From an uncultured Chloroflexia bacterium (GTDB lineage Bacteria > Chloroflexota > Anaerolineae > JAAYZQ01), in contig CAVOXA010000014.1 in the NCBI GenBank assembly GCA_963700285.1, positions 544,001-608,000 of the forward strand: a stretch of DNA of 64,000 bases. The letters are read 5' to 3'. Positions 1-64,000 of this stretch are shown here, in pieces. How positions within the stretch are numbered: the stretch's first letter is position 1; every line of letters begins with the position of its first letter. The translations under genes were made by a program, and so were the position numbers. Under the pieces are notes generated by a model that ran no database searches, was not told where the DNA came from, and saw only the letters and a program-made list of their open reading frames with translations.

Positions 1-2099
1 ACATGCAATTGATAGGTGCCAGCCGCCAGATCTAGCGGCAGTAGTAAACCCATCCGTCCGCTTGACTGCAGGGGAATGTCCTGCTGGGCATGGAGCTGCC
101 CCTGCTCGGATATGAGATGGCTGAACGCCTTGTAGTTCAGGTCAGGTGCCGGGGGTTCGCGCCAGTGCAATCGCAGACGCAACACCTGCCCACCCTGAAG
201 TGGATCCCCGTCCAGCTCTACACGATCCAGTATCACTTTGTCGCCAAAGTCAGCATTGGTATCCTCCATGCGAATCGCAGAAGGCGCTGCGCTTGCATAG
301 TGTACAAGTCTTTGCTCAGGTCCAACCCACTCATCCGTCGTAGAGTAGCCGGTTTGACTCAGCCGTTGGCTGAGATAGACGTTCCAATCGGCACTCTGGC
401 CACCTGCAAAATCGAGGAACAACCAGATACGTGAGTGGCTGCCCACAAAGCCTGCCCACTGCCCCTCGAATGCCTCAGGTCGGAATTCACCGTCGTCGCG
501 CGTGTACAGGCGTACATCCTGCTCAGGCAAGAAAGGCGCCACCGCATCAAAGCCTTGCCTGCTAGTGACTACAACACCGTCGTCTGGCAGAGCAGCCGCA
601 CGGATACGATCCACCACAGACCGCTGGGGACTGTCGGCGTACCGTTGCTGGCCATAGTCACGGACAAAAGCCGCGGATCCAAAGCCTATTAGCACCAGTG
701 TCGCCAGTACTAGGGGAATTGAGAGCCAACGCCGCACTTTTTCCCAGCGAGGACGGGGCAGAAAATGCATCACGGCCAGGAACTCTGGGACCAAGATCAG
801 CATCAGTACAGTACGCGAGAGTACGGTAACCGCCAGCAGCCACTGGGCTTCGGGCAGGAGAAAGAAGAAGAATATACGCTCAACCACAGCGTTGACGGTG
901 AGCAGGGTGGCGTAGGCCAATCCCCAGCCATTGGGCATGGCCAGTACCAGGAAAGGCAAGTACCATAAGAGAAACTGAGGGCTGTAGCCTTTGGAAAAAA
1001 CCATAAAGAGGTTCAGGCTGAGTCCCACAAAGGCGACGATGCTCATCGGGTCGGCAGCCTGGCCCATGCCATTTATGACCGGATGCCTGAACTGCTCCAG
1101 CACGGAGCGCAGTCGAGACGGGGGCCTGTCCACCTTGGGCAGCTGCCAGGGCAACAGGTAAACAAGCAGATAGACCAGACCGGAGACTGCCAGCACCGCC
1201 GACCAGGGTAAAAACTCTGGACGCTGCCCACCTCCAGCTTGAGCGGGATCAAAACGGTTGCCGATCACCAGGCCATAGGAGTAGTAGCCGTCGAGCAACG
1301 CAAACACAGTCTCCCACGATGGCTGGGTCAAAAGCGCGCGCCATGAGGCGACAAAGAGCACCGAATTGGCCAAGTAGAAAGGCAAGTTGATGGCAACGAT
1401 GGTCAGGCCCAGCACTATCAGAAAGCGCCACCGCCGGGCAAGCAGCTTGAACCCTACAGGCACGAGTACCAGGGGCAAGACCTTGACCATGGCCCCCAAT
1501 CCGACGGCCAGCCCGCTGAGACCGGGTCGGTTTTTCAGGAGCAGGTACAGCCCCAGGAGCAAGAAGAAGAGCGAGGCACCGTCGAACCATCCGGCATGGA
1601 CGAAGATTGGGCCAAAGAGTAGAGCATAGAAAGTGGCACTGCGCAGTGCCCTGCGCCGGCCCGGTCTGTCGCGGCCATACAGCCGCAGCCCCAACAGGTA
1701 GACCAGCGCCAGATTGCCTACAGCAAAGAGCGCCATGAGTGCGCCAAAGACCACGTAGAACCATAGTTGAGGATGGGGCGCGGGTGGCAGTAGTCGGCTG
1801 ACCCAATAGGCCCCGACCGGCAGCCAGGGGAACAAGGGTGGATACTCTACCCAGTAGTGGATGTAGGGGAAGTAGCCGCTGTCCAGGCGTGAAGCCATCT
1901 CCTGGTAGTACCAGTAGTCCGAATAGTCACCGAACCGGCCGCCCGGTGCGAAAAAGATCAGCAGCATGCTCTGAAGGACAGCAAAAAGCGCTAGAAGCAG
2001 TACAAAATCCCGGTGGTTGTCATATCCCGCCCGAATCCGGTGCGGCCAGCCGCTGTCGATGGTTCGGGTTGCCGTGTTCGGAGAACGAGAATGCGTCAT
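1..2099 (-). CDS. GT-C fold membrane glycosyltransferase (GT87-like) with C-terminal extracellular domains; runs off the window edge
   Basis: Not in the ORF track because no stop lies in the window. ATG at 2099 overlaps the upstream TGA (ATGA). Manual translation MTHSRS...GYFPYIHYWVEYPPLFPWL...GAMVKVLP...FSKGYSPQFLLWYLPF shows many TM helices and GT87-like EYPP, K and SPQF motifs. Confidence 0.8.
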   Translation of the reverse strand, partial: MTHSRSPNTATRTIDSGWPHRIRAGYDNHRDFVLLLALFAVLQSMLLIFFAPGGRFGDYSDYWYYQEMASRLDSGYFPYIHYWVEYPPLFPWLPVGAYWVSRLLPPAPHPQLWFYVVFGALMALFAVGNLALVYLLGLRLYGRDRPGRRRALRSATFYALLFGPIFVHAGWFDGASLFFLLLGLYLLLKNRPGLSGLAVGLGAMVKVLPLVLVPVGFKLLARRWRFLIVLGLTIVAINLPFYLANSVLFVASWRALLTQPSWETVFALLDGYYSYGLVIGNRFDPAQAGGGQRPEFLPWSAVLAVSGLVYLLVYLLPWQLPKVDRPPSRLRSVLEQFRHPVINGMGQAADPMSIVAFVGLSLNLFMVFSKGYSPQFLLWYLPFLVLAMPNGWGLAYATLLTVNAVVERIFFFFLLPEAQWLLAVTVLSRTVLMLILVPEFLAVMHFLPRPRWEKVRRWLSIPLVLATLVLIGFGSAAFVRDYGQQRYADSPQRSVVDRIRAAALPDDGVVVTSRQGFDAVAPFLPEQDVRLYTRDDGEFRPEAFEGQWAGFVGSHSRIWLFLDFAGGQSADWNVYLSQRLSQTGYSTTDEWVGPEQRLVHYASAAPSAIRMEDTNADFGDKVILDRVELDGDPLQGGQVLRLRLHWREPPAPDLNYKAFSHLISEQGQLHAQQDIPLQSSGRMGLLLPLDLAAGTYQLH

Positions 2100-4567
2100 G
2101 GCCCATTACCTTGAGCAACGATGACCTCACCCAGGGCTACGTGATCGCCCAAGAGAACGCCGTCGTCAGTGGTAACCATCTGCCTTTCCATGCTGGCTGG
2201 TAGATAGAGCCCGGCGATGAGACTGTAGCGACCTGGCGCCACAGCCGTGGGCAAGGCCAGGCCGTAGTTGTCAACGATCACCTCACCGGGCTGCCACGTG
2301 GAGGTCGGGCGAAAACCTCCCACGGGAAGGCGGTCTAGCTGCATATGGAGTTTACCACCTTCGTCCAGCAGTTGAACAAAGACAGTGTAGTCCTGGTCCA
2401 CCGGCCGCTCTGCCCGCCAGAACAGAGAGAAAGCCAACACATCACCAGGGTAGACCTCCAAAGGCGCGGTGGATGTACAGGGCACACTTTGGACGCCGTC
2501 GGGCGGGTCACTACAGGTAGGAGCGAAGCTTTCCAGCCACAGGTCATCCCCCAAGCGAAGATTCACGGGCGCCTCGAACGCCTGTCCAATGCCTCCAGCG
2601 GGCCACTCGTATTGCACCAAACGCATAGCAGGGCTCATCCACCAGCTTGCCACCCTGAAGGCGTTCTCGTCTAGCCAGCGCTCGGTGGTGCTTGCCGGAT
2701 CGGCCTCTGGTGTCGTATCAAGCACGAGCCACAGCCGGTGGTGTTCTCTGCCCAGAGCAGCCAACTCTGCCCGTCGCTGGACTGAAACCGGCTCCTGGCG
2801 CGCCCAGCCCCAATAGACTGGAGCAGCCTTGTAGCGATCGAGTAACGAAGTCGTGTGTCCCAGATGATCGCCAAAGGGCAAAAGATCCACGATCATCACG
2901 TCCTCGTGATGGGCTGTCGCCAGCGCTTCCGAGAGCATTCCCCCGCCTGCCTGCCACTCGTTGGTGGGAGCTGGCAGGCGCACCAGCACCACCATAGAGA
3001 CGAGCAACAACACAACACAGCCTGCCGACCAGAACAGGCGCGGCCCCTTCCGTTCTGTGGTTCTGGAGCCACGCCACCAGCCAAGCAATGCAGCCAGGCA
3101 CAAAACCAGGGGCGAGAGAAGCCTGGGCCAATCTATCCCTTCGGCCAGGTCGCGCGCCCAGGCCAGATCCAACTGGCTGGCAGATCCCGCTCCAGCGATG
3201 GCATTGCGGAGCAAGGCCCAGTGCCCCAGGAGAGGGCTGAGTTCAACCTGAAAGTTGATCTGCCCACTGTCCAGGCCCCGCTGATAGAGCAGCAGAAGAT
3301 ACTGGTTAAAGTCCACCGCCACACCCAGGACCTGTACCAGCGAGCTGACGAGCGCCAGCAACGCCAGCAGAACTATGGCCCAGCGCCTGCCCGGGTACAA
3401 GGACCATTCCAGCACCGGCGCCAGAAAGAGGCAAAGAAAGGGCAAGCTCGGCACCATGAATCGCGGCCCCCAACTCCAGCCTCCCCACCACATGAACCAA
3501 CCCGCATAGAGCAGAGGAAATGCGATGGCCACGCCCAGACTCAGGAGGGCAGTAGCCCTGTCACGTCGAAAGAGAGCCGGAATGCCGGCGAGTGCGGCTA
3601 GCAGGATAGGCGAGTATAGAAACAAGCCTTTCCCAGGACTGACTAGCAGGCCAGCCAGGCCGCGCCAGAGCGGTGTCGAAAAAGTCTCATCAGGGGCATA
3701 GCCCAGATCTAATGGGCTCCCGCTCCGGACCTGGTTGTAGGCAGCCAGTAGAAGACCAGCGCCAGCTATTGGCAACAGGAAAGCAATGGCAGAGGGCAAC
3801 AGACTCATGGTCTTCTCAAAAAGTGTCTCGCCCTGCGGCTTTTTCGGTTGCTCCTGCTGGTTGGCCGCCCAAAAGGCGTAGAAAAAATAGAAGGGCCAGA
3901 CAACAACGTTGGCAACTTTGGCGAGCAGAGCAATGCTGAGACCCAAGCCGGCCACAAAAGCATAGCGCAACTGAAACGACCGTCTGAAAGCCAGCAAACC
4001 CCACAGGCCGGCCAGCAGGCCCAGGGCAGTCAGCGGTTCGCTGAAAAAGTACTTGGCATAGGGCCAGGCCATGGTCCCCAGACCATAAGCCAGGGAGGTA
4101 AGTGCTGCGACCAGAGGACGATAGCCTAGCAATTGTATGCTCGAGTAGAGCAGCCAGGCGGTCAAGGCTGTAACCAAGGCATTCGCCAGCATCATGGCCC
4201 GGACAAGGCCAACCTCTGGCACATGCAGAGCTAGCCAGTAGAAAGGCGCCCCCAGCAAGGTCGAGCCTAATCCCTTCTTGGAGTATAGGTGCCCGTCGGG
4301 GCCAAGCTGTCCCTGGCTGGGCGTCCAAGCCAGCGACCACCGAATTTGGTCCGTGGTAACCCGGCCATGCTTGTCAAGGTTTTCGATCATGGCCGCGACC
4401 GAGACTTCGTCGATGGCGTGAAAGTTGCCGCTATAGCTGAGCAAGTAGACAGCCGTCAACAGCAAGAACAGCCAGAGGCCAGACCTGTTCCTCTGAATGG
4501 GGGAGCGAGCCCCCGGTGGGGGAGCGCTCTTTGAACCGGATTCCAGCGCGACCGCTCCGTTGTTCAC
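2096..4567 (-). CDS. GT-C fold (PMT/ArnT-like) membrane glycosyltransferase with C-terminal Ig-like domain
   Basis: 823 aa. N-terminal 'IDE' acidic loop, YAKYFFSEP, WWGGWSWGPRF, multiple TMs, C-terminal 'DYTVFVQLLD...PTSTWQPGEVIVD...PGRYSLIAGLY' module. Confidence 0.8.
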   Translation of the reverse strand: MNNGAVALESGSKSAPPPGARSPIQRNRSGLWLFLLLTAVYLLSYSGNFHAIDEVSVAAMIENLDKHGRVTTDQIRWSLAWTPSQGQLGPDGHLYSKKGLGSTLLGAPFYWLALHVPEVGLVRAMMLANALVTALTAWLLYSSIQLLGYRPLVAALTSLAYGLGTMAWPYAKYFFSEPLTALGLLAGLWGLLAFRRSFQLRYAFVAGLGLSIALLAKVANVVVWPFYFFYAFWAANQQEQPKKPQGETLFEKTMSLLPSAIAFLLPIAGAGLLLAAYNQVRSGSPLDLGYAPDETFSTPLWRGLAGLLVSPGKGLFLYSPILLAALAGIPALFRRDRATALLSLGVAIAFPLLYAGWFMWWGGWSWGPRFMVPSLPFLCLFLAPVLEWSLYPGRRWAIVLLALLALVSSLVQVLGVAVDFNQYLLLLYQRGLDSGQINFQVELSPLLGHWALLRNAIAGAGSASQLDLAWARDLAEGIDWPRLLSPLVLCLAALLGWWRGSRTTERKGPRLFWSAGCVVLLLVSMVVLVRLPAPTNEWQAGGGMLSEALATAHHEDVMIVDLLPFGDHLGHTTSLLDRYKAAPVYWGWARQEPVSVQRRAELAALGREHHRLWLVLDTTPEADPASTTERWLDENAFRVASWWMSPAMRLVQYEWPAGGIGQAFEAPVNLRLGDDLWLESFAPTCSDPPDGVQSVPCTSTAPLEVYPGDVLAFSLFWRAERPVDQDYTVFVQLLDEGGKLHMQLDRLPVGGFRPTSTWQPGEVIVDNYGLALPTAVAPGRYSLIAGLYLPASMERQMVTTDDGVLLGDHVALGEVIVAQGNGP

Positions 4568-7455
4568 TGGTTCGCCTCCACCAGGGGCAGATAGATGCGG
4601 AAGTTCATCTTGGGCAGGATTGGCAGTGGCGCAGGAGTACTCCTGGGGTGGATCACTACCTCAGCGATGGGGATACGATCGCCTACGACCTCGTTGCCCT
4701 GGGCATCGAACACGGACAAGCGGAGACCAGTAGGTTCATCGTACATCCCTGCCGTCAACAGATAGGTGCCAGGGTCCAGATCTGCGGGTAGGGGCACAAG
4801 ATGCCGGTCCACAACCACTTCGCCCTGGACCCAGGTGTTTGGAGGACAGCAACCTTCGCCGGGCAGATCGTCGTGCTGGGCCACAGGGGGCGAAAGCCCA
4901 CCGTCGCCCAAGTGTGTGAATACCTTGTACGGCTTGACGGTGGCCCCACGAGCCTGCCAATACAGAGTTACTCCGAGCTGGCCACCTGGCGCCGCCGAGG
5001 CTATGTCCAAGTCATAGCCCAACAGATCCACTTGCTGGCCCAATCGGTAGCGCAATGTATTTGCCATTGCAGGTAGCTCAAAATTGTGGGACCGATCAGG
5101 CAGTTCTGTGACCAAAAGACGGCCCAGTACTAGGCCGTCACCGGACCGGCGAGGCTGCCAGGGCAACAACCAATCGAGACCTTTGGGGCCGTCCGAGTCG
5201 CTGGAAGAAAGTGCCTGGCCCTGCGGATCCAGAACCTTTAGTCGTAGGTCATACTCACCCGGAGCAACCTGGCCAGGAAGGCTGAGTTGGTGTGGTCCAC
5301 GCAGGAATTGCCCCGCCAGCCAAACGCTGGTTGGAGCAGCGTCTGCCACCAGCGGTCGCTTCCAGTTGGCCAAGACCTTGCCATCAGGCAATATCAACTC
5401 TAGCAGGAGTTCATAGTCGTCGGAAGGCGTATTCTGGACTTGCCAATACAGGTCCAACGCAACGGTACCGCCAGCCGGGGCTTCTGCGGAGGTGAGGTCA
5501 AAGCCCAAGAGATCAATCTCGTTGCCAAACCCCGCCTCCAAGGAATACTGAACCACAGGACGGGGGCCTGGCCGAATTTCTGCTTGCCCAAGTTCCATCA
5601 CATGGACCGGCCCCAGGTCAACCCGTTGCCCGCTGCCTGCAGCCACCAACTCCCGGCCCTCATCGGGAGCGTACAGCGCCACCTGAAGCCGGTAGGAGCC
5701 CGGCGGTGTTCCCTTCGGTATCAATAAGGCATGCTGGTCCTGAACAAGGGCAGCCGGCTCCCAGGCATCGGTCGGGCACCAACCGCCACATGGCTCGCTC
5801 TGCCTCGTTGCCCAAACCTGGCTCTCGTCATCCACCAGGTAGAGGGAGACCCAGAGGGAAGAGTCTAGCTCCTCGGCTGCCTGCCAGCCAAACGCCAAAC
5901 GGATTGCATCGCCAGCCGTAACTATGGGCGACGAGCTGTAAGCAGTCACCAGGCGAACTCTGTCCTCCCAAGCAACCGCTGGTTCTATGGTGAGCGGCTC
6001 CAGCGCATTCGTTGTGAAGTAGAGGGCAGCAGAGCCTCCACCTGCGAACCACTCCTTGTAGGCTTGGTAGGCATGCGATACCAGCCACTGTTCCACTCGT
6101 GACTCGGGATCCTCTGTCCAGGCTCCGATGGGACCCAGCCAGATACGGCCGCGCTGGCCGACGAGATTCCTCATCTTACTGTCCAACGCCTCATCCGGGA
6201 GCGTAGCGTATGCGGGGACATAGGCTGTTTCCAAATCACCCTGTGCGTAGTACTCCTCAAAGGGCCAGAATGCAGGCTGGTTCATGATGATGAGATCATC
6301 GGGTAGTGCACGGTCCTCGATATATGTCATGATCGCGCCAAACTCAAAACCAGGCTCGGCGTCCTGGCGGTATAGCCAATAGCCAGTGGTCGCACCCATG
6401 AGGATAAGCCCCGCCAGAAACAGAACCTGGCTCCTGCTACGCAAGACAAGCAGCCCGCAGGCCACCAGCGCGTATATGGCCGGCAAAAGATAGGCCAGGT
6501 GTCGATCTTGCAGCCAGTAGGGGATGGCCAGGGCAACCAGCCAGGGTACAAGCAGCCAGGCCAGCACAAAACGGCGCGAGCCCACCTGACTCACCGGATG
6601 GTTAGCCGGGGCAGGCAGCAGCGGCCAAAAGACCACCCCCAGCACAGCCAGCAGGGCCAGAGCCACATGCCCGGCGACCGGTGGCTCTGACAGTAGTCCA
6701 CCTGCCGTGTGCATGACGCGCTGGCCCAGACTCGAGACACCTCCACCCTCACCAGTGACCACCTGCTCTAGCGCCTGTCGGAAACCCGGTGAGAACCCGA
6801 ACCAGGCAGCAACCAGCAGAACGCAGGCGATCAGAACCACAAAGAGAAGGACAGCCTGTCTCCTATACTTTTTCCCACTCAGGAGAAGAAAGGCCAAGGG
6901 CACCAACAACATGAGGGAGAAATAGTAATGTACCACTATGCCCAGGATTGAAACCGCAAGGAACCCGAGCCACCAGCGGAGGCGTGAGGTTTCCAGACCA
7001 CGGAGAAAGCAGATCAATAGCAACACCCCCAGCAAGGGGAGGAGGCTGTACATGCGCGCGTTCTGCGAGTGATCGATGTGGACGGCAGACAGGGCACAGA
7101 CCAAGGCAACCAGCAGTCCAAAGGACTGTCCACCCCAGGAAGCCATGAACCGGTACAAGAGAGGGACAAGGAGGACACCGCAGAACAGGGAGAAAAAGCG
7201 AAGAGCAAACTCAGTCGTGCCTGTGGCGCGAGTCCAGGCGTGAAGCGAGAGATAGTACAGCGGGGGATGCTCGAAGGGCGTGTGCAGGGTATACTGAAGG
7301 ATACCTGCCCATCCCTTCGCTGCTATGACAGTACTGAGCGCCTCATCGAACCAGAGTTCACCACGCCCCAAGCTATAGACACGCAGAAGAAAGGCCAGCA
7401 GGATGATGCCCAAAAGCGCCCAGCGCTGGCGCAGGTTCGCCGCTTGTCCACCCAT
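4564..7455 (-). CDS. GT39/PMT-like glycosyltransferase with three tandem C-terminal Ig-like modules and a terminal IYLPLV motif
   Basis: LWFDEA, EHPPLYY and SQNARMY motifs. Three repeats of 'L.L.WQ...W..G....D.H.L.LP....PG.Y.L'. Start moved to ATG 7455 (GAGGAG upstream, and it avoids overlap with the GT2 gene). Confidence 0.85.
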   Translation of the reverse strand: MGGQAANLRQRWALLGIILLAFLLRVYSLGRGELWFDEALSTVIAAKGWAGILQYTLHTPFEHPPLYYLSLHAWTRATGTTEFALRFFSLFCGVLLVPLLYRFMASWGGQSFGLLVALVCALSAVHIDHSQNARMYSLLPLLGVLLLICFLRGLETSRLRWWLGFLAVSILGIVVHYYFSLMLLVPLAFLLLSGKKYRRQAVLLFVVLIACVLLVAAWFGFSPGFRQALEQVVTGEGGGVSSLGQRVMHTAGGLLSEPPVAGHVALALLAVLGVVFWPLLPAPANHPVSQVGSRRFVLAWLLVPWLVALAIPYWLQDRHLAYLLPAIYALVACGLLVLRSRSQVLFLAGLILMGATTGYWLYRQDAEPGFEFGAIMTYIEDRALPDDLIIMNQPAFWPFEEYYAQGDLETAYVPAYATLPDEALDSKMRNLVGQRGRIWLGPIGAWTEDPESRVEQWLVSHAYQAYKEWFAGGGSAALYFTTNALEPLTIEPAVAWEDRVRLVTAYSSSPIVTAGDAIRLAFGWQAAEELDSSLWVSLYLVDDESQVWATRQSEPCGGWCPTDAWEPAALVQDQHALLIPKGTPPGSYRLQVALYAPDEGRELVAAGSGQRVDLGPVHVMELGQAEIRPGPRPVVQYSLEAGFGNEIDLLGFDLTSAEAPAGGTVALDLYWQVQNTPSDDYELLLELILPDGKVLANWKRPLVADAAPTSVWLAGQFLRGPHQLSLPGQVAPGEYDLRLKVLDPQGQALSSSDSDGPKGLDWLLPWQPRRSGDGLVLGRLLVTELPDRSHNFELPAMANTLRYRLGQQVDLLGYDLDIASAAPGGQLGVTLYWQARGATVKPYKVFTHLGDGGLSPPVAQHDDLPGEGCCPPNTWVQGEVVVDRHLVPLPADLDPGTYLLTAGMYDEPTGLRLSVFDAQGNEVVGDRIPIAEVVIHPRSTPAPLPILPKMNFRIYLPLVEANQ

Positions 7456-7465
7456 CGGGTCCAGA

Positions 7466-8245
7466 TTAGCTCCTCGGGCTGGACCGGGGCTTGCCCTCAC
7501 GCCAGAGTTGCAGACGGAACCCCAGCATCTCCCGGAAGGCTCGGACGATGACGTTGACATTGGCTCCGGTCTGGCTACCGGCGACCCGAGGGCGATGGCT
7601 TACTGGCAATTCTACGAAATGATAGCCTGCCCTTTTGGCCCGCACCAGCCATTCAATGCTGAAAGTGGCCCCTCGAGAGGCAATGGTTGGGGCCAGTTCC
7701 TCTATGATCTCGCGGCGGAAAAGCTTGAAGGCACAATCCACATCGCGCACGGTATAACCGAACATGAATGTGCACAACATACTCCAACCTTTGCCATAGA
7801 CGACCCTCATGAATGGGTCCCGGCGGGGAGCGCGGTAGCCAGCGATCAGATCGGCCTGACCCATCAGCGGCACAAATTGCTCCAACTCGCTCATCACAAA
7901 CTGGCGATCAGCGTCCGTATAAAAGATCCAATCCTTTTCGGCACTCGTGAAGCCATTGAACACGGCAGCCCCAAATCCCTGGTTGACAGGATGCTGCACC
8001 AGCCGCAATTGCGGAATGCTTTGCATGAGGCGACGGGTGATGGCGGCAGTATCATCCGCACTGCCATCGTCCACGACAATGATCTCCCACCCCTTGTTCT
8101 CCGGGGCCCCATCAGACTCGGGAGCTCCTGAAGCACCATCGGAGTCCTGGACGCTTGCCTCCAACGCTGGCACGGCCTCAGCGATCATTGCTTCGATGTT
8201 TTCGGCCTCATTGTAGGCCGGCAATACAAGCGAAATGCTAGGCAT
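7466..8245 (-). CDS. GT2 polyprenol-phosphate glycosyltransferase (DPM1-like)
   Basis: SLVLPAYNEAENI, VVDDGSADDT, NQGFGAA, YTDAD, DVDCAFKLFRR, ELPVSHRPR motifs. Confidence 0.9.
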   Translation of the reverse strand: MPSISLVLPAYNEAENIEAMIAEAVPALEASVQDSDGASGAPESDGAPENKGWEIIVVDDGSADDTAAITRRLMQSIPQLRLVQHPVNQGFGAAVFNGFTSAEKDWIFYTDADRQFVMSELEQFVPLMGQADLIAGYRAPRRDPFMRVVYGKGWSMLCTFMFGYTVRDVDCAFKLFRREIIEELAPTIASRGATFSIEWLVRAKRAGYHFVELPVSHRPRVAGSQTGANVNVIVRAFREMLGFRLQLWREGKPRSSPRS

Positions 8246-8259
8246 GGCGAGATATACCC

Positions 8260-9249
8260 CTAATCATCCTTCTTTGTTCGTTTCCGCAGGAATCCACCCA
8301 GAAAGGCATCGGCGAACAGATTCGGTTTCTCGGGCATCTCTACCCCTTTGTCGCCCTCCCATTGACCCTGCTCACGATCGTGAAGCCACTTGGCCCTCTC
8401 CACCGCGGCAACTTCAAAGCGTCCGTTGAGCGCCTCGGCCTGGTCATCGACCAGACTCGCCCGGAACGAGGTCAGTGAGGTGATATAGGCATCGATCCAG
8501 CGCAGAATGTTGTCCCGATTGGTCAGGCATACGTCGCCAAAACCCGGCGGCTCGGTGGAGGCCAGTTGCGTGCTTACCTCAAAGGACGCTCCTGCTACCT
8601 TGCGCAGTTCCCGCCAGGAGGGCTGATGGATGACGGACTCCATCATGGCCAAAGACAAGAGCACGGGCAGGTGATCTACCGCGGCAACAAGGCCGTCGTG
8701 CTCAGCCGGATCAAAGTAGATGGGCTTCGCGCCCAAGATCATCACCAGGTCACTGACCAACTTGACCGCGGCAGGATCCGCGCTGGGCGAGGGGGTTAAG
8801 CAAAACAGGCCCTTCTGGAAAAGATCCGCGCGGGCCGCCTCCACACCTTGCTTTCCGGCATCAGTCGCGGCGATGATGGGGTCGCCACCCACGAAGTAGA
8901 CGTTTTCGGGCAATGACTCGCTAGCCCAAGCCAACACCGGAGTCTTGAGTGAGCCCGTATCCATGACGACGCAGCCTGGTCGCAGATACTGACCGATGGC
9001 CTCCATCGTCGCCTGCATTTCGACCACCGGAGTGGCCAAGATAATCAAATCCGACTCCTCGCAAGCGGAGATGAGATTCCATTCCGCCTTGTCTACAACG
9101 CCCAGCTTTTTTGCCTTGCTGTTGACGCTCGGCTCTTTGTCATGTCCCACGACGGCTGAAGCGACGCCAGCCTCGCGCAGCGCAAGTCCAATAGAGCCAC
9201 CGATCAGGCCCAGGCCCACAATCGCAATGCGTGGTTTGCTTGTACTCAT
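8260..9249 (-). CDS. tyrA: prephenate/arogenate dehydrogenase family protein
   Basis: IVGLGLIGGSIG Rossmann motif, DTGSLK, EHDGLVAAVDHLP. Note that GGDPI replaces the usual GGHPM. Confidence 0.8.
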   Translation of the reverse strand: MSTSKPRIAIVGLGLIGGSIGLALREAGVASAVVGHDKEPSVNSKAKKLGVVDKAEWNLISACEESDLIILATPVVEMQATMEAIGQYLRPGCVVMDTGSLKTPVLAWASESLPENVYFVGGDPIIAATDAGKQGVEAARADLFQKGLFCLTPSPSADPAAVKLVSDLVMILGAKPIYFDPAEHDGLVAAVDHLPVLLSLAMMESVIHQPSWRELRKVAGASFEVSTQLASTEPPGFGDVCLTNRDNILRWIDAYITSLTSFRASLVDDQAEALNGRFEVAAVERAKWLHDREQGQWEGDKGVEMPEKPNLFADAFLGGFLRKRTKKDD

Positions 9250-9347
9250 GCTTTCTCCCTTTCCACAGGTGTTTGGTATTGGCTACTGGCGACTATAGAG
9301 GCATTATGATTTTCGAGCGACACGCTCCAGTTTCAGGTTTCAGGCTC

Positions 9348-9869
9348 TCAGCTTGCATTGTCAGCAGTCTGCAGCGCAGCCAGATCTGGATCCTCAACCT
9401 GGCCCGCTGCATCTTCGTGATGCTGGATCAGCGCCACCGTACGTGGTGAACAACCTGCTTTGCGCGCCAGTTCGGCCCCAATGGCGGCATGGCATTGCTG
9501 CACAAAAAACGGCCGCCGCCAGCTGCCAGGCAGATCTTTGGCAATCCGATCCAACAAGCCAGGTCTGAAAGCGCGCAAAAGTACAACGGCCACCCGGTGC
9601 CAGAGGCGCAGCGCGCCATCCTGCTGCCCCGTTTTCCCTGCATCATGCAGTAGCGCTGCCGCCAGGAGATCAGTATCAGTACGTCCCTGACCCTGCAGCG
9701 CGCGCACCACATTGAACGCGTGCTGGCGGTCATAGCCCGGCATCGCCTCAAAGAGACTTTGTGCCTCCGACGAAAGGTAGCGGGCTGGGAGTTCCAGCCC
9801 GTCTTTGTTCGGCCGGATCACAGCACGCAGCGCGTGTATGAACTGCTGGACACGATATGCAGCCGACAC
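9348..9869 (-). CDS. HD-domain metal-dependent phosphohydrolase
   Basis: RQHAFNV, AALLHDAGK, HAAIGAELA, IQHHE, LQTAD motifs. Confidence 0.85.
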   Translation of the reverse strand: MSAAYRVQQFIHALRAVIRPNKDGLELPARYLSSEAQSLFEAMPGYDRQHAFNVVRALQGQGRTDTDLLAAALLHDAGKTGQQDGALRLWHRVAVVLLRAFRPGLLDRIAKDLPGSWRRPFFVQQCHAAIGAELARKAGCSPRTVALIQHHEDAAGQVEDPDLAALQTADNAS

Positions 9870-9872
9870 GCC

Positions 9873-10526
9873 CTATAAGCCTACAATCAGCGCTACCAGT
9901 GCGTTTCGTGCTGGCCCCAGAATACTGCCTATCGGACTAAAGGAACTGAACCAGCCCAGCGACAGCAGAGCCAGCAACAAGAACGGGCCGTAGGGAGCGA
10001 TCTGATCCAGGGTATTCCCCAGCTCCACTGCCCACCTGCTACGGACGGTGCCAATGACACCCTGTATCACGTGGAATCCGTCGAGGGGCGGCAGGGGAAT
10101 CAGATTGAACAGGGCCAGACCCACGTTCGTATAGACCATCGTCCACAAAAAAGCCACCAGCAAGCTGGGCAAAGACACGCCCAGGCGCAATGGGATGGCA
10201 AACAGCGTCGCCAAAACCAGGTTGGAAAAGGGACCAGCAGCCGAAGTCAGCCCCATCCCCACACGGGGGTTGCTCCGCAGGTTGTAGGGGTTGACTGGTA
10301 CCGGCTTTCCCCATCCAATACCAAAACCACTGAAGGCCATGAATACGATCATCAATGCGCCAACCGGATCAAAGTGCACCAGCGGGTTCAACGTCATGCG
10401 GCCCAACCTGCGAGCAGTTGGATCACCAAGCTCGTAGGCCGACCAGGCATGAGAAAACTCGTGGAAGCTGATCGACAAAACCAGAGCCAGCAGAAAAAAA
10501 ATCGTGCTTTGGAACTGCCCAAGCAT
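9873..10526 (-). CDS. site-2 protease family (M50) intramembrane metalloprotease
   Basis: FHEFSH (HExxH), AAGPFSN, FNLIPLPPLDG. Confidence 0.95.
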   Translation of the reverse strand: MLGQFQSTIFFLLALVLSISFHEFSHAWSAYELGDPTARRLGRMTLNPLVHFDPVGALMIVFMAFSGFGIGWGKPVPVNPYNLRSNPRVGMGLTSAAGPFSNLVLATLFAIPLRLGVSLPSLLVAFLWTMVYTNVGLALFNLIPLPPLDGFHVIQGVIGTVRSRWAVELGNTLDQIAPYGPFLLLALLSLGWFSSFSPIGSILGPARNALVALIVGL

Positions 10527-10806
10527 CAGAATCTCCTCAGGGAATGGATCAGTGCGCGTTTGCCCTCACAGTTGCACCACTGCTGCACAGAGCCGCCTAC
10601 TTCCCGATGGATAGCGGTCGATTATCGCACAGGTGGCAACATACGCAATACAAAGAGAGTGTTGCCCTGCCCCCTGTCTCATACCGGCGCATTATACCGT
10701 AAAAGGCAGGCAGCGACAAGTGTGCCATACGATGCGGGGTTGGGGAGTCACCCGGTTTGAGGATCTAGTGCCGCAGAAGATAGATCTCGTTCAAAGTGAC
10801 AGGCAG

Positions 10807-11250
10807 CTATTTGTCCCAATTCTTCTCCAGCGCCTCAGGGTCATAGTCTCCCCATTTTACGTCAACTGACAGGGCCAGCCGCAGTGTATCAGCAAGGTTC
10901 GATTTGGAGACCGCCTCGTCGATGACAGCTTGCCTGCTCGATGCCGCATCTCCGGACGGCGAGCCGAGACTGGGTGTCACTGCCAGGATCCTCACCTCAA
11001 CGACATCTGCCTTCCGGTATGGGATACGGTTGCCAGCCTGTTGGCCCGCTATCGCTTGGGCCAGCGGGGTGCCCGCACCGAGAAAGCCTGAGGCGAAATC
11101 GGCGTCGTTGTCAGGTACAACATCAACTGCCAAAGGTTCGCTTTCGCCTGACTCGGTAAGGAGTTCCATTTCCACACGAGTCCCAACCGCGACTCGAGTC
11201 TTGGCAACCTCTGGCTGCCCGTTCTTCTCATCGTACAAATGCTCTGTCAT
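10807..11250 (-). CDS. GreA/GreB C-terminal-domain-like protein
   Basis: VAVGTRVEMEL...ADFASGFLGAGTPLAQAIAGQQAG resembles the Gre C-terminal domain. ATG at 11250 is preceded by GGAGG. Confidence 0.65.
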   Translation of the reverse strand: MTEHLYDEKNGQPEVAKTRVAVGTRVEMELLTESGESEPLAVDVVPDNDADFASGFLGAGTPLAQAIAGQQAGNRIPYRKADVVEVRILAVTPSLGSPSGDAASSRQAVIDEAVSKSNLADTLRLALSVDVKWGDYDPEALEKNWDK

Positions 11251-11510
11251 TGACGTCCTCCGAGAACGCCAGGCGGCCCCTCTTGTTGAAGGGTCATGTC
11301 GCTGCAGAGTGAGACAAAGACAGGAATCCAAATCCTCTGGACACGGTTCAAGTTCTGCAGTCCGAAGGGCTTGCATGATACCATGGGAGTGGTCCCGGTG
11401 CAAGCACGCCACCGGCAGCAAGCGAAAGAACCGACCCAGTACTAGACAGTGGCTCGATTGAGTTGGGGTACTCTAGCAGTCGTACTGGCCTCTGGCAGGC
11501 TGTCCAGCGG

Positions 11511-13919
11511 CTAGCGGTTGTAGGTTTCCTCATAAACAGCGAACCACTGGGGCAGGTCCGCCCAGCGCTCTTCCCGCTGCTGCTCGCGTTGCGCTTCTTC
11601 GTATGCCGACAGTCGCCGAAAGATCTCGGCCTGTACCCGCTGCGGATCGGGCACCCAATCGAAGTCCAGCCTGCCCTCGGCGCCGGCCGTATAGATGACT
11701 ACCGTGCCATAGTTCAGAAGCGTGGCAATCGGGTTGGGGATCTCGAAGCTGACGTTCTGGATCCGGTCAAATTTGGTCTCTTTGGTCCGCCGCCTAAAGC
11801 CAGCCGGCAATGCCTCGATGTCGATAAGCAAGTCATTGGTGACAATGTACTGGTCATTGCCCCAGTCTACCCAGTTCCACCAGAACCAAAAGCTGGATCC
11901 CGCCAGGAGGAAGAACAGCAAAAGACCAACCAGCGGCGATGTGCCCTCCAGTACCCAGAAATAAGCCACAGCCGCCACCAGTGAGGCAGCCACAGCCAGG
12001 GAGGGAAGCCAGATGCGCCCCAGCAGCCGGATCCAGTGTTTCCGCCAGATGATGCGATCGTCCAGGGCCCTCTCCATCCAGAAGAACCGTCCCAACGTAG
12101 CGTCGTCAATACGCTGCCACATACTTGGACCGGATGGGGGCGGGTCCGGATCCAGGGCGAGCGACGGGACGGCCGGACGGGGGACCGTTGGTCGAATCCC
12201 CATCCGGATGCTCTTTTCCAGCTTGTCGCGGATCTTTCGCTGTATCTGAACCGTCTTGCCGGCCAGCGCCCGGTCCTTCTGCACAAAGATCTCATCGCGC
12301 ACCGATTCTGGATTCAGTAGATAGTTGAAAGTCACACGTGAAGCGCCGATAGCCGCCGCCGTATCAATCACCAGGGTACCAAAGCCAAGGATATTTCCGA
12401 CGAGATGGCGGTCTATGTTCATATTCTGGATCTTGTCCAACGGTGTCTCATCCCGCGTCTCTCGTATCAGCAAGGTCTTTTCGAGGTGAGCTACCCGCGC
12501 TGTAGTGACATAGTAGTAGTCATTCAGCCAATCAAGGAGAATCCATACGGACCACAAAAAGACCAGGCCAAGCAAGGCATAGCCGATGGGCCGTAGGCCG
12601 CCATCGCTCGTCCACAAGAACAGGGCGACGACAAAGAAAAAGAAGGGCAATACCAGCCTGCTGGTCAAACGGAACCAGTGACGCCGACGGCGCAGCACTA
12701 CTTGCTCATCTGGGTCCAACCACGAGGGACGATCCAGCGTCCACCTGGCCCTGACCTCCTCCCTGGGCACCATCTTGTCGACGAGATCTGGACGCTGCTG
12801 CAGATACTGCTCCAAGTCACTGCGAGTCAGGTAGAACCAGTTGGCCTGGGTCGTGGCTTCGATGGTCACGTCACGGGCATCTCCCAGAAAGAGTGAAGAC
12901 TCACCTACTGCGTTGCCCGCCTTGAGATAGGCCACGGGACGCTCCCTACCGTCCTCGTCACGGGCGCGCACAATGGCTTCACCTTCATACAGCATGTACA
13001 GGGTTGGGTCGACCTCACCCTGCCGGTAGAGGACATCCCCCGGCCGGTAGTGAGCCAGGCCCACGTAGCCTGCCAGGTGCTTCAGCTCCTCGTCGGTCAA
13101 GTCGGAGCAAATTCGGGTCCGGCGCAGGTGATCGAGAACATCATGTCGCTCAAGATGTTGCTCAAAACTCGGCTGGAGTTCTCGCAACCAGTCAAAAGCA
13201 TCGGCATTCAGGCGAAAAAGGTGAACTTCTGAGGCTGCTTCAGCCGTTGCCCGGCGGATGGTGTTCCTCATCAGCGCATATCGCCCGAAGAAACTTCCAG
13301 CCGACAGGTACTTGGGCCAAGTTTGCCGGCCAGGGACGTTCCCCGAAGTGCGCTCAACCACCTGGCCTGTATCTATGATATAGAAGGCATCAGCCGGCTC
13401 GCCCTGCCGAAAGATGATCTGGCCGGCAGGGAACACCAAATGCCGTACCAGGTCAGCCACGTGAAAAAGCTGCTCCACTGTAAATCCGCCAAAGAGGGGA
13501 ATGGCTAGTAGACGATTTACCACGCGGACTCGCCGCAGACGCTCCTCAAGCCTGGGATACATGGCAAGAAGCGTCTTGAAATCGTCGGCCCCGATCACCA
13601 GCGCTTGAACGTACTGGGTCGTCTTGGCAGTGGTTTGGCAGAGCGTGTCATCCATCAGCTGCCGGTGACCCACATAGTCCCCGGCCTGCGTTCTCCGGCG
13701 CTGGATGTCCGCGCCGGCAGCACCCTTGCCGACCTCCTGGACCCCACCTGCCTCAAGCAGGTAAAAAAGATCCGGTACTTCACCCTGCCGAAACAAAATT
13801 GTACCAGAGGGAAACGTATCTTCTCTGACAAAAAGACTGACCCGCCCGAGTTCGTCCTCAGAAAAGTCGTCAAAGATCCAGAACTGGCTCAGGCGCTCAG
13901 CGAAAGTTTTTTCAGCCAT
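11511..13919 (-). CDS. membrane protein with three cyclic-nucleotide-binding domains and two TM-pair/bacterial PH (bPH_2) modules
   Basis: Three 'F/YRQGE...F/LY...G' CNB repeats, then two 'RR/KHW-TM-TM-DW.ND.Y.VT...IQN...G.LVI.TA' modules. Confidence 0.85.
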   Translation of the reverse strand: MAEKTFAERLSQFWIFDDFSEDELGRVSLFVREDTFPSGTILFRQGEVPDLFYLLEAGGVQEVGKGAAGADIQRRRTQAGDYVGHRQLMDDTLCQTTAKTTQYVQALVIGADDFKTLLAMYPRLEERLRRVRVVNRLLAIPLFGGFTVEQLFHVADLVRHLVFPAGQIIFRQGEPADAFYIIDTGQVVERTSGNVPGRQTWPKYLSAGSFFGRYALMRNTIRRATAEAASEVHLFRLNADAFDWLRELQPSFEQHLERHDVLDHLRRTRICSDLTDEELKHLAGYVGLAHYRPGDVLYRQGEVDPTLYMLYEGEAIVRARDEDGRERPVAYLKAGNAVGESSLFLGDARDVTIEATTQANWFYLTRSDLEQYLQQRPDLVDKMVPREEVRARWTLDRPSWLDPDEQVVLRRRRHWFRLTSRLVLPFFFFVVALFLWTSDGGLRPIGYALLGLVFLWSVWILLDWLNDYYYVTTARVAHLEKTLLIRETRDETPLDKIQNMNIDRHLVGNILGFGTLVIDTAAAIGASRVTFNYLLNPESVRDEIFVQKDRALAGKTVQIQRKIRDKLEKSIRMGIRPTVPRPAVPSLALDPDPPPSGPSMWQRIDDATLGRFFWMERALDDRIIWRKHWIRLLGRIWLPSLAVAASLVAAVAYFWVLEGTSPLVGLLLFFLLAGSSFWFWWNWVDWGNDQYIVTNDLLIDIEALPAGFRRRTKETKFDRIQNVSFEIPNPIATLLNYGTVVIYTAGAEGRLDFDWVPDPQRVQAEIFRRLSAYEEAQREQQREERWADLPQWFAVYEETYNR

Positions 13920-14261
13920 GTCTCCGCCCGTCTACACCTTGGACACAGTCCATTCCTAATCTGTATGTTACCATTTGAATCGCGCTTTGTCAAGCTGTAT
14001 AAGTCAACAACCAGCGATTCTCGATATTACCAGACGTTGCCGGTTTCCAGTCCAGAGAACCGTCAGGCGAAAGTAGATCCTGCACCAGATTCCGCCGAGT
14101 ACTCGGTTTTCGGAACCTGCCAGGCGTGCAGATGGTCCCGCGCTCAGCGTTGCTGAAAGTGACAAGCCCCTCCAATTGTGGTATACTGGCCCACTCGGAG
14201 GAAGCGGACCTTAGCAGCACCTGGTATGCGAGAGGAACCTGGAGATCATTGCAGGCACAGT

Positions 14262-15194
14262 ATGAGTGAAGCCAAGATCAGATGCAGCGTAGGCATCACA
14301 GCCTACAACGAAGAAGCGAATATCGGCCGGCTGTTGCAGGCGATGCTCGACCAGCGGCTGTACGAGGTCGAGATCACCGAGATCATTGTCGTCGCCTCGG
14401 GCTGTACCGACCGCACCGAAGAGATCGTTCGGGAGTACATGGCTCAAGACCCCCGCATCCAGCTCTATGTCCAGGAACAGCGCGAGGGCAAGACGTCGGC
14501 CATCAATGTCTTTCTGGCCCATGCCCGGGAAAAGATCTGCGTGCTGGAGAGCGGCGACACGCTGCCCCGCGAGGACACCATCGAGAAGATGGTGCGCATG
14601 TTCCGGGATCCTGGCGTGGGCATGACCGGCGCCCAGAAGGTGGCCGTCAATACGCCCGATCACGTCGTAGGCGTGCTGTCTCACCTGCGGCTCAAAATGG
14701 AGCACCAGCTCTGCCTCGAGATCCCGCGCCTGGGCGAACTGATTGCCTTCCGCAAGGTATTCGACCAGATCCCGCCCGACGTGGCGATGGACGAAGCTTT
14801 TGTCGAGGCTTTTATCATCCGCCGCGGTATGCAGGTCCGCTACGCTCCCGACGCTGTGGTCTACAACATGGGTCCAGAAACGGTCGGTGACTTCGTCAAG
14901 CAGCGGCGCCGCAACTATGCCGGGCATCTCTATCTGAAGGACAAGTACGGCTACAAGGTCTCCAGCCTGCAGAACACGCGCGTGCTGCGCCTCGCCCTGG
15001 AAGAGGTATGGGGGGCGATCCGGCTGGTGGGCACACTCGGGCTCTTGGGCTCGCTGGAGATCTACTCCCGGATCCTGGGCACCTGGGACTATCGCGTCCG
15101 GAAGAAGAAGCACGTCGTCTGGGATATGGCCTGGACCACCAAGGATCCCGGCCAGGGCGTAGAACAACAGGAAACCACTCTTGAGCCAAGATAA
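14262..15194 (+). CDS. GT2 family glycosyltransferase
   Basis: SVGITAYNEEANIG, SGCTDRT, GKTSAIN, MDE, KQRRR (QxxRW-like). ATG at 14262. Confidence 0.85.
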   Translation: MSEAKIRCSVGITAYNEEANIGRLLQAMLDQRLYEVEITEIIVVASGCTDRTEEIVREYMAQDPRIQLYVQEQREGKTSAINVFLAHAREKICVLESGDTLPREDTIEKMVRMFRDPGVGMTGAQKVAVNTPDHVVGVLSHLRLKMEHQLCLEIPRLGELIAFRKVFDQIPPDVAMDEAFVEAFIIRRGMQVRYAPDAVVYNMGPETVGDFVKQRRRNYAGHLYLKDKYGYKVSSLQNTRVLRLALEEVWGAIRLVGTLGLLGSLEIYSRILGTWDYRVRKKKHVVWDMAWTTKDPGQGVEQQETTLEPR

Positions 15195-16198
15195 CCCCTG
15201 GAAGGACCGGCTGCTCACGGTACTCAAAGTGGCGATCAGCCTGGGACTGATCGCCTATATCTTTTACCAGCCCACGATCCGTGATGCTGACTGGGGCGCC
15301 ATTCTGGCTGATTTCCGACCATGGCCCTGGCTGGTAGCACTGGCCATCTATTTCGTGGCCATCGGCTTTAAGGTGCTCAAATGGCGGTATTTGCTCCGAA
15401 CCCTCGACGTGGACGTTCCCTACCTGAGCCTGTACCGGCACAATCTGGTTGGCCTCTTTTTTGCCAACTTACCCTGGAGTATGATCGGCGGTGACATTGC
15501 CCGGGGCTGGGACCTGGCCCGCCAGACCGAGGGCAAGGGCAGCCAGGTCGCCGTGTCGGTGTTCGTCGATCGCCTGGTCGGCATGGCGGCCTATCTCATC
15601 GCGGCGGTGCTGGGTTTGGCCTATGCCGTGGTTGTCATGGGCCGCTCAGACCTCACCTGGCTGCTCACTGCCCTGGCCCTGCTTCTCATGGTTGCGGCCA
15701 TGGGTTTTGCCGTGCTGATGAGCCAGCGCCTGCGCCTCCTGGTAGAACGCATCTTTGGCCTGGGCCCGTTGCGCCGGTTCTTGTCCCTCTACCAGAAGCT
15801 GTCCGACTCGGTGCAGGTCTACCGAAACCACAAGCGCGCGCTGGCTGTGGCACTGGGCATTGGGCTGGCCATCGTGGCTACCACCTGTGTTGTGAACTAT
15901 GTGGCCGCGAGGTCTGCTGGGGTCGATATCGCTCTGCAATGGGTGTTCGTACTCACCCCCCTCACTGCCATAGCACCACTTCCTACCTTCTATCGCCTCG
16001 GGCCTCGGCTGGAACCAGGGGGTGTTCATCGTCCTGTATTACGAGTTGGCGGGCGCGGTACCAGACCCGGCATCCGCTCTGGCCATGTCGCTGGCCATGC
16101 AGGGCATCATCATTGTAGCCAGCCTGCCTGGCGCCGTCCTTTGGTGGCAGAAACGCCAACCCCCTACTACGGAGCAGGTCACCGCCAGCGGCGGCTGA
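15181..16198 (+). CDS. UPF0104/LPG-synthase-TM flippase-like membrane protein, with one +1 frameshift near 15979
   Basis: KWRYLL, GLFFANLPWSMIGGDIAR, SVFVDRLVG. Removing one base near 15979 gives LPSIASGLGWNQGVF...SLPGAVLWW, ending at TGA 16196-16198. Confidence 0.8.
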
Positions 16199-16368
16199 GT
16201 AGCCGGTCTGCCAAGCCGAGGGTCGCTGGTGCTGGAGGGCATTTCGGCCCTGCCTATCGGCGGTACCAAACAAGACCTCCTAACGTACCCACTCGACAGC
16301 TGAAGAGTGACCTACCTCATCATTGCCGGGCTTGTGTACAGCGTGGGTAATCCGCGAGCAACGACAGT

Positions 16369-16420
16369 TTGACAAATCTCCCAATCTCAGTATAATCATT
16401 TCGACGCATATCAAAATGAT
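16369..16420 (+). promoter_or_regulatory. sigma70-type promoter plus overlapping inverted-repeat operator
   Basis: TTGACA(16369)-N16-TATAAT(16391). ATCATTTCGA-N6-TCAAAATGAT (9/10 inverted repeat) at 16395-16420, just upstream of the ArsR gene. Confidence 0.75.
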
Positions 16421-16432
16421 TCGAGGCGAGAC

Positions 16433-17002
16433 ATGGAACCCGAAGAAATGAACAGGACAGAATTCCTGCTAGAGTTCTTCAAAGTTATGGCTGACGAGAA
16501 GCGGCTGCAGATCATTGGCCTGCTGGCCCAACAGGACTATTCGGTCGAGGAACTGGCCGCCATCCTCGACCTGAGTTCGGCCACCGTCTCGCACCACCTT
16601 CAACGCCTGGTCAAGGCGGAGCTGGTACAGGCAAGGGCTGATCAGCACTACCACGTCTACTCCCTCAAGCTTCAGACCTTGCGGGATATGTCGCAGCAGA
16701 TCCTGTCCCAGGACACGCTTCAGGAGACAACTGAAGATCTGGACCTGGATGCCTATGACCGCAAGGTCCTGCGGGACTTTATGCAGGAGGGCCGGCTCAA
16801 GCGAATCCCTCGCCAGTGGAAAAAGCGGGAGGTGATCCTGCGCTACCTGGCGGAACGGTTTGAGCCCGATCGCAGGTACTCTGAGCGGGAAGTAAACGAC
16901 ATCATCAGTCAAACCCACGAGGACTATGCAACCTTCCGGCGCGGGCTGATTGACGGCAGGTACATGGCCCGCGAGCGCGAGATCTACTGGCGCATCGTGT
17001 AG
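16433..17002 (+). CDS. ArsR/SmtB-family regulator with C-terminal DUF2087 domain
   Basis: FFKVMADEKRLQIIGLL...SATVSHHLQRL; GRLKRIPRQWKKR...YSEREVN...DYATFRR. Confidence 0.9.
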   Translation: MEPEEMNRTEFLLEFFKVMADEKRLQIIGLLAQQDYSVEELAAILDLSSATVSHHLQRLVKAELVQARADQHYHVYSLKLQTLRDMSQQILSQDTLQETTEDLDLDAYDRKVLRDFMQEGRLKRIPRQWKKREVILRYLAERFEPDRRYSEREVNDIISQTHEDYATFRRGLIDGRYMAREREIYWRIV

Positions 17003-17097
17003 CAACAAGTGGGCCGGGACGTCAAGCCGCTGGACCCGTTCAACCGGGCTTTGCGGCCCGGCCAGCGTTCACGGCCTGACCGTCCGGCCACGGCCTG

Positions 17098-17466
17098 TCA
17101 GCTAGTGCCCTGCCGGGTAGCAAGCACCAGCAGGTCTGAAGACCACCTGCCAAATAGCTCCAGGTCATGGCTCCCGAAAAATGCCAGGTCACCGGCGGGG
17201 ACGTTGTATGCGTTCCCCTGCGCCAATCCAAGGCTGCGCACCAGGTAGTCAGCCGCAGCAGCCAGGCGCTCGGCGCCCACGGCCAGCATGGCGGGCGACC
17301 GATCCACGCCCAATACCTTGAGGCCCTGCCGTGCTAGCCCCAAGCTCACTTCGGGCTTTACGACGCGCTCCATTCCACCCAGCAGATCTACTGCCCGGCG
17401 GACTAGGTATTGTACCTGTTCGACAACGTATCCAGCACACCGAACCAGCGCCACACGCTTGTCCAC
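17098..17466 (-). pseudogene. chimeric gene remnant: DUF362-like N-terminus joined to a SAM-methyltransferase fragment
   Basis: GGAGG then GTG at 17466. VALVRCAGY...VRRAVDLLGGMERVVKP is followed abruptly by LARQGLKVLGVDRSPAMLAVG...QGNAY. Confidence 0.55.
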
Positions 17467-17480
17467 GGTGTATCCTCCCA

Positions 17481-17517
17481 TAACAAACCCCGCCGCACAC
17501 CACACGTTCGGCGGGGT
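17481..17517 (-). terminator. probable intrinsic terminator downstream of alaX
   Basis: 9-bp stem ACCCCGCCG/CGGCGGGGT followed by TTGTTA on the minus strand. Confidence 0.5.
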
Positions 17518-17558
17518 CAGCACAAGCAACACTTTGGGTCAACCCTTGGTGACTCGGG

Positions 17559-18833
17559 CTAGGACAGGGTAGCCCTCACAGTACCGGCAGCCGCAGCCAG
17601 GGCTTGGTCCACCAGCTCTCCCTGGGAGCCGCCGCCCTGGGCGAAATTGGGCCGGCCGCCGCCCTGGCCACCGATCGCTTCGCATGCCTGCCGCACAAGG
17701 GCACCCATGTTCGCGTCCAGGTCTTTGGAGCAAGCAAAGGTGAAATAGCTCTTTTCGCCCTGCTGGCCCCGACTCGCCAACAGGGCAACCGTCCCTGGCT
17801 GAGCGACCAGCCTCTGGGCCAGATGCTTGAGATCGTCCAGGCTGCGGCCATCATAGAGTCCCTGGACGATACGGACGTCTCCCGCAAGTTCTCCCGGGCC
17901 GGGTTGTTCCAACTGTAGAGGCTTTGCCTGATGCCAAAGCGCCGTCGATTCAGCATCCAAGCGCGCATCACGGGAGTGACGCAGAGCCCGACGGGTCTCC
18001 TTGAGTTCATCGCTCAAGCGGTGGATGGCATCAAGCAGCTCCCAATGCCCGACGGTGAACTCTTGGGCCAGCTCCATCACGGTGGCATTCTTGGCCTGAT
18101 AGTCGGCCAACGCCCGCCCTCCGCACAGGAACTCGACGCGGGTTTCGGTACCGCGCCGCTCGCTGCGCGTGATCTTGATGAGACCAACCTCACCCGTACG
18201 GCGGACGTGGGTTCCGCCGCAGGCAGAACAATCAAAGAGGGCAGTCGATGCCGAGTACGGATCGCCGCCGTCGATTTCGACGACGCGCACCGGGCCACCA
18301 TGGACCAGGGGTTTTCGCAAGGGCAGTGAGGCTATCTCTTCATCGGGCACGAACCGGGCCATTGCGCGCCGGTTCTCGAAGACGATGGCGTTGGCCAAAA
18401 GCTCAACGAGAGCCAGTTCATCGCTGGAAAGGGGGGCACGATCGAGGTCCAAGGTGGCATATTCGTTCGACAAGTGAAAACCGACCGTGTTGGCCCCCAA
18501 CTCCTGGACAAAGGCCGCGGATAGAATGTGCTGGCCCGTGTGCTGCTGCATCAAGTCAAAGCGACGGCCCCAGTCAATGGCTCCTTCAAGCGGGCCAGTC
18601 CCCAGTGATTGGGAGATGACGTGGACCACGGCACCATCGGACTCTCGCTCAAGCACGTAAACGACCTGGACCTCGCCTAGCATACCAGTATCATGTGGTT
18701 GGCCGCCGCCCGTAGGATAAAAAGCCGACCGGTCCAGTACAACTGCCGGATCTCCATTCCACTGGAGCTGCTCTATCACGTAGGCAGAGAAGCCAGTCTG
18801 ATATGGATCGTCATAATAGAGACGCTCTGTCAT
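17559..18833 (-). CDS. alaX: alanyl-tRNA editing protein AlaX-L with DHHA1 domain
   Basis: TERLYYDDPY, FYPTGGGQPHDTG, MQQHTGQHILS, CGGTHV, GGGRPNFAQGGG. Confidence 0.9.
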   Translation of the reverse strand: MTERLYYDDPYQTGFSAYVIEQLQWNGDPAVVLDRSAFYPTGGGQPHDTGMLGEVQVVYVLERESDGAVVHVISQSLGTGPLEGAIDWGRRFDLMQQHTGQHILSAAFVQELGANTVGFHLSNEYATLDLDRAPLSSDELALVELLANAIVFENRRAMARFVPDEEIASLPLRKPLVHGGPVRVVEIDGGDPYSASTALFDCSACGGTHVRRTGEVGLIKITRSERRGTETRVEFLCGGRALADYQAKNATVMELAQEFTVGHWELLDAIHRLSDELKETRRALRHSRDARLDAESTALWHQAKPLQLEQPGPGELAGDVRIVQGLYDGRSLDDLKHLAQRLVAQPGTVALLASRGQQGEKSYFTFACSKDLDANMGALVRQACEAIGGQGGGRPNFAQGGGSQGELVDQALAAAAGTVRATLS

Positions 18834-20929
18834 GCGCGACTCCTCCGGCGCCGGGGAGTACCACCTTTCGGTGCCGGTTTTTCAGTTGCCAGAAGTACAG
18901 CAATCGCTGCAACAATCACAGCCAGGACTGCAGCCATCAGCGCCCAGGTCCAGGGCGGGTGGATGCCGAAAAGCGGTGCCACCGTCCAGGCCATCCATAG
19001 CGCCAAGCCCACAAACACAAGCCCAGTGGCAAACTTGATGGTCGAGGTGTGGCGATTGAGGAATTGCCCAAGTTGCTGGGATGTTGTACCAAAGTAGCTC
19101 AGGGCAAAGACGACGATCAGGGGCAGGATGAACATCAGGCAATAGAGAACCAGGTAGACAAAGGCCTGAGAAGCCAGCTCGGGAACGCTCAAGACGAACA
19201 TGATGGTCGGAAGATAGACCTGTCCGGTACAGGCCAGCTCTAGCAAAGATACCACGAACCCGGTGAAAAATGCCATGGCCACAAAGGCACGGACCTGAGA
19301 ACCCTCGCGGATCACCTTGTTGATACGACGTCGCAGGTTCATGGGCAGCTTGAGCGCCATCTCGGAGGCCTCACCCTCGCGCACTTTGAAATAGTCGCGG
19401 AAGGTCAGGATGGCCAGCACTACGCACATCACTGCGGTGAGCAGGTACACCCAACGCCCCAGTGCCGTGAAAAAGCCGAGGGACTGTACGATCTTTAGCA
19501 ACCCTACACCAACGAGCAAGTAGGTCAGGAAAACCCCCAGCGCGAAGGCGATGCCCACGAACAAGATGTCGCGCCCCCGACGGCCGGTGAAAGTCAGGTA
19601 GGAGATGAAAAAGATCAGCGTAGCAAAGGCACAAGGGTTGAGCCCATCTATGAGACCCGCACCGAGCACTGTGAGGGCGCCAAAGGATCGAAAGCGCTCC
19701 ACCAAGCTCTGCTCCGCCTGGGACGCATCAAAATCATCCCAGGTGCGTTCTGCACCGGTCTGGGAGTACTGGCCCACCGTGGCCATCAGATTGTTGAGGG
19801 TGGCATCCGTGCCGATCAGGACATCCTGTCCGACAAAGAGCATGGGTGTGGAGAGGCGCTTTGCCTCCGGAACACCATACTTTTCGCTCATCCACTCGTT
19901 GAGCGTTTTGCTCTCTGCTTCCTCCATGGAAAAGCTTTCCACAACAAGCTGAGGGTACTGGCTCTCCACAACCTTTAGATCGTAGCTGGTACGCGCGCAT
20001 TCCTGGCAGCCGGCCTGCTCAAAGTAGGCCATATAGATGGGCTTCTCGTCGTTCGCCGTTGCCTCAGCCATCGCCTCGGTTGTCGCAGTTGGCTCCTCGC
20101 GGACAAGGCTGTCTACCAAATCCTCCCACTGTGGCAGACTAACACCCCCCTGGCCCACGTACCCCTCAACCAACTGGGGCAGCTGCGACTGTATCGCCGG
20201 GAGGCCGGTCAGAATCTGCCCGCCGACTACGATCTGTGGCGTACCTGGCGCAGGTCCATCGATGCCTAGCGCGGTATTGAGTTCGGCTAGCTTTTGCGCA
20301 TTCTCAGTTTGCGTGACGTCCGCAGCGTAGGGCTGGAGCCCGCCATATTCCAGGGCCAGGTCGGCGATCAGGTTGTTCAAGGCCTCAAAATCAGCGTGAT
20401 TCGGATCGTAAAAGACCAGCATCTGCACCGCTGGCTCCGGTGTCGGCAATACCACTTCTGGTAGATCGTCCAACGAGGGGTAATCGACGCCGCCCTGGGC
20501 CAGATATTCATCGATATAGGTCTCCAGCTTGCCGGGAATATCTACCGAGCCCACCAGCACTTTGTCGCCGATGACCAAGGCTGGCACCGCCCCCTGGCTT
20601 TCTTCCGGCACACCCAGCTTCATCTCTAGACCCAACAGGGTCAGGTACTTGTCGGTATCGCTCCAGACCTCAATATACTGATACTCTACCTGGTCGCCGT
20701 ACTTTTCATAGACCCCAGGCAGATAATCATCCATGACATCGTGGCAGTGAGGGCAGCTTTCCCCATAGAAAAGGAGGAACCGTACCACAGGCTGTTCCGC
20801 TTCGACCGTGCTATCCTGCGCTAGGGCCGTTGGGGCACCCACCAGGCACAGAACGAACATTCCCAGCGCAACGGTGAGCACCCACAAAGACGCCACCGCG
20901 TTCTTTCTCATCTGTGTCAACCTCTCCAT
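18830..20929 (-). CDS. exported thioredoxin/glutaredoxin-like domains fused to a CcdA/DsbD-beta transmembrane electron transporter
   Basis: Signal peptide; CPHC and CQEC motifs; DGLNPCAF and LELACTGQVY in the TM domain. Confidence 0.85.
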   Translation of the reverse strand: MERLTQMRKNAVASLWVLTVALGMFVLCLVGAPTALAQDSTVEAEQPVVRFLLFYGESCPHCHDVMDDYLPGVYEKYGDQVEYQYIEVWSDTDKYLTLLGLEMKLGVPEESQGAVPALVIGDKVLVGSVDIPGKLETYIDEYLAQGGVDYPSLDDLPEVVLPTPEPAVQMLVFYDPNHADFEALNNLIADLALEYGGLQPYAADVTQTENAQKLAELNTALGIDGPAPGTPQIVVGGQILTGLPAIQSQLPQLVEGYVGQGGVSLPQWEDLVDSLVREEPTATTEAMAEATANDEKPIYMAYFEQAGCQECARTSYDLKVVESQYPQLVVESFSMEEAESKTLNEWMSEKYGVPEAKRLSTPMLFVGQDVLIGTDATLNNLMATVGQYSQTGAERTWDDFDASQAEQSLVERFRSFGALTVLGAGLIDGLNPCAFATLIFFISYLTFTGRRGRDILFVGIAFALGVFLTYLLVGVGLLKIVQSLGFFTALGRWVYLLTAVMCVVLAILTFRDYFKVREGEASEMALKLPMNLRRRINKVIREGSQVRAFVAMAFFTGFVVSLLELACTGQVYLPTIMFVLSVPELASQAFVYLVLYCLMFILPLIVVFALSYFGTTSQQLGQFLNRHTSTIKFATGLVFVGLALWMAWTVAPLFGIHPPWTWALMAAVLAVIVAAIAVLLATEKPAPKGGTPRRRRSRA

Positions 20930-21183
20930 TAGGGCTTGGATACAGACTCCGGGGCAGCCGCCGGACCGGAGCAGGCAAGATTATAGCACAAGCTTGCTAC
21001 TTTCTCCAAGGCCGGACAAGATGTGGGCAGACATGCCGCTAACCGGTTGACCGATGGATGGGGTTGCGATGCCTCCTCCCTTTTTCTTGTGGGGGGAAGC
21101 TATGATATAATGGCGCCTGGCCCGGAATGGACCACGAGCTGGATAGGGAGCGTGTGGCTCCCGTGGCGTGAGGAGAATCAGAA

Positions 21184-23505
21184 ATGATAGCAGAAGAACT
21201 GTTGGCCCAGATCGAGATCTTTCGCCAGGTGCCGGAGGACATTGGTCGTGAAATCCGGGAGAAAGCAGAGATAGCCCCATACGCGCCAGGTGAGATTATT
21301 GTTCCGGCCGGCCAACCCTTTACCTTTTTCGGTGTTCTGCTGCAGGGACAGGCCGATGCCTACTTGCCCGAGCAAGAGGCGGAACCACGTAGCATAGAGA
21401 CCTTTAGAGTCGGCTCGACCGTGGGCGAGATGTCACTTTTGACCGGTCAGAATGCGCCGGTGGACGTGATCGCCACCACACCCTGCCGGGTGCTGCTTGT
21501 TCCCGTAGATCTTTTCCACCACTGGGTGCAGGCCGATCCCACCTCATTGCAGACCTTTTCCAGGTCTGTCGCCCGGCGCAGTGTTCTGGTTGAGAAAGGG
21601 CTGCAGGTACAGACCCAATCGGCGGCCGAGCTGGATGCGGTCCAAGATCCCTATGGTCTGAGCCTAACACCCGACGAACCGCAGAAACTCCTCGTCATCA
21701 ACCTACGAACCGGTAGCCTCAAATACCGCTACTTTGACACGGAAGACGAAGCCAGGAATGTCGAGGGGCAGGTAGAATGGATCGGCGAGCCCCGCGCCCT
21801 GCAAAGCCACACCACGGCCAGCGGAGAACATACTTTTGCGCTAGGTCAAGTTGACCACCGCGAGGCCCTTGACATAGCGCTGCAGCGGCTGGTAGGTCTC
21901 GAGCCAGGTGGCCCGGAAAGCTTGGCTGAAATCACGGCTGTGGGCCACCGGGTCGTGCATGGTGGCGAAAAGTACTCCAGCCCCGTGGTAATTGACAGAG
22001 AGGTACTCACAGACATCCGCAGTTATGCGCATTTGGCCCCTCTTCACAACGCCATGCACGCCCTGGGCATCGAGTGGTGTCAGGAAATCTTGCCCGATGT
22101 GAGGCACATCGCTGTCTTTGATACTGCATTCCACCAGACGATGCCGCCCTATGCCTATCGATACGCGCTACCCGAGGAGCTGTATGAAAAGGATGGCATC
22201 CGCCGCTACGGGTTCCACGGAACGTCGCATCAATACGTGGCATTGATGGCAGCAACCCACTTGAGGAAGCGGTTCTCTCGGCTCAAGATCATCACCTGCC
22301 ATCTGGGCGAGGGCGCGTCGGCCTGCGCCATTGACCATGGCCGGTCGATCGATACCAGCATGGGCCTCACCCCTCTCGAAGGATTGGTGATGGTCACCCG
22401 ATCTGGAGATATCGATCCCGCCGTGGTTACTTATCTGATGCGCAAGGGGTTATCGGCCGACGAAATAGAGCACCTTCTTCTGCGCGAAAGCGGTTTGAAG
22501 GGCCTCTCAAACCTATCTGGCGACACGCGCGAGATCCCCGATGCCGCCAATGCGGGCGACCCCAAGGCCATGCTTGCCGCCGAGACCTTTGCCTACCGTC
22601 TGCGCAAGTACATTGGCGGCTACTATGCGGCGCTGGGCGGATTGGATGTCCTGGTATTCACTGGGGGGATCGGTGAGAACGCTGCCGGGATACGGTCCAT
22701 GGCCTGCACCGATCTCTGGGGGCTGGGGATCTTGATAGACGCTGTCAAGAATCGGGCCGTTCGCGATGCGAGCGAGGGGGTCGTGGACATCTCACACCCT
22801 GACTCAAAGGTCAAGGTGCTGATCATTCACTCTGATGCATCACGCATGATCGCCCGCGAGACAATCCGCGTCCTGGGCTACGAAGCGATTACCAGACAGC
22901 TGCAGGCCAGCCAGATCCCCATTCCTATCGGAGTTTCTGCCCACCACGTCCACCTTAGCCAGGAGCACGCAGAGCAGTTGTTTGGAAAGGGCCACCAGCT
23001 CACCCCTCACGTGCCTTTGTCGCAGCCCGGCCAGTATGCCGCCCAGCAATCTGTGCGGCTCACAGGCCCACGGGGCAGCATTGACCGGGTACGCGTGCTA
23101 GGCCCCGTACGCAAGGAAAGCCAGGTGGAGGTCTCGCGTACAGAAGGGTTTCGTCTCGGCATCCACGCCCCGATCCGCATGTCGGGTGACCTCGATGGGA
23201 CACCGGGGCTCATGCTGGAAGGGCCCGCCGGCCAGGTCGAGATCGAGAACGGCGTCATCTATGCCCAAAGACACCTACACATGACGCCTACGGATGCTCG
23301 AAAGCTGGGGCTAGAAAACCACGACGTCGTTCGCCTGCGTGTGGAAGGCGAACGCGAGCTGATCTTTGGCGACGTGGCTGTGCGTGTCTCTCCCAAATTC
23401 CAACTGGAATTCCACCTGGACACCGACGAAGCTAATGCTGCCGAACTCAACACCGGAGATGTGGCTTACCTGGACGGTATCCAGAAACGGGGGAACCGGG
23501 GATAG
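21184..23505 (+). CDS. ackA: cNMP-binding domain + acetate/propionate kinase + PduL phosphotransacylase fusion
   Basis: N-terminal CNB domain (GEMSLL). Kinase motifs GHRVVHGG, APLHN, VFDTAFHQ, RYGFHGTSH, FTGGIGEN. PduL motifs GVSAHHVHLS, LSQPGQYA, QRHLHM, FHLDTDEANAA. Extended -10 TGATATAAT at 21103. Confidence 0.9.
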   Translation: MIAEELLAQIEIFRQVPEDIGREIREKAEIAPYAPGEIIVPAGQPFTFFGVLLQGQADAYLPEQEAEPRSIETFRVGSTVGEMSLLTGQNAPVDVIATTPCRVLLVPVDLFHHWVQADPTSLQTFSRSVARRSVLVEKGLQVQTQSAAELDAVQDPYGLSLTPDEPQKLLVINLRTGSLKYRYFDTEDEARNVEGQVEWIGEPRALQSHTTASGEHTFALGQVDHREALDIALQRLVGLEPGGPESLAEITAVGHRVVHGGEKYSSPVVIDREVLTDIRSYAHLAPLHNAMHALGIEWCQEILPDVRHIAVFDTAFHQTMPPYAYRYALPEELYEKDGIRRYGFHGTSHQYVALMAATHLRKRFSRLKIITCHLGEGASACAIDHGRSIDTSMGLTPLEGLVMVTRSGDIDPAVVTYLMRKGLSADEIEHLLLRESGLKGLSNLSGDTREIPDAANAGDPKAMLAAETFAYRLRKYIGGYYAALGGLDVLVFTGGIGENAAGIRSMACTDLWGLGILIDAVKNRAVRDASEGVVDISHPDSKVKVLIIHSDASRMIARETIRVLGYEAITRQLQASQIPIPIGVSAHHVHLSQEHAEQLFGKGHQLTPHVPLSQPGQYAAQQSVRLTGPRGSIDRVRVLGPVRKESQVEVSRTEGFRLGIHAPIRMSGDLDGTPGLMLEGPAGQVEIENGVIYAQRHLHMTPTDARKLGLENHDVVRLRVEGERELIFGDVAVRVSPKFQLEFHLDTDEANAAELNTGDVAYLDGIQKRGNRG

Positions 23506-23542
23506 CTCCGGACTTGTTCCCTATCCACGGCCCCAACTGTCG

Positions 23543-23571
23543 TTGTCAAACAACACCAAAGCTGTTATAAT
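23543..23571 (+). promoter_or_regulatory. sigma70-type promoter of the envelope-hydrolase operon
   Basis: TTGTCA-N17-TATAAT with extended TG. Confidence 0.65.
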
Positions 23572-23616
23572 GAGCGCCGATTCTGGGTTTGAGATTGGCT
23601 AGCGGGTGATTGGACG

Positions 23617-25383
23617 ATGGGTGAACTGGGAGAGCGGCTGCGTGCCGCACGCGAAGAGAAGAAAATGTCACTGGATGAGGTCGCAGTCGCGACCAAGATT
23701 CCGCTGAACTATCTGGAGGCTCTAGAAAACGAATCATTCGATTCTTTCACCAGCGATCTACATGCCCGGGGTTTTCTGCGGAACTATGCCTCCTACCTGG
23801 GCTTTGATCCGGATGAAACTGTGGACCTGCACGAGCGAGGTCCAAGCGATCCCAAACGAAAAAACCCGCGCGTCAAACAAGAGCCGGTCGCGAAAACCAT
23901 GGAAAGAGGCCGCAGAGGGCGATCCTTTTTCGTTGCTGATGCCCTGCTGGCCCTGGTCGTGGTCTCTGTCTTGGGGCTGGTTGGATTTTCTGTATACCAG
24001 CGCCAGAACCCCGAGGTGGTCACCCCAACGCCCGGCCCGCCCCCCACGCCCACAGTCACACCCATGCCCATCTATGAAGGCACGGCGTACCAGATGGACG
24101 TCTACTTGAACTACGCTGAACATCGGCTGTCCGTACAGCAGCAGATCGACTATACCAATGCCACCAGCGAAACGCTGCCTAATCTAATCCTCAACGTCCA
24201 TCCGAATCGGGGCAAGAACATCTTTGAACTAAATGACATCAAGGTGGACATGGGCGACGGAGAGTTGGTTGAGCCTGAGGTTTTCCCCCTGGACGTGACC
24301 CTACGGGTGGAACTGCCCACCGAGATCAAACCCAATGAACACGTGGCCCTCTACCTGGACTATACCCTCGACCTGCCCAAGATCAACCCGGATGAGGAAT
24401 TCAGCAGTGGCGGCTTTGGCTATTCCCAGCGTGCCGTGAGCCTGGGCAATTGGTACCCTGTTCTGGCTCCCTACCGTGAGGACAAGGGCTGGTACGGGCT
24501 GACCCACTTTCCTGTAGGCGACCCATACATCACGGAGGTGGCCGACTATAGCGTGAACATCACCACCACGGAGGACATTGTCATCGCCGGCACCGGTCAG
24601 GAGAGGCGCACAGACGGTCAGTGGCACTATGAGGCCGAACAGGCCCGCTCATTTGCATTTGCCGCCAGCGACAAATACCTGGAATCGAGCGACCGGGTTG
24701 GCAAAGTCACCGTGCACTCTTATTATTTCCCCACAAATGAGGAGTCGGGCCAGGTCGCCCTCGAAACGGCGGGCCGGGCGCTGGAGCTGTACTCCGAGCT
24801 GTACGGCCCCTATCCATACTCTGACTACCGCATCGCAGAGACCGAGTTCGCCGGGGGCATGGAGTTCTCTGGTCTCACCTTCATCGGCTCGGTATTCTAT
24901 GACGAATATGATGGCACGAACCGTACACCGCTCATCCCGCTGGCCGCTCACGAGGTTTCTCACCAGTGGTTTTTCGATCTTGTCGGAAACGACCAGGTGA
25001 CGGAACCCTGGCTTGACGAAGCGCTGGCCGAATACAGTGCTTTCCTTTACTACGAACGGTATCTACCGGACGACACCGACTGGTGGTGGAACTATGCTGT
25101 TGAACAATGGGCACCTACGGGCATCATTGACGCACGCATTCACGAGTTTCGCAACAACCGCGACTATTTGGATGCCGTCTACCGGCGCGGCGCCCAGTTC
25201 GTCCAGGATCTTAGGACAACCATGGGCGATCCTGCGTTCTTTGCTTTTTTGCAGGAGTACCAGCGCCGCAACGCGCATCGCCTGGTCAAATCGCGGGAAT
25301 TCTTTTCCCTGGTCCAAGAGTTCACGACTGCCGATCTGGTGCCACTCCAAGAGGAGTACTTTCGCCAGAGGATAATTCCCTAA
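23617..25383 (+). CDS. RodZ-like HTH + TM + M1-family (gluzincin) metallopeptidase
   Basis: LGERLRAAREEKKMSLDEVAVATKI...RGFLRNYASYLG; single TM; GGMEF, HEVSHQWF, WLDEALAEY, VYRRG. Confidence 0.85.
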   Translation: MGELGERLRAAREEKKMSLDEVAVATKIPLNYLEALENESFDSFTSDLHARGFLRNYASYLGFDPDETVDLHERGPSDPKRKNPRVKQEPVAKTMERGRRGRSFFVADALLALVVVSVLGLVGFSVYQRQNPEVVTPTPGPPPTPTVTPMPIYEGTAYQMDVYLNYAEHRLSVQQQIDYTNATSETLPNLILNVHPNRGKNIFELNDIKVDMGDGELVEPEVFPLDVTLRVELPTEIKPNEHVALYLDYTLDLPKINPDEEFSSGGFGYSQRAVSLGNWYPVLAPYREDKGWYGLTHFPVGDPYITEVADYSVNITTTEDIVIAGTGQERRTDGQWHYEAEQARSFAFAASDKYLESSDRVGKVTVHSYYFPTNEESGQVALETAGRALELYSELYGPYPYSDYRIAETEFAGGMEFSGLTFIGSVFYDEYDGTNRTPLIPLAAHEVSHQWFFDLVGNDQVTEPWLDEALAEYSAFLYYERYLPDDTDWWWNYAVEQWAPTGIIDARIHEFRNNRDYLDAVYRRGAQFVQDLRTTMGDPAFFAFLQEYQRRNAHRLVKSREFFSLVQEFTTADLVPLQEEYFRQRIIP

Positions 25384-25387
25384 CCCG

Positions 25388-27961
25388 ATGAACCGGATCA
25401 CGCTCAGCGGCCTGTTGGGCGGCCTGCTCGTGGTGATGGGAGTCGTCGCCATCGCCGCCAGCAGCACCAATCTGGCCCTGCCCGGGAACACTGTCGCCCC
25501 AACCAGCAGGTCTGTTCTGCCTGCCAGTATCACCGTCTCGGCACCCGCCAAGATAGTGGTCGTCGCTACCTCGCCTGCATCGACGGCTGCGCTGGTATCA
25601 CCAAGCAGCATTTCCACGCCCGTGGCTGCGCCTGCCCTAGCGGAACATCCCACAGCCTCACCGGCTGCAAACGCGCCTACACCTGGCATCATACTATCGC
25701 CCAGACCGACGGGCGTCTCCATCACCCCTGCAGTGGAAACCTTGCCGACAGAAACGTCCAGTTCCATGCCTATTGCTGGCGCCGGACAGGTCATCGGCCA
25801 ATCAGTACAGGGACGCGACATCATTGCGCACCGCGCCGGCAATGGTCCGCTCAAAGTGGTGCTGGTGGGCAACATCCACGGCGCCTATGAGGCCAACACC
25901 CATATCCTGGTTCAGCAGCTTCTGGCCCATTTCCAGGCTCATCCGGAACAGGTACCCCCGCGCGTTAGTCTGTGGTTCATCCCGACAATGAACCCCGATG
26001 GGTTGGCAACAGGCCACCGTTGGAACGCCAACGATGTGGATCTGAACCGCAACGCTGATACCGACCTGGATGGCTGCGCCGGAAACGATTGGTCGCCTGA
26101 TACAGTGGGTCGCGAAGGAACCTATCCTGGCGCCGGTGGGCCATTTCCGTTCTCCGAACCCGAAACGCGCGCTGTACGAGACTTTATGAAAGATGCCTGG
26201 GTGGCAGTCTCCTATCACAGTGCGGCAGGGGCCATTTACGCGGATGCCTGCCAGCGTCACGCGCCCACGGCCCGACTGGCGCAGGTGTTGTCGGAAGGCA
26301 GCGGCTACCCAGTTCCAGCGAGTGGCTGGTCGGGCTACCCGATCACCGGCGACCTAGGGGACTTTTTGGCGGGCGAAGGGGTGGCTGCCGTCACCGTTGA
26401 GCTGACCGATCACGAGGAGCCAGAGTTTGAACGCAACCTTGCCGGCGTCCAGGCGATCTTGTCTTCTGTAGACGAGATCTTGGACACGGAGGCGGCAACT
26501 GCAGGGGCCGAACATGTCTGGCTCGACGAGCACAACACCGGCCTGTGGCGCTATGCTCCAGGCAGCTTTGTCCATCCCCTGGCCCTTGAAGTGTTAGGCG
26601 ACACAGCCTACCTCCTTGATGGCGGGCGGGTACTTGCTCTGGAGCTGAGCCAGCCCACGGAACCACATCTGCTTTTGTCGCCTGGTGATGCTGTGGAGAC
26701 TGTACCAGTGATAGAGCCGCTGGATCTGGCCAGCGACGGGGCCAGCCTGCTGGTCCTGGACCGGGCAGGTGATGTCTATCGATACGATCCTGCAGCCCGA
26801 AACTGGACGGTAGAACGCTATGACCGGCCCTCAGGAAGCTCGTATGACCACTACTTTGTAGCCCTGTCTGCCAGCGAGGATACCAGCTACCTGTTAGAGA
26901 CGAGCCACGAGCAAGTGCTGCGCTTCAAACCTGGCCAAAAGGGAGCGGCATTGATCCAACTGCCCCTCAGCCGCGACGTGGACCTGAGTACCATCGGTGA
27001 CTCTGTCTATGTCCTGAACCGTGCCCTCAACGCTCCCAATGGCGATCTCTACCTCTTTGCGAACGGACGTCGCGCCAACGCTTTCCAACCCAACGTGGAA
27101 CTCTTGCACCCGCGCCAGGTACTGGCCACCGAGGCAGCGGTATACGTGCTGGATCGCGCCGGGCGCCGCGTCCTGGCCCTGGATCCAGATTCCGGGGAAC
27201 TGCTCGCCGTGCATCAGTTTAGCGACAGGCGTGAGGTCAGCGCCATGTGGGCGGACCCGGACGGCAAGCGACTTGTCCTGGCTGGACAAGATGCTGGGCA
27301 GGGCGCCCTGCATTTCTATAACGACCCAGCGCGCAGTGCCAGCATCGAGGGCGGTCCGGTCCTGGAGGGCCCCCAGCCCCATGACCTGCGCCTGCTGGAG
27401 GGTCAGCGCGGTCTCCGGATGCCCATCCTGGATGCCCGGGTAACGAGCCGCGACTTTCAAATGCCCGGCGCGCCACGCCACTACCGGCTGGGCGTGCACG
27501 AGGGAATCGACGTCTATGGCAACACGGCCGGCGTCGGCGTGGACCGCAGCACCAAGGTCCGGGCTGTAGCTGATGGTACCGTTATTCGCGCTTTGACAGA
27601 GTATGAGCCACTCACGGCCGATCAGTCCGATGCCTGGGCCGCCAGGAGCCGAGGCCTGGGCTACACTCCACCGGAGGTACTGGATGGCTATCGCGGTATG
27701 CAGGTCTGGATCGACCATGGCGACAAGGTAGTCTCGCGCTACGCCCACCTGGGCAGCATCGTACAAGGTATTGAGGAGGGAGCAGCCGTGGCTGGGGGCC
27801 AAGTGATTGGCACGGTTGGTAATTCGGGAACGCCAGGCTCGGTACAGAGCCAGACCTACGATGTGCACCTGCATTTCGAACTGTGGGTGGATGGCCACTA
27901 CATCGGGCAATTCCTGCGTCCCATCGAGGCCAGGGAGTGGTTGGAGAGGATACTGCGATGA
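25388..27961 (+). CDS. M14 zinc carboxypeptidase + beta-propeller-like region + M23 peptidase
   Basis: M14 motifs GNIHGAYE, NPDG, DLNRN, FSEPETRA, YHS, VEL. Repeated 'VLDRAG' blades. M23 motifs HEGID, RYAHL, HLHFE. Confidence 0.85.
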   Translation: MNRITLSGLLGGLLVVMGVVAIAASSTNLALPGNTVAPTSRSVLPASITVSAPAKIVVVATSPASTAALVSPSSISTPVAAPALAEHPTASPAANAPTPGIILSPRPTGVSITPAVETLPTETSSSMPIAGAGQVIGQSVQGRDIIAHRAGNGPLKVVLVGNIHGAYEANTHILVQQLLAHFQAHPEQVPPRVSLWFIPTMNPDGLATGHRWNANDVDLNRNADTDLDGCAGNDWSPDTVGREGTYPGAGGPFPFSEPETRAVRDFMKDAWVAVSYHSAAGAIYADACQRHAPTARLAQVLSEGSGYPVPASGWSGYPITGDLGDFLAGEGVAAVTVELTDHEEPEFERNLAGVQAILSSVDEILDTEAATAGAEHVWLDEHNTGLWRYAPGSFVHPLALEVLGDTAYLLDGGRVLALELSQPTEPHLLLSPGDAVETVPVIEPLDLASDGASLLVLDRAGDVYRYDPAARNWTVERYDRPSGSSYDHYFVALSASEDTSYLLETSHEQVLRFKPGQKGAALIQLPLSRDVDLSTIGDSVYVLNRALNAPNGDLYLFANGRRANAFQPNVELLHPRQVLATEAAVYVLDRAGRRVLALDPDSGELLAVHQFSDRREVSAMWADPDGKRLVLAGQDAGQGALHFYNDPARSASIEGGPVLEGPQPHDLRLLEGQRGLRMPILDARVTSRDFQMPGAPRHYRLGVHEGIDVYGNTAGVGVDRSTKVRAVADGTVIRALTEYEPLTADQSDAWAARSRGLGYTPPEVLDGYRGMQVWIDHGDKVVSRYAHLGSIVQGIEEGAAVAGGQVIGTVGNSGTPGSVQSQTYDVHLHFELWVDGHYIGQFLRPIEAREWLERILR

Positions 27962-29859
27962 CCTTCAAGCGACTGCTGATGCTTTTCGCGGCCCTCATCG
28001 TCCTGATCGCGGCCGTGGTAGGCTGGACCAACTACCAGCGGATCCGCGCAGACTATGACACCTATCGCACGCTCATACAAACCGGGATCCGTATCGCCGA
28101 TGTTCCGGCGGGTGGCCTCACGCCAGAGGAAGCCCGAGCCCAGGTAGCAGCCCAAGTAGCAGCACCATACTACCGCGACTTTTCTCTTTCCTACCTAGAT
28201 GAGACGATGACCCTATCGCCAGGTAGCGACCTGAGTCTGGACATCCCGGTTGGCGAAATGGTGGATGAAGCTGTCACTGCCAGCCATAAATATGATTACT
28301 GGGAGGGGTTCAAACTTTGGGTTCAAGACGAGACGATCCCACTGGACTTGGACGTACCCTTGCGGATGGCATTTGACGAAGCAGCCGCTGCCCGTTACCT
28401 GGACGGGGTGGCCGGTAGACTGGACATTGCCGCCGTCGAACCGATGTTAGATGTACAAACCTCGACCTTCATACCCGGCCGGGAAGGCCGCCGCCTGGAA
28501 ATTGGTACTTCTGCGGCGAGGATCAACGAACGTGTGCCCAATCCCGAGCAGCGAGCAGTCACCTTGGATGTGAGCATCATTGAGCCGGACCAAAGCAGCG
28601 CGCGTATCGAGTCGATGCTGAGCACACTGGTCCCCGTGATGGAGCGCGCGCCAACGCCCCCCAGCTTTTACACCGCCACGATCCCCCTGAGTACCACCGG
28701 AGGGCTGGCTGCCACACCCATGGTCAGCTATACGGGCGATCTGACTTGGACCTACCCCCACTTTATCAGCTATACCGGGCACCTAAGCTCGACCTACGGT
28801 TACTTTTTTGAGCCCGGGGAAGCCGGATTCACATTCGAGGCAGACAAAGCGACCAGCCAGGTCAAGATGGCGCTGCAGGCGGGGGTACTGGAACCGATCA
28901 CTTTTGAACCCGACCTCGTACCACCGCCACCCATCACCACTGGACTCCTCATACCCCCCTTGGAGCAACGGTTGGCCCAGTTTCCGGGTGTCACCAGCAT
29001 TCTGGTCAAGGACCTCGACACCGGCAAGGTGGTCTACGAGTCCAACTCCGATTATGTCTTGTCGGGCATGAGCATTGTCAAGATTGGCATCATGGTGGAG
29101 GTCTACCGCCACTTTGGCGGCAGTGTTGACGAAGCGACTTACCTGGAATTGCTCAACATGCTGGGCAGCGAATCGTGCAACCCCTGTGCTAACAGGCTGC
29201 TGGCCGCTGTAGGTGGCGGCTCGGAGAATGCGGGTGCAGACAGAGTTACTGCATCCATGCGCCAGCTTGGGCTGGAGAGCTTTTACCTTTGCGCTCCCTT
29301 CCGGCTCGTCAAGCTAAGGGACAACGCGGGCCAACTCGTGTGGACGGCAACCACCGAGCCCTGGTTGGTACAGACAGAGATCCCAGGCTACGACCGCTGC
29401 GTTAGAACAACACCCCGAGAAATGGCAGCCCTGGTTGAAATGATCTACGAGTGCACAGAAGACCGGGGAAGACTGCGGGAAACCTGGCCCGAGATTGCAC
29501 CGCAGGCCTGCCAGCAGATGATCGACATCATGGCAGCCAATGACCTGCGTAATATGTTGGGTGCCGGCATCCCTGATGAGGTTACAATGGCCCACAAGCA
29601 TGGTTTCTCGGGCTATGACGTCCCCTGGGGCGATACACGGGGTGAGGTAGGCATCGTATTCTCGCCGGGGGCCGACTGGCTCATCAGTTTCTACATCTGG
29701 GAGGACACCCCCTGGATCAACTGGGGCATCAACCAGCCACTATACCGCGACGTGAGCAACATGATCTACAACTATTTTAATCCAGATGCCCCCTTCTGGC
29801 CTCTCCCCCCCTGGGTACAGCCGCCAGAGGAGGAACAAACGAGCGACAGCGACACATAG
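27958..29859 (+). CDS. membrane-anchored class A beta-lactamase-like serine hydrolase with N-terminal VanW/PG_binding_4-like region
   Basis: ATG 27958 overlaps the upstream stop. TM; GIRIADVPAGGLTPEEA; SIVK (SxxK), SCN (SxN), HKHG (KTG-like). Confidence 0.8.
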   Translation: MTFKRLLMLFAALIVLIAAVVGWTNYQRIRADYDTYRTLIQTGIRIADVPAGGLTPEEARAQVAAQVAAPYYRDFSLSYLDETMTLSPGSDLSLDIPVGEMVDEAVTASHKYDYWEGFKLWVQDETIPLDLDVPLRMAFDEAAAARYLDGVAGRLDIAAVEPMLDVQTSTFIPGREGRRLEIGTSAARINERVPNPEQRAVTLDVSIIEPDQSSARIESMLSTLVPVMERAPTPPSFYTATIPLSTTGGLAATPMVSYTGDLTWTYPHFISYTGHLSSTYGYFFEPGEAGFTFEADKATSQVKMALQAGVLEPITFEPDLVPPPPITTGLLIPPLEQRLAQFPGVTSILVKDLDTGKVVYESNSDYVLSGMSIVKIGIMVEVYRHFGGSVDEATYLELLNMLGSESCNPCANRLLAAVGGGSENAGADRVTASMRQLGLESFYLCAPFRLVKLRDNAGQLVWTATTEPWLVQTEIPGYDRCVRTTPREMAALVEMIYECTEDRGRLRETWPEIAPQACQQMIDIMAANDLRNMLGAGIPDEVTMAHKHGFSGYDVPWGDTRGEVGIVFSPGADWLISFYIWEDTPWINWGINQPLYRDVSNMIYNYFNPDAPFWPLPPWVQPPEEEQTSDSDT

Positions 29860-29928
29860 CCTCTCTGTCATCCAGGCATGAGACTCTGGGAGGTGGCCGT
29901 CCGGACCTTTGGTTGGCGTCTTGGTCAT

Positions 29929-30396
29929 CTATTCCTTGAACAGGACCAGGATTTCGTCGCCTGCGACCACGGTTCCGCTCTCCAGCACGGCGCAAAAGAC
30001 CCCTTCCGTGGGCAACAGGGAATGTCCCTGGAAGCTGTAGGTATGCGCGATGCCGAGCGGCTTGCCTAGTTGCTCAACTTCCAACAGAATCTGCTCGCCA
30101 ATCCGGAGCCGATCCCCTATCTTGAGGCGGGATAGATCAAGCCCCTGGGAAGTCAGGTTCTCAGCAAAACTGCCTGGTAGGGCATCGAGTCCAAACTCTC
30201 GATTCAGCCGGGCAACGCTCTCCCAGGCCAGCAGGCTAATCTGCCATCGATTGGGCTGGCGTGGGCCGGCATGGCTGTCGCCCACCAGTCCCCAATCAGC
30301 ACGAAGCTCACCCTTGCCCACGTTCCTCTTGGGTTCGGGCCGCCGCTGGCTTGTGCAGACCGCCATCACCCAGGCACTCTCTGTCATCTCTACCAT
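29929..30396 (-). CDS. MOSC domain protein
   Basis: VMAVCTS, GLVGDSHAG, QISLL, PGSFAENL, GVFCAVLESG. The start could instead be 30387. Confidence 0.85.
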   Translation of the reverse strand: MVEMTESAWVMAVCTSQRRPEPKRNVGKGELRADWGLVGDSHAGPRQPNRWQISLLAWESVARLNREFGLDALPGSFAENLTSQGLDLSRLKIGDRLRIGEQILLEVEQLGKPLGIAHTYSFQGHSLLPTEGVFCAVLESGTVVAGDEILVLFKE

Positions 30397-30412
30397 TCCC
30401 ACTGGCCCTGAC

Positions 30413-30655
30413 TCACCGATCTTGACAGCAGGGGCCTCCATCCGAGCAAGGGGGTGAATCGCAGCGATCCTGCTGTCCGCAGCAGGTGTGCCCTGCGGGA
30501 CGACTGGCACGGCCAGTATGCACATTCGGCACGGAAAAGACCTTGTCGGTCAAGGGATTGCCGCAATCTGGACAAAGGGGCTGGGCAGCGCTTGAGCGCA
30601 CCAGAACCGCTACTTTGTCATCGCAAGCACCACAATGATACTCATAGATTGGCAT
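30413..30655 (-). CDS. FmdB-family zinc-ribbon protein with Cys-rich tail
   Basis: MPIYEYHCGAC...CPDCG; GGAGG RBS. Confidence 0.9.
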   Translation of the reverse strand: MPIYEYHCGACDDKVAVLVRSSAAQPLCPDCGNPLTDKVFSVPNVHTGRASRPAGHTCCGQQDRCDSPPCSDGGPCCQDR

Positions 30656-30787
30656 AGGACCTCCTCTCGTCACTACGGCACGCGATGCTGCTACTATCAC
30701 AGGTTCGAGATTCAATTCGAAGCGTCAAGGTTGCCTGCAACGATCGTGCTCGGAGCAAGCTCTGCCTGCTGTGATCTTGCGCGGCGC

Positions 30788-31903
30788 TCAAGGGCGTAAA
30801 CAAAGTCCCTCGGGATCGTAGGGTGAGCGCTGGCCAACAGTGGCCGGGTGAGCCTTCCCACTTTGGTCATGGACCACAACCTCTGTGCCTGCCGCTGCCA
30901 GGGAGACAGGAAGGTAGGCCAAGGCCAGGGCCGTGCCCAGCGTATAACCGTACGCAGCGCTCGTCACCGCACCAACCTGCTCATCATTCTGCCGTATCCG
31001 ATCCCCACCAGCCGGTACGTAGCCATCTGCAACCGCCAATAGGACCAGCTTCTCTTTGAAGCCAGCCTGCTTGCGCCGTACGAGGGCATCCCGCCCGATA
31101 AAGTCGCCCTTGTCCAGTTTCACCGTCCAACCCAGCCCCAGCTCATAGGGCGTCCGCCCGCCAGCAAAATCGAAGCGCATAATATAGCCCTTTTCCATGC
31201 GCAGGCTGAAGGCGGCGATCATGCCGCAGGGGGCCAAGCCGTACTTTTCGCCAGCCTCCATCAAAGCCCCCCAAAAGTCATGGGCATGCTCGACCGGAAC
31301 CAGGATCTCGTACCCCAACTCACCCGTATAGCCGGTACGCGAGATGAGCGCTCGGATGCCGGCGACCTGGGCCGGCACAGCCCACATGTACTGCAGGCCA
31401 GCCAGGTCCGCGTCGCTCAACTCACCCAAAAGATCCCTGGAACTTGGCCCCTGAAGGGCAACCAAGCACACACCCGGAGATGCATCAAATACCCAGGCAT
31501 TCAGGCCTTTGCTGTATTCTCGCAACAGATCCAGTTCGGGCCGCTCGCCGGCTGCATTGCTACCCCAAGCCGTCATGAGCATGTAGCGCTGTTCCGCCAG
31601 GCGGTAGACGGTGATATCAGACATCATGCCACCGTCCTCGTTGAGGATGCTCGTGTACAGGACGCGGTTCACGGGCATCCTGGAGGCGTCGTTGACGATC
31701 AGCTTCTGAACAACGGCCAGGGCATCCGGCCCAACGATCTCAAACTCGCCAGTGGTGGACCAATCCAGCAAGCCGACCCGCTCGCGAACGGCCCGGTGTT
31801 CCTCCGCAGCTGAGGTAAACTCGTTGGGCACCTCCCAGCCTTGAATCCCAACGAGGGATGGTCCAAGTTGTGCGATCTCGCTGAAAAAAGGTGATCGTTT
31901 CAT
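30788..31903 (-). CDS. gcvT: GcvT-family aminomethyltransferase
   Basis: EHRAVRERVGLLD, ALQGPSS, SRTGYTGELGYE, SLRMEKGY, KGDFIGRDAL. No gcvH or gcvP nearby. Confidence 0.8.
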   Translation of the reverse strand: MKRSPFFSEIAQLGPSLVGIQGWEVPNEFTSAAEEHRAVRERVGLLDWSTTGEFEIVGPDALAVVQKLIVNDASRMPVNRVLYTSILNEDGGMMSDITVYRLAEQRYMLMTAWGSNAAGERPELDLLREYSKGLNAWVFDASPGVCLVALQGPSSRDLLGELSDADLAGLQYMWAVPAQVAGIRALISRTGYTGELGYEILVPVEHAHDFWGALMEAGEKYGLAPCGMIAAFSLRMEKGYIMRFDFAGGRTPYELGLGWTVKLDKGDFIGRDALVRRKQAGFKEKLVLLAVADGYVPAGGDRIRQNDEQVGAVTSAAYGYTLGTALALAYLPVSLAAAGTEVVVHDQSGKAHPATVGQRSPYDPEGLCLRP

Positions 31904-31992
31904 GGCTGATTCTCCCGGCTTCTCCGCTTGTTTCCTTTTCCGTGACTAATTGGCGATTGATGCCCATCACGGTCCAATGGCGGACAGTGCAG

Positions 31993-32022
31993 ATTATAGC
32001 ACACACCCTGGCATCATGTCAA
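31993..32022 (-). promoter_or_regulatory. sigma70-type promoter of gcvT-like gene
   Basis: Minus strand TTGACA-N18-TATAAT with extended TG. Confidence 0.7.
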
Positions 32023-32214
32023 TTGACGTTTAAATTTTGTACTCTACTTTGATTCCCGCCGTACCCTACCCTCACGGCGGCCCAAGCGAGAATCACAGCT
32101 CCTGCGTTGTGAATTGAGGAACGCGGCTCGTGGAGCATTATCCGGCCTCAACTACCCTCGAGACGATAGCCACGACTCCAGATACGATTGCCCTGTTGGA
32201 AAACCGGCATCAGG

Positions 32215-32243
32215 TGGACAACGCAATCTGCTTGTGGTATACT
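32215..32243 (+). promoter_or_regulatory. sigma70-type promoter of the paired membrane-protein genes
   Basis: TGGACA-N17-TATACT with extended TG. It supports a start at GTG 32305. Confidence 0.55.
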
Positions 32244-32304
32244 GGCTCTGGTGGGTCGTCTGGAAACAGCTGTGGTGAAGAGCTCATGTGACTGGGGGCG
32301 AGGC

Positions 32305-34770
32305 GTGCAGATCAAGACCAGTCTACGGGTGCAGCAGGTCCTTGTTATGGGCTGTGGCCTGTTGGCCATGGCGCTCATCACCGGCAGTCTCGGCAACTTG
32401 AGCGGAATGCTCAACGGGGCACTGGCAGCCGGCAGCCTGCTGGCAGTGGCCCTGCTTGTCCCCTGGCGACGACGGGACATCCCACTCTGGCAGTTGGCGA
32501 TGGCGCTGGCGATCATGACCATCTCTCTGCCCATCACCGCCAGGGGCGGCGTTGTTGGGTTGATGGCAGCTTCCCTATTTTTCTTCGCCCTCTCCCTGGC
32601 AACCTCGGAAAAAAACTCTAGCATGGCAGATACGCTGATCCCCGCGGCCTTGCTCTTTGGCTCCTATTGGATCGCTGTCGAATATGTGCCCCTTGCCTGG
32701 CACAGCCAGCAAGCGCTGGCCATCAGCTTTTCCTGGCTCGCGGGATCCGGACTGAGACTCGGGCCCACGGCACTGGGCCTGCCGCTCCTGGTGCTATTCA
32801 CCTGCTACGCCCTGAGCGTTTTCCTCCTTTCCCTCCACCGGGAACCGCTACCCGGAACCGCGGGAGAAACCGGCGACCAAAGAAGGATCTGGCGCAGGTT
32901 GGGCGATCTGTTTGCATGGCTGCTGGCCCTGTTGCTGGCGGCCGTAGCCTACCTTTGGCTGCAGCCGCGCCTGGGAACCCTGGTACACGGCCTATGGCCT
33001 GCCTCCATTACCGCCTCGCCGGTACCGAGCAGCGCGCCTGACCTGACCTACCTAGCGTGGCTGCCGCTCCTGTTCCTGTTGCTGTGGCTGGTGTCTGCAC
33101 TGGCCAGCTTGTCCATGCGTCCAGCTCCACTGCGGCTGGGCCCACGGCCAGGAGCGGCCGGGTGGCTAGCCGCCGGACTGGCGCTGCTGGGCCTGGCAGC
33201 GGCCGTACTGACCCTCGAGCCCCCCTACCAGACGCGACGCGGAACCATTCTGTTCTACGATACCGGGCACCTGGAGTGGGGTCGCCCGGCCTTTGGCCAG
33301 TACGGCCCCCACAGCGGTGGCACCTTTGGTCTGTGGCCTGACTATCTGGCCGCTTTTGGCTATACGTCAAAGAGCGGCCTTTTGACGGCGCAAAACCTGG
33401 CGGAAGCCCAAGCCATAGTCCTGATCAACCTTCCCCAGAACCTCACAGACGGCGAAAAGGAGCGGCTACTGGCTTATGTAGCGTCTGGTGGCGCCCTCAT
33501 CATCTGGGGCGAGCATACCGGCGTGGGCCGCATCCGCGAGCCCATCAATGATCTGCTGGCTGGCCTGCCGGGCGCCCCCATCCACCTGCGCTTCGATTCA
33601 GCGGTACCTGTACGACAGGGTTGGGCGGAGGGGCTGGCGCTGCGGCCCCACCCGGCGACCCAGGGCATCCAGAACCCCATCGACCTGGTCATGGCCGTGG
33701 GTGCCTCGCTGCGCATCGAACCGCCGGCTGTGCCGCTCATCGTCGGGCGCTTTGGGCACTCGGACATGGGCGATGGCGGCAACCGCGCCCGCAACTATGT
33801 GGGTGACATGCGCTACAATCGTGGCGAGCAGCTGGGCGACGTTGTGCTGGGCGCCCAGCTTGCCTACGGCAGCGGACAGATCGTCGTGCTGGGCGATACG
33901 ACCCCCTTGGGCAGCGTCAATCTTATGACAGCCATGCCCTTTCACGCCCGCCTGCTCGACTGGGCCACGGCAGAGCGATCAGAAACCTGGGCTCTTTTTC
34001 TGCACAATGGCTGGCTGGCAGCTCTGCTGTTCGCCGGGGCCGCAGCTTGTTTGGTGGCCGGCAGGAGCCGGTTCGCCCTGGTCGCGGCGGCTCTGATATT
34101 GGGCTTGACCCTGACGCTGACGGGGAGGATCAATGCGGCCCAGAGTGCGCCAGTGAAGCCCCAGGGCGGCATCGCCTACGTCGATGTCTCCCACCAGGAG
34201 AGGTTCGACCGCTTGTTGTGGGAGACAACCTCCATCGGCGGGCTCAACTACAACCTGGCCCGAAACGGCGCCCTGCCATTGTTGCTCCACAAGATCGATA
34301 CTGACGCCCTGGACAGGGCAGACCTGCTGGTGGTCATTGCCCCAGGCGGCCGCTTTTCGGCGCAAGAGGTAGAGACCATCAACAGGTGGGTGAAGAAGGG
34401 CGGACAGCTTCTGGTATCGGCTGGCTTTGAGGAAAGTGAGGCCAGCGAGGCGCTGCTGGCGTCATTTGGCCTGGCGATCGGGCACATTCCGCTGGGGCCG
34501 GTCGAGTTGGAACGCGAGGCCGGTCCGGTCCGTTTCCACGAAGCCTGGCCTGTGAACGCCACGGACGAAGCAGCTCAGCCGATTGTGGAGGGCTATGGCT
34601 ACCCGCTGGCCGTCTACCAGCCGTGGGGAAGAGGAGGTGTGGTGCTCATCGGGGACTCGGCCTTCCTGCTCGGGGGAAGCCTGGAGGACCAATATTCGTA
34701 CCAGGAGGGAAACATCCTGCTATTGCGCGATATTCTGACCGACTACCTCGCAGTCGGAGACGCACCATGA
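32305..34770 (+). CDS. large polytopic membrane protein with two GATase-like (DUF4350/GldG-type) domains
   Basis: About 10 N-terminal TMs; AIVLINLP...LLAYVASGGALIIWGEHT...GQIVVLGDT; two TMs; LLVVIAP...RWVKKGGQLLV...GGVVLIGDS. Confidence 0.75.
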   Translation: MQIKTSLRVQQVLVMGCGLLAMALITGSLGNLSGMLNGALAAGSLLAVALLVPWRRRDIPLWQLAMALAIMTISLPITARGGVVGLMAASLFFFALSLATSEKNSSMADTLIPAALLFGSYWIAVEYVPLAWHSQQALAISFSWLAGSGLRLGPTALGLPLLVLFTCYALSVFLLSLHREPLPGTAGETGDQRRIWRRLGDLFAWLLALLLAAVAYLWLQPRLGTLVHGLWPASITASPVPSSAPDLTYLAWLPLLFLLLWLVSALASLSMRPAPLRLGPRPGAAGWLAAGLALLGLAAAVLTLEPPYQTRRGTILFYDTGHLEWGRPAFGQYGPHSGGTFGLWPDYLAAFGYTSKSGLLTAQNLAEAQAIVLINLPQNLTDGEKERLLAYVASGGALIIWGEHTGVGRIREPINDLLAGLPGAPIHLRFDSAVPVRQGWAEGLALRPHPATQGIQNPIDLVMAVGASLRIEPPAVPLIVGRFGHSDMGDGGNRARNYVGDMRYNRGEQLGDVVLGAQLAYGSGQIVVLGDTTPLGSVNLMTAMPFHARLLDWATAERSETWALFLHNGWLAALLFAGAAACLVAGRSRFALVAAALILGLTLTLTGRINAAQSAPVKPQGGIAYVDVSHQERFDRLLWETTSIGGLNYNLARNGALPLLLHKIDTDALDRADLLVVIAPGGRFSAQEVETINRWVKKGGQLLVSAGFEESEASEALLASFGLAIGHIPLGPVELEREAGPVRFHEAWPVNATDEAAQPIVEGYGYPLAVYQPWGRGGVVLIGDSAFLLGGSLEDQYSYQEGNILLLRDILTDYLAVGDAP

Positions 34771-37295
34771 ACTCTGTCCTGGCCTGGTTGAGCGTCTGGT
34801 CGCTGGCAACAGGCTGGCTGCTGCTTACCGGTTTTTTCCTGCCCCCCGATGGCAGGGGATGGGTCTTTGCGGGCTTTGGGATCCTGCTGGCAGTCTTGGC
34901 TGCGCGTAACACGCGCTGGCGGCGGGTCGATCCCTGGTTCTGCATTCTGGCGCCACCATTGGGGATTGCGTCCATCCTCTGGCCCTTCCCCTACCAGGCC
35001 GGTCCGCTGCTGGTTCTGGCTGGGTTGTTGGTCTCCCTGGGCCTGCGCCGCGCGCGTTGGCTCACCCCGCTCTGTCTGGGTCTATGCCTGACCGGCGCGG
35101 TGTGGATCGCTCAGGGCGGCGCTGTAGTGGCCTATTGGTGGTTGGGAGCCCGATACCACGAAGCCAATGCCCTCACGCCTGTGCTGTACTGGCTGAGCAG
35201 GGCTCTGGGCTGGACGGTGGGCAGCAGCCAGGGCAGTCTCTTCCTGCCCCACATCGAGGGCATGGTCCGGGCCACCACGACCTGGGAGCGCCTGGGCGCA
35301 CTGCCAGCCATGCTGTTGGGCGCTGGGGGTCTGATGCTTTTGCCACAGCTACTGCGGCGGTCAGCCCGCGATCTCTTGTTTCGGTTGTTCGCGGCTGGCA
35401 TCCTGGGAACCGGCTACCTGCTGCTCCGTTACCTGGTTCTGACCGCAATGGTAGCCATCAACAACAACCCCACGCTCTTCTGGCTGCCTCTGTCGATGGC
35501 CCTTACCTTCCTGCCCCTGGGCCTGCTGCTGGCCAGGGCGCTGCCCCTGCGTCCTGCTGTATCCGAGCCCGCTGCCCCTGACCGGCGCGATGCCGGCGGG
35601 CGTTACGTGGCTCTGGCGGGCCTGGCCTTCCTGAGCGGCATATCTGTCATCGCGTTGCTCACCTTCCCGGATCCGGGCAGACCAAAGGCGGGCCGGGTAC
35701 TCTTGGACGAGTACAATAGCAACTGGGAGTGGACTACCCAGGCCCTCGACACCGAGTGGTACGGCCAAAAGTCGGGCTACAACTACTACAGCCTGGGCCA
35801 GTGGCTCAGGTACTATTACCAGGTGGACACCAATTTCCGGCCGCGAACTCCAGAGATGTTGAGGAACTATGACGTGTTGGTCATCAAGACGCCGACAGCG
35901 CCCTTTGCCCCGGAAGAGATTGAGGCCATCACGGCCTGGGTTGGGGCCGGCGGCGGGCTCTTTCTCATCGGCGATCACACGAACGTGTTTGGCACCAGTT
36001 CCTACCTCAACCCCCTGGCTCGGCGCTTTGGGCTGCGCTTTCGCTACGATTCGACCTACGACCTGCCCACGCTGCGCGTGACCCAGTACGAGCGCCCTGA
36101 ACTGCTGGCCCATCCCGCCGTGCTGGAACTGCCGCCCTTTCTTTTCGCCACTTCCAGCACCCTTGAAGCGCCGCTTCTGGCTGGCAACGTGATGGTCGGA
36201 TATGGACTGCGAGCCCTGCCGGTCGACTATTCCAAGCGGGTGTTCTTTCCCGATAAGGAAAAGGAACAGGACTATCCCTTTGGCCTGTTCCTACAGTCGG
36301 CCAGCGTTCGCCACGGTCGAGGCCGGGTGGTAGCCTTTACCGACAGCACCGTCTTTTCCAACTTTACGATGTTTCTGGGCGGCAAACCCGAGTTCTTTTT
36401 GGGGGTGATGAACTGGCTCAACTACGCTGAACGCTGGCCCTGGCTGGACAGCGTTCTGGTAGCCCTGGCCCTGCTGACAGGTATTGGCGCTGTTGTCCTG
36501 GCGGGAACCCTGAACCGGCGGCGGGCCAGCATCGTGATTGGGGCCGTGCTGCTTCTTGCTGCAGCAATTGGACCCTGGGCCAGCCTGCAAGTGGCCGAGG
36601 CCAGATACCGTCTGCCGGATCCTCACAGGCAACCGATCAGTATTGCCTTTGAGGCCGAACACTCGCGCCTCCTGCTGCCCACCACTCCCGCCAGCGGGCC
36701 ACCAGAGGCCAGTTTCCAGACATTCTACGTCTGGACGCAGCGCCTGGGCTATGTACCTACCTTTGCCCCCACACTGGAAGAGGCGTTGAGAGCAGCCCAG
36801 GTCCTGGTCGTGATCGATCCCTTCAGGCCCTTTGATCCAACCGAGATTGAGGCCGTCAAGCAATTCATATACGACGGAGGGCGACTCCTCATGCTGGCAG
36901 AGCCCTCGGGCGAAGGTCCGCCGCCTATGGCAGGCGCCGATCTGCTGGCCCCCTTTGGGCTGGGCCTGGACGCACGCCGGCCAACGACGGGAGAGATCTA
37001 CAACACGGCTGGGGAGCGGCAGGGGCAGGTATTTGTGACGGGTGTAGTGAGCGGTGGAGAACCACTGCTCACGCTGGGCGGCCAGGCCCCAGTGGCAGCG
37101 GCGGCGCGCTACGGCGATGGACTGGTGGTCGCTGCCGCCTTTGCCCGGCCCTTTAGCGATGGGGAAATGGGCAGTACGGCAGTGGTTCCCAACGACCACC
37201 AGCGTTTTCTGTACGAGGTCGAGTTTTGGCTTCTACGTGGATTGGTGAGCGGCGAGTTCCCGCCACTGCGCAGGCCGGCCGGCGGTAGCCGGTGA
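34767..37295 (+). CDS. paralogous polytopic membrane protein with exosortase-like TM segment and two GATase-like (DUF4350/GldG-type) domains
   Basis: ATG 34767 overlaps the upstream TGA. YDVLVIKTP...WVGAGGGLFLIGDHT...GRVVAFTDS; QFIYDGGRLLML. Confidence 0.75.
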   Translation: MNSVLAWLSVWSLATGWLLLTGFFLPPDGRGWVFAGFGILLAVLAARNTRWRRVDPWFCILAPPLGIASILWPFPYQAGPLLVLAGLLVSLGLRRARWLTPLCLGLCLTGAVWIAQGGAVVAYWWLGARYHEANALTPVLYWLSRALGWTVGSSQGSLFLPHIEGMVRATTTWERLGALPAMLLGAGGLMLLPQLLRRSARDLLFRLFAAGILGTGYLLLRYLVLTAMVAINNNPTLFWLPLSMALTFLPLGLLLARALPLRPAVSEPAAPDRRDAGGRYVALAGLAFLSGISVIALLTFPDPGRPKAGRVLLDEYNSNWEWTTQALDTEWYGQKSGYNYYSLGQWLRYYYQVDTNFRPRTPEMLRNYDVLVIKTPTAPFAPEEIEAITAWVGAGGGLFLIGDHTNVFGTSSYLNPLARRFGLRFRYDSTYDLPTLRVTQYERPELLAHPAVLELPPFLFATSSTLEAPLLAGNVMVGYGLRALPVDYSKRVFFPDKEKEQDYPFGLFLQSASVRHGRGRVVAFTDSTVFSNFTMFLGGKPEFFLGVMNWLNYAERWPWLDSVLVALALLTGIGAVVLAGTLNRRRASIVIGAVLLLAAAIGPWASLQVAEARYRLPDPHRQPISIAFEAEHSRLLLPTTPASGPPEASFQTFYVWTQRLGYVPTFAPTLEEALRAAQVLVVIDPFRPFDPTEIEAVKQFIYDGGRLLMLAEPSGEGPPPMAGADLLAPFGLGLDARRPTTGEIYNTAGERQGQVFVTGVVSGGEPLLTLGGQAPVAAAARYGDGLVVAAAFARPFSDGEMGSTAVVPNDHQRFLYEVEFWLLRGLVSGEFPPLRRPAGGSR

Positions 37296-37305
37296 ACCCG
37301 GGGTG

Positions 37306-38307
37306 CTACGGCCGGTACTCCTGTACCAGCTCTGCCATCGCGGGATCGTCGGCAATGGAAGCATCCATCCACACCGATTGCCATTGTTCCCCACTGAGGC
37401 TGCCATCCGCCTCCAGGGTTACCTGCAGTCTGCCAACCCTCCGTCCCGAGTGCTGTGGACTCGCCTGCTCGGCAGTGACCACCAGCGTCCCGGTTTCGGG
37501 TGCCCGTACAGCGACCTCGGGCAGTTGCCCAGGCAGAGCCGCGATGACCAGGTCAATACCCGCAACTTCCTGTGCCAGGGCCAGCCCAGCGCGATAGGTG
37601 AGGTTGGTCAGGACCACGACGGTATCTGCCTCTTTGGCCATCTCGGGTAGATATTGGGCCGCCGCTTCCTGCGGATCAAGGACTAGAAAGCCGTCGAGCG
37701 GCTCAGAGGGCAGCCGGGTCAGGCCGAGCACGCCCAGGCGGTGGTCGCCAACATCCAGGACCGTGTAGGGTTGGGTCAGCAACTCGCCGGTAGCGCTCAG
37801 CACTACGTTGGCCGACAGCACTGGAAAATCAGCCTCCCCCAATCGCCGGGTTAGCTTCTCGGCCCCCAGTTTCAGCTCCTGCGGGCCCAGGGCCATGGCA
37901 TCGTAGCTCATCATGTTCATGCCGGCGACAATAACTTCACCGTCCGTGAGGTCGCCAAGCCAGCCGCCCCCACCCAGAGCGTCACCGGTGTCGAGCAGGA
38001 GAAGATGCTCCGCGTCCGCTTCCTGCTGCTTCAAGTAGGTGGCTCGCCGGCGGAACCCGCCGGTAGAGTTTTTTCCTCAGCCGCAAGGCTCCGTCTCCCC
38101 CCAATTGTCGTTGGTATGGAGCACCAGCAATTGCGAGGGCGTCACCGGCGCCGTGGGGAAAGACTCGACAAGCGGGGAAGTGTATCCGCCAGATGCTGCG
38201 GCAGCGCCAGGCCCGTCAGCCTCAGGTGCCAACGCCCCGCAGCCTGCGGCCAACAGACAAAGGGCCAACAGCACAAGTACCGAGGATCTGCGAAAATGGT
38301 TGAACAT
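37306..38307 (-). CDS. UshA/5'-nucleotidase-like lipoprotein; selenoprotein with CxU motif (UGA at 38077-38079 read as Sec)
   Basis: ORFs 38077..38319 and 37306..38034 are in the same frame, separated by one TGA and 14 sense codons: LLVLHTNDNWGETEPCG-U-GKNSTGGFRRRATYLK...LLLLDTGD. Lipobox LAAGC. SECIS-like hairpin follows. Confidence 0.85.
38043..38079 (-). other. Sec UGA codon and bacterial SECIS-like stem-loop
   Basis: TGA GGAAAAAA CTC TA CCGGCGG GTT CCGCCGG C GAG: a perfect 7-bp GC stem with a G-initiated apical loop 20 nt after UGA and a lower CTC/GAG stem. Confidence 0.8.
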
Positions 38308-38315
38308 GGTCCCTC

Positions 38316-39419
38316 TCAAGCATTTTGGTCCCCCTCACCCCCGGCCTTTCGGCTGCGCAACAGGAGCCAGAGCGCCACGCCCGCCAACACCAGACCGACC
38401 AGGAGGGCTCCGACCGAGACGAGCAGCAGTAGCGGTCCCAGGGTTTCGTCCTGACTGCTGGCCGGCCCAGCGACCGCGCCCTGCCCTGGGCCCGTTGTAG
38501 GCACCAACCTAGCCTCCAGTTCAATGGTCGGCAGGGGTGTTCGAGTGGGCAACGGCGTGATGGTTGGAGGCGCTGGCGAAGGGGTACTCGTCCAGGTAGC
38601 GGTGGGCGACGGCGTTGGGGTCTGAGTGGGCGTGGGTGTGGGTGTGGCCGTTTCGGTAGGCGCCGGCGTTTCGGTGGGCGTCGGAGAAGGCGGAACCGCG
38701 GTGGGCGTCTCGGTCGGCGGCGCCGGAGTCGGGGTCTGCGTGGGCGGCCGGCGCGTCGGCGTGGGTGACGGGATTGGCGTCACGGTCGCCGCCGGCTGGT
38801 TCGGGTCGGGCCACAGACCCACAGCATCGACAAAGATCCAATCGTTGCCGTACGTGGTCGGATGATCGGTCCAGACAAACACGGTCATGGTTGGCCCTGT
38901 GGCTCTGGCCGAGACGGTCAGGTCGGGCCAGGAGTTGATCCCCCGTTCGGAGGGGCCCCATACCACCGTGGGTGCAAGAGGATCGGTGCCGCCGGTGGGA
39001 TCCAGGCCAAGTCTGCGCTCAAAGTTTGGTTGGGTAACAGCCGCCCAGCCCGCGTCTGTCTGGTATACGACGCCGGGCGTCACCCCGACCTGCTGGTAGA
39101 TGCCGCCCCGAAAGGGCACACCATCCGACAGCAGCCACAGGGACGGCGCCCCCCAGTAGGTATCAATGGAGCTGCGGAAATCCATGTTTCCGGCCAGAAT
39201 ATAGGGCTCCCAACCGTTGGGGACCTGTAGTTGCTTGCCCTGGTAGTCACGACCAGAAAAATGATCGAAGCCGCAGTTCTGGGTCAGGTTGCCGGGTTCC
39301 AGGCAGGGGTTTCTAGCCCCCGCCCTGGAAAGCACGGGCCTAAAGGTTAGTACCACCAAGGTCCCGAGCAACGCCCAGATACCCCAAACGATCAAGAACC
39401 TGTTATTCTTTGCGCTCAT
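38316..39419 (-). CDS. cell-surface protein: signal/TM, beta-sandwich (CBM-like) domain, Pro/Thr-rich stalk, C-terminal TM anchor
   Basis: ATG 39419 preceded by extended -10 TGCTATACT. NLTQNCGFD...VPNGW...GGIYQQV...GLDPTGGTDP; (PT)n linker; TM followed by RSRK. Confidence 0.75.
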   Translation of the reverse strand: MSAKNNRFLIVWGIWALLGTLVVLTFRPVLSRAGARNPCLEPGNLTQNCGFDHFSGRDYQGKQLQVPNGWEPYILAGNMDFRSSIDTYWGAPSLWLLSDGVPFRGGIYQQVGVTPGVVYQTDAGWAAVTQPNFERRLGLDPTGGTDPLAPTVVWGPSERGINSWPDLTVSARATGPTMTVFVWTDHPTTYGNDWIFVDAVGLWPDPNQPAATVTPIPSPTPTRRPPTQTPTPAPPTETPTAVPPSPTPTETPAPTETATPTPTPTQTPTPSPTATWTSTPSPAPPTITPLPTRTPLPTIELEARLVPTTGPGQGAVAGPASSQDETLGPLLLLVSVGALLVGLVLAGVALWLLLRSRKAGGEGDQNA

Positions 39420-39600
39420 TGTCGACTCGTGCTGGCTTGGCCCTCCAGCGCGGCACAGTATAGCAAAGGGAACCTGAAAAGTCAAAGCCGGATCCTCTTC
39501 GCGGGAATGACAGGTGAGCTTGGGCAGTGTTTCCACCGAAATCGATACTCCACCCTCCGGGACGGTTCTTTGCGCACGGCGACAGCTATGGTACAATGAG

Positions 39601-39623
39601 TTAGACAACATAGAGTTGACTAA
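39601..39623. promoter_or_regulatory. candidate operator palindrome upstream of first URO-D-family gene
   Basis: TTAGACAAC-N5-GTTGACTAA (8/9), directly after the extended -10 TGGTACAAT. Confidence 0.5.
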
Positions 39624-39647
39624 AAGCGTCACAAGGAGGAGACAACC

Positions 39648-40703
39648 ATGGGCCCTCGTGAGAGATTGTTGACGGCACTGGATGGCGGCGAGCCGGACCG
39701 CGTGCCCTGCGCGCTGAGCTTCTACCGGGTGGACCTCGAGCGATTGGCTCCCCCAGGCCAGGCCCAGGATGGTGCTGTGGATGTGCGTTTTGTGCGCTTC
39801 CCCCCATCAGCGGAGGAGGAGGAACTGCGCCGCCAGGCCCAGCCCTACGCTGGCGACACGCGCCTGGGGACCGTATCCCAGGTGACGACCTACAGCCAAT
39901 GGGAATATCGCCCGCAGACACCAGAAAACCGCAACCCCCTGGCCGGCGCAAAGTCGTTGGACGATCTGCGCGAGTTTCCCTTTCCGGACGTCAGCGCCCC
40001 CTACCGGGTGGATGGCTTGGCTCAACAGGTACACGATTTGCACGAGCGCGGCCTGGCCGCCGGCGGGAACCTGCCTCACCTGGGCGGTGAGCTGTTCGAG
40101 GCAGCCTGGCGGCTGCGCGGCCTGGAGAACTTTTTGCTGGATCTGATCGAGCGGCCAGATTGGGCCCATTTCCTCATCGGCCGGCTCACTGACCTGGCCC
40201 GCCGCAACGCCCGGGCCCTGGCCCAGGCCGGCGTGGATGTACTAGCTCTGGATGACGATGTGGGCATGCCCCGGACCATGATGATCGGTCCGCATACCTG
40301 GCGCGAGTTCTTCAAGCCGCGGCTGGCTGACATTATCCAGTCCGCCCGGGCCATCAAACCCGATCTGCGTGTCGTATTCCACAGCGACGGCTACTTTGAG
40401 CCCATCGTCGGCGACCTGATGGAGGTAGGCGTGAACGCCATCAATCCCGTGCAGCCCGATCACATGGATGCGGCCCACATCCGCCGCCGGTTTGGACCCA
40501 GTCTGGCGCTGTGGGGCACCATCGGGCACCAGACCACCTGGAGTTTCGCCACTCCCGCCGAGATACGCCAGGAGGTCAAGCTTCGGATCGAGACCTTGGG
40601 GCGCGCTGGCCTCATCCTCTGTCCCGCCTATGACATTGACGAGCCTGACATTCCATGGGAGAATATCGCCGCCTTTCTCAGCGCGGTGCGGGAGTACGGA
40701 TAG
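39648..40703 (+). CDS. uroporphyrinogen decarboxylase/MtaA-CmuA superfamily protein
   Basis: PRERLLTALDGGEPDRVP, LRGLENFLLDL, DDVG, FHSDG, INPVQP, PWENI. Confidence 0.85.
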   Translation: MGPRERLLTALDGGEPDRVPCALSFYRVDLERLAPPGQAQDGAVDVRFVRFPPSAEEEELRRQAQPYAGDTRLGTVSQVTTYSQWEYRPQTPENRNPLAGAKSLDDLREFPFPDVSAPYRVDGLAQQVHDLHERGLAAGGNLPHLGGELFEAAWRLRGLENFLLDLIERPDWAHFLIGRLTDLARRNARALAQAGVDVLALDDDVGMPRTMMIGPHTWREFFKPRLADIIQSARAIKPDLRVVFHSDGYFEPIVGDLMEVGVNAINPVQPDHMDAAHIRRRFGPSLALWGTIGHQTTWSFATPAEIRQEVKLRIETLGRAGLILCPAYDIDEPDIPWENIAAFLSAVREYG

Positions 40704-40807
40704 GCGTCAGGTAGCAAGCCGGCTGCAGTCTGCCATCGTCCAATTATGTCCAATGTTGTTCAGTTTCGCCAGGTTTGCCACGGCTATCTGGCCCAGTCTC
40801 ACAATAC

Positions 40808-40863
40808 TTGACAACCGATACAGTCTGTGATATAATCAAATCGCGAAACCGAGTTTCGTGATT
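40808..40863 (+). promoter_or_regulatory. consensus sigma70 promoter plus operator palindrome
   Basis: TTGACA-N17-TATAAT (40808-40836). AATCGCGAAAC-CGA-GTTTCGTGATT (10/11) at 40839-40863, over the predicted +1. Confidence 0.8.
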
Positions 40864-40943
40864 CGTGGCTTGTGCTCAAGCCCACATGTCGCAGCCTGAA
40901 ACCCGCTTGACTCTGACGTCGGCGTTCCCGGGAGGCAGGAAAC

Positions 40944-41760
40944 GTGCCAGGGAAGGGAACCTCTGAGCGTGCTAACTATCAGATCCGGTCCGTCGAACGG
41001 GCTCTGGATGTCCTGGAGTCGTTTACGGTCGAAGACCCCGCGCTGCACTTCGATGACCTCTGCGAGCGTACCCACCTGCCCAAGAGCACCGCTTTCAAAA
41101 TCCTCTCCGTTCTGGAACAGCGGGACTATGTGCAGAGAAGCCCGGAAGGCGGGAACTATCGCGTCGGCTTCCAGGCCTTCGAGGTCGGCAACAGGTACCT
41201 GGCCGGGCTGACCATGATCGAGAATCGTCCATCCTTTCTTGAAAAAACTAGTCCGCAGATTTCCCCAAAGTGCGGCCCACGTGGCCGTTCTATCACCCAA
41301 TGAGACCAAGATCGTTTATGTAGATGTCCTGACCCGGAACGCCTACCTGGTTCCTGCACCCATTGGCAGCCAATTGTGGGCCCACGCAACGGCCTTGGGC
41401 AAGTGTCTTCTGGCCGGGCTGCCTGAGGAGGCGTTGGAGCGCAGGTTGGCGTGCATCGAGATGCCCCAACTGACAGCAAAGACCATGACCGATCCACAGT
41501 TGCTCCGTGAGCACCTGAAGCAGGTATACGCCCAAGGGTATGCCCTTGACGACGAAGAGATAAGCCCTGGCAACCTCTGTGTGGCCGTCCCCTGCCGGGA
41601 CCGGCAAGGGAGGACGATCGCGTCTATCAGTACCTCGCACGTAAAGGAGGCCATGGCCGATGACACGGCCACCGTCATTGCTGAAATGTGTCAGGTCGCC
41701 AGAGATGTATCCAAGGCGATGGGCTATGCGCCACCGCCAGCCGAGACACCATGTCTGTGA
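40944..41760 (+). CDS. IclR-family transcriptional regulator, with one +1 frameshift near 41223
   Basis: SVERALDVLESF...LPKSTAFKIL HTH; HATALGKCLLA, GYALDDEE, CVAVP. An extra A in GAGAATC splits it into two ORFs. Confidence 0.9.
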
Positions 41761-41812
41761 GATATCGCCCCAGCAGCGGGGACAAACAAGATAGCATGTT
41801 TAGGAGAAACCA

Positions 41813-42838
41813 ATGACAGCACAGGAATACTGGCAACGCGCGTTGCAGGGCGGCAAGTGGCTGGCCGAGCAACAGAACCCCGACGGGAGTTGGAAGGAGT
41901 TGAGCGATCCCATGGTGGACGCCTTTTACAAGGGCGGCTGGCCCCTGGTCCTGACAGGCCAGACCGCCGCCGCCCACCGCCTGCTCACCTACGCCCGCGA
42001 TCAGTTCATGACCGCCGAAGGTGATTTTGTGCCGCGGTATCACCCCTGGCACACCAACGTGCATTATCTCTACCCTAACGCCTACTTTATCGTGGGCAGC
42101 ATGATGGCCGGCCGCTACGAGGTGGCCATGCCAGCAATGGGGTTCATGCTGGGCCAGCAGGACCCAGAGCACGGCGGGTTCTACACGCGACGTATCGAGC
42201 CAGGCCAGAGGCAGATGTGCGACACAATGTCTACCGGCGCGGCAGGCATGGCCCTGCTGGCCGGAGGTCAGGTGAAGGCCGCTAGGCGCGCGGCTGATTT
42301 CTTTGCCCGTCTGATCGAGCTCCAGCCCGACCCGCAAACTCGATTCTACGCCACGGTCGAGGCCGACGGCAGTCTGGGTACCGAGATGCAGGATGATACG
42401 GAACCATGGTGGCGCATCGTCGACACCCAGATCGAGAACCAGTGCTGGTACGCCGTGGGCCTGCCCTTTGCCTTCCTGGTGCGGCTCGCCGAGGCGACCG
42501 GGGAAGCACGGCATCGCGAGCTGGTCCAGTGGTTCTTTGATTTCCAGGAGCGCTGCGTCGACCCCTGGGACGGCGGCTCGAGTGGCAAGGCCGGCTGGGG
42601 TTGTTCCATGCTCTACCGCATCACCGGCGAGGAAAAGTATAAGGAGATCGCCCTGCACGTGGCCGGCAACATTGCCAGCCAGCAGGACGACGACGGCAGT
42701 TGGATCCTGAGGGCGGGCGGCTACAGCGAAGGGGATGAACGAACGCTGGCCAACGCCGCCTTTGACGTAACATCCGAGTTTACCCTGTGGTTGGCCGTGA
42801 TCGCGGCCAACGTCATGGCCCGCGACGGGGTCAGGTAG
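41813..42838 (+). CDS. alpha/alpha-toroid protein with QW-type repeats; function unknown
   Basis: WLAEQQNPDGSW, FMLGQQDPEHGGF, IASQQDDDGSW. Confidence 0.7.
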   Translation: MTAQEYWQRALQGGKWLAEQQNPDGSWKELSDPMVDAFYKGGWPLVLTGQTAAAHRLLTYARDQFMTAEGDFVPRYHPWHTNVHYLYPNAYFIVGSMMAGRYEVAMPAMGFMLGQQDPEHGGFYTRRIEPGQRQMCDTMSTGAAGMALLAGGQVKAARRAADFFARLIELQPDPQTRFYATVEADGSLGTEMQDDTEPWWRIVDTQIENQCWYAVGLPFAFLVRLAEATGEARHRELVQWFFDFQERCVDPWDGGSSGKAGWGCSMLYRITGEEKYKEIALHVAGNIASQQDDDGSWILRAGGYSEGDERTLANAAFDVTSEFTLWLAVIAANVMARDGVR

Positions 42839-42996
42839 GGGCTACGCTCGAATCTGTCATTGCGAGCGAAGCGAAGGTAGGGGCTACGCTCGAATCTGTC
42901 ATTGCGAGCGCAGCGAAGCAATCCCCACATAATCAAGAGAAACCTGCTTTTTTGCACAGAAAGGGATTGCTTCGTCGTTTCACTCCTCGCAATGAC
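42833..42996. repeat. palindromic REP/MITE-like element with 42-bp tandem duplication at its left end
   Basis: 42833-42874 repeated at 42875-42916 (1 mismatch). Inverted pairs GTCATTGCGAG/CTCGCAATGAC (42898/42996) and CGAAGCAATCCC/GGGATTGCTTCG (42914/42974). Confidence 0.85.
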
Positions 42997-43200
42997 TGGG
43001 CAGCACAACATGCTGCGCAATGCATCATCGTCTTGGGATGCTGGTGAGGCATCGTGCTCCACTGGTGTCCTGGCACATGAAGAGAGGGGGTGATAGTGAG
43101 CCGAAAAGGTGGGTGGTGACGCCATGACCACCCGCGGTCTCGCAAGCCATGGCAACATGGATCAAGTCCTATCCAACAAACTGCTTAAGGAGGAGTCAAG

Positions 43201-44712
43201 ATGTCGCGGAAAATGTTGCTGAGCATCCTGAGTTTGATGGTCGTCCTGGCCATGCTGGCCGGCTGTGGAGCTGCGCCAGAGCCGGAGACCATCATCCAGA
43301 CCGTTGAGGTCGAGAAAGAGGTTGTCAAGGAAGTTGAAAAGGTCGTCACCCAAGTGGTCGAGGTCGAAAAAGAGGTTGTCAAGGAAGTTGAAAAGGTCGT
43401 CACCCAGGTGGTCGAGGTCGAGAAAGAGGTGATGGTCGAGGTCACCCCGGCGCCAGAGTTTATGGAGGACGTCACCCTGGTCTACTGGAGCGATCCCCGC
43501 TTCACCCTGGTCAAGGGCAAAGAGGACCAGACCCAGGTGATTGGTGACTATGAGATGCTCCTGGCCGAGCAGTTTATGGAGATGTACCCCAACGTCACCA
43601 TCGAGGTCGAGGCCCTGCAGTGGGCTGACCTGTCCACCAAAGTGACGGCTGCCATCGCCGCCGGCGCCCCGCCAGACGTCCTCAAGGACTACCTGGGCCG
43701 TACCTCCGGCTATGCCTGGCAGGATCTTCTGGAGCCGATGGAGGAACTGGTCCCGGCTGCAGAGCTGGAGGACTATTTGCCCGACTTGATCGACCAGTAC
43801 ACCATCAACGGCCACTTGCACGGGCTGCCGATCTTTTACTGGATCACGGCCATGTCCGGCAACAAGGCCATCTGGGATGCGGCCGGCGCCACCGACCTGC
43901 TGCCGCTGGACGACGGCGAGTGGACCTTTGAGGAGTTCGAGGCCGCCCTCAAAGCCGTGCAGAAGGAGGACGAGCTCTGGCCGTTGGGCCTGCAGGTTGC
44001 CTCCGAACAGGGCGACTATATGTACCTGGCCTATCCATGGGGCATGGGCGCCACCCTCTACCCGCCGGGCGACTATACCGTCTCGGCGCTCAACAGCCCA
44101 GAGGGCGTAGCTGGTGTGCAAAAGATCGTAGACTGGGTGGAGGCGGGCCTCATCGAGCCGGGCGCGACCACCATCATCGGCGACGATCTGAACAACATGT
44201 TCTACGCCGGCCAGACGGCCATCATGGGCAACAGTCTGGCGGCCAAGACATCGCTGGATATCGCCAAGCAAGAGGGACGCGTACCGGCAGAAGTTGACCT
44301 CTTCTTCACCATGTTCCCCCACGCCGAGGGCGTCAAGACCGGAGCCATGGCTGCCGGCCCCACCGGTGTCGTCGTCTTTAAGCAGGAGGATCCGGCCAAG
44401 CGCTACTGGGCCGCCCAGTTTGCCCGGTTCCTGGCCAGCCCCGACCTTCAGCGCGAGTACGCCGTCAACGCCAACCAGTTCCCCTCCCGCAAGTCGGTCG
44501 GCGTACCGCTGGCCGGCGACCCCGACTATGAGAAGCTGCTGGCCTGGGTGCAGGAATACGGCCTCAGCGACATGGGCCTGGCATCGCCCAACTACTATGA
44601 GATGCGGGTGCAGCTCTTCCCGCAGCTCCAGGCCGCCATGCTGGGTGAAAAGACCGCGGAAGAGGCCCTGGCTGACTATGAAGCGGCCGCCAACGAAGTC
44701 CTGAGCCGCTAG
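43201..44712 (+). CDS. carbohydrate ABC transporter substrate-binding lipoprotein
   Basis: Lipobox LAGC; FMEMYPNVTIEVE, IAAGAPPDV, GHLHGLP, WTFEEF; AAGGAGGAG RBS. Confidence 0.9.
   Translation: MSRKMLLSILSLMVVLAMLAGCGAAPEPETIIQTVEVEKEVVKEVEKVVTQVVEVEKEVVKEVEKVVTQVVEVEKEVMVEVTPAPEFMEDVTLVYWSDPRFTLVKGKEDQTQVIGDYEMLLAEQFMEMYPNVTIEVEALQWADLSTKVTAAIAAGAPPDVLKDYLGRTSGYAWQDLLEPMEELVPAAELEDYLPDLIDQYTINGHLHGLPIFYWITAMSGNKAIWDAAGATDLLPLDDGEWTFEEFEAALKAVQKEDELWPLGLQVASEQGDYMYLAYPWGMGATLYPPGDYTVSALNSPEGVAGVQKIVDWVEAGLIEPGATTIIGDDLNNMFYAGQTAIMGNSLAAKTSLDIAKQEGRVPAEVDLFFTMFPHAEGVKTGAMAAGPTGVVVFKQEDPAKRYWAAQFARFLASPDLQREYAVNANQFPSRKSVGVPLAGDPDYEKLLAWVQEYGLSDMGLASPNYYEMRVQLFPQLQAAMLGEKTAEEALADYEAAANEVLSR
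43303..43431 (+). repeat. 54-bp in-frame tandem repeat (about 2.4 copies) encoding VEVEKEVVKEVEKVVTQV
   Basis: Units start at 43303, 43357 and 43411. Confidence 0.9.
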
Positions 44713-44737
44713 TCCGCGCATCGATGCAAGTGTGCTT

Positions 44738-44771
44738 GCATGCTCCCGGCGGCCGTTCGCCGGGAGCATGC
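44738..44771 (+). terminator. 14-bp stem-loop after the binding-protein gene (attenuating or mRNA-stabilising; no U-tract)
   Basis: GCATGCTCCCGGCG-GCCGTT-CGCCGGGAGCATGC. Confidence 0.6.
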
Positions 44772-44928
44772 CTAACCCCTGGCGGGGGAGGGTTCTGTGC
44801 ACCCTCCCGCAGGCCAAGGCGGTTCTTTCACCTACAAAATACACCCTTCCGCAAGACAGGATAGCAAGAAAGAGATCGATTTCCGGAATTGCGGGAGGGT
44901 AGTTGAAGAGACTTGCGGGGAAGTGTCT

Positions 44929-45813
44929 ATGGAAAAAAGCTTGGTCCGACGGATCATTGACGCGCGCTGGGCCTATCTGTTCATCCTACCAGCCTATATC
45001 CCATTCATCATCTTTATTGTATACCCCTTGATCAACGGGGTACGTCTGAGCTTCTACGATGCCAGCCTGAAGGGCCAGGAGTTCATCGGCCTGGAGAACT
45101 TTCGGCGATTGCTGCAGGACGAAGCCTTCCTGCGGGGACTTGTGAACACCATCTTTTTCGTCCTCGTGGTGGTGCCCCTGGCGCTCTTTCTCGCCCTCTT
45201 TGTCGCCATCATGGTGTTCCCGCTGCGCAAACACGTCCAGTCCTTCTTTCGCCTGGCCTTCTATCTGCCTGTGGTGGCCAGCGGTGTGATCCTATCCATG
45301 GTCTGGCTGTGGATCTATAGCCCCACCTTTGGCCTGTTCAATTACATCCTGATGTCCATCGGCCTGCCTCGCGTCACCTGGCTGGGAGGCACCACCACCG
45401 CCCTGCCCTCCCTGGCGCTGGTGGTCCTGACCTGGATCTTGGGAGTGCCGATCATCCTCTACCTGGCCGCCCTGGGCAACATCCCTACCGAACTATTGGA
45501 GGCGGCCCTCATCGACGGCGCCAACGCCTGGAAGCAGTTCTGGAAGGTGACCTTTCCGCTGCTGCTGCCGACGACGCTCTTTGTGCTGGTGACCCAGACC
45601 ATCGGCGTGTTCCAGGTCTTTGTCGTCGTCCTGTTGATGACCCGCGGCGGGCCAGCCTACTCGACGATGACCATCGTCTATGACATCTGGCAGACTGCCT
45701 TTGACTTTTACCACTTTGGCTATGCCTCGGCCATGGGCGTGGTCCTCCTGCTCATCGTCGGCACCATCGCCGTGATCCAATACCGCTTCCTGGGCCGCGA
45801 AGTGGAATATTAG
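44929..45813 (+). CDS. carbohydrate ABC transporter permease
   Basis: AYLFILP, FIGLENF, ELLEAALIDGA (EAA loop), GYASAMG. Confidence 0.92.
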   Translation: MEKSLVRRIIDARWAYLFILPAYIPFIIFIVYPLINGVRLSFYDASLKGQEFIGLENFRRLLQDEAFLRGLVNTIFFVLVVVPLALFLALFVAIMVFPLRKHVQSFFRLAFYLPVVASGVILSMVWLWIYSPTFGLFNYILMSIGLPRVTWLGGTTTALPSLALVVLTWILGVPIILYLAALGNIPTELLEAALIDGANAWKQFWKVTFPLLLPTTLFVLVTQTIGVFQVFVVVLLMTRGGPAYSTMTIVYDIWQTAFDFYHFGYASAMGVVLLLIVGTIAVIQYRFLGREVEY

Positions 45814-45827
45814 CCTGGAGGAGAACC

Positions 45828-46724
45828 TTGAGTCAATCAGTCCGAGTATCCCGTCGTACCACGGGGCAGCGCAAAAAGCAGCTGAGCCTGAGGCCCCGCC
45901 TATCGCGAGGCATGTACTGGTTTGGCGTCCTGGTCGTGTTCGTTTTAGCCTTGGCCTCCCTGATGCCGCTCTATTGGATGGTGACCGGCTCTTTTAAGCT
46001 CCAGAGCAACGCCATGGCCATTCCACCCGAGTGGTTCCCGAAGGAGCCGACGCTGGAGAACTATCGCAAGCTGCTCTTCGCCAGTACCCCCACCTTCCGC
46101 TGGCTACTGAACAGCATCATCGTCGCTGGCGGCGTCGCGTTTCTTGCCGTGGCAACCAGTCTCCTGGCAGGCTACGCCTTTGGCAAGAAAAAGTTTCCCG
46201 GCAGGACCGTACTCTTTTGGTTGCTCATCATCACCATGATGATGCCCAAACAGATCTCGCTTATCCCGCTCTACATTCTGATGCAGAGGCTGGGCTGGTT
46301 CAACAGTTACCAGGGCATGATCGCCCCCTACCTGGCCTATCCCTTTGGCATCTTTCTCATCAGGCAGTTCATGCAGGGCATCCCCAACGACCTGATCGAC
46401 GCCGCGCGCATCGACGGCGCCTCGGAGCTGGGCATCTTTTGGTACGTGATCGTGCCCCTAGCCAAACCGGCCATCGGCGCCCTGGCCATCTTTGCCTTCA
46501 TGGCCGCCTGGAACGACTATATCTGGCAGCTTCTGATGATCACCAAGCGCCAGATGCTGACCCTGCCCGTGGGCGTGTCCAAGCTGACCTCCGCCCTGGG
46601 CCAGTACGACCTGGGCCTGGCCATGGCCGGCGCGACCTTTGCCTTTGTGCCCATGGTATTCATCTTTTTGATCTTTCAGGATTTCTTTGTCAAGGGCATC
46701 ACCGTCGGCGCGGTCAAGGGCTAG
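45828..46724 (+). CDS. carbohydrate ABC transporter permease
   Basis: PTLENY, AGYAFGK, DAARIDGASE, WNDYIW, GITVGAVKG. Confidence 0.92.
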   Translation: MSQSVRVSRRTTGQRKKQLSLRPRLSRGMYWFGVLVVFVLALASLMPLYWMVTGSFKLQSNAMAIPPEWFPKEPTLENYRKLLFASTPTFRWLLNSIIVAGGVAFLAVATSLLAGYAFGKKKFPGRTVLFWLLIITMMMPKQISLIPLYILMQRLGWFNSYQGMIAPYLAYPFGIFLIRQFMQGIPNDLIDAARIDGASELGIFWYVIVPLAKPAIGALAIFAFMAAWNDYIWQLLMITKRQMLTLPVGVSKLTSALGQYDLGLAMAGATFAFVPMVFIFLIFQDFFVKGITVGAVKG

Positions 46725-46880
46725 GGAATCTGGCATGCCGCTGAGCATCTGCCTGCCCACAATGGGCGGACGTATTCCCATGCGCGGTCTACAACCAAGC
46801 CCAAACGACGGTAGTCAGGCAGCCTTGCCGAACAAGCATGTTTCTTTCAAGGCTACTGGGGCTGGCACCACAGACCAACC

Positions 46881-48209
46881 ATGAACGTCATCTGGTTTGT
46901 CCTTGACACCCTCCGCGCCGATCATCTGGGCTGCTACGGCTACTGCCGCCCGACCAGCCCCAACATCGACCGGCTGGCGGCAGAGGGAGTGCTGTTCGAG
47001 GATTCCTATGCCTCGGCCATCGCCACCGGTCCTGGCTTTACCAGCCTGTTCACCGGCCTGGCGGCCATCAACCACGGCTTCTACCTCACACCCTGGGATG
47101 TAGCCAATGCCCCGCTCCTGGATGATCGGATCCTCACCCTGCCCGAACTGATCCAGGCCTGCGGCAACTATACCACCGCCGCCTTTGACAACCTGATGAA
47201 CTTCCGGTCGCACATGAAACAGTTCGCGCGCGGCTTTGAGTATTACGTCAACGTCACCCGCTCGCCAGGCTGGTTGCACCACCATGTCATCGGCGAGGAG
47301 GTCAACCGCCGCCTGCTGCCCTGGCTGGAGGCACACGCGGAAGAACCGTTCTTTCTCTTTGTCCACTATTGGGACCCGCACATCCCCTACAACATGCCCG
47401 AGGGGTTTCGGGGCAGGTTTGACCAGCGGACCAGCGACCTGGAGGTACGGACGGCGCCCGATGGCTACGACTATATCCCGGGTTGGGGGCTAGCCGATCG
47501 CTTGCCCCGGCGTACTGAAGAACTGAACGTCGACATGTACGACGACGAGGTATTCTACGTCGACCACTGCGTCGGGCTCGTCAGGAAGAAGCTGGAAGCC
47601 CTCGGTCTATTGGATGACACAGCCATCATCCTCACCAGCGATCACGGCGAAGACCTGGATCTGCACGGCATCTGGGGCCATGCCACAGTCCACGAGACGA
47701 CAATTGCCGTGCCGCTAATCGTACGCGATCCAAGGAACCTGCCCGCGGGCGCTCGGGTCAAGGGCTTTGTACAGCACGCCGACCACGCGCCGACAGTCCT
47801 CGAGTACTTTCCCGAGCAAAGCCGGCCTGAATTCGACCGGGCAAAAGTAGCTGGCCACATGCCCGACATGCCCTCCAGCTTCGACGGGGGCAGCCTGCGA
47901 CAGCTGGCCCTTGGCCAGCGCCAGGCTCCCGAGGAGATCATTGTAGAGTCCGGCGAACACCGGGCCTGCATCGCGCCGCCCTGGAAGCTGATCTGGTACA
48001 GGGACGGGCGCCGGAGCGAACTCTTTCACCTACAGAACGATCCCCTGGAGCTGAATGATCGGGCGATGGAGGAACAAACGCTTGTAGTAGAACTTGAAGC
48101 GAAACTGCGCCTTTGGCTTGAACACCATCTGGCGGGCCAACGCACCGATCCTATTCTGACCAGCGACGGGGCGTGGACCTGCTACATCGGCAGGAGAGGA
48201 GACAGCTAG
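46881..48209 (+). CDS. sulfatase-like alkaline-phosphatase-superfamily hydrolase
   Basis: DTLRADHLGCYGY, SPNIDRLA, HYWDPHIPY, TSDHGE, ELFHLQNDPLE. The nucleophile motif is TGPGF rather than C/SxPxR. Confidence 0.85.
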   Translation: MNVIWFVLDTLRADHLGCYGYCRPTSPNIDRLAAEGVLFEDSYASAIATGPGFTSLFTGLAAINHGFYLTPWDVANAPLLDDRILTLPELIQACGNYTTAAFDNLMNFRSHMKQFARGFEYYVNVTRSPGWLHHHVIGEEVNRRLLPWLEAHAEEPFFLFVHYWDPHIPYNMPEGFRGRFDQRTSDLEVRTAPDGYDYIPGWGLADRLPRRTEELNVDMYDDEVFYVDHCVGLVRKKLEALGLLDDTAIILTSDHGEDLDLHGIWGHATVHETTIAVPLIVRDPRNLPAGARVKGFVQHADHAPTVLEYFPEQSRPEFDRAKVAGHMPDMPSSFDGGSLRQLALGQRQAPEEIIVESGEHRACIAPPWKLIWYRDGRRSELFHLQNDPLELNDRAMEEQTLVVELEAKLRLWLEHHLAGQRTDPILTSDGAWTCYIGRRGDS

Positions 48210-48212
48210 GCA

Positions 48213-49328
48213 ATGCCATTATCTCACACTGAAATCGCACCGTTGCCGCCGGACTTGAAGCTGGACTGGGATCAGGTACGCATCACTCTATTGCGGCAAG
48301 GCGAGCCCGACCGAGTTCCGTTCCTGGAGGCGGGGCTCAGCCGCGTCCACAAGGCACGGGTACTGGGACGGCCGATAGAGACGCTAGCCGACGACCTGGA
48401 GGTCGCCAAACGGCTGGGCCAGCCTTTTTTGGTCGCCAACTTGGGGCTGCACACCTCCGACGCGGTGCTGGACGCCATGGAAGCCACCCACGTCGACATC
48501 GAGGACGGCCGCGACGGGGACGTCGGCTGGGTCAAGGGCTCGGAGCGTCGTTGGGCGCACGGTACCGCCGGTGTGATCCGGTCCGAGGCTGACTTTGAAG
48601 CGTTCCCGTGGCCCGATCCGGACAAGCTGGACCTGAGCGTCCTCGACGAAATGCAGGTACTCTTGCCTGAGGGCATGAAGGCCTACGTGGCCGTGGGCAA
48701 GATCTTTAACCTGGGCTGGTGGCTCATGGGCTTTGAGGACTATGCCTACGCCCTGGCCGACCAGCCGGGCCTCATCGAGCGTGTGCATGCCAAGATCGCT
48801 GACTACCAGACACGGGCGGTGGAGCGAGCGCTGGAATATCCCTGCGTGGGCCTGGTTTGGCACGCCGACGACATGGCCTACCGCACTGGCTTGATGGTCT
48901 CGCCGAAGGTGCTGCGCCAGCAGATCTTTCCTGCCTACCGGCGCATCAACGACCTGTGCCGCCAGCGGGACGTGCTTCGAGTATTCCACAGCGACGGCGA
49001 CGTGGGCCAGCTCATGGGCGACATCATTGACGCCGGCTTCAATGCCTTCAATCCCATCGAGCCGGTGGCCATGGACATCCGTGCCCTCAAGGAAGAGGTC
49101 GGGGATCGACTGAGCCTCATCGGCAACGTGGATCTGTCCTACACGCTCACGCGGGGCACACCGGAAGAGGTCAGGACCGAGGTGCGCGAACTAATGCGTG
49201 ACGTCGCTCCCGGTGGCGGCTACGCCCTTGCCTCAGCCAATTCCGTGCCCGAGTACGTGCCCTGGGAGAATTTTGTGGCGATGCATGCCGCCTGGGTCGA
49301 ATATAGCCGCTACCCAATCAACGTGTAA
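48213..49328 (+). CDS. uroporphyrinogen decarboxylase/MtaA-CmuA superfamily protein
   Basis: GEPDRVP, FPWPDP, ADDMAY, FHSDG, FNPIEP, GGGYALASANSV. Confidence 0.85.
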   Translation: MPLSHTEIAPLPPDLKLDWDQVRITLLRQGEPDRVPFLEAGLSRVHKARVLGRPIETLADDLEVAKRLGQPFLVANLGLHTSDAVLDAMEATHVDIEDGRDGDVGWVKGSERRWAHGTAGVIRSEADFEAFPWPDPDKLDLSVLDEMQVLLPEGMKAYVAVGKIFNLGWWLMGFEDYAYALADQPGLIERVHAKIADYQTRAVERALEYPCVGLVWHADDMAYRTGLMVSPKVLRQQIFPAYRRINDLCRQRDVLRVFHSDGDVGQLMGDIIDAGFNAFNPIEPVAMDIRALKEEVGDRLSLIGNVDLSYTLTRGTPEEVRTEVRELMRDVAPGGGYALASANSVPEYVPWENFVAMHAAWVEYSRYPINV

Positions 49329-49440
49329 CGCCACGGCTCAAGCCGTTTCTGTGATCTCGAGGTCCTGCTGGAAAAGAGCGCCGGTCACGGATCGTTTCAG
49401 AGCAGAAGAGAGCAACAGAAGGTAACCTGAAGGGCGAACT

Positions 49441-49523
49441 GTTCGTAGTCGGTGCTTCAGCGCCATAGTGGGAGGCAGCATCAGTTGAGGTTAGAAAAGC
49501 GCGCTGAAGCGCGGACTACAAAC
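49441..49523. repeat. GTAG-type REP-like inverted repeat pair
   Basis: GTTCGTAGTCGGTGCTTCAGCGC ... GCGCTGAAGCGCGGACTACAAAC (20/23). A related copy lies at 61464-61540. Confidence 0.7.
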
Positions 49524-49556
49524 CAGAGCGCTGCTCCGGGAAAAAAGTGAAGAGAC

Positions 49557-51431
49557 ATGATCCAGGAGACAAACATCGAAACCGATCTGTGCGTAGTGGG
49601 CGGAGGCATTGCCGGCGTCTGCACGGCCCTGGCCGCAGCGCGCAATGGAGCACGGGTGGTGCTCCTTCAGGATCGTTCGGTGCTGGGCGGCAACGCTTCC
49701 TCCGAGGTGCGCATGCACATGGTCGGCGCCTCCTGCTCGGGCCAGCGCCCAGGCGCTCGCGAATCGGGCATCATTGATGAGCTGCGGGTCGAAGACGCCG
49801 TACGCAACCCACACCGCAGCCCGCACCTCTTCGATCTGCTGCTCTATGACAAAGTAGTCTCTGAGCCCAACATCACCCTGCTACTGGACACTGCCTGCAT
49901 AGGCTGCTCAGCCGCCAGTACACCTCAAGGGGATAGGGCGAAGCGCATCACCCAGGTCCACGCCCTTCGGAACAGTACAGAAGAGACCTTTGTCGTCAAA
50001 GCGCCCCTGTTCGCCGACTGTTCGGGCGATGGGAGGCTGGGGCTGGAGGCAGGCGCTAAGTGGCGGATGGGCCGTGAAGGCCGCGACGAGTTCGGCGAAT
50101 CTCTGGCACCAGAGCAGGCCGATGCCTGTACCCTGGGTAGCTCGATCCTGTTCATGGCCCGCGAATACGACCGTCCCATGCCCTTCCAGGCGCCCAATTG
50201 GGTCCGCCATTTTTCCGAGGAGGAACTCCGCCTGCGCAGCCATACCGAACTGGATTTTGGCTACTGGTGGATAGAGTGGGGCGGCCACCTGGACACGATC
50301 CGGGACAATCCCGCCATCCGCCACGAGCTGCTACGCATCGCCCTGGGCATGTGGGACCACGTCAAGAACCACTGTTCTCACGAGGAAGGCGTCCCCCGCG
50401 AGACCTACGACAACGCGGCCAAGGGCACGAGCTTTGCCGCTCAGGACCCAACCAACTGGGCTCTAGAATGGGTCGGCTTTCTGCCCGGGAAACGGGAGTC
50501 GCGGAGATTGTTGGGGACCCATGTCCTGACCCAGCAGGACATCCAGGCCGGCCGGGTCTTTGACGATCAGGTAGCCTATGGCGGCTGGTGGCTCGACATC
50601 CACCCGCCGCTAGGCGTTGATGCCATAGAGGAGTATCCCTGCATCCACCACCCAGTGGAGCACCTATATTCCATCCCACTGCGAGCGCTCTTTTCCAGAA
50701 ACGTCGAGAATCTGTTCCTCGCCGGGCGCAACATCAGCGCCACCCACGTCGCCTTCTCGTCGACGCGGGTCATGGCCACCTGCGCCCTCGCCGGCCAAGC
50801 GGCCGGCACGGCCGCCGCCATCGCGCTGCGCCGGGGTGCGAGCCGGGCAGCGGATCTCGTGGACCCGCCCCTGATCGAGGAGATCCAGCAGACGCTCCTG
50901 AAGGACGGCGCCTACCTGATTGGATTGGAGAATGCCGACCCCAGGGACAAGGCCCGTTCAGCCCGGGTGCTGGCATCGGACGAAATAGAAGACGGAACGG
51001 CCGCACAGGTAATCAACGGCGTGGTGCGGGCCACCAGCCCGGGGCTGCACCCTGACCTGGCCCAGGCCACGAACCGCTGGACTTCACGGACGATGCCAGC
51101 CTGGATCGAACTGCGCTGGGAGACACCGCAGGCGATCTCGGAGATCCACCTGACCTTTGACACCGGCTTTCAGCGCGAACTAACACTCACCATGAGCGAT
51201 AGATTCAGCGCCAAGATGGTACGCGGCCCGCAGCCCGAGACGGTCAGGGACTACCGTCTGGAGTTCGACGGCCGGCAAGGCGAAGGCAATAGCCTTCCCA
51301 TTCGCGACAACTATCAGGGGCGGCGGGTACACAGAATGCCCATGCCGGTCGTCACGTCCTCGCTCCGCTTGGTTGTCGAGACGACCCATGGAGCGCCGGA
51401 AGCCCGCGTCTTTGAGATCCGGGCTTACTGA
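49557..51431 (+). CDS. FAD-dependent oxidoreductase (PF12831-like) with C-terminal beta-sandwich domain
   Basis: VVGGGIAG, LGGNASSEVR, DCSGDG, PGKRESRRL, AGRNISATH, RVMAT. Confidence 0.85.
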   Translation: MIQETNIETDLCVVGGGIAGVCTALAAARNGARVVLLQDRSVLGGNASSEVRMHMVGASCSGQRPGARESGIIDELRVEDAVRNPHRSPHLFDLLLYDKVVSEPNITLLLDTACIGCSAASTPQGDRAKRITQVHALRNSTEETFVVKAPLFADCSGDGRLGLEAGAKWRMGREGRDEFGESLAPEQADACTLGSSILFMAREYDRPMPFQAPNWVRHFSEEELRLRSHTELDFGYWWIEWGGHLDTIRDNPAIRHELLRIALGMWDHVKNHCSHEEGVPRETYDNAAKGTSFAAQDPTNWALEWVGFLPGKRESRRLLGTHVLTQQDIQAGRVFDDQVAYGGWWLDIHPPLGVDAIEEYPCIHHPVEHLYSIPLRALFSRNVENLFLAGRNISATHVAFSSTRVMATCALAGQAAGTAAAIALRRGASRAADLVDPPLIEEIQQTLLKDGAYLIGLENADPRDKARSARVLASDEIEDGTAAQVINGVVRATSPGLHPDLAQATNRWTSRTMPAWIELRWETPQAISEIHLTFDTGFQRELTLTMSDRFSAKMVRGPQPETVRDYRLEFDGRQGEGNSLPIRDNYQGRRVHRMPMPVVTSSLRLVVETTHGAPEARVFEIRAY

Positions 51432-51510
51432 GATGGCGCCAGGAATGGCAGCCCTTCCGAGGACTACCATTCCTGGGCTGAATACCAACTGGGCCTAGCC
51501 CAAGGAGGAA

Positions 51511-52365
51511 TTGTTGACCAGTCCAATGTTGCACACGCTGCGGCAAGCCGCCGCACTCCGTCGCAAGTGGGAGACAGGCCGGGAGGTCTCCTTTCTGGGC
51601 TGGATCTCGATGCTTGATCCAGCCATGGCCGAGATCGGCGTCCAATGGGGCTACGACGGACTGATCATTGACACAGAACACGCTACCTTTGATGTCACGG
51701 CCCTGCGCACGACGATCATGGCCTTTCGCGGCACCGACTGCGTGCCCCTGGTCCGCGTGGGGGCCAACGATCAATACCTCATCAAGACAGCGCTCGATCT
51801 GGGCGCTGGGGGCGTGCTGATCCCCCAGATCCAGAACCCAGACGACGCGCGGGCCGCGGTACAACACTGCCGTTACCCACCCGAAGGTATCCGTGGCGTC
51901 TCGCCGCGGCGGGCCAGCGACTATTTTAGCGAGGGCAAAGCATACGTGACGGAAGCGAATGATTCGGTTCTGGTCATGGTCCAGATCGAGAGCTGGGAAG
52001 CCTACCAGAAACTCGACGCCATCCTGGAGGTAGAGGGCATCGACTGCTTCCTCGTGGGCCAGGTCGATCTGGCGGCGACGATGAACTACATGTGGCAGCC
52101 CGCCCACCCAGAGGTGGTCAGAACGACCGGAGATATCGTCCAGCGCTGCCGCCAGGCGGGACGCAGTGCAGCGGTGGCCGCAACGAATGACGTACAAGAG
52201 ATCAAGCACTGGCTGGACGCCGGGGCGAACGTGATCAGCGCTGGCAGCGATCTATCCTTCCTGCTGGACGGCTATCGCCACTTCAAGGCCAGCATGCAAG
52301 AAGCGCACCTGCCGTTCCCACCAGCTCCACGGCAGGAGATCAAGGACTCGACTCAAGGAGGCTGA
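51511..52365 (+). CDS. HpcH/HpaI class II pyruvate aldolase family protein
   Basis: IDTEH, PLVRV, LDLGAGG, YPPEGIRG, VQIES. Confidence 0.9.
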   Translation: MLTSPMLHTLRQAAALRRKWETGREVSFLGWISMLDPAMAEIGVQWGYDGLIIDTEHATFDVTALRTTIMAFRGTDCVPLVRVGANDQYLIKTALDLGAGGVLIPQIQNPDDARAAVQHCRYPPEGIRGVSPRRASDYFSEGKAYVTEANDSVLVMVQIESWEAYQKLDAILEVEGIDCFLVGQVDLAATMNYMWQPAHPEVVRTTGDIVQRCRQAGRSAAVAATNDVQEIKHWLDAGANVISAGSDLSFLLDGYRHFKASMQEAHLPFPPAPRQEIKDSTQGG

Positions 52366-52368
52366 TAG

Positions 52369-54258
52369 ATGGCAGAACTCGGCGGTTATGTTGGGCAATT
52401 CCTGAACGTTGACCTTTCCACGGGTACGCTCTCTGATGAGCACCCCGATCCAGCCCTGTTGAGGGCCTTTATCGGCGGTTATGGACTGGGAGCCGCGATC
52501 CTGTACGAACGCGTGCCCGTCGATGCCGATCCCCTTGGCCCCGACAACATGTTGGGCCTGATTACCGGGCCCCTGACCGGGACACCGGCGATCATGGCCT
52601 CGCGCTACTGCGCCGTGGCCAAGTCGCCGCTGACCGGCGGCTGGGGCGACGCCAACTCGGGCGGTGATTTTGGCCCCATCCTCAAATACGCGGGCTATGA
52701 CGCGGTCTTTGTCCGGGGCATAGCGGACGAGCCGGTGTACCTGCTCATTGAGGATGGCCAGGCTGAGATTCGGCCAGCGGGCGACCTGTGGGGTCTGGAC
52801 GCCGTCGAGACCGAAGAAGCCCTGCAGGCGCGTCATGGCCCAGGAAGCCGCGTGGCCTGTATCGGTCCCGCCGGCGAACGCCTTTCCCTCGTGTCGTGCA
52901 TCATCAACGACCGAGGGCGGGCGGCGGGTCGTTCCGGCCTGGGCGCCGTGATGGGCTCAAAGCGACTCAAGGCGGTGGCCGTGGTTGGCACGCGCAAACC
53001 GGCCGTAGCTCAGCCTGACCAGGTGAATGCCCTCCGCAAAAAGTACCTGCCCGAATTCAAGGAAAACGATACCTCCAAGATCATGCGCGACTATGGGACA
53101 GCCGGCTTCACCAAGGCATTCACCGAAATCGGCCGGACGCCGATCAAAAACTGGGGCGGGGCCCATCCTGATAGCTATCCCGATACGGACGCGCTGGACG
53201 GTCCGGCCGTCGTTGCCTATGAAACGAAAAAGTATGCTTGCTGGCACTGCAACCAGGCCTGCGGCGGCATCATGCAATGGGAATCGGACGGCGAGATGCA
53301 CGAGGACCACAAGCCGGAGTACGAGACCCTGGCCACTTTTGGCACCTATGTGGGCATCACGGACGTCAAGGCTGTGATGACCATGAACGAGATGTGCAAC
53401 CGGGCCGGCTTTGATACCATCTCCGCCGGGGCGACCATCGCCTTTGCCATGGAGTGCCATGAACATGGCCTGCTCAGCGAGGAGGAGCTGGACGGCCTGG
53501 ACCTGACCTGGGGCAACGGGAAGGCAGCCATTGCCTTGCTGGAGCGCATGGTGGAGCGGCGCGGGCTGGGCGATGTCCTGGCCGACGGCGTCATGCGCGC
53601 GTCCCAGCGGATCGGCCAGGGGAGCGAGGATTTTGCCATCCACTCCGGGGGCCAGGAGCTGCCTGCTCACGACCCCAGGCACGAGGCAGACTTTGGGTTG
53701 GCCTACCAGATCTCGCCCACGCCCGGACGGCACACCCAGGGTGGCGTCGGGGCGGTCAATATGCCGCCCGAACAGATCGAGCTTTATGGCCTGGATGCCA
53801 AACTGAAGGAGGAAGACCCGGTACGCTTCCATGCCCAGGCTTACGCCGCCACCATGGCCTGGAAGAATGTGTTGAATGCGGCCGGCCTGTGCAGCTTTGG
53901 CTCCGTAACCATGGGGCCCGAGTACGTGCCAGAGTTCATCGCCGCCATCACCGGTTGGGATTTCGACATGGGCGAGTGCGTGGAGACGGGCGAGCGCATC
54001 GAAGACATGCGCCACCTGTTTGGCCTCCGAGAGGGCCACAACCCCCTCGAGACAGAGGTTGCGCCGCGGGCCATGGGCAATCCGCCGCTGGAGAGCGGTC
54101 CCAGGGCCGGCGTGACCGTCGAGATAGACGAACTGCTTCAGGCCTATCTGGAACGCATGGATTGGGATGCAGACACCGGCATGCCCAGCTCCGAGCGGTT
54201 GGCAGCGCTGGGCCTGGACGAACTTGCCTCATCTGAAGGAACAAGGAACTATGCCTGA
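52369..54258 (+). CDS. aor: aldehyde:ferredoxin oxidoreductase (tungstopterin family)
   Basis: KSPLTGGWGDANSGG, IGPAGE, GRSGLGAVMGSKRLKA, CWHCNQAC, PEYET. Confidence 0.9.
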   Translation: MAELGGYVGQFLNVDLSTGTLSDEHPDPALLRAFIGGYGLGAAILYERVPVDADPLGPDNMLGLITGPLTGTPAIMASRYCAVAKSPLTGGWGDANSGGDFGPILKYAGYDAVFVRGIADEPVYLLIEDGQAEIRPAGDLWGLDAVETEEALQARHGPGSRVACIGPAGERLSLVSCIINDRGRAAGRSGLGAVMGSKRLKAVAVVGTRKPAVAQPDQVNALRKKYLPEFKENDTSKIMRDYGTAGFTKAFTEIGRTPIKNWGGAHPDSYPDTDALDGPAVVAYETKKYACWHCNQACGGIMQWESDGEMHEDHKPEYETLATFGTYVGITDVKAVMTMNEMCNRAGFDTISAGATIAFAMECHEHGLLSEEELDGLDLTWGNGKAAIALLERMVERRGLGDVLADGVMRASQRIGQGSEDFAIHSGGQELPAHDPRHEADFGLAYQISPTPGRHTQGGVGAVNMPPEQIELYGLDAKLKEEDPVRFHAQAYAATMAWKNVLNAAGLCSFGSVTMGPEYVPEFIAAITGWDFDMGECVETGERIEDMRHLFGLREGHNPLETEVAPRAMGNPPLESGPRAGVTVEIDELLQAYLERMDWDADTGMPSSERLAALGLDELASSEGTRNYA

Positions 54259-54338
54259 GATCATCCCTGCGAAGATCTGTCCACCTCCGCAATATTAGGT
54301 TCAAAAACACTTTTCAACGCCAAGGGAGACCCAAGAAC

Positions 54339-55280
54339 ATGCCTAGCATTGAACACGTAAAAGCCATCGTCCGCGGCCCGATGCTACCCGTTATCACTAG
54401 TTTTAAGGATGACCTGAGCTTGGACCTGGATACTATCCAGGATAACGTCCGCTACCTCGTCGAAGGCGGGCTGGTCACCGGCAAGGGTACCATGCTTGCA
54501 ACCGGGGCCGGCGGCGATTTTCCTATGCTCTCCACGGAGGAGCGAAAACAGGTCGCCCAAGCCATCATCGAGGCAGCCGGCGGCCAGGCGACGGTATTCG
54601 TCGGCGTACAGCACACCAACCCCGCCGTGTGCCGCGATCTGGCCGAGCATGCCCAGGAGATCGGCGCTGACGGGATCCAGGTCAGCCCCACCTACTACTA
54701 TGAGCCCTCGGACGCCGATGTCCTCGCCTTCTACCAGATGCTCAATGACGCCATCTCTATTCCCATCATGATCTACAATACGCCCTGGCTGGTGGGCTAC
54801 GATCTGAGCTTTGAGATGCTGGATGCGCTGGCCGATATGGAGCAGGTGCTGGCCCTCAAATGGGCCTGTGACAGCGCCCATCAATACCTCCGGGCTATCG
54901 AGCTGTTTGCGAGGCGGCTGGCCATCGTCGACAATCTGGGATTGACGGTAATGGCCCACATGATGGGCGCCACCGGCTGGATCACCCACCTGGCCAACAT
55001 CTGGCCCGAGCACGAAGTCGCCCTGTGGGAGCAGATGGACGCCGGCGACTATGTTGGCGCTCAGGCCGAACTGCAGCGGGTCAACTGGCGCTGGCTCGAT
55101 TTCCGCGGCAAAATGGCTCGGAACACGGGCGGGGAAGCCAATGTGGTCAAAGCCGCTTACGATCTCATCGGGCGCCGTGGAGGGCCGGTACGGCCACCTA
55201 CGCGGAACATGTCTCCAGAGCACCGCACTGAGCTGAAGGCGCTGCTGCAGGAAATCGGTGTACCGGGCGTGTTGGCCTGA
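54339..55280 (+). CDS. DHDPS/N-acetylneuraminate lyase family class I aldolase
   Basis: GAGGDF (instead of GTTGE), PTYY, IMIYNTP, LKW Schiff-base lysine. Confidence 0.85.
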   Translation: MPSIEHVKAIVRGPMLPVITSFKDDLSLDLDTIQDNVRYLVEGGLVTGKGTMLATGAGGDFPMLSTEERKQVAQAIIEAAGGQATVFVGVQHTNPAVCRDLAEHAQEIGADGIQVSPTYYYEPSDADVLAFYQMLNDAISIPIMIYNTPWLVGYDLSFEMLDALADMEQVLALKWACDSAHQYLRAIELFARRLAIVDNLGLTVMAHMMGATGWITHLANIWPEHEVALWEQMDAGDYVGAQAELQRVNWRWLDFRGKMARNTGGEANVVKAAYDLIGRRGGPVRPPTRNMSPEHRTELKALLQEIGVPGVLA

Positions 55281-55435
55281 GCCAGACAGCCGCTCGCTGG
55301 TGCCGTCTTTGCGGGACAAGTGGCTAGCTTGTCCTGTCCAAAGGAAAGATGCCATCTTGCCCTACAGGAGAGCTGTCCGGACTCGGTCGCAGACCTTCGC
55401 CCATCATGCAGCAGCAGAAGAAGGAGAACCGCTCT

Positions 55436-56197
55436 ATGAACAAGGACCGTTTTTCTGGCAAGGTGGCCATCGTCACCGGTGCGGGCCGGGGAATGGGCAA
55501 GGCTACCGCACTAACACTGGCCTGCGAGGGCGCGGCCGTCGTGGTCAACGACCTGCGCCCCGACTGGGCCGACGCAGTAGCCAAAGAGATAGTGCAGGCT
55601 GGCGGGCAGGCCATGGCCTACGTGGCGGACGTGACCAAGGAAGGGCAGGTACAAGCCATGGTTGAGGCCACGGTCAAGCACTTTGGCACGGTCGACATCC
55701 TGGTCAACAACGCCGGCCTGCTGCGATCCACGACCCCACTGGAGAACATCCCACTGGACGAGTGGGAACTGATGATGGTCGTCAACGTCACAGGAGTATT
55801 CCTGTGCACCAAAGCCGTCCTGCCGATCATGAAGGCCCAGCGCAGCGGCAAGATCGTCAACGTCTCATCGTCAGCAGGACGGGCCACCAGCACTTTTGGT
55901 GGGGCGCACTATACAACCTCCAAGGCGGCCGTGCTGGGACTGACCCGCCACACCGCTCGCGAGGCCGCGCCGTACAATATCAACGTCAACGCCACCGCGC
56001 CGGGCAGCATGGACACCGAGATGGTACGCGAGCTGGCAACGCCCGAGCACATGGCCCAGGAGGCGAAGAATAACCCTCTCCTCCGGCTGGGTACGGCCCA
56101 GGATGAAGCCGATCTGGTGGCCTTTCTCTGTTCCGAGGAGGCATCCTACATCACCGGGGCCACCATTGACCTCAACGGCGGGGATCTGATGATGTAA
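55436..56197 (+). CDS. short-chain dehydrogenase/reductase
   Basis: TGAGRGMG, NNAG, YTTSK; GGAG RBS before ATG 55436. Confidence 0.92.
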   Translation: MNKDRFSGKVAIVTGAGRGMGKATALTLACEGAAVVVNDLRPDWADAVAKEIVQAGGQAMAYVADVTKEGQVQAMVEATVKHFGTVDILVNNAGLLRSTTPLENIPLDEWELMMVVNVTGVFLCTKAVLPIMKAQRSGKIVNVSSSAGRATSTFGGAHYTTSKAAVLGLTRHTAREAAPYNINVNATAPGSMDTEMVRELATPEHMAQEAKNNPLLRLGTAQDEADLVAFLCSEEASYITGATIDLNGGDLMM

Positions 56198-56233
56198 GAC
56201 AGGACTGCCAATCTGGAGGAAGGGAAAGCAACG

Positions 56234-57451
56234 ATGAATCACAGACAGAGGGTTCTGGCGGCTCTGCGCCACCAGGAGCCCGACCGGGTACCCATCGATC
56301 TTGGGGCGACGGTGGATAGTACGATCATGGCCACGGCCTATCAGGAACTCAGGCAAGAACTCGGACTGGGAAGCAGCCTGACCCGTGTGCTTGACATCGC
56401 CCAGCAGACAGCCGTCATCGAAGACGACGTGCGCCAGGCGCTGGGGGCCGACCTCGCACCCGTCTTTGATGAGCCGAGGGAATGGCGCCTTGGAACCCTG
56501 GCGGATGACTCTCCTGCCGAGATGCCGGCCAAGTTCCGACCGCAGCTCCAGGCCGATGGCTCCCGCATCGTGATGGACCAGGACGGGAACGTCGTGTTCA
56601 AGATGCCCAAGCGCGGGCATTACTTTGACCCCGTCCATGCCCCCCTTGCTCATGCTACCGGCACAAAGGACCTGGACAAGTACATCGACGACATCATCCA
56701 CTATGACACACCCTCGCACCTCGACAAGAACTACGAGGACCAGGCCAAAGAGGTCAAGGCCCTGCGCCAGAACACCGACTATGCCCTTGTGGGCTTTTTC
56801 GGCGGCCATGTCCTCCAGGCAGGCCAGGTTTTGCGCGGATGGGAAGAGTTTCTGATGGATCTCCTGAAAAACAAGACCTTTGCGCATGCACTCATGGAGA
56901 GACTGACGGAGGCCCACCTGGCGCGCTTTGAGCGCTACGCGACAACCATCGCCCCCCACGTCGATGTCATTCAGTTTGAGGAGGATCTGGGCATGCAGGA
57001 CCGCCCCCTCATGAGCCCAGAGCTATACCGGGAGATGATCAAGCCCTACCACCAGAAGCTTTTTGCTTTCGCCAAGTCCCGCTGTGATGCCTATCTTTTG
57101 CTCCACACCGACGGCGCCGTCGCCCCCTTGATTCCCGACTTGATCGATATGGGCGTGGACGCCATCAACCCTGTGCAGGTCACCGCGGCGGGGATGGATT
57201 CCAAAGCACTCAAGAAGGAGTTCGGAAAGGATATCACTTTCTGGGGCGCGGGCTGCGACAGCCAGGTAATTCTGCCTTTCGGTTCGCCTGAAGAGGTGGA
57301 GGACGAAGTAAAGCGGCGCATCGACGACCTGGCTCCCGGCGGAGGCTTTGTGTTTGCCCCGATCCACAACATCCAGGCCGGGGTTCCTCCGGAGAATGCG
57401 GTGGCCATGTTCAGGACGGCGCAGGAGTATGGCAGGTACGGCAGCCAATAG
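56234..57451 (+). CDS. uroporphyrinogen decarboxylase/MtaA-CmuA superfamily protein
   Basis: HQEPDRVPIDLG, EEDLGMQ, LHTDG, INPVQ, GGGFVFAPIHNIQ. Confidence 0.85.
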   Translation: MNHRQRVLAALRHQEPDRVPIDLGATVDSTIMATAYQELRQELGLGSSLTRVLDIAQQTAVIEDDVRQALGADLAPVFDEPREWRLGTLADDSPAEMPAKFRPQLQADGSRIVMDQDGNVVFKMPKRGHYFDPVHAPLAHATGTKDLDKYIDDIIHYDTPSHLDKNYEDQAKEVKALRQNTDYALVGFFGGHVLQAGQVLRGWEEFLMDLLKNKTFAHALMERLTEAHLARFERYATTIAPHVDVIQFEEDLGMQDRPLMSPELYREMIKPYHQKLFAFAKSRCDAYLLLHTDGAVAPLIPDLIDMGVDAINPVQVTAAGMDSKALKKEFGKDITFWGAGCDSQVILPFGSPEEVEDEVKRRIDDLAPGGGFVFAPIHNIQAGVPPENAVAMFRTAQEYGRYGSQ

Positions 57452-57599
57452 CTGAAGGCCAGTATCTCACATCGTTTTACAGCAAGCGCAGGACCTTCAG
57501 CCCATGGTGACTCGGCAACCCGTTGCACTGCGGCACATACTTGGCGACTCCAGAACCCGAGATTCAACGCGTAGGCCCTGACCACCGCGTGGGAAACAG

Positions 57600-57628
57600 T
57601 TGGCAGTCGTGGTTGTTTCGGGTATAAT
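57600..57628 (+). promoter_or_regulatory. sigma70-type promoter of ABC exporter pair
   Basis: TTGGCA-N17-TATAAT. Confidence 0.6.
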
Positions 57629-57714
57629 AGGCTCTCCTTCCGGTGAAAAACACCCCGGGCAAGACGCCGGGTACGCACTTACAGCACAGAAAACTGCCCA
57701 GGAGGCTGGTTACG

Positions 57715-59615
57715 TTGGCTTCTGATGCCCAGGCATCCGACTATGACCTGAAAAACGCGGTTTCCGAGAATCGCCTGACCGGCATCTGGCACCTGATGAC
57801 CGGTTATCGCTTCACCTACCTGGTGGCGACGCTCAGCCTGGGCATCGCCGCGGTGGCCCGGACCAGCTCCATGCTGCTGCTGGGCAGGTACGCGGACGAT
57901 GTCCTGGGCCAGGCAGACATGGTACGCTGGCTGCCTCTGGTCGCGCTGGGCTTTGTCATCCTGGCCGTGATCCAGGGAGCCATGACCTTCCTCAGCGGAA
58001 AGCTGGCCGCCCGGACCGCCGAGGGCATTGTGCTGCGCCTGCGCAACTACGTCTATGACCACATCCAGCGACTGTCCTTCACCTACCACGACCGGACGCC
58101 GACAGGGGACCTGATCCAGCGCTGCACGTCGGACGTTGATGCCATCCGCCGTTTCTTTGCGGACCAGGCCATCAGCGCCGGGCGCATCCTCTTTCTCTTT
58201 ATCGTCAATCTGACAGCGCTTTTGTTCTTGAACTGGCAGCTGGCTCTGTTCTCTGTCATCGTCGTGCCCATCATTGTGATGATGTCGTTCTTTTTCTTCC
58301 GCAGGGTATCCAAGGCCTACGAGGCCTACCAGGAGCAGGACGCTGTCCTCTCCACCACCCTCCAGGAGAACCTGACCGGTGTGCGCGTGGTCAAGGCTTT
58401 TGCCCGTCAGGCCTACGAACGGGAAAGATTCGAGGGCAACAACTGGGAAAAGTACCTGCGGGGAAGGCGGCTTCTGATCATGCACTCCCTCTTCTGGCCG
58501 ATGTCGGACATTCTGTGCGGCTTTCAGATGCTGGCTGGCTTTTTCGTGGCCGCACTCATGGCCATCAACGGGACCATCACCGTGGGTACCTATCTGGCCT
58601 ACGCGGGCATGGTCATCTGGCTCATCTGGCCCATGCGCAACCTGGGCCGGCTGATCGTCCAGATGTCCACCGGCCTGGTCTCGTATGGGCGCGTGACCCA
58701 AGGTCATCAAGGAGGATCGCGAGCCCCTGGATGAGGGAATGGTTGAGGTACCCGATTGTGTCGACGGCCGCTTCGTCTTCGAAGATGTCTCATTCCAGTA
58801 CGATGACGACAGCCCGGTGCTGGAGGATATCAGCTTCCGGTGCGAGCCCGGCCAGGTCGTGGCCCTGCTCGGTTCCACCGGATCCGGGCAAGACGACGCT
58901 GGTCAACCTCCTGCCCCGCTTCTACGACTATACCAGCGGCAGCCTGACCCTGGACGGCGTCGAACTGAAAGACTATCCGCGCCATTTCCTTCGCCAGCAG
59001 ATCGGCATCGTCGAGCAGGAGCCATTCCTCTTCTCCCGCACCATCCGCGAGAACATCAGCTACGGCGCAGACCGGGAGGTAACGGAAGCCGAGATCGAAG
59101 CCGCAGCCCAGGCCGCAGCGATTCACGACAGCATCCTCTCTTTCCCCGAGGGCTATGACACGTTGGTCGGCGAGAAGGGCGTCACCCTATCCGGCGGGCA
59201 GAAGCAGCGAATCGCCATTGCCCGCACCCTGCTCAAGGACCCCTGTATCCTGATCCTGGATGATTCTACCTCGTCGGTGGACACCGAAACCGAGGCCGAG
59301 ATCCGTGGCGCTCTGGAACACCTGATGGAGGGCCGCACAACCTTCATCATCGCCCACCGCATCCAGAGCGTGATGAACGCCGACCTGATCCTGGTGCTGG
59401 ACAAGGGCCAAATCGTCCAGCGAGGCAAACACGAGGAGCTGGTGGCCCAGGAGGGCATCTACCGCCGCATCTATGACATGCAGGCCCGCATCGAAGTCGA
59501 GCTGAGGCAGGAGATAGCCGGCATCGATATACAGCCTTCCGAGCTCTCAGAAGAACCAAGATTGCGCACGTCAACGGAATTCCTGAGGGGAATCACGCGT
59601 GTCCGACGAGTTTGA
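57715..59615 (+). CDS. ABC exporter (TMD+NBD) subunit 1, with two +1 frameshifts near 58698 and 58886
   Basis: AGGAGG then TTG 57715. TGDLIQRCTSDV; GSTGSGKT restored after removing one G; LSGGQKQR; ILDD. Confidence 0.85.
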
Positions 59616-61426
59616 GTTCGAAGAAGAAGAATTCTCATACCCAATTCAACGGCCGCACCATGCTGCGCATCCTGGCCCTGGCCAGGCCTCACTGGCGCTG
59701 GCTCGTCGGGCTTTTTGGCATGCCATTGCTCTGGTCTCCGGACTGGATTCCTTCTTTACCTTCCTCAGCAAGCAGATCGTGGACGAGGGCATCGTCGCCG
59801 GCGACAGGACAGCGCTGACACGGATCGTGAGCCTCTATGGTGCCCTCATCATCGTCCAGTCCATGGCCGTCTTTGGCTTTATCTACCTGGCCGGCATTCT
59901 GGGCGAGCGCAGTCCGCTACGACCTGCGCAAGACGCTGTTCAACCACCTCCAGGAGCTGTCCTTCTCCTACTTTGACCGGACGCCGGTGGGCTGGATCAT
60001 GTCCCGTGTAACGTCCGACACGGACCGCATCGCCGAACTGGTGACCTGGGGGCTGTTGGACTCACCTGGGCCCTCGATGAACATCGTCACAGCGATGTTC
60101 TTCATGTTGATCATCAACTGGAAGCTGGCACTCATCGTACTGGCCATCATCCCCGTGCTGGTCGTCGTGGCCGCCCAGTTCAAAAAGAAGATCCTGATCG
60201 AATACCGCCAGGTACGCAAGATCAACTCCAGGATCACCGGTGCCTACAACGAGAACATCAGCGGCGTGCGCGTGGTCAAGGCACTGTGCCGCGAGGACCA
60301 GAACCTGAATGAGTTTGGCGAGCTTTCGGGCGAAATGTACGGGGCCTCCTACCGGGCCGCCTGGTTGTCGGCGCTCTTTTTGCCCGTGGTGCAGCTCATC
60401 AGCTCCCTTGCCGTAGGCGCCATCGTCTGGTTCGGCGGACTGCAGGCCATTCAGGGGGACATGACCGTCGGCGGCATCATGGCTTTTGTCTCCTACGTCA
60501 CCTTTATGCTTTGGCCGGTGCAGGAGCTGGCGCGCGTCTACGCCGAGATGCAGAACGCCATCGCTTCGGCCGAACGGGTCTTTTCCCTGTCGGACGCCGT
60601 ACCCGAGGTCACAGACCAACCGGGAGCCATCGACCCGGGTACCATCCGCGGCGACATCGAATTCGACGCCGTCGATTTTTGGTACGAGCCCGACAACCCG
60701 GTACTCTCGGGCTTTGACCTCAAGGTCAAGCGCGGCGAAACAATAGCCCTGGTGGGAGCGACGGGCGGGGGCAAGAGCACCATCGTCAACCTGATCTGCC
60801 GCTTCTACGAGCCCAAACAGGGCGCGATCCGCATCGGCGGGCAGGACTATGAGGAACTCACCCTGCACGCCATCCAGTCGCGCATCGGCATTGTGCTGCA
60901 GACGCCCCATCTCTTTTCGGGCACGATCCGCGAGAACATCCGCTACGGCCGGCTGGAGGCGACCGACGAAGAGATCGAAGCGGCTGCCGACCTGGCCGGC
61001 GCCCACGACTTTATCAAGACCCTCGAAAAAGGCTATGACGAAGAGGTGGGCGAGGGCGGCGACCTGCTGTCGGTCGGGCAGAAGCAGTTGGTCAGCCTGG
61101 CGCGGGCCGTCCTGGCCCAACCCGAGATCTTTATCATGGACGAGGCAACCAGTTCCGTGGACACGCTGACCGAGGACCTGATCCAGCGGGGGATGGAAGC
61201 CCTGATGGAGGACCGCACCAGCTTTATCATCGCCCACCGGCTGTCGACTATCAAACGTGCCGATCGTATCCTGGTCATCGAAGCGGGAAAGATTGCCGAA
61301 ATAGGCAACCACGCCGAACTGCTGCGCGCCGGCGGGCACTACTACCGGCTCTACACCCAGCAGTTTCGCCAGCGCCTCGATCCGGACGTCGATCCGTTCC
61401 AGTTACCCGGCCTGGCGCCTGCTTGA
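59599..61426 (+). CDS. ABC exporter (TMD+NBD) subunit 2, with several single-base indels between 59638 and 60075
   Basis: GWIMSRVTSD, GATGGGKST, LSVGQKQ, IMDEATS, IAHRLST. The N-terminus is reconstructable across three frames. Confidence 0.85.
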
Positions 61427-61463
61427 ATCAGACGCCCAGCAATACGCCAGAGCGCAAACCATA

Positions 61464-61540
61464 GTAGGCGCCCTTCGTCTTTGCTCAGGACATGCTTCAG
61501 CGCCGTGAAATAGAAGTGCGCTGAAGGGCGCACTAGGAAC
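61464..61540. repeat. degenerate REP-like inverted repeat related to 49441-49523
   Basis: GTAGGCGCCCTTC...TGCTTCAGCGC / GCGCTGAAGGGCGCACTAGGAAC. Confidence 0.6.
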
Positions 61541-61663
61541 AGATCTGCCAGTTGCTGGACCGAAGAATCGCGTACTAGGAACCTTTCCACTCCTGGCCGG
61601 GCCGCACAACTGAGGCTCAACGGCACCAATAGCCGCACCAACCATTCCCGGGAGGTCAAACAG

Positions 61664-62665
61664 ATGACGTCGCCTACCTCGCGCAGTCCCTTCAAGGTCG
61701 CTGTTGTCCAACACGCCCCGGTCTTTCTGAACCTGGAGGCCAGCCTGGCAAAAGCCTGCGCCCTGGTCGAGCAGGCGGCCGGGGCCGGAGCAAGAATCAT
61801 CGCCTTCCCCGAGACCTGGCTGCCAGGCTATCCGGTCTGGCTGGACTATGCGCCCAGGTCTGCGGAGTGGGACTATGCTCCTGCCAAGGCGCTGTACCGA
61901 TTGCTCTTTGAGAACGCAGTCGCCATCGATGAGCCCGCGGGCGGACCGCACCTCGAACCCTTGCTCTCCGTCGCCCACCGTACGGGTACCTATGTCGTCA
62001 TGGGCGCCCACGAGCGCGACGGTGGCACGCTGTACAACACCATCCTCTACATCGGCCCGGACGGGCACGAGTTCCAGATCCACCGCAAACTGGTTCCGAC
62101 CTACACCGAGCGCCTGGTCTGGGGGCGGGGAGACGGCAGCACGTTGGGCGTGATGGGCACAGGGTATGGCAACCTTGGGGCATTGATCTGCTGGGAGCAC
62201 TGGATGCCCCTGGCCCGGGCAGCGATGCACGCCCAACATGAAACGGTTCACGTGGCCCAGTGGCCGGCCGTCCGGGACCTCCACCAGCTTGCCAGCAGGC
62301 ACTATGCCTTCGAGGGCCAGTGCTTTGTCCTGGCCGCGGGCGTTGTTCTGAGCCGGGCTGATGTCCTCGACGGGATCCATTCTCTGGACCAGCCACCGAG
62401 CGAGGCGATCGAGTTTCTGGAAACGATTCCCGGCGAGGACAGCGACCTGCTCCTGCAAGGGGGCAGCGCCATCATCGCTCCCGACTCCACCTACGTCTCC
62501 GGGCCGGTCTTTGACGAACCTGCCATCCTCTACGCGGAACTCCAGCCGGAGCGCATCACCGAGAGCTATCTGACCATCGACACCCAAGGCCATTACTCCC
62601 GGCCCGATGTCTTCCACCTGAAAGTCAACGCCCATCCTCAGTCGAACGTGACCTTCAAGCCTTGA
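61664..62665 (+). CDS. nitrilase (carbon-nitrogen hydrolase family)
   Basis: E-K-C triad: FPETWLPGYP, HRKLVPT, ICWEH; GHYSRPDVF. Confidence 0.92.
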   Translation: MTSPTSRSPFKVAVVQHAPVFLNLEASLAKACALVEQAAGAGARIIAFPETWLPGYPVWLDYAPRSAEWDYAPAKALYRLLFENAVAIDEPAGGPHLEPLLSVAHRTGTYVVMGAHERDGGTLYNTILYIGPDGHEFQIHRKLVPTYTERLVWGRGDGSTLGVMGTGYGNLGALICWEHWMPLARAAMHAQHETVHVAQWPAVRDLHQLASRHYAFEGQCFVLAAGVVLSRADVLDGIHSLDQPPSEAIEFLETIPGEDSDLLLQGGSAIIAPDSTYVSGPVFDEPAILYAELQPERITESYLTIDTQGHYSRPDVFHLKVNAHPQSNVTFKP

Positions 62666-62794
62666 GGCATCACCTGTCTCGGTGGAGAGGGCAAGGGCTG
62701 GAATACAACAACGAATTGGGAATGAAACGAATCGCCCGACAGAAAGGAATTCGTTCCTTTCGAAATTCGTTCTAGTACCTCAAGGAGAATCCAT

Positions 62795-63937
62795 ATGCCA
62801 GACAGCGTCAGCAGGCCCTCGAAAAAAGAGCCACAGGCCCAGCCTGTGCCCACCACGCAGGGCATCCTGAAACGCGCAAAAAAGGGGGGAGGTGTCCTGA
62901 TCGATCCCGCTCAGCCTTGGGACGAGGTCCGGGTTCCCACCGAGCTTGCGCGAGCGTATGACCTGGTCGAAGGCGCCACCGTCGCCGGGCCATTGCAAGA
63001 GGGCAGACACGGCCCGCAGCTTGCCGGTGTCGAGTCTGTCTGCGGTCTGGCGCCGGAGGATTTTCAGAAGCGCACGCCCTTCCGCCGCCTGGTGGCCATT
63101 GACCCACTGGAGCGATTCCGGCTGGGCGACACGGGCGACCTGAGCATGCGCATCGTCGATCTGGTCGCTCCCATCGGCATGGGTACCCGGGGCCTGATCG
63201 TCTCCCCGCCCAAAGCCGGCAAGACCATGCTCCTGGAAGGGATCGCCCAGGCCGTGCGGGCGACCGTCCCAGAGACGCGTATCATCATCCTGCTCATCGA
63301 CGAGCGACCTGAAGAGGTGACCTTCTTCCGGCGGGCGGTGCCAGGCGCCGAAGTTTTCGCCAGCTCCGCCGACCAGCGGCTGAAGGATCACATTGACCTG
63401 GCCGAACTGATGCTGGCCCACATCCACACCGAGCTGGAATGCGGCCACGATGTGGTCCTCCTCCTGGACAGCCTGACACGCATGACGCGCAGCTTTAACC
63501 TGAGCGGCTCGAGCAGGGGACGAACCCTCTCCGGCGGGCTGGAGGCCGGCGCCGTCGAGATCCCGCGCCGTTTCTTTGGCCTGGCCCGCAATATCGAGGA
63601 TGGCGGCTCGGTGACCATCATCGCCACCGTCTTGATCGATACCGGCTCGCGGCTGGACCAGGTCATCTTTGAGGAGTTCAAAGGCACCGGCAACAGCGAG
63701 ATCGTCCTGGACCGCGCCCTGGCCGACGCGCGCATCTTTCCGGCGATCAACATCACCGCCAGCGGCACGCGCAAGGAGCACCTGCTCTATGATCCCGGCG
63801 AGGGCCAGCGCATCGCCTGGCTGCGCCGCAAGCTGGCCGACCAGAAGCCCCAGGCGGCCCTGGAAGCGATGTTCCGGCTCATGGACAAGTATCCCACCAA
63901 CGAGGAACTGCTGCAAAACATCCCCCTGGGGAGATAG
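62795..63937 (+). CDS. rho: transcription termination factor Rho, short form with divergent RNA-binding domain
   Basis: PPKAGKT, LLIDERPEEVT, LLDSLTR, EEFKGTGN, SGTRKE. Confidence 0.9.
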   Translation: MPDSVSRPSKKEPQAQPVPTTQGILKRAKKGGGVLIDPAQPWDEVRVPTELARAYDLVEGATVAGPLQEGRHGPQLAGVESVCGLAPEDFQKRTPFRRLVAIDPLERFRLGDTGDLSMRIVDLVAPIGMGTRGLIVSPPKAGKTMLLEGIAQAVRATVPETRIIILLIDERPEEVTFFRRAVPGAEVFASSADQRLKDHIDLAELMLAHIHTELECGHDVVLLLDSLTRMTRSFNLSGSSRGRTLSGGLEAGAVEIPRRFFGLARNIEDGGSVTIIATVLIDTGSRLDQVIFEEFKGTGNSEIVLDRALADARIFPAINITASGTRKEHLLYDPGEGQRIAWLRRKLADQKPQAALEAMFRLMDKYPTNEELLQNIPLGR

Positions 63938-64000
63938 CCGGCCTCCCCCGGCCGGGCACGAACGAGCCGCTTCACCCACCAGGGCAATCGCATCCCAACC

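Follow-up and report, generated by a model that had tools for sequence, protein, structure and literature searches.

The window, that is, the whole 64,000-nucleotide stretch of DNA analysed here, carries on its plus strand a single open reading frame (21184-23505) that runs from ATG to TAG with zero internal stops and encodes a protein of 773 residues. The features at this locus, with the evidence on which each rests, are as follows.

21103..21111, plus strand: promoter-like extended -10 site, TGnTATAAT (a candidate read from the sequence and absent from the sigma-70 matches)
21170..21175, plus strand: GAGGAG, Shine-Dalgarno-like, 8 nt 5' of the ATG (sequence)
21184..23505, plus strand: CNB-like/acetate-kinase-like/PduL fusion gene (open reading frame, domain profiles and homologues)
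21184..21588, plus strand: cyclic-nucleotide-binding-fold domain, residues 1-135 (profile, alignment and predicted fold)
21589..21681, plus strand: linker between the CNB-like and kinase folds (alignment and predicted structure)
21682..22875, plus strand: acetate-kinase-fold domain, residues 167-564 (profile and alignment to the M. thermophila enzyme)
22918..23472, plus strand: PduL phosphotransacylase domain, residues 579-763 (profile and residue alignment)

Because the upstream gene is divergent and the downstream gene has a sigma-70 match of its own (11/12, at 23543-23571), the fusion gene likely forms its own transcription unit.

All three Pfam domains lie above their cut-offs, with matches to cNMP_binding at residues 33-116 (E 4e-13), the PF00871 domain Acetate_kinase at residues 168-558 (E 6e-134) and PTAC at residues 581-755 (E 6e-76), in agreement with the original prediction of a triple fusion in one uninterrupted 773-residue frame. 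The linker consists of the end of a long predicted helix (residues 119-151) and a near-invariant DPYGLxL motif (residues 155-161). The folds were borne out by an AlphaFold model of the monomer (pLDDT 75.4, pTM 0.62), whose confidence is low in the likely dimer face. Of the 120 homologue clusters that scored best (70-91% identity), 119 have the three domains in a single chain, and full-length copies with an open frame are found in independent genomes; the fusion is therefore real and no assembly artefact. The three-domain protein is conserved throughout Anaerolineae, where the only name given to its homologues in the sequence sources is "acetate kinase". A search with residues 160-570 alone returned a nearly identical family.

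The kinase domain passes the TIGR00016 profile with 433 bits against a cut-off of 293.4. In the numbering of the M. thermophila enzyme (MtAck), it keeps N7, S12, K14, R91, V93, L122, H123, D148, F179, H180, P232, R241, D283, R285 and G331, among which we take H123, D148, F179 and H180 to be functional positions of acetate kinase. The acetate pocket (V93, L122 and P232) is present together with R91 and R241 (roles from PMC6461089 and PMC4390882). The PHOSPHATE1 motif NxGSSSxK is broken, retaining its N, S12 and K but with G9 changed to R175 (codon at 21706), S10 to T and S11 to G. PHOSPHATE2 is altered by the replacement of N211 with E376 (codon at 22309) and LOOP3 by that of G239 with V404 (codon at 22393), the magnesium ligand Glu384 has become A552 (codon at 22837), and N127 and E385 are replaced by H and S553, respectively.

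The position of Glu384 is occupied by Ala in 124 and Pro in one of the 125 close homologues, and by Trp in 43 and Ser in one of the 44 members of a sister sub-family (~57% identical). The glutamate is gone in 169/169 members of the two sub-families, with Ala or Trp in 167; elsewhere, Pro is found in three further genomes, and Asp and Gly in two paralogues of another genome. Given such varied replacements (A, P, W, S, D, G), the ligand seems to have been lost and not moved elsewhere. As a control, E384 is kept in 109/110 other (kinase-only) acetate kinase representatives, and in the same genomes each of the 26 stand-alone AckAs examined has N211, G239 and E384 intact. The gained residues are shared by both large sub-families, with R175 in 168 and E376 in 166 of the 169 members. 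N7, K14, G331, D283 and R285 are found in 124-125 of the 125 sequences of this sub-family and S12 in 119; G331, D283 and R285 (ADENOSINE motif G331-I332 and LOOP4), at 125/125 here, are relaxed in the sister sub-family, where Trp and Pro occupy positions 384 and 239 and N335 is relaxed too. In a related Anaerolineae lineage, Thr replaces N211 and Pro replaces E384 (two full and one partial genome copies).

According to the available part of PMC6461089, the E385A variant of P. gingivalis Ack, corresponding to the proposed metal ligand E384 of MtAck, had undetectable activity. The activity of MtAck decreased ~190-fold upon G239S, ~200-fold upon N211S and ~44-fold upon N211T substitution (PMC4390882, table 1). 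Such mutant data are not always transferable, which speaks against a pseudoenzyme: Ser occupies the Asn211 position naturally in the ATP-using acetate kinase of C. neoformans (PMC4390882), as it does in 30 of the 38 fusions that look canonical.

The fused kinase domain is under purifying selection as strong as that on normal AckA. Over 91 pairs of 14 genomes, with synonymous sites near saturation, the median dN/dS values were 0.126 (fused kinase domain), 0.124 (stand-alone ackA) and 0.112 (PduL), and neutral decay was rejected on dN/dS. The altered Anaerolineae fusions may have one origin: carriers of E211 grouped together at 1.0 in a tree including the trait columns, and without these columns the altered fusions grouped only at an SH-aLRT of 85 for 14 rows and of 32 for all 16.

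The PduL domain scores 254.6 bits against PF06130 (cut-off 25) and 263 against PRK15070 (cut-off 209). All six zinc ligands are present, so that its proposed intactness was borne out residue by residue. H588, H590, E649, H697, H699 and H744, together with R643 and S667, are found in 120/120 homologues and correspond to the two-zinc site H48, H50, E109, H157, H159 and H204 with R103 and S127; S585, R637 and N751 are likewise kept. Judged from these residues, the domain is likely an active phosphotransacylase.

The sensor domain matches PF00027 with 49.6 bits (cut-off 27.5), and its phosphate-binding-cassette arginine is replaced by Ala91 (codon at 21454). None of 121 close and 20 distant fusions has this arginine, which is present in 14 of the 24 CNB domains elsewhere in this genome; the position is occupied by a small residue (A/S/T), mostly with D, N or E three residues later (18/20 distant fusions). 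The cassette GE motif is present in this copy, and its glutamate is only 64% conserved among close relatives. Arg-less CNB domains show no cAMP response and bind other ligands, as far as the available parts of 10.1101/2024.04.23.590730 and PMC5806680 report. The ESM Atlas returned generic CNB clusters only.

The sensor fold is predicted to be physically coupled to the kinase fold. Docking of residues 1-150 on a dimer of residues 160-570, with their own alignment and with both pieces originating from one chain, scored 0.72, against 0.00 for the best of three controls; among solved complexes 116 of 157 attained the docking mark, among mismatched pairs 2 of 215. The runs agreed in at least 90% of contacts, with a partner pLDDT of at least 83. 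The surface predicted to dock is a conserved outer face of the sensor (residues 27-48, 100 and 105-108); on the sensor side, both sub-families conserve 10/23 predicted interface positions vs 16/108 other positions, and on the kinase side the interface is conserved only slightly more than elsewhere (11/22 vs 157/376).

This genome contains separate canonical ackA and pta genes, as well as butyrate kinase and Ptb-like genes; the stand-alone AckA is encoded at C6:84398-85666. Among 41 relatives, canonical ackA occurs in 19 of the 23 genomes with the fusion, a second ackA not being found in four (77-91% complete). In a class-wide sample it is present in 17/18 fusion genomes vs at most 31/283 others, a count in which kin are not independent and three candidates were scored per genome. 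The altered fusion and a canonical stand-alone AckA occur together in 26 of 30 genomes. At a search cut-off below which Ptb-type enzymes fell, 14 of the 23 fusion genomes yielded no Pta, and 13 of these 14 have a stand-alone ackA; the fused PduL is therefore likely the partner of the stand-alone AckA in such genomes. In the present genome a Pta is encoded as well, so that the fused PduL has at least one other transacylase beside it. Neighbourhood clustering of 35 and 21 loci revealed no conserved functional neighbour and hence provided no hint at a pathway; the commonest real neighbours (queG, an alpha/beta hydrolase, NIF3 and PolX) occur in subsets of loci only.

In line with the original note of no BMC shell genes in the window, a genome-wide BMC search placed all five of its matches on two other contigs (C1 and C10) and none in the window. 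The C10 locus encodes a sugar-phosphate-type microcompartment (RpiB, DeoC, shell proteins and an aldehyde dehydrogenase) without a transacylase gene, and the fused PduL is the sole PF06130 match of the genome. With shell genes in 21 of the 23 fusion genomes, the fused PduL might be thought to serve mainly this microcompartment, which we consider highly improbable. The gene was never beside shell genes in the clustered loci, and PduL directly follows the kinase fold without the N-terminal encapsulation extension typical, like a shell-gene locus, of microcompartment PduL, leaving an encapsulation peptide without a free N-terminus. Among 18 relatives that lack the fusion, five carry shell genes with no match for PduL, and one genome with the fusion (G024, 93% complete) yielded no shell genes; an obligate link to microcompartments was rejected.

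We favour, with a probability of roughly 55%, the reading that an active phosphotransacylase is joined in this protein to an acetate-kinase pseudoenzyme and a sensor without the arginine, which would act as a regulatory module. The PduL domain would convert acetyl- or propionyl-CoA and Pi to acyl-phosphate and CoA, or the reverse, and the acyl-phosphate would be handed to a separate acetate kinase, making the chain a regulated half-pathway instead of a one-chain ATP maker, with ATP likely produced by the separate canonical AckA. The kinase fold probably still forms a dimer and binds acyl-phosphate or a carboxylate through R256, R406, H345 and the acetate pocket, and it is likely unable to place Mg-ADP correctly. 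Two gained residues on facing phosphate loops, R175 and E376, are a putative pair across the cleft that may replace the nucleotide phosphate. The Arg-less sensor, predicted to dock beside the helix after the adenosine motif, would relay the binding of a ligand other than cAMP or cGMP. We infer the activities, the ligand binding and the direction of regulation from residues, conservation and gene co-occurrence. Two points weigh against a pseudoenzyme: the near-invariant N7, K14, G331, D283 and R285 fit continued nucleotide binding or even catalysis, and E376 could be a new metal ligand.

An unlikely alternative is a compensated kinase that can still phosphorylate ADP, in which E376 (and D551) would take over from Glu384 as a metal ligand and R175 would aid phosphate binding, so that a slower or gated two-step ATP pathway would operate under some ligand. 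Active actin-fold ATPases have an acid at the loop position matching E376. The 125 homologues hardly vary at N7, K14, R91, R241, H180, D148 and the adenosine pocket, the dN/dS equals that of real AckA, and R175 and E376 are common to both sub-families. However, the related lineage with Thr211 and Pro384 lacks the compensating acid, the sister sub-family has Trp384 and Pro239 with relaxed R285 and N335, and a canonical ackA co-occurs near-universally. Rather doubtful, too, is a new chemistry in which acyl-phosphate from PduL stays bound to the kinase fold and its phosphate goes to water or a non-nucleotide acceptor, with E376 as base or transient acceptor, yielding a gated acyl-CoA hydrolase, a CoA-release valve without ATP. 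It would account for a fully kept acyl-phosphate side next to a metal and beta-phosphate side rebuilt with invariant new residues under strong purifying selection, the fusion would channel the intermediate, and the PPi-forming Entamoeba enzyme, in the available part of PMC5517563, is a precedent for a changed acceptor. Yet other members of the lineage have T or D in place of E376, the PPi-type marks (an extra PHOSPHATE2 Gly and an occluded adenosine motif) are absent, the waste of acyl-phosphate would be costly to a fermenting anaerobe, and the link to a separate ackA is left unexplained.

The original prediction itself, an ordinary Ack and PduL forming a complete acyl-CoA-to-ATP pathway switched by cAMP or cGMP, has become very improbable. 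Profile scores above the cut-offs, eight nucleotide-cyclase and 25 CNB matches in the genome and the cassette GE motif agree with it, but Glu384 (now Ala), Gly239, Asn211 and Gly9 are all altered, a separate canonical ackA is present, and second-messenger control is not supported, the cassette arginine missing from 141/141 relatives and the glutamate being poorly conserved. As a separate observation, that model may suit those sister fusions whose kinase is canonical (labelled Smithella/Syntrophales), though these also lack the CNB arginine.

More tentatively, the pseudoenzyme reading may extend to a family of Anaerolineae-wide acetate-kinase pseudoenzymes with a cleft self-plugged by the Arg/Glu pair, in which an acyl-phosphate sensor (or hydrolase) and an Arg-less CNB reading a metabolite would gate the phosphotransacylase; if true, a new control of acetyl-phosphate/CoA flux would be hidden under the name "acetate kinase". 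The favoured pseudoenzyme reading, if right, would itself mean a conserved catalytically disarmed acetate kinase, of which we found no description in the open-access literature. Metabolic models of Anaerolineae would then count a nonexistent ATP-forming step and overlook a transacylase, because the sources name the gene only "acetate kinase". The sister fusions with a canonical kinase would make a natural active/inactive pair, and the Arg-less sensor common to all fusions would define the ligand hunt.

Ack-PduL fusions are common and already published. The available text of Erbilgin et al. 2016 (PMC4784909) describes multidomain proteins with PF06130 fused to acetate kinase and lacking an encapsulation peptide, as here, and proposes channelling, so that neither the fusion nor the channelling idea of the original prediction is new; its passage on Ack-PduL reports no assay of such a protein and mentions neither an N-terminal CNB-like domain nor a Glu384-less kinase, in which the present protein differs. 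The kinase domain is 48% identical to M. thermophila AckA (1G99/1TUY), with a Foldseek TM of 0.84 to 1G99, and shares its fold, acyl-phosphate residues, acetate pocket and adenosine motif; unlike that enzyme, it is a fused domain with G9R, S10T, S11G, N127H, N211E, G239V, E384A and E385S. The PPi-forming acetate kinase of Entamoeba histolytica, in the accessible portion of PMC5517563, likewise combines the Ack fold with an altered phosphoryl-acceptor site. Here, in contrast, GGIGEN is canonical, the extra PHOSPHATE2 glycine is absent and the changes lie at metal and beta-phosphate positions; a PPi-dependent kinase was rejected on the motifs, HLGEGAS being of canonical length and GGIGEN canonical. 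With Rhodopseudomonas palustris PduL (5CUO/5CUP, 48% identity), the fused domain has in common the six Zn ligands, Arg103, Ser127, Ser45, Arg97, Leu99, Asn211, Gln74/77 and Arg194; it differs in a variable Lys70 position, its C-terminal place in a fusion and its location outside a microcompartment locus. The sensor resembles the CNB-homology domains of KCNH channels, family 2B encapsulins, CooA, CprK and NtcA, which have the same fold without the cyclic-phosphate arginine in the available parts of PMC5806680 and 10.1101/2024.04.23.590730, but, unlike them, it is attached to a metabolic enzyme.

The fusion gene is real and conserved. A single open reading frame of 773 amino acids occupies positions 21184–23505 (+) of the window, with sequences resembling a Shine-Dalgarno site and an extended −10 element read upstream of it, and carries three Pfam domains:

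aa 33–116 of the fusion: cNMP_binding
aa 168–558 of the fusion: Acetate_kinase
aa 581–755 of the fusion: PTAC/PduL

Searches of NCBIfam and the PDB agree with these assignments, each PDB match covering one domain, and the AlphaFold model (pLDDT 75.4, pTM 0.62) resembles acetate kinases and PduL by structure matching. The same three domains recur in 119 of the 120 top homologue clusters, bearing out the single-chain architecture; the clusters carrying a name belong to the Anaerolineae/Chloroflexota. The fusion is present in 21 of 22 genomes of the same family (four copies end at contig edges, one has two in-frame stops), in 1 of 18 from other families and in 18 of 301 across the class-wide sample. 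The copy of genome G015 (L044, C15:620302–622620) combines two in-frame TAG stops with a scrambled sensor-domain stretch, reflecting either an assembly error or a pseudogene. Downstream, at 23617–25383 (+), lies a fusion of a RodZ-like HTH_25 domain, a membrane segment and an M1 peptidase domain, preceded by an 11/12 sigma-70 match at 23543–23571.

Kinase residues follow Methanosarcina thermophila acetate kinase (MtAck) numbering, counted by hand from the 1G99 alignment and checked against the source genome's own AckA. The fused kinase keeps the acyl-phosphate side (R91, R241, H123, D148, H180), the acetate pocket (V93, L122, F179, P232) and N7, K14, G331, D283 and R285. The nucleotide/metal side is rebuilt: G9 is R175, S10 is Thr, S11 is Gly, N211 is E376, G239 is V404, E384 is A552 and E385 is S553. 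Among 125 close homologues, R175 is found in 125, E376 in 123, V404 in 123 and A552 in 124, and none has Glu at position 384. A sister sub-family (n = 44, about 57% identical) carries R (43), E (43), P (44) and W (43) at positions 9/211/239/384. Other Anaerolineae copies read R/T/C/P (G104, G062 and the partial G143), and two G052 paralogues read R/D/G/D and K/E/M/G.

Control proteins were 150 representatives at 50% clustering. The 110 kinase-only representatives retain E384 in 109, G9 in 104, G239 in 97 and N211 in 88; E384 is kept in 18 of 20 Ack-PduL proteins and in 14 of 20 CNB-Ack(-PduL) proteins, the query counted. The three-domain design therefore exists in canonical-kinase and altered forms. 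The canonical fusions (P0126, P0127, P0128 and their clusters) bear labels of the syntrophic bacteria Smithella and Syntrophales; the 38 tallied serve as a contrast set rather than a frequency, because the canonical motif was the basis of their selection and two 90% clusters account for 30 of them. Syntrophus aciditrophicus is described as forming ATP without the usual Pta/Ack homologues (abstract of PMC4992975), so such fusions may matter in ATP formation of this type. Other representatives include receiver domain-Ack (P0257), Ack-Pta (P0234), reversed PduL-Ack (P0150) and CNB-Ack without PduL (P0153).

Decay of the fused kinase was considered and rejected. Over 14 genomes (91 pairs), its amino-acid identity of 0.79 and median dN/dS of 0.126 are on par with those of stand-alone ackA (0.77 and 0.124) and lie beside 0.80 and 0.112 for the fused PduL, the dN/dS figures being rough because synonymous sites are close to saturation. 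In a tree with the trait columns removed, 14 of 16 altered Anaerolineae rows group together (SH-aLRT 85) and the E384 state needs two changes over 43 rows; one origin in an Anaerolineae lineage is possible.

In the PDB-match alignment, the sensor cassette, GEMSLLTGQNAP, places Ala91 at the PKA arginine position. The arginine is absent in the 121 close and 20 distant fusions examined, which speaks against the predicted second-messenger control; it is present in 14 of 24 other CNB matches of the source genome. The cassette glutamate is 64% conserved in the homologue alignment, and conservation within the sensor is highest on the outer face (aa 31–50). Arg-less CNB domains, in the portions cited of 10.1101/2024.04.23.590730 and PMC5806680, show no cAMP response and bind heme, 2-oxoglutarate, chlorophenolacetate or peptides. 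Since the source genome encodes cyclases (eight matches), cNMP exists as a signal in this organism, but the sensor domain likely does not read it. Elsewhere in the window, an 802-aa protein (11511–13919, −) combines three CNB domains, two with the cassette arginine, with membrane segments and bacterial PH domains.

The PduL domain was noted as intact, and the residues confirm this. Mapped through the 5CUO alignment and the residues named in the consulted part of PMC4784909, the six zinc ligands are all kept and invariant in 120/120 homologues, as are R103, S127, S45, R97, L99, N211, Q74, Q77 and R194; only the Lys70 position varies among those checked. The fused PduL, the sole PF06130 match of the genome, is likely an active phosphotransacylase. 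Some three-domain relatives have also lost zinc ligands of PduL: P0129/P0308 (G052:C105, L094), P0133 and P0149. Both enzyme domains are altered in P0129, whose genome encodes another fusion as well as a canonical ackA; in P0149 the kinase is canonical and PduL is degenerate. Judging from these proteins, the architecture can persist while either enzyme is lost.

Complex prediction supports docking of the sensor on the kinase fold. For aa 1–150 against a dimer of aa 160–570, with an alignment built for this analysis and both pieces from one chain, the score was 0.72 against 0.00 for the best of three controls; of 157 solved complexes, 116 attain the score mark, as do 2 of 215 mismatched pairs. 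At least 90% of contacts are shared between runs, and partner pLDDT is at least 83. The predicted interface (sensor 27–48, 100, 105–108; kinase 455–466, 501–525, 538–540) keeps clear of the ligand pocket and contacts the helix following the adenosine motif. Sensor-side interface positions are conserved in both sub-families at 10/23 versus 16/108 elsewhere, with slight enrichment on the kinase side (11/22 versus 157/376). W512, V521, H538, M506 and N456 are conserved in these fusions but variable in 106 stand-alone kinases.

The check for separate genes was positive: the source genome has a canonical ackA (contig C6), a long Pta (C1), a butyrate kinase and Ptb-like genes. A second, canonical ackA is present in 19 of 23 fusion-bearing related genomes (the G020 copy lacks the N-terminal part) and in 7/7 further fusion genomes of the class sample, 26/30 overall. 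In the class sample, canonical ackA occurs in 17/18 fusion genomes versus at most 31/283 others, a count with three candidates scored per genome, non-independent kin and 2 of the 31 possibly divergent fusions. A Pta like that of the source genome is present in 9 of 23 fusion genomes and was not found in 14, Ptb-type enzymes falling below the search cut-off; 13 of these 14, including genomes of 91–95% completeness, have a stand-alone ackA. These data fit a division of labour between fused PduL and separate AckA. Class-wide, with three candidates scored for each genome, just 49/301 Anaerolineae genomes match the fusion protein at E ≤ 1e-40, which suggests that acetate kinase is uncommon outside fusion-bearing families. 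Unfused, adjacent pduL/ackA genes occur in other Anaerolineae (G038:C35, G083:C12, G089:C51, G123:C1, G215:C37, G285:C158).

Microcompartment shell loci were also found in the source genome, away from the fusion:

C10:1507649–1513122 (L073): sugar-phosphate-type microcompartment locus (RpiB, DeoC, shell proteins, EutN, aldehyde dehydrogenase)
C1:865638–867987 (L072): satellite shell locus next to a class II aldolase; the aldolase appears frameshifted in this assembly

We favour, at a probability of roughly 0.55, a protein in which PduL would catalyse acyl transfer, the kinase fold, as a pseudoenzyme, would bind acyl-phosphate or carboxylate and scaffold the dimer, and the Arg-less sensor would supply a second input, ATP being made by the separate AckA. 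That the fused PduL serves a microcompartment is very improbable: shell genes occur in 21/23 fusion genomes and we found no transacylase gene in the C10 locus, but 5/18 genomes without the fusion also have shell genes, making an obligate link unlikely.

A kinase whose changes are compensated is an unlikely alternative, and new acceptor or hydrolase chemistry in the kinase fold slightly less likely still. In the consulted part of PMC6461089, Porphyromonas gingivalis Ack E385A (equivalent to MtAck E384, the believed metal ligand) had no detectable activity, R91A retaining 0.6% and R241A 3.9%. Asn211 of MtAck touches the beta-phosphate and forms a bond with Gly239, and N211S, N211T, G239A and G239S gave 4.4, 20, 61 and 4.6 units against 883 (PMC4390882, in part). 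The changes should not be over-read, because the ATP-using Cryptococcus neoformans enzyme naturally has Ser211 (same source) and N7, K14, G331, D283 and R285 are kept. The original prediction of an ordinary Ack plus PduL, a complete acyl-CoA-to-ATP pathway switched by cAMP or cGMP, is hardly credible given the changes at E384, G239, N211 and G9 and the missing cassette arginine.

The consulted part of Erbilgin et al., 2016 (PMC4784909) notes multidomain proteins with an Ack annotation that contain PF06130, and suggests channelling; our searches, limited to open-access papers, found no description of the three-domain form or of an inactive acetate kinase. The point of interest is the conserved, apparent disarming of two of the three domains rather than the fusion itself. 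The fusion is a homologue of acetate kinase but fails a defining residue, E384, and has the CNB fold but lacks the arginine of cNMP-binding domains. It is a PduL family member by profile and active site, and compared with the Pta-AckA pathway it probably works like the Pta-type half.

Follow-up and report, generated by a model that had tools for sequence, protein, structure and literature searches.

A probable selenocysteine-containing lipoprotein of UshA-like fold in an uncultured Chloroflexia bacterium and its candidate redox partner

Two consecutive open reading frames lie on the minus strand of the window (the whole stretch of 64,000 nt analyzed here), separated by a single TGA. Is this TGA read as selenocysteine (Sec), and if so, what might a surface protein resembling 5'-nucleotidases do with such a residue? 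The sequence-only reading had joined the two frames into one gene, and this is indeed what is observed: the frame runs from 38307 to 37306 (–), comprises 333 residues and is split at codon 77. The features of the locus are as follows.

37306..38307, minus strand: predicted UshA-like (metallophosphoesterase-fold) selenoprotein gene, 333 aa with the TGA read as Sec
38239..38253, minus strand: lipobox LAAGC (residues 19–23), preceded by a hydrophobic signal stretch, with Cys23 as the predicted site of lipidation
38083..38085, minus strand: Cys75, first residue of the C-G-U motif, retained by 37 of the 38 homologous loci
38077..38079, minus strand: predicted selenocysteine, in-frame TGA at codon 77, the sole internal stop of the 333-codon frame
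38047..38063, minus strand: SECIS hairpin CCGGCGG-GTT-CCGCCGG, its loop G lying 20 nt past the UGA

The TGA codon and its hairpin

The TGA is preceded by HTNDNWGETEPCG and followed by GKNSTGGFRRRATYL, that is, the motif reads P-C-G-U. The hairpin downstream has a perfect 7 bp stem and a 3-nt GUU loop, and the 40–50 nt after the UGA fold with an energy of –16.0 kcal/mol; coordinates, spacing and fold agree with the G-first loop 20 nt past the UGA that had been noticed in the sequence. The bacterial SECIS criteria given in PMC13188914 are a loop of 3–9 nt with G in the first two loop positions, a stem of 4–16 bp, a spacing of 16–37 nt and an MFE of at most –7.5, and the window hairpin lies within these limits on all four counts. 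Both sides of the TGA belong to one domain, as had been suggested: the match to the NF041198 family spans residues 56–303 across the stop, and the AlphaFold model is one fold. The product is a single-domain protein, without C-terminal nucleotidase or heme domain; a lipobox-like pattern is present in 25 of the 38 homologous loci.

The UGA-bearing gene is found in 32 of 61 related genomes, homolog names pointing to Anaerolineae, and each of the top 32 listed places in these genomes, the window included, has one TGA. A comparison of homologs at the codon-77 column had been proposed earlier, and at this column the TGA is kept in the top 32 places and is otherwise Cys. The single-domain Cys homologs have CGC (P0135, P0150, P0161) or CAC (P0160, L156), and the Cys-form locus L156 fails the hairpin proxy described below. 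CxxU variants are also found among the homologs (L069, L146, L147, L159), and in one ortholog (L027) Arg replaces Cys75.

In 16 same-family loci, the modal-codon frequency of the hairpin codons 82–87 is 0.94–1.0, compared to a mean of 0.62 for 75 other conserved codons, of which one is invariant; judged by this codon usage, the hairpin codons are synonymously frozen. Moreover, a strict SECIS proxy, which re-implements the criteria of the model and is distinct from bSECISearch, is passed by 33 of 38 distinct homologous UGA loci and by 152 of 1778 (8.5%) arbitrary TGA triplets of the window. Distant loci have a different G-loop hairpin, shifted a few bases further on. In four Logan contig sets of patchy cover, P-C-G-TGA next to the same hairpin is found in two contigs that stem from relatives, and none of the sets contradicts the TGA; two of the four sets are RNA libraries, which is no evidence of transcription. 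The best 120 protein-database homologs listed are 201–272 aa long and cover 60–76% of the query. Pieces of this length are the expected outcome if gene callers cut at the UGA, in line with the earlier suggestion that annotation misses or splits the gene.

The complete set of selA, selB, selC and selD, expected elsewhere in the genome by the sequence-only reading, is present above the cut-offs: tRNA-Sec (Rfam cut-off), intact SelA, and SelB and SelD, the latter two frameshifted as assembled and SelD itself having an in-frame TGA. The assembly is prone to such breaks: frameshifts are seen in 7 of the 40 conserved genes tested, and EF-G-, LepA- and TypA-like frames break early. As these test genes are also broken, and as the SelB frame of a same-genus genome, 654 aa long, is unbroken, we infer that the selB and selD frameshifts are indel errors of the assembly. 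Because of the many frameshifts (e.g., C10:2126954 in selB, C9:56688 in selD, and the sites L015–L017), split-gene findings elsewhere in this genome need care. A SelA or SelB match accompanies the UGA gene in all 32 genomes that carry it (30 SelA, 28 SelB), and the four genomes without either match also lack the gene.

Thus, the gene is almost certainly a real selenoprotein gene, and the TGA at codon 77 is very likely read as selenocysteine, given the same TGA in the top 32 places, the frozen hairpin codons and the Cys homologs at this column; none of the three refuting conditions named by the sequence-only reading was encountered. It is very improbable that no full-length selenoprotein is formed here, be it through a TGA that acts as a genuine stop, through an assembly error or through loss of Sec insertion in this organism: the selB and selD frameshifts and the position of this organism's codon 77 outside the coverage of the four Logan sets would fit such a case, but it is opposed by the recurrence of the TGA in 32 of 61 genomes, the freezing of the hairpin codons, the uninterrupted SelB frame of the same genus, the frameshifts that strike 7 of 40 unrelated conserved genes as well, and other typical Sec motifs in the genome.

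Fold, lost nucleotidase site and known families

The AlphaFold model of residues 58–333 has a pLDDT of 94.4 and matches 5'-nucleotidase N-domains with TM of 0.87 for the top matches. With UshA/CD73 proteins (PDB 1ush, 2z1a, 6xue) it has in common the N-terminal metallophosphoesterase fold (TM 0.83–0.88 over the query), and the HTND and DxGD motifs are common to the window protein, UshA/CD73 5'-nucleotidases and the SoxB thiosulfohydrolase. Unlike the UshA/CD73 5'-nucleotidases, which have a 5_nucleotid_C domain, the window protein lacks it, with no Pfam match to the C-terminal substrate-binding domain PF02872.

The nucleotidase motifs DxH, GD, GNH, H and GHxH, which we take to comprise the dimetal ligands and the catalytic His, were mapped in 38 loci by comparison with two intact nucleotidase paralogs of the same genome. 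Of these loci, 37 retain the first Asp (Asp67) and 21 the GD Asp (position 109), with Asn in 14 more. The LTH His is kept in 11 loci, the DxH His and the GGH His in one each, and the GNH Asn and His in none. In the window protein only Asp67 and Asp109 are retained out of the dimetal ligands: the DxH His is changed to Trp69, GNH to Gly-Pro142-Gln143 and the LTH His to Asn235, while GGHSH is lost. Out of 38 loci, 37 end 268–313 aa after the domain start, and the remaining one is shortened by a frameshift. A C-terminal extension frameshifted off in the window was considered and rejected, as the stop is conserved across homologs. With neither the catalytic His nor the C-terminal domain, the protein is probably not active as a nucleotidase. 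The earlier label "UshA-like" therefore stands for the fold and fails for the activity, the nucleotidase metal site and the C-terminal domain being gone.

Selenoproteins of this general kind are already catalogued, and the heme-less single-domain form is a variant. In PMC2398784, "COG0737 UshA-like, CxU", known since 2008, is represented by 76 sequences in GOS and is counted as a major marine selenoprotein family without a recognized redox motif; the UshA-like CxU family also appears in a list in PMC9312934, and the families NF041198 and NF049981 (family 2) in PMC13188914. UshA is absent from the main text of PMC13326102 (BSepDB), while the database itself may hold these genes.

The best family match of the window protein is NF041198 (UshA_like_PCGU, 3.5e-42), with which it shares PCGU after the first metal motif, the UshA N-domain fold and predicted export. 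Its score is 144.7 bits compared to the cut-off of 275, and the match covers positions 20–272 of 519. Among the 61 related genomes none passes this cut-off (no Anaerolineae ortholog does); out of 16 proteins tested it is passed by three, all heme-bearing with four CxxCH. The passing proteins carry a C-terminal tetraheme c554 domain, whereas the window protein has no heme motif and stops after residue 333. The window protein is related to NF041198 and works like it, yet it is a non-member by the curated test, as its score is below the cut-off. The other family, NF049981 (UshA_like_Sel_2, CxxU, 262 positions), also comprises short UshA-like selenoproteins, and its motif recurs in the CxxU variants among our homologs; the window protein, which has CxU, scores 43.1 bits compared to a cut-off of 140, with only positions 3–98 matched.

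In a quick domain tree, all 42 CxC/CxU-type domains, those of the proteins passing NF041198 included, are split from 13 canonical nucleotidases by a starred branch, and the window protein, six Cys forms and the fusion protein P0223 fall into one starred heme-less subclade. Nearly everything that a search for longer homologs yielded was a canonical nucleotidase, with a single heme/DsbA fusion. No separate c554 partner was found in the genome by tblastn with four heme-domain queries. Fifteen other frames of the genome carry at least three CxxCH, and nine frames with 3–15 CxxCH heme motifs are clustered at C1:550640–585482.

Neighboring genes and the candidate redox partner

The selenoprotein gene is preceded by a co-oriented gene and by a promoter-like sequence.

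38316..39419, minus strand: upstream gene with a predicted exported galactose-binding/DUF642-like domain, likely the first gene of an operon
39457..39485, minus strand: sigma-70-like promoter match TTGACT-17-TATACT with TG, a consensus match only, preceding both genes

The upstream protein has an N-terminal C-x(12)-C pair, a Pro/Thr stalk and a C-terminal membrane anchor; it has no Pfam or NCBIfam match, and its Atlas score with DUF642/galactose-binding domains is 0.94. Of the 15 same-family loci, 11 have the gene directly upstream of the Sec gene, as do three other-family loci; in the remaining same-family loci it is about 6 kb away (one), the contig ends (one), or the gene is absent (two). 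Two weaker paralogs are found at C1:721929 and C10:956274. The promoter search returned one match with 0.3 expected.

Clustering of neighborhoods in the window's own family identified no conserved redox gene. On the other side of the Sec gene and convergent with it, at 32188–37295 (+), are two tandem genes of ~850-aa membrane proteins, DUF4350/GIFT-like, present in only 2 of 20 relative loci. Further away, the ORF 43201–44712 encodes a sugar-binding lipoprotein in which the lipobox is followed by repeated EVEKEVVKEVEKVVTQVV units (~43246–43370, +).

A candidate redox partner is encoded in the same window, 17 kb from the Sec gene.

18830..20929, minus strand: candidate redox partner, 699 aa, with thioredoxin-like domains (CPHC, CQEC) and a CcdA/DsbD-like membrane domain

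Its membrane domain has two Cys motifs, DGLNPCAF and ELACTGQVY, conserved across orthologs, and the nearest Atlas clusters are CcdA, DsbD_TM and SfLAP (scores 0.90–0.94). The membrane part has no Pfam match at E 0.1, DsbD_TM included, and the CcdA-like assignment is based on the Atlas feature scores and the conserved Cys pair. This architecture resembles that of CcdA/DsbD/ScsB proteins, where, according to PMC3322552, two conserved membrane cysteines stand beside outer thioredoxin-like domains; the partner differs from them by its N-terminal thioredoxin domains, and no DsbD-alpha domain is recognized in it.

Several homologs carry further domains in the same chain. In P0209, P0164, P0262 and P0136 the CxC/CxU domain is joined to tetraheme c554, and P0136 also has DsbA-like domains. 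In P0223, P0225 and P0248 it is fused to a CxxC domain and a CcdA-like membrane domain, and the C-half of P0223, a protein that groups with the window protein in the starred heme-less subclade, is 52% identical to the product of window positions 18830–20929.

The partner gene adjoins the Sec gene in three genomes (G023, G038 and G052), and in a fourth one (G062) the order is partner gene (Trx-TM), thioredoxin, CcdA (DsbD_TM, 1.5e-27), CxxU Sec gene. This amounts to 4 of 42 located Sec-gene places, from four different families, none of them the window's own (neighbors were read by eye, and nine selected proteins compared with Pfam). In 38 one-per-family genomes, both genes are present in 15, only the Sec gene in one, only the partner in three, and neither in 19 (Fisher p 1e-6, kinship ignored; 6e-6 without the four Sec-less genomes). 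Genome size does not differ between the groups (p 0.35) and does not explain the co-occurrence. A tree-aware test is not significant, with only two independent pairs, too few to reach significance, on well-supported branches of the rpoB tree (2 of 36 branches starred; G046 dropped, G021 outside the pair test). In a sample of 200 genomes of the phylum, the Sec gene is present in four, the partner in four and both in two. Complex prediction for the Cys form L156 of G024 with the membrane-proximal thioredoxin domain of the same genome yielded 0.37, 0.00 and 0.07 at a mark of 0.32, controls unfolded; these scores count neither for nor against a contact.

The G023 locus has some further features. 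An Fe-S-cluster protein (L142:9253–9801, –), whose frame continues across TGA codons close to the C-terminus, is encoded between the ArsR gene and the Trx-CcdA-like gene; the gene after the Sec gene, which has no Pfam match, presumably resembles YqeB. A second Sec-gene paralog of this genome (L153:6856–8241) is located tail to tail with selA.

Proposed function and other Sec genes of the genome

With moderate confidence, we suggest that Cys75 and Sec77 form an extracytoplasmic thiol/selenol redox site that is re-reduced by the thioredoxin–CcdA-like partner. SelB would read the hairpin and insert Sec77, and the protein, lipidated at Cys23, would become a surface lipoprotein, where the Cys75–Sec77 pair would cycle between the selenenylsulfide and the reduced form. 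The electrons would be supplied by the outer thioredoxin domain of the partner, which in this respect may fill the role of the fused tetraheme domain in the long family members; the targets could be oxidized or mispaired cysteines of surface proteins, e.g., the co-transcribed upstream product. In the CcdA/DsbD class, a pair of membrane cysteines relays electrons from the cytoplasmic thioredoxin to a thioredoxin domain on the outer side (PMC3322552).

The redox site is favored by the fusions of the CxC/CxU domain to c554 hemes, DsbA-like domains or CxxC and CcdA-like domains, by the retention of Cys75 in 37 of 38 loci while the metal ligands are lost, and by the P0223-type fusions, the adjacency in four genomes and the co-occurrence in 15 of 38. 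Against it are the tree-aware test, the distance of 17 kb with adjacency in only 4 of 42 places, the presence of both genes in only 2 of 200 genomes of the phylum sample, and the lack of a Pfam match for the membrane part of the partner. Moreover, the commonest neighbor is the carbohydrate-binding-like upstream gene rather than a redox gene, one ortholog (L027) has Arg for Cys75, and the assembled selB and selD carry frameshifts.

If the Cys75–Sec77 redox site is real, the whole may constitute an undescribed envelope redox relay of Chloroflexota, from cytoplasmic thioredoxin via a multi-thioredoxin CcdA-like transporter to a Sec lipoprotein that uses a dead nucleotidase fold as its scaffold; we put this forward tentatively. 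It is likewise conceivable, with the same reserve, that the UshA-like CxU domain is a non-thioredoxin-fold oxidoreductase module, served by hemes in the long forms and by the CcdA-like transporter in the heme-less ones. Such a relay, if true, would supply a selenoprotein family whose function has been unknown since 2008 with its first partner and with an assay. Through the link to the partner, the function of the family can be tested in vitro on two soluble domains, and the natural Cys forms need no Sec recoding. Among the titles and passages listed on UshA-like and Chloroflexota selenoproteins, neither a function nor a CcdA-like partner is mentioned, and we found no paper joining CcdA/DsbD and thioredoxin with selenoproteins.

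The redox site has two competitors. In the first one, which we regard as unlikely, the protein would be a remodeled hydrolase or sulfur-transfer selenoenzyme, Asp67, Asp109, Cys75 and Sec77 forming a new single-metal or nucleophile site that acts on a thiosulfonate, persulfide or phosphoester, SoxB having the same fold. In favor of such a site, 37 of the 38 loci retain Asp67 and 35 have Asp or Asn at position 109; the predicted fold is intact, and SoxB (TIGR04486) is matched at 1.5e-18. The catalytic His and the GNH Asn, however, are retained in none of the 38 loci and vary freely, the substrate-binding C-terminal domain is absent, and the recognized fusion partners of CxC/CxU domains among these homologs are all redox domains, except DUF1573/Ig-like and LysM.

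Soft metals are bound by thiol/selenol pairs, and Cys-Gly-Sec could accordingly bind Cu, Hg or As at the surface, to scavenge or to sense metals or metalloids, the partner only keeping the pair reduced. The Sec gene and the partner of G023, which follow an ArsR-family regulator and the Fe-S protein, would suit such a role, but the ArsR context is confined to this one locus, metal transporters and resistance genes do not recur in the neighborhoods, and the heme fusions point to electron transfer; we consider this second competitor improbable, even more so than the hydrolase.

Apart from the UshA-like gene, the genome contains other likely Sec genes. A genome-wide UGA scan returned 135 candidates, mostly chance, which were read by eye. 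Nine further likely Sec codons were picked from it, also by eye, at C1:1101108 (+), C1:1070216 (–), C5:106440 (+), C5:248560 (+), C7:68812 (+), C9:167613 (–), C10:238873 (+), C14:727076 (–) and C22:134598 (+); their motifs are, presumably, thioredoxin-, glutaredoxin-, peroxiredoxin-, DsbA-, HdrA- and GrdB-like.

One more set is comprised of [NiFe] hydrogenase large subunits with N-terminal Sec, found in this genome (C9:235799–236359, L210/L211) and at L212–L214 and L218–L220. Their class, uptake-type, is taken from the best matches NF007550 and NF007778, which are below the cut-off. The N-terminal motif is RICGVU in this genome and three relatives, and RIUGVU (UxxU) in three loci read, while the C-terminal motif, DPCMAC, is normal. 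In the accessible text of PMC13582414, UXXU is called previously unrecognized, in Group 4, and only two Group 1 cases of N-terminal CXXU are cited. Out of 29 hydrogenase places, eight have one TGA, 13 have two and eight have none; the Sec loci share a hairpin, and the Cys forms differ there.

Follow-up and report, generated by a model that had tools for sequence, protein, structure and literature searches.

A stand-alone UshA-like selenoprotein of Anaerolineae lacks the nucleotidase metal site and may act as an exported thiol/selenol oxidoreductase

We analyzed a 64,000-nucleotide stretch of an uncultured Chloroflexia genome (hereafter, the window) and examined a gene encoding a nucleotidase-fold lipoprotein. 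With moderate confidence, we propose that this protein uses its Cys75-Gly-Sec77 motif to act outside the cell as a thiol/selenol oxidoreductase. The redox reading is favored because the metal site and the catalytic His have been lost and because, in relatives, thioredoxin, CcdA and cytochrome modules lie beside the gene or are joined to the domain in one chain. A preliminary description of this DNA had already proposed surface thiol/selenol redox chemistry, a suggestion that gains independent support from the operons and fusions with thioredoxin, CcdA, redoxin and cytochrome c. The features are collected in Table 1.

Table 1. Features of the selenoprotein gene and of associated genes, with positions counted from the first letter of the window
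Feature	Position	Strand	Basis
Complete gene for the UshA-like selenoprotein (333 aa, TGA taken as Sec)	37306..38307	minus	ORF translation
Predicted lipoprotein signal peptide, end LAAG-C24	38236..38307	minus	Sequence
Pro/Ala/Thr-rich linker, residues 25-59	38131..38235	minus	Sequence
5'-nucleotidase N-domain fold, residues 60-333, without C-terminal substrate domain	37309..38130	minus	Alignment, AlphaFold model, structure comparison
D67, equivalent of UshA D41; sole former ligand conserved in the group (97/100)	38107..38109	minus	Alignment, family counts
Cys75-Gly76-Sec77, predicted redox motif (TGA 38079-38077)	38077..38085	minus	Sequence, family conservation
SECIS hairpin of bacterial type with a 7-bp stem; its GUU loop lies 20 nt past the UGA	38047..38063	minus	Folding, consensus
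D109, equivalent of bridging D84 (Asp 51/100, Asn 43/100)	37981..37983	minus	Alignment, family counts
GPQE replacing GNHE; metal ligand N116 and catalytic H117 gone	37876..37887	minus	Alignment, family counts
N235 replacing ligand H217	37603..37605	minus	Alignment, family counts
ALPG replacing GHxH; H252 and residue 254 gone	37528..37539	minus	Alignment, family counts
Co-oriented gene upstream, encoding an exported domain, a Pro/Thr linker and a C-terminal membrane helix	38316..39419	minus	ORF
Sigma-70-like promoter match, 10/12, upstream of the two-gene unit	39457..39485	minus	Consensus match only
Multi-thioredoxin-CcdA protein, candidate electron donor; outside the selenoprotein's unit	18830..20929	minus	ORF, profile matches

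The gene is a single open reading frame running from an ATG at 38307 to a TAG at 37306, with one internal in-frame TGA at codon 77 (38079-38077; U77) and an RBS-like GAGGGA immediately 5' of the ATG. Its product is predicted to be an exported, membrane-anchored, outward-facing lipoprotein with a conserved Cys/Sec pair, and a lipobox-like pattern was recorded in 63 of the 96 relatives that had sufficient upstream DNA. The boundaries first given for the protein (37306..38120) cover the domain and leave out the signal peptide and linker (38307-38131). The reading frame stops after the linker helix, with no match to PF02872, and 81 of 82 members end no more than 20 residues past the domain, the remaining one being a partial hit.

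Selenocysteine at position 77 is well supported by the sequence data, because the TGA is conserved, a SECIS hairpin follows it and the genome holds Sec machinery. Among 100 Anaerolineae relatives, codon 77 was TGA in 95 and TGC or TGT in five. The hairpin, with an energy of -16.0 kcal/mol, lies within the consensus found in the consulted part of PMC13188914, including its Fig. 2 legend (loop of 3-9 nt with G in its first two positions, stem of 4-16 bp, 16-37 nt from the UGA, energy of at most -7.5). Stems of at least 6 bp with a G-led loop occurred in 92 of the 95 TGA genes, compared to 31.7 expected under synonymous recoding, and in none of the five Cys genes. The folding energy of the whole 80-nt segment was uninformative (z = 0.04) and was set aside for the recoding test.

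It was noted that the genome holds tRNA-Sec and an intact selA, together with selB and selD, both of which are frame-split. These splits are likely assembly errors, since 10 of 75 conserved control genes are likewise frame-split in this assembly, selB is intact in a same-genus genome and the differences between the two assemblies are mostly one- or two-base insertions in the present one; selD was not found in the same-genus genome. In all, the frame splits recorded (at L030-L035 and at window positions 40944-41760 and 57643-59615) affect selB, selD, a probable IclR-type regulator and an ABC transporter, as would fit indel errors in the assembly. Across the class, nine of the 105 family-positive genomes had no selA match, and in one of these nine a second copy of the gene carries Cys. 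As 260 of the 301 Anaerolineae genomes have selA, its co-occurrence with the family discriminates weakly and was not used as evidence.

Several further features of the Sec-encoding copies were recorded. The gene adjoins selA in six genomes (G001:C4, G050:C24, G093:C296, G131:C120, G164:C64 and G284:C67, the last being L109), convergently in genus g9 and 1.1 kb upstream on the same strand in G284. The SECIS element itself shows turnover between the window gene and the equivalents in L044-L125: in the window's clade the hairpin lies on the T-G-G-F-R-R codons (loop 20 nt past the UGA), while other members place it on A-R-R-A codons with compensatory C-G/U-A changes, and the shift coincides with the change from GGLARR to GGFRRR. 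One locus (L078:3339-4262) has two in-frame TGA codons (N-U-G-U-G), giving UxU in place of CxU, and its operon contains a second family copy, a Trx-CcdA gene and an ArsP-type permease. Cys-encoding paralogues (PCAC, PEPCGC) were encountered in L067-L070 of family f3 and in L066, in genomes that also have a Sec copy.

An AlphaFold model (81-sequence alignment, Sec modelled as Cys) reached a mean pLDDT of 95.4, and its structure matches were CD73, the Thermus 5'-nucleotidase, SoxB and E. coli UshA, with Foldseek TMq values of 0.77-0.88 against UshA/CD73-type nucleotidases. Comparison with E. coli UshA (1ush), a check put forward in the preliminary description, revealed a shared N-domain fold (Z 33.8, rmsd 1.9, 262 aligned) that covers UshA 34-355 only, and the claimed absence of the C-terminal substrate domain was thereby borne out. 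The corresponding values for SoxB were Z 34.5, rmsd 2.2 and 264 aligned. From end to end, residues 60-333 can be aligned to the N-domain plus linker helix found in solved 5'-nucleotidases. The preliminary description suggested that the CGU loop may take over the old pocket; on the loop, the model shows only that C75 forms a beta-bridge with T82 in a short hairpin where the Thermus enzyme has a longer one; a literature search for a CD73 loop equivalent to the CxU loop found nothing. The best NCBIfam match was NF041198 (UshA_like_PCGU; 144.7 bits, E 3.5e-42), under its curated cut-off of 275 and confined to profile positions 20-272 of 519. Three other Anaerolineae members scored 159-196 bits against this profile, and Pfam Metallophos had no match in the selenoprotein.

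Alignment to solved 5'-nucleotidases placed HTNDNW at DxH, DTGD at DxGD, GPQE at GNHE, LTN at LSH and ALPG at GHSH, in agreement with the earlier reading of DNW, GPQE, LTN and ALPG in place of DxH, GNHE, the later His and GHxH. The UshA ligands, which we take to be numbered D41, H43, D84, N116, H217 and H252, and the catalytic H117 were mapped by alignment. Retention was counted in 100 distinct sequences drawn from the 301 genomes of the class and a further sequence search; this set comprises the matches whose DNA was fetched, rather than all matches, and its contig titles name Anaerolineae and other Chloroflexota. D41 was retained in 97 members, H43 in three, D84 in 51, H217 in 47, H252 in two, and N116 and H117 in none. 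At the position of the catalytic His117 the window protein has Gln143, and His was found there in 0 of 100. Of the two Asp ligands first described as remaining, both are present in the window protein, but only the D41 equivalent is conserved, the D84 equivalent being Asn in 43 of 100. Canonical ligands were reduced to one in 18 of 82 members, and one member retains none. In the same 100 sequences, Cys75 was present in 97, position 77 was Sec or Cys in all 100, and R87 and R88 were each kept in 99.

As an internal control, this genome also encodes two canonical UshA paralogues, and both retain GNHE, LSH/LTH and GGHSH. Compared with the same-genus copy, the selenoprotein gene gave a dN of 0.043 and a dS of 0.375, and against four other copies values of 0.29-0.34 and 1.0-1.6. 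Because the gene is under purifying selection and the loss is family-wide, the metal site is, as judged by alignment, absent throughout a selected family and has not simply decayed; the tree, a quick search with midpoint rooting, does not establish the order of ligand loss. The consulted part of PMC7922932 describes His117 as essential in UshA and the isolated CpdB N-domain as hydrolyzing bis-pNPP and 2',3'-cyclic nucleotides. A missing C-domain alone would therefore not settle the non-nucleotidase reading, since the isolated CpdB domain keeps some activity. It is the loss of the catalytic His and the ligands, beyond the missing C-domain, that argues against a nucleotidase role; with H117 and the dimetal ligands gone family-wide, the earlier judgment that such a role is unlikely is now well supported.

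We also assessed relatives in which the domain is fused to redox modules. One protein, P0216, has in a single chain homologues of both the selenoprotein domain (E 2e-41) and the CcdA protein of the window (E 2e-55); by profile search it consists of a selenoprotein-domain homologue with a CPTC loop, an Ig-like domain, a CxxC thioredoxin and the same CcdA membrane domain as the window protein. Three proteins of 1,200 residues each contain two UshA-like domains, DsbA-like domains and four heme motifs. When proteins 429-1365 residues long were searched with the domain of P0216, 701 matches were returned, of which the best 120 were read, giving 132 domain rows. Within these best 120 of 701, a CxC (41) or CxxC (8) loop was present in 49 rows with GNH in 0 of 49, while 79 rows had GNH and a Cys loop in 0 of 79; the other four were fragments or lacked both. 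The 49 Cys-loop rows of this set were fused to Trx-CcdA (12), cytochrome c554 (24), redoxin (12) or a Cys-rich region (1). Going by this domain layout, the redox module occupies the place of the nucleotide-binding C-domain wherever that domain is replaced.

The same 49 rows keep D84 (47), an Asp at 116 (48), H217 (49) and H252 (49), corresponding to a one-metal site, and lose D41, H43 and H117; 45 of the 49 have Ser or Asn at the D41 position. The Anaerolineae and fused sets share the Cys/Sec loop, a GG and R88 and have none of the former ligands in common. Because the fused relatives keep a one-metal site that is absent from the Anaerolineae protein, the reaction they perform may not be the same. 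The Cys motif is missing altogether from two homologues, the redoxin fusion P0381 and P0210. A search for a longer form close to the window's clade returned one cytochrome fusion along with 14 canonical nucleotidases and no close relative among them, which is weak evidence. An UshA-like domain fused to a PCYCGC domain was also recorded (P0269; PF13798, and NF041379 CYCXC (seleno)protein below cut-off).

The link to Trx-CcdA proteins was then assessed across 301 sampled Anaerolineae genomes. The selenoprotein family was found in 105 genomes (best E no higher than 2.5e-52, with 21 genomes having only canonical hits set aside) and a Trx-CcdA protein in 107. Both were present in 80 genomes, the family only in 25, CcdA only in 27 and neither in 169, so that Trx-CcdA occurs in 80 of 105 genomes with the family versus 27 of 196 without it. 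By taxonomic family, the corresponding numbers were 22, 7, 7 and 26. Co-occurrence with CcdA-Trx fusions was a check put forward in the preliminary description; kinship among genomes inflates such tables. In 10 of the 80 genomes holding both, from families f2, f17, f44 and f52, the two genes lie no more than 3 kb apart (contigs matched by eye from search lists, distances computed), where rough arithmetic gives an expectation of about 0.2 genomes.

The neighborhood survey supplied a further linked case (G016), and the CcdA-linked copies sit in separate branches of the quick tree. In the other 70 of the 80 genomes the genes are not within 3 kb of one another, many of the contigs being short, and 25 of the 105 family-positive genomes had no Trx-CcdA match with this query. 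The CcdA-linked operons carry ArsR, ArsC-like, Acr3, ArsP-type permease and MTH895/ArsE thioredoxin genes, small membrane thioredoxins, stand-alone CcdA and an Fe-S protein, as well as DGC, TauE, OsmC and cysteine desulfurase genes. These neighbors suggest an arsenic, sulfur or selenium species as the candidate substrate.

In the window, the upstream co-oriented gene (38316-39419) has its stop 8 nt before the selenoprotein ATG, and the two probably form one operon. The promoter scan found one sigma-70-like match compared to 0.3 expected. The upstream protein matched no Pfam or NCBIfam entry, and a homologue of it lies within 4.5 kb of the selenoprotein gene in 9 of the 19 window-clade members and in families f17, f19 and f34. 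It is the usual neighbor in this clade and recurs immediately upstream of the selenoprotein in four families. It was also noted that this protein has two early cysteines and two weaker paralogues in the genome. On the other side, tandem paralogous multi-pass membrane proteins with DUF4350/GIFT-like domains (32188-34770 and 34767-37295, plus strand) converge on the selenoprotein gene. The same pair was seen in L001, L003 and L008; it was rejected as a core partner because just 4 of the 19 clade members have it nearby.

The window's own Trx-CcdA protein (18830-20929) has CPHC and CQEC domains and a membrane domain with NPC and CTG cysteines. The preliminary description had named it as a plausible electron donor, and at family level it is of the right kind, given the 10 genomes with close pairs and the 12 fusions. 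Its proximity in the window is no evidence, however. The gene lies 16.4 kb from the selenoprotein gene; synteny with the same-genus genome is confined to 32037-39497 (7.5 kb), with the Trx-CcdA gene outside it, and in that genome the two genes are on different contigs, so the 16 kb proximity was rejected as an argument. Within the window's clade (19 sequences, support 100), no Trx/CcdA gene was seen within 4.5 kb in flanks that are incomplete for about half, and a tblastn screen of this genome found neither a stand-alone CcdA nor a small membrane thioredoxin like those in the operons.

Multiheme proteins and other genes of the genome were recorded as well. The genome has 14 ORFs with at least three CxxCH motifs, none of them on the window's contig. 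On G000 C1, nine reading frames with 3-15 CxxCH motifs lie at 550-585 kb, and this multiheme cluster is near an ArsP-type permease and an MTH895/ArsE thioredoxin at about 558-560 kb. The gene at 21184-23505 of the window (plus strand) encodes what we take, from its motifs, to be a fusion of cyclic-nucleotide-binding-like, acetate-kinase-like and PduL-like phosphotransacylase domains. Matches in sequencing runs were confined to small shares and short contigs and were set aside as evidence on expression or habitat.

In the mechanism we propose, the protein would be anchored by its lipid outside the membrane. A CcdA-type membrane domain would pass electrons outward from a cytoplasmic thioredoxin via the CcdA cysteines, with the direction of flow taken by analogy with DsbD/CcdA, and the CQEC and CPHC thioredoxin domains would reduce the Cys75-Sec77 bond. 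Sec77 is the putative attacking residue and Cys75 the resolving one, because all 100 members have Sec or Cys at position 77 whereas Cys75 is replaced in three; these three retain Sec and have Arg, Ser or Ala at that position. The target of the reduced selenol could then be an oxidized form of sulfur, selenium or arsenic, or else a disulfide in a surface protein. A broader proposal, which we put forward only tentatively and hold to be somewhat doubtful, is that of a widespread exported redox class derived from the nucleotidase fold. In such a class, a Cys-x-Sec/Cys-x-Cys hairpin would stand in for phosphate-ester chemistry and be wired to CcdA-thioredoxin or multiheme cytochromes, and the Anaerolineae would have its fully metal-free, arsenic/sulfur/selenium-handling surface form in anoxic sediments. 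If this is true, the Anaerolineae branch would represent a non-thioredoxin-fold selenol oxidoreductase at the cell surface.

Other explanations were weighed against this one. The protein could be a surface metal or metalloid binder in which Cys75, Sec77 and D67 hold As(III), Hg, Cu or similar, with Trx-CcdA keeping the ligands reduced. The ArsR, ArsC-like, Acr3, ArsP-type permease, cation-efflux protein and DGC-domain genes nearby are consistent with such a role, as are the near-invariant D67 (97/100), the one-metal site of the fused relatives and the remark, in the consulted part of PMC13188914, that Sec may serve other families as a metal ligand. We nevertheless regard it as unlikely: multiheme cytochrome and redoxin fusions (36 of the 49 rows) suit electron flow better, most members have no metal-resistance neighbor, and 45 of 49 fused relatives have Ser or Asn in place of D67. 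Quite improbable, in our estimation, is Sec-based covalent catalysis on a sulfur or selenium oxyanion or a thioester-like bond (SoxB-like substrates), in which Sec would be the nucleophile in place of metal-activated water and CcdA-Trx would regenerate it. SoxB shares the fold and is among the top NCBIfam matches, but its score is far under the cut-off (66 versus 550). R87 and R88, each kept in 99 of 100, could bind an anion, yet they overlap the SECIS element, which constrains them. TauE, a cysteine desulfurase/Sec-lyase-like enzyme and OsmC are among the neighbors, and selA adjoins the gene in genus g9 and lies within 1.1 kb in G284; the sulfur neighbors, however, are found in single loci.

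A metal-dependent phosphoesterase with substitute ligands (D67, D109, N235 and perhaps E280/H286 or Cys/Sec) would agree with the intact fold and with a His at H286 in 40 of 82 members, and the activity of the isolated CpdB N-domain, as given in the same part of PMC7922932, means that a missing C-domain alone does not abolish activity. The counts make it very improbable: N116 and H117 are each kept in 0, H252 in two and H43 in three of 100, D84 is Asn in 43, the E280/H286 loop is missing in 37 of 82, and 18 of 82 members have one canonical ligand and one has none. The frameshifted selB and selD would fit a TGA that is a true stop in a gene broken or split in this genome, an explanation we consider barely credible. 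This codon is TGA in 95 of 100 relatives and encodes Cys in the other five, SECIS stems of at least 6 bp accompany 92 of 95 TGA genes and none of the five Cys genes, the genome has tRNA-Sec and an intact selA, and the frame splits extend to 10 of 75 control genes while selB is intact in the same-genus genome.

A 'COG0737 UshA-like, CxU' family was named by Zhang and Gladyshev in 2008 (PMC2398784) and is tabulated in PMC9312934 and PMC13188914 as well, each consulted in part. The first of these, in the sections consulted, places it among the 20 most abundant selenoprotein families of an ocean survey and among the few without a known Cys-based redox motif, and the consulted parts of the 2022 and 2026 reviews (PMC9312934, PMC13188914) give no function for it. 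Searches on UshA-like selenoproteins with multiheme, neighborhood, metallophosphoesterase, CcdA and thioredoxin terms returned texts whose consulted parts do not describe the lost site or the CcdA link. The family is thus already known by name; new here are its stand-alone, fully ligand-free lipoprotein form in Anaerolineae and the association with CcdA. This form occurs in about a third of the sampled Anaerolineae genomes (105/301), and annotation misses it: 120 of the 120 top database matches begin downstream of the UGA, and many of them bear the label phosphodiesterase or nucleotidase. Together with repeated redox fusion and clustering, the lost phosphatase site gives the family a testable role with named partners, and the natural Cys variants and single-chain fusions make bench testing easy.

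Among known systems, NF041198 (UshA_like_PCGU) has the same PCGU motif at the same place in the UshA N-domain. The selenoprotein differs in being a stand-alone lipoprotein without the C-terminal part of the 519-position profile, which in the member P0129 is a cytochrome c554-like domain, and without the one-metal site that fused relatives keep. NF049981 (UshA-like (seleno)protein family 2, CxxU) resembles it in stand-alone length (262-position model) and in having a Cys/Sec motif in the same loop, but the selenoprotein scores 43 bits against a cut-off of 140 and its motif is CxU rather than CxxU. The Omnitrophota and other fusions (P0216, P0140, P0297 and P0294), in which an UshA-like CxC/CxxC domain is joined to Trx-CcdA, DsbA-like, redoxin or cytochrome c554 modules, likewise have the Cys motif in the same loop, have lost GNH and are exported; they differ in carrying the redox partner in the same chain, in using Cys and in keeping D84, Asp116, H217 and H252.

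E. coli UshA, CD73 and CpdB, which combine a calcineurin-like N-domain with 5_nucleotid_C, share the fold of the N-domain and linker helix, whereas the selenoprotein lacks the C-domain and the catalytic His, keeps 2 of 7 metal-ligand positions and has gained Cys-Gly-Sec. The SoxB thiosulfohydrolase (TIGR04486) is set apart by its score (66 bits versus a cut-off of 550) and by the absence of its dimanganese-site ligands and C-domain from the selenoprotein. The lasso-peptide epimerase MslH (8gq9), a precedent judged by its entry title, is distant (14% identity; Z 13.8, rmsd 4.0, 230 aligned) and resembles the proposed oxidoreductase in pairing a calcineurin-like fold with non-phosphatase chemistry.
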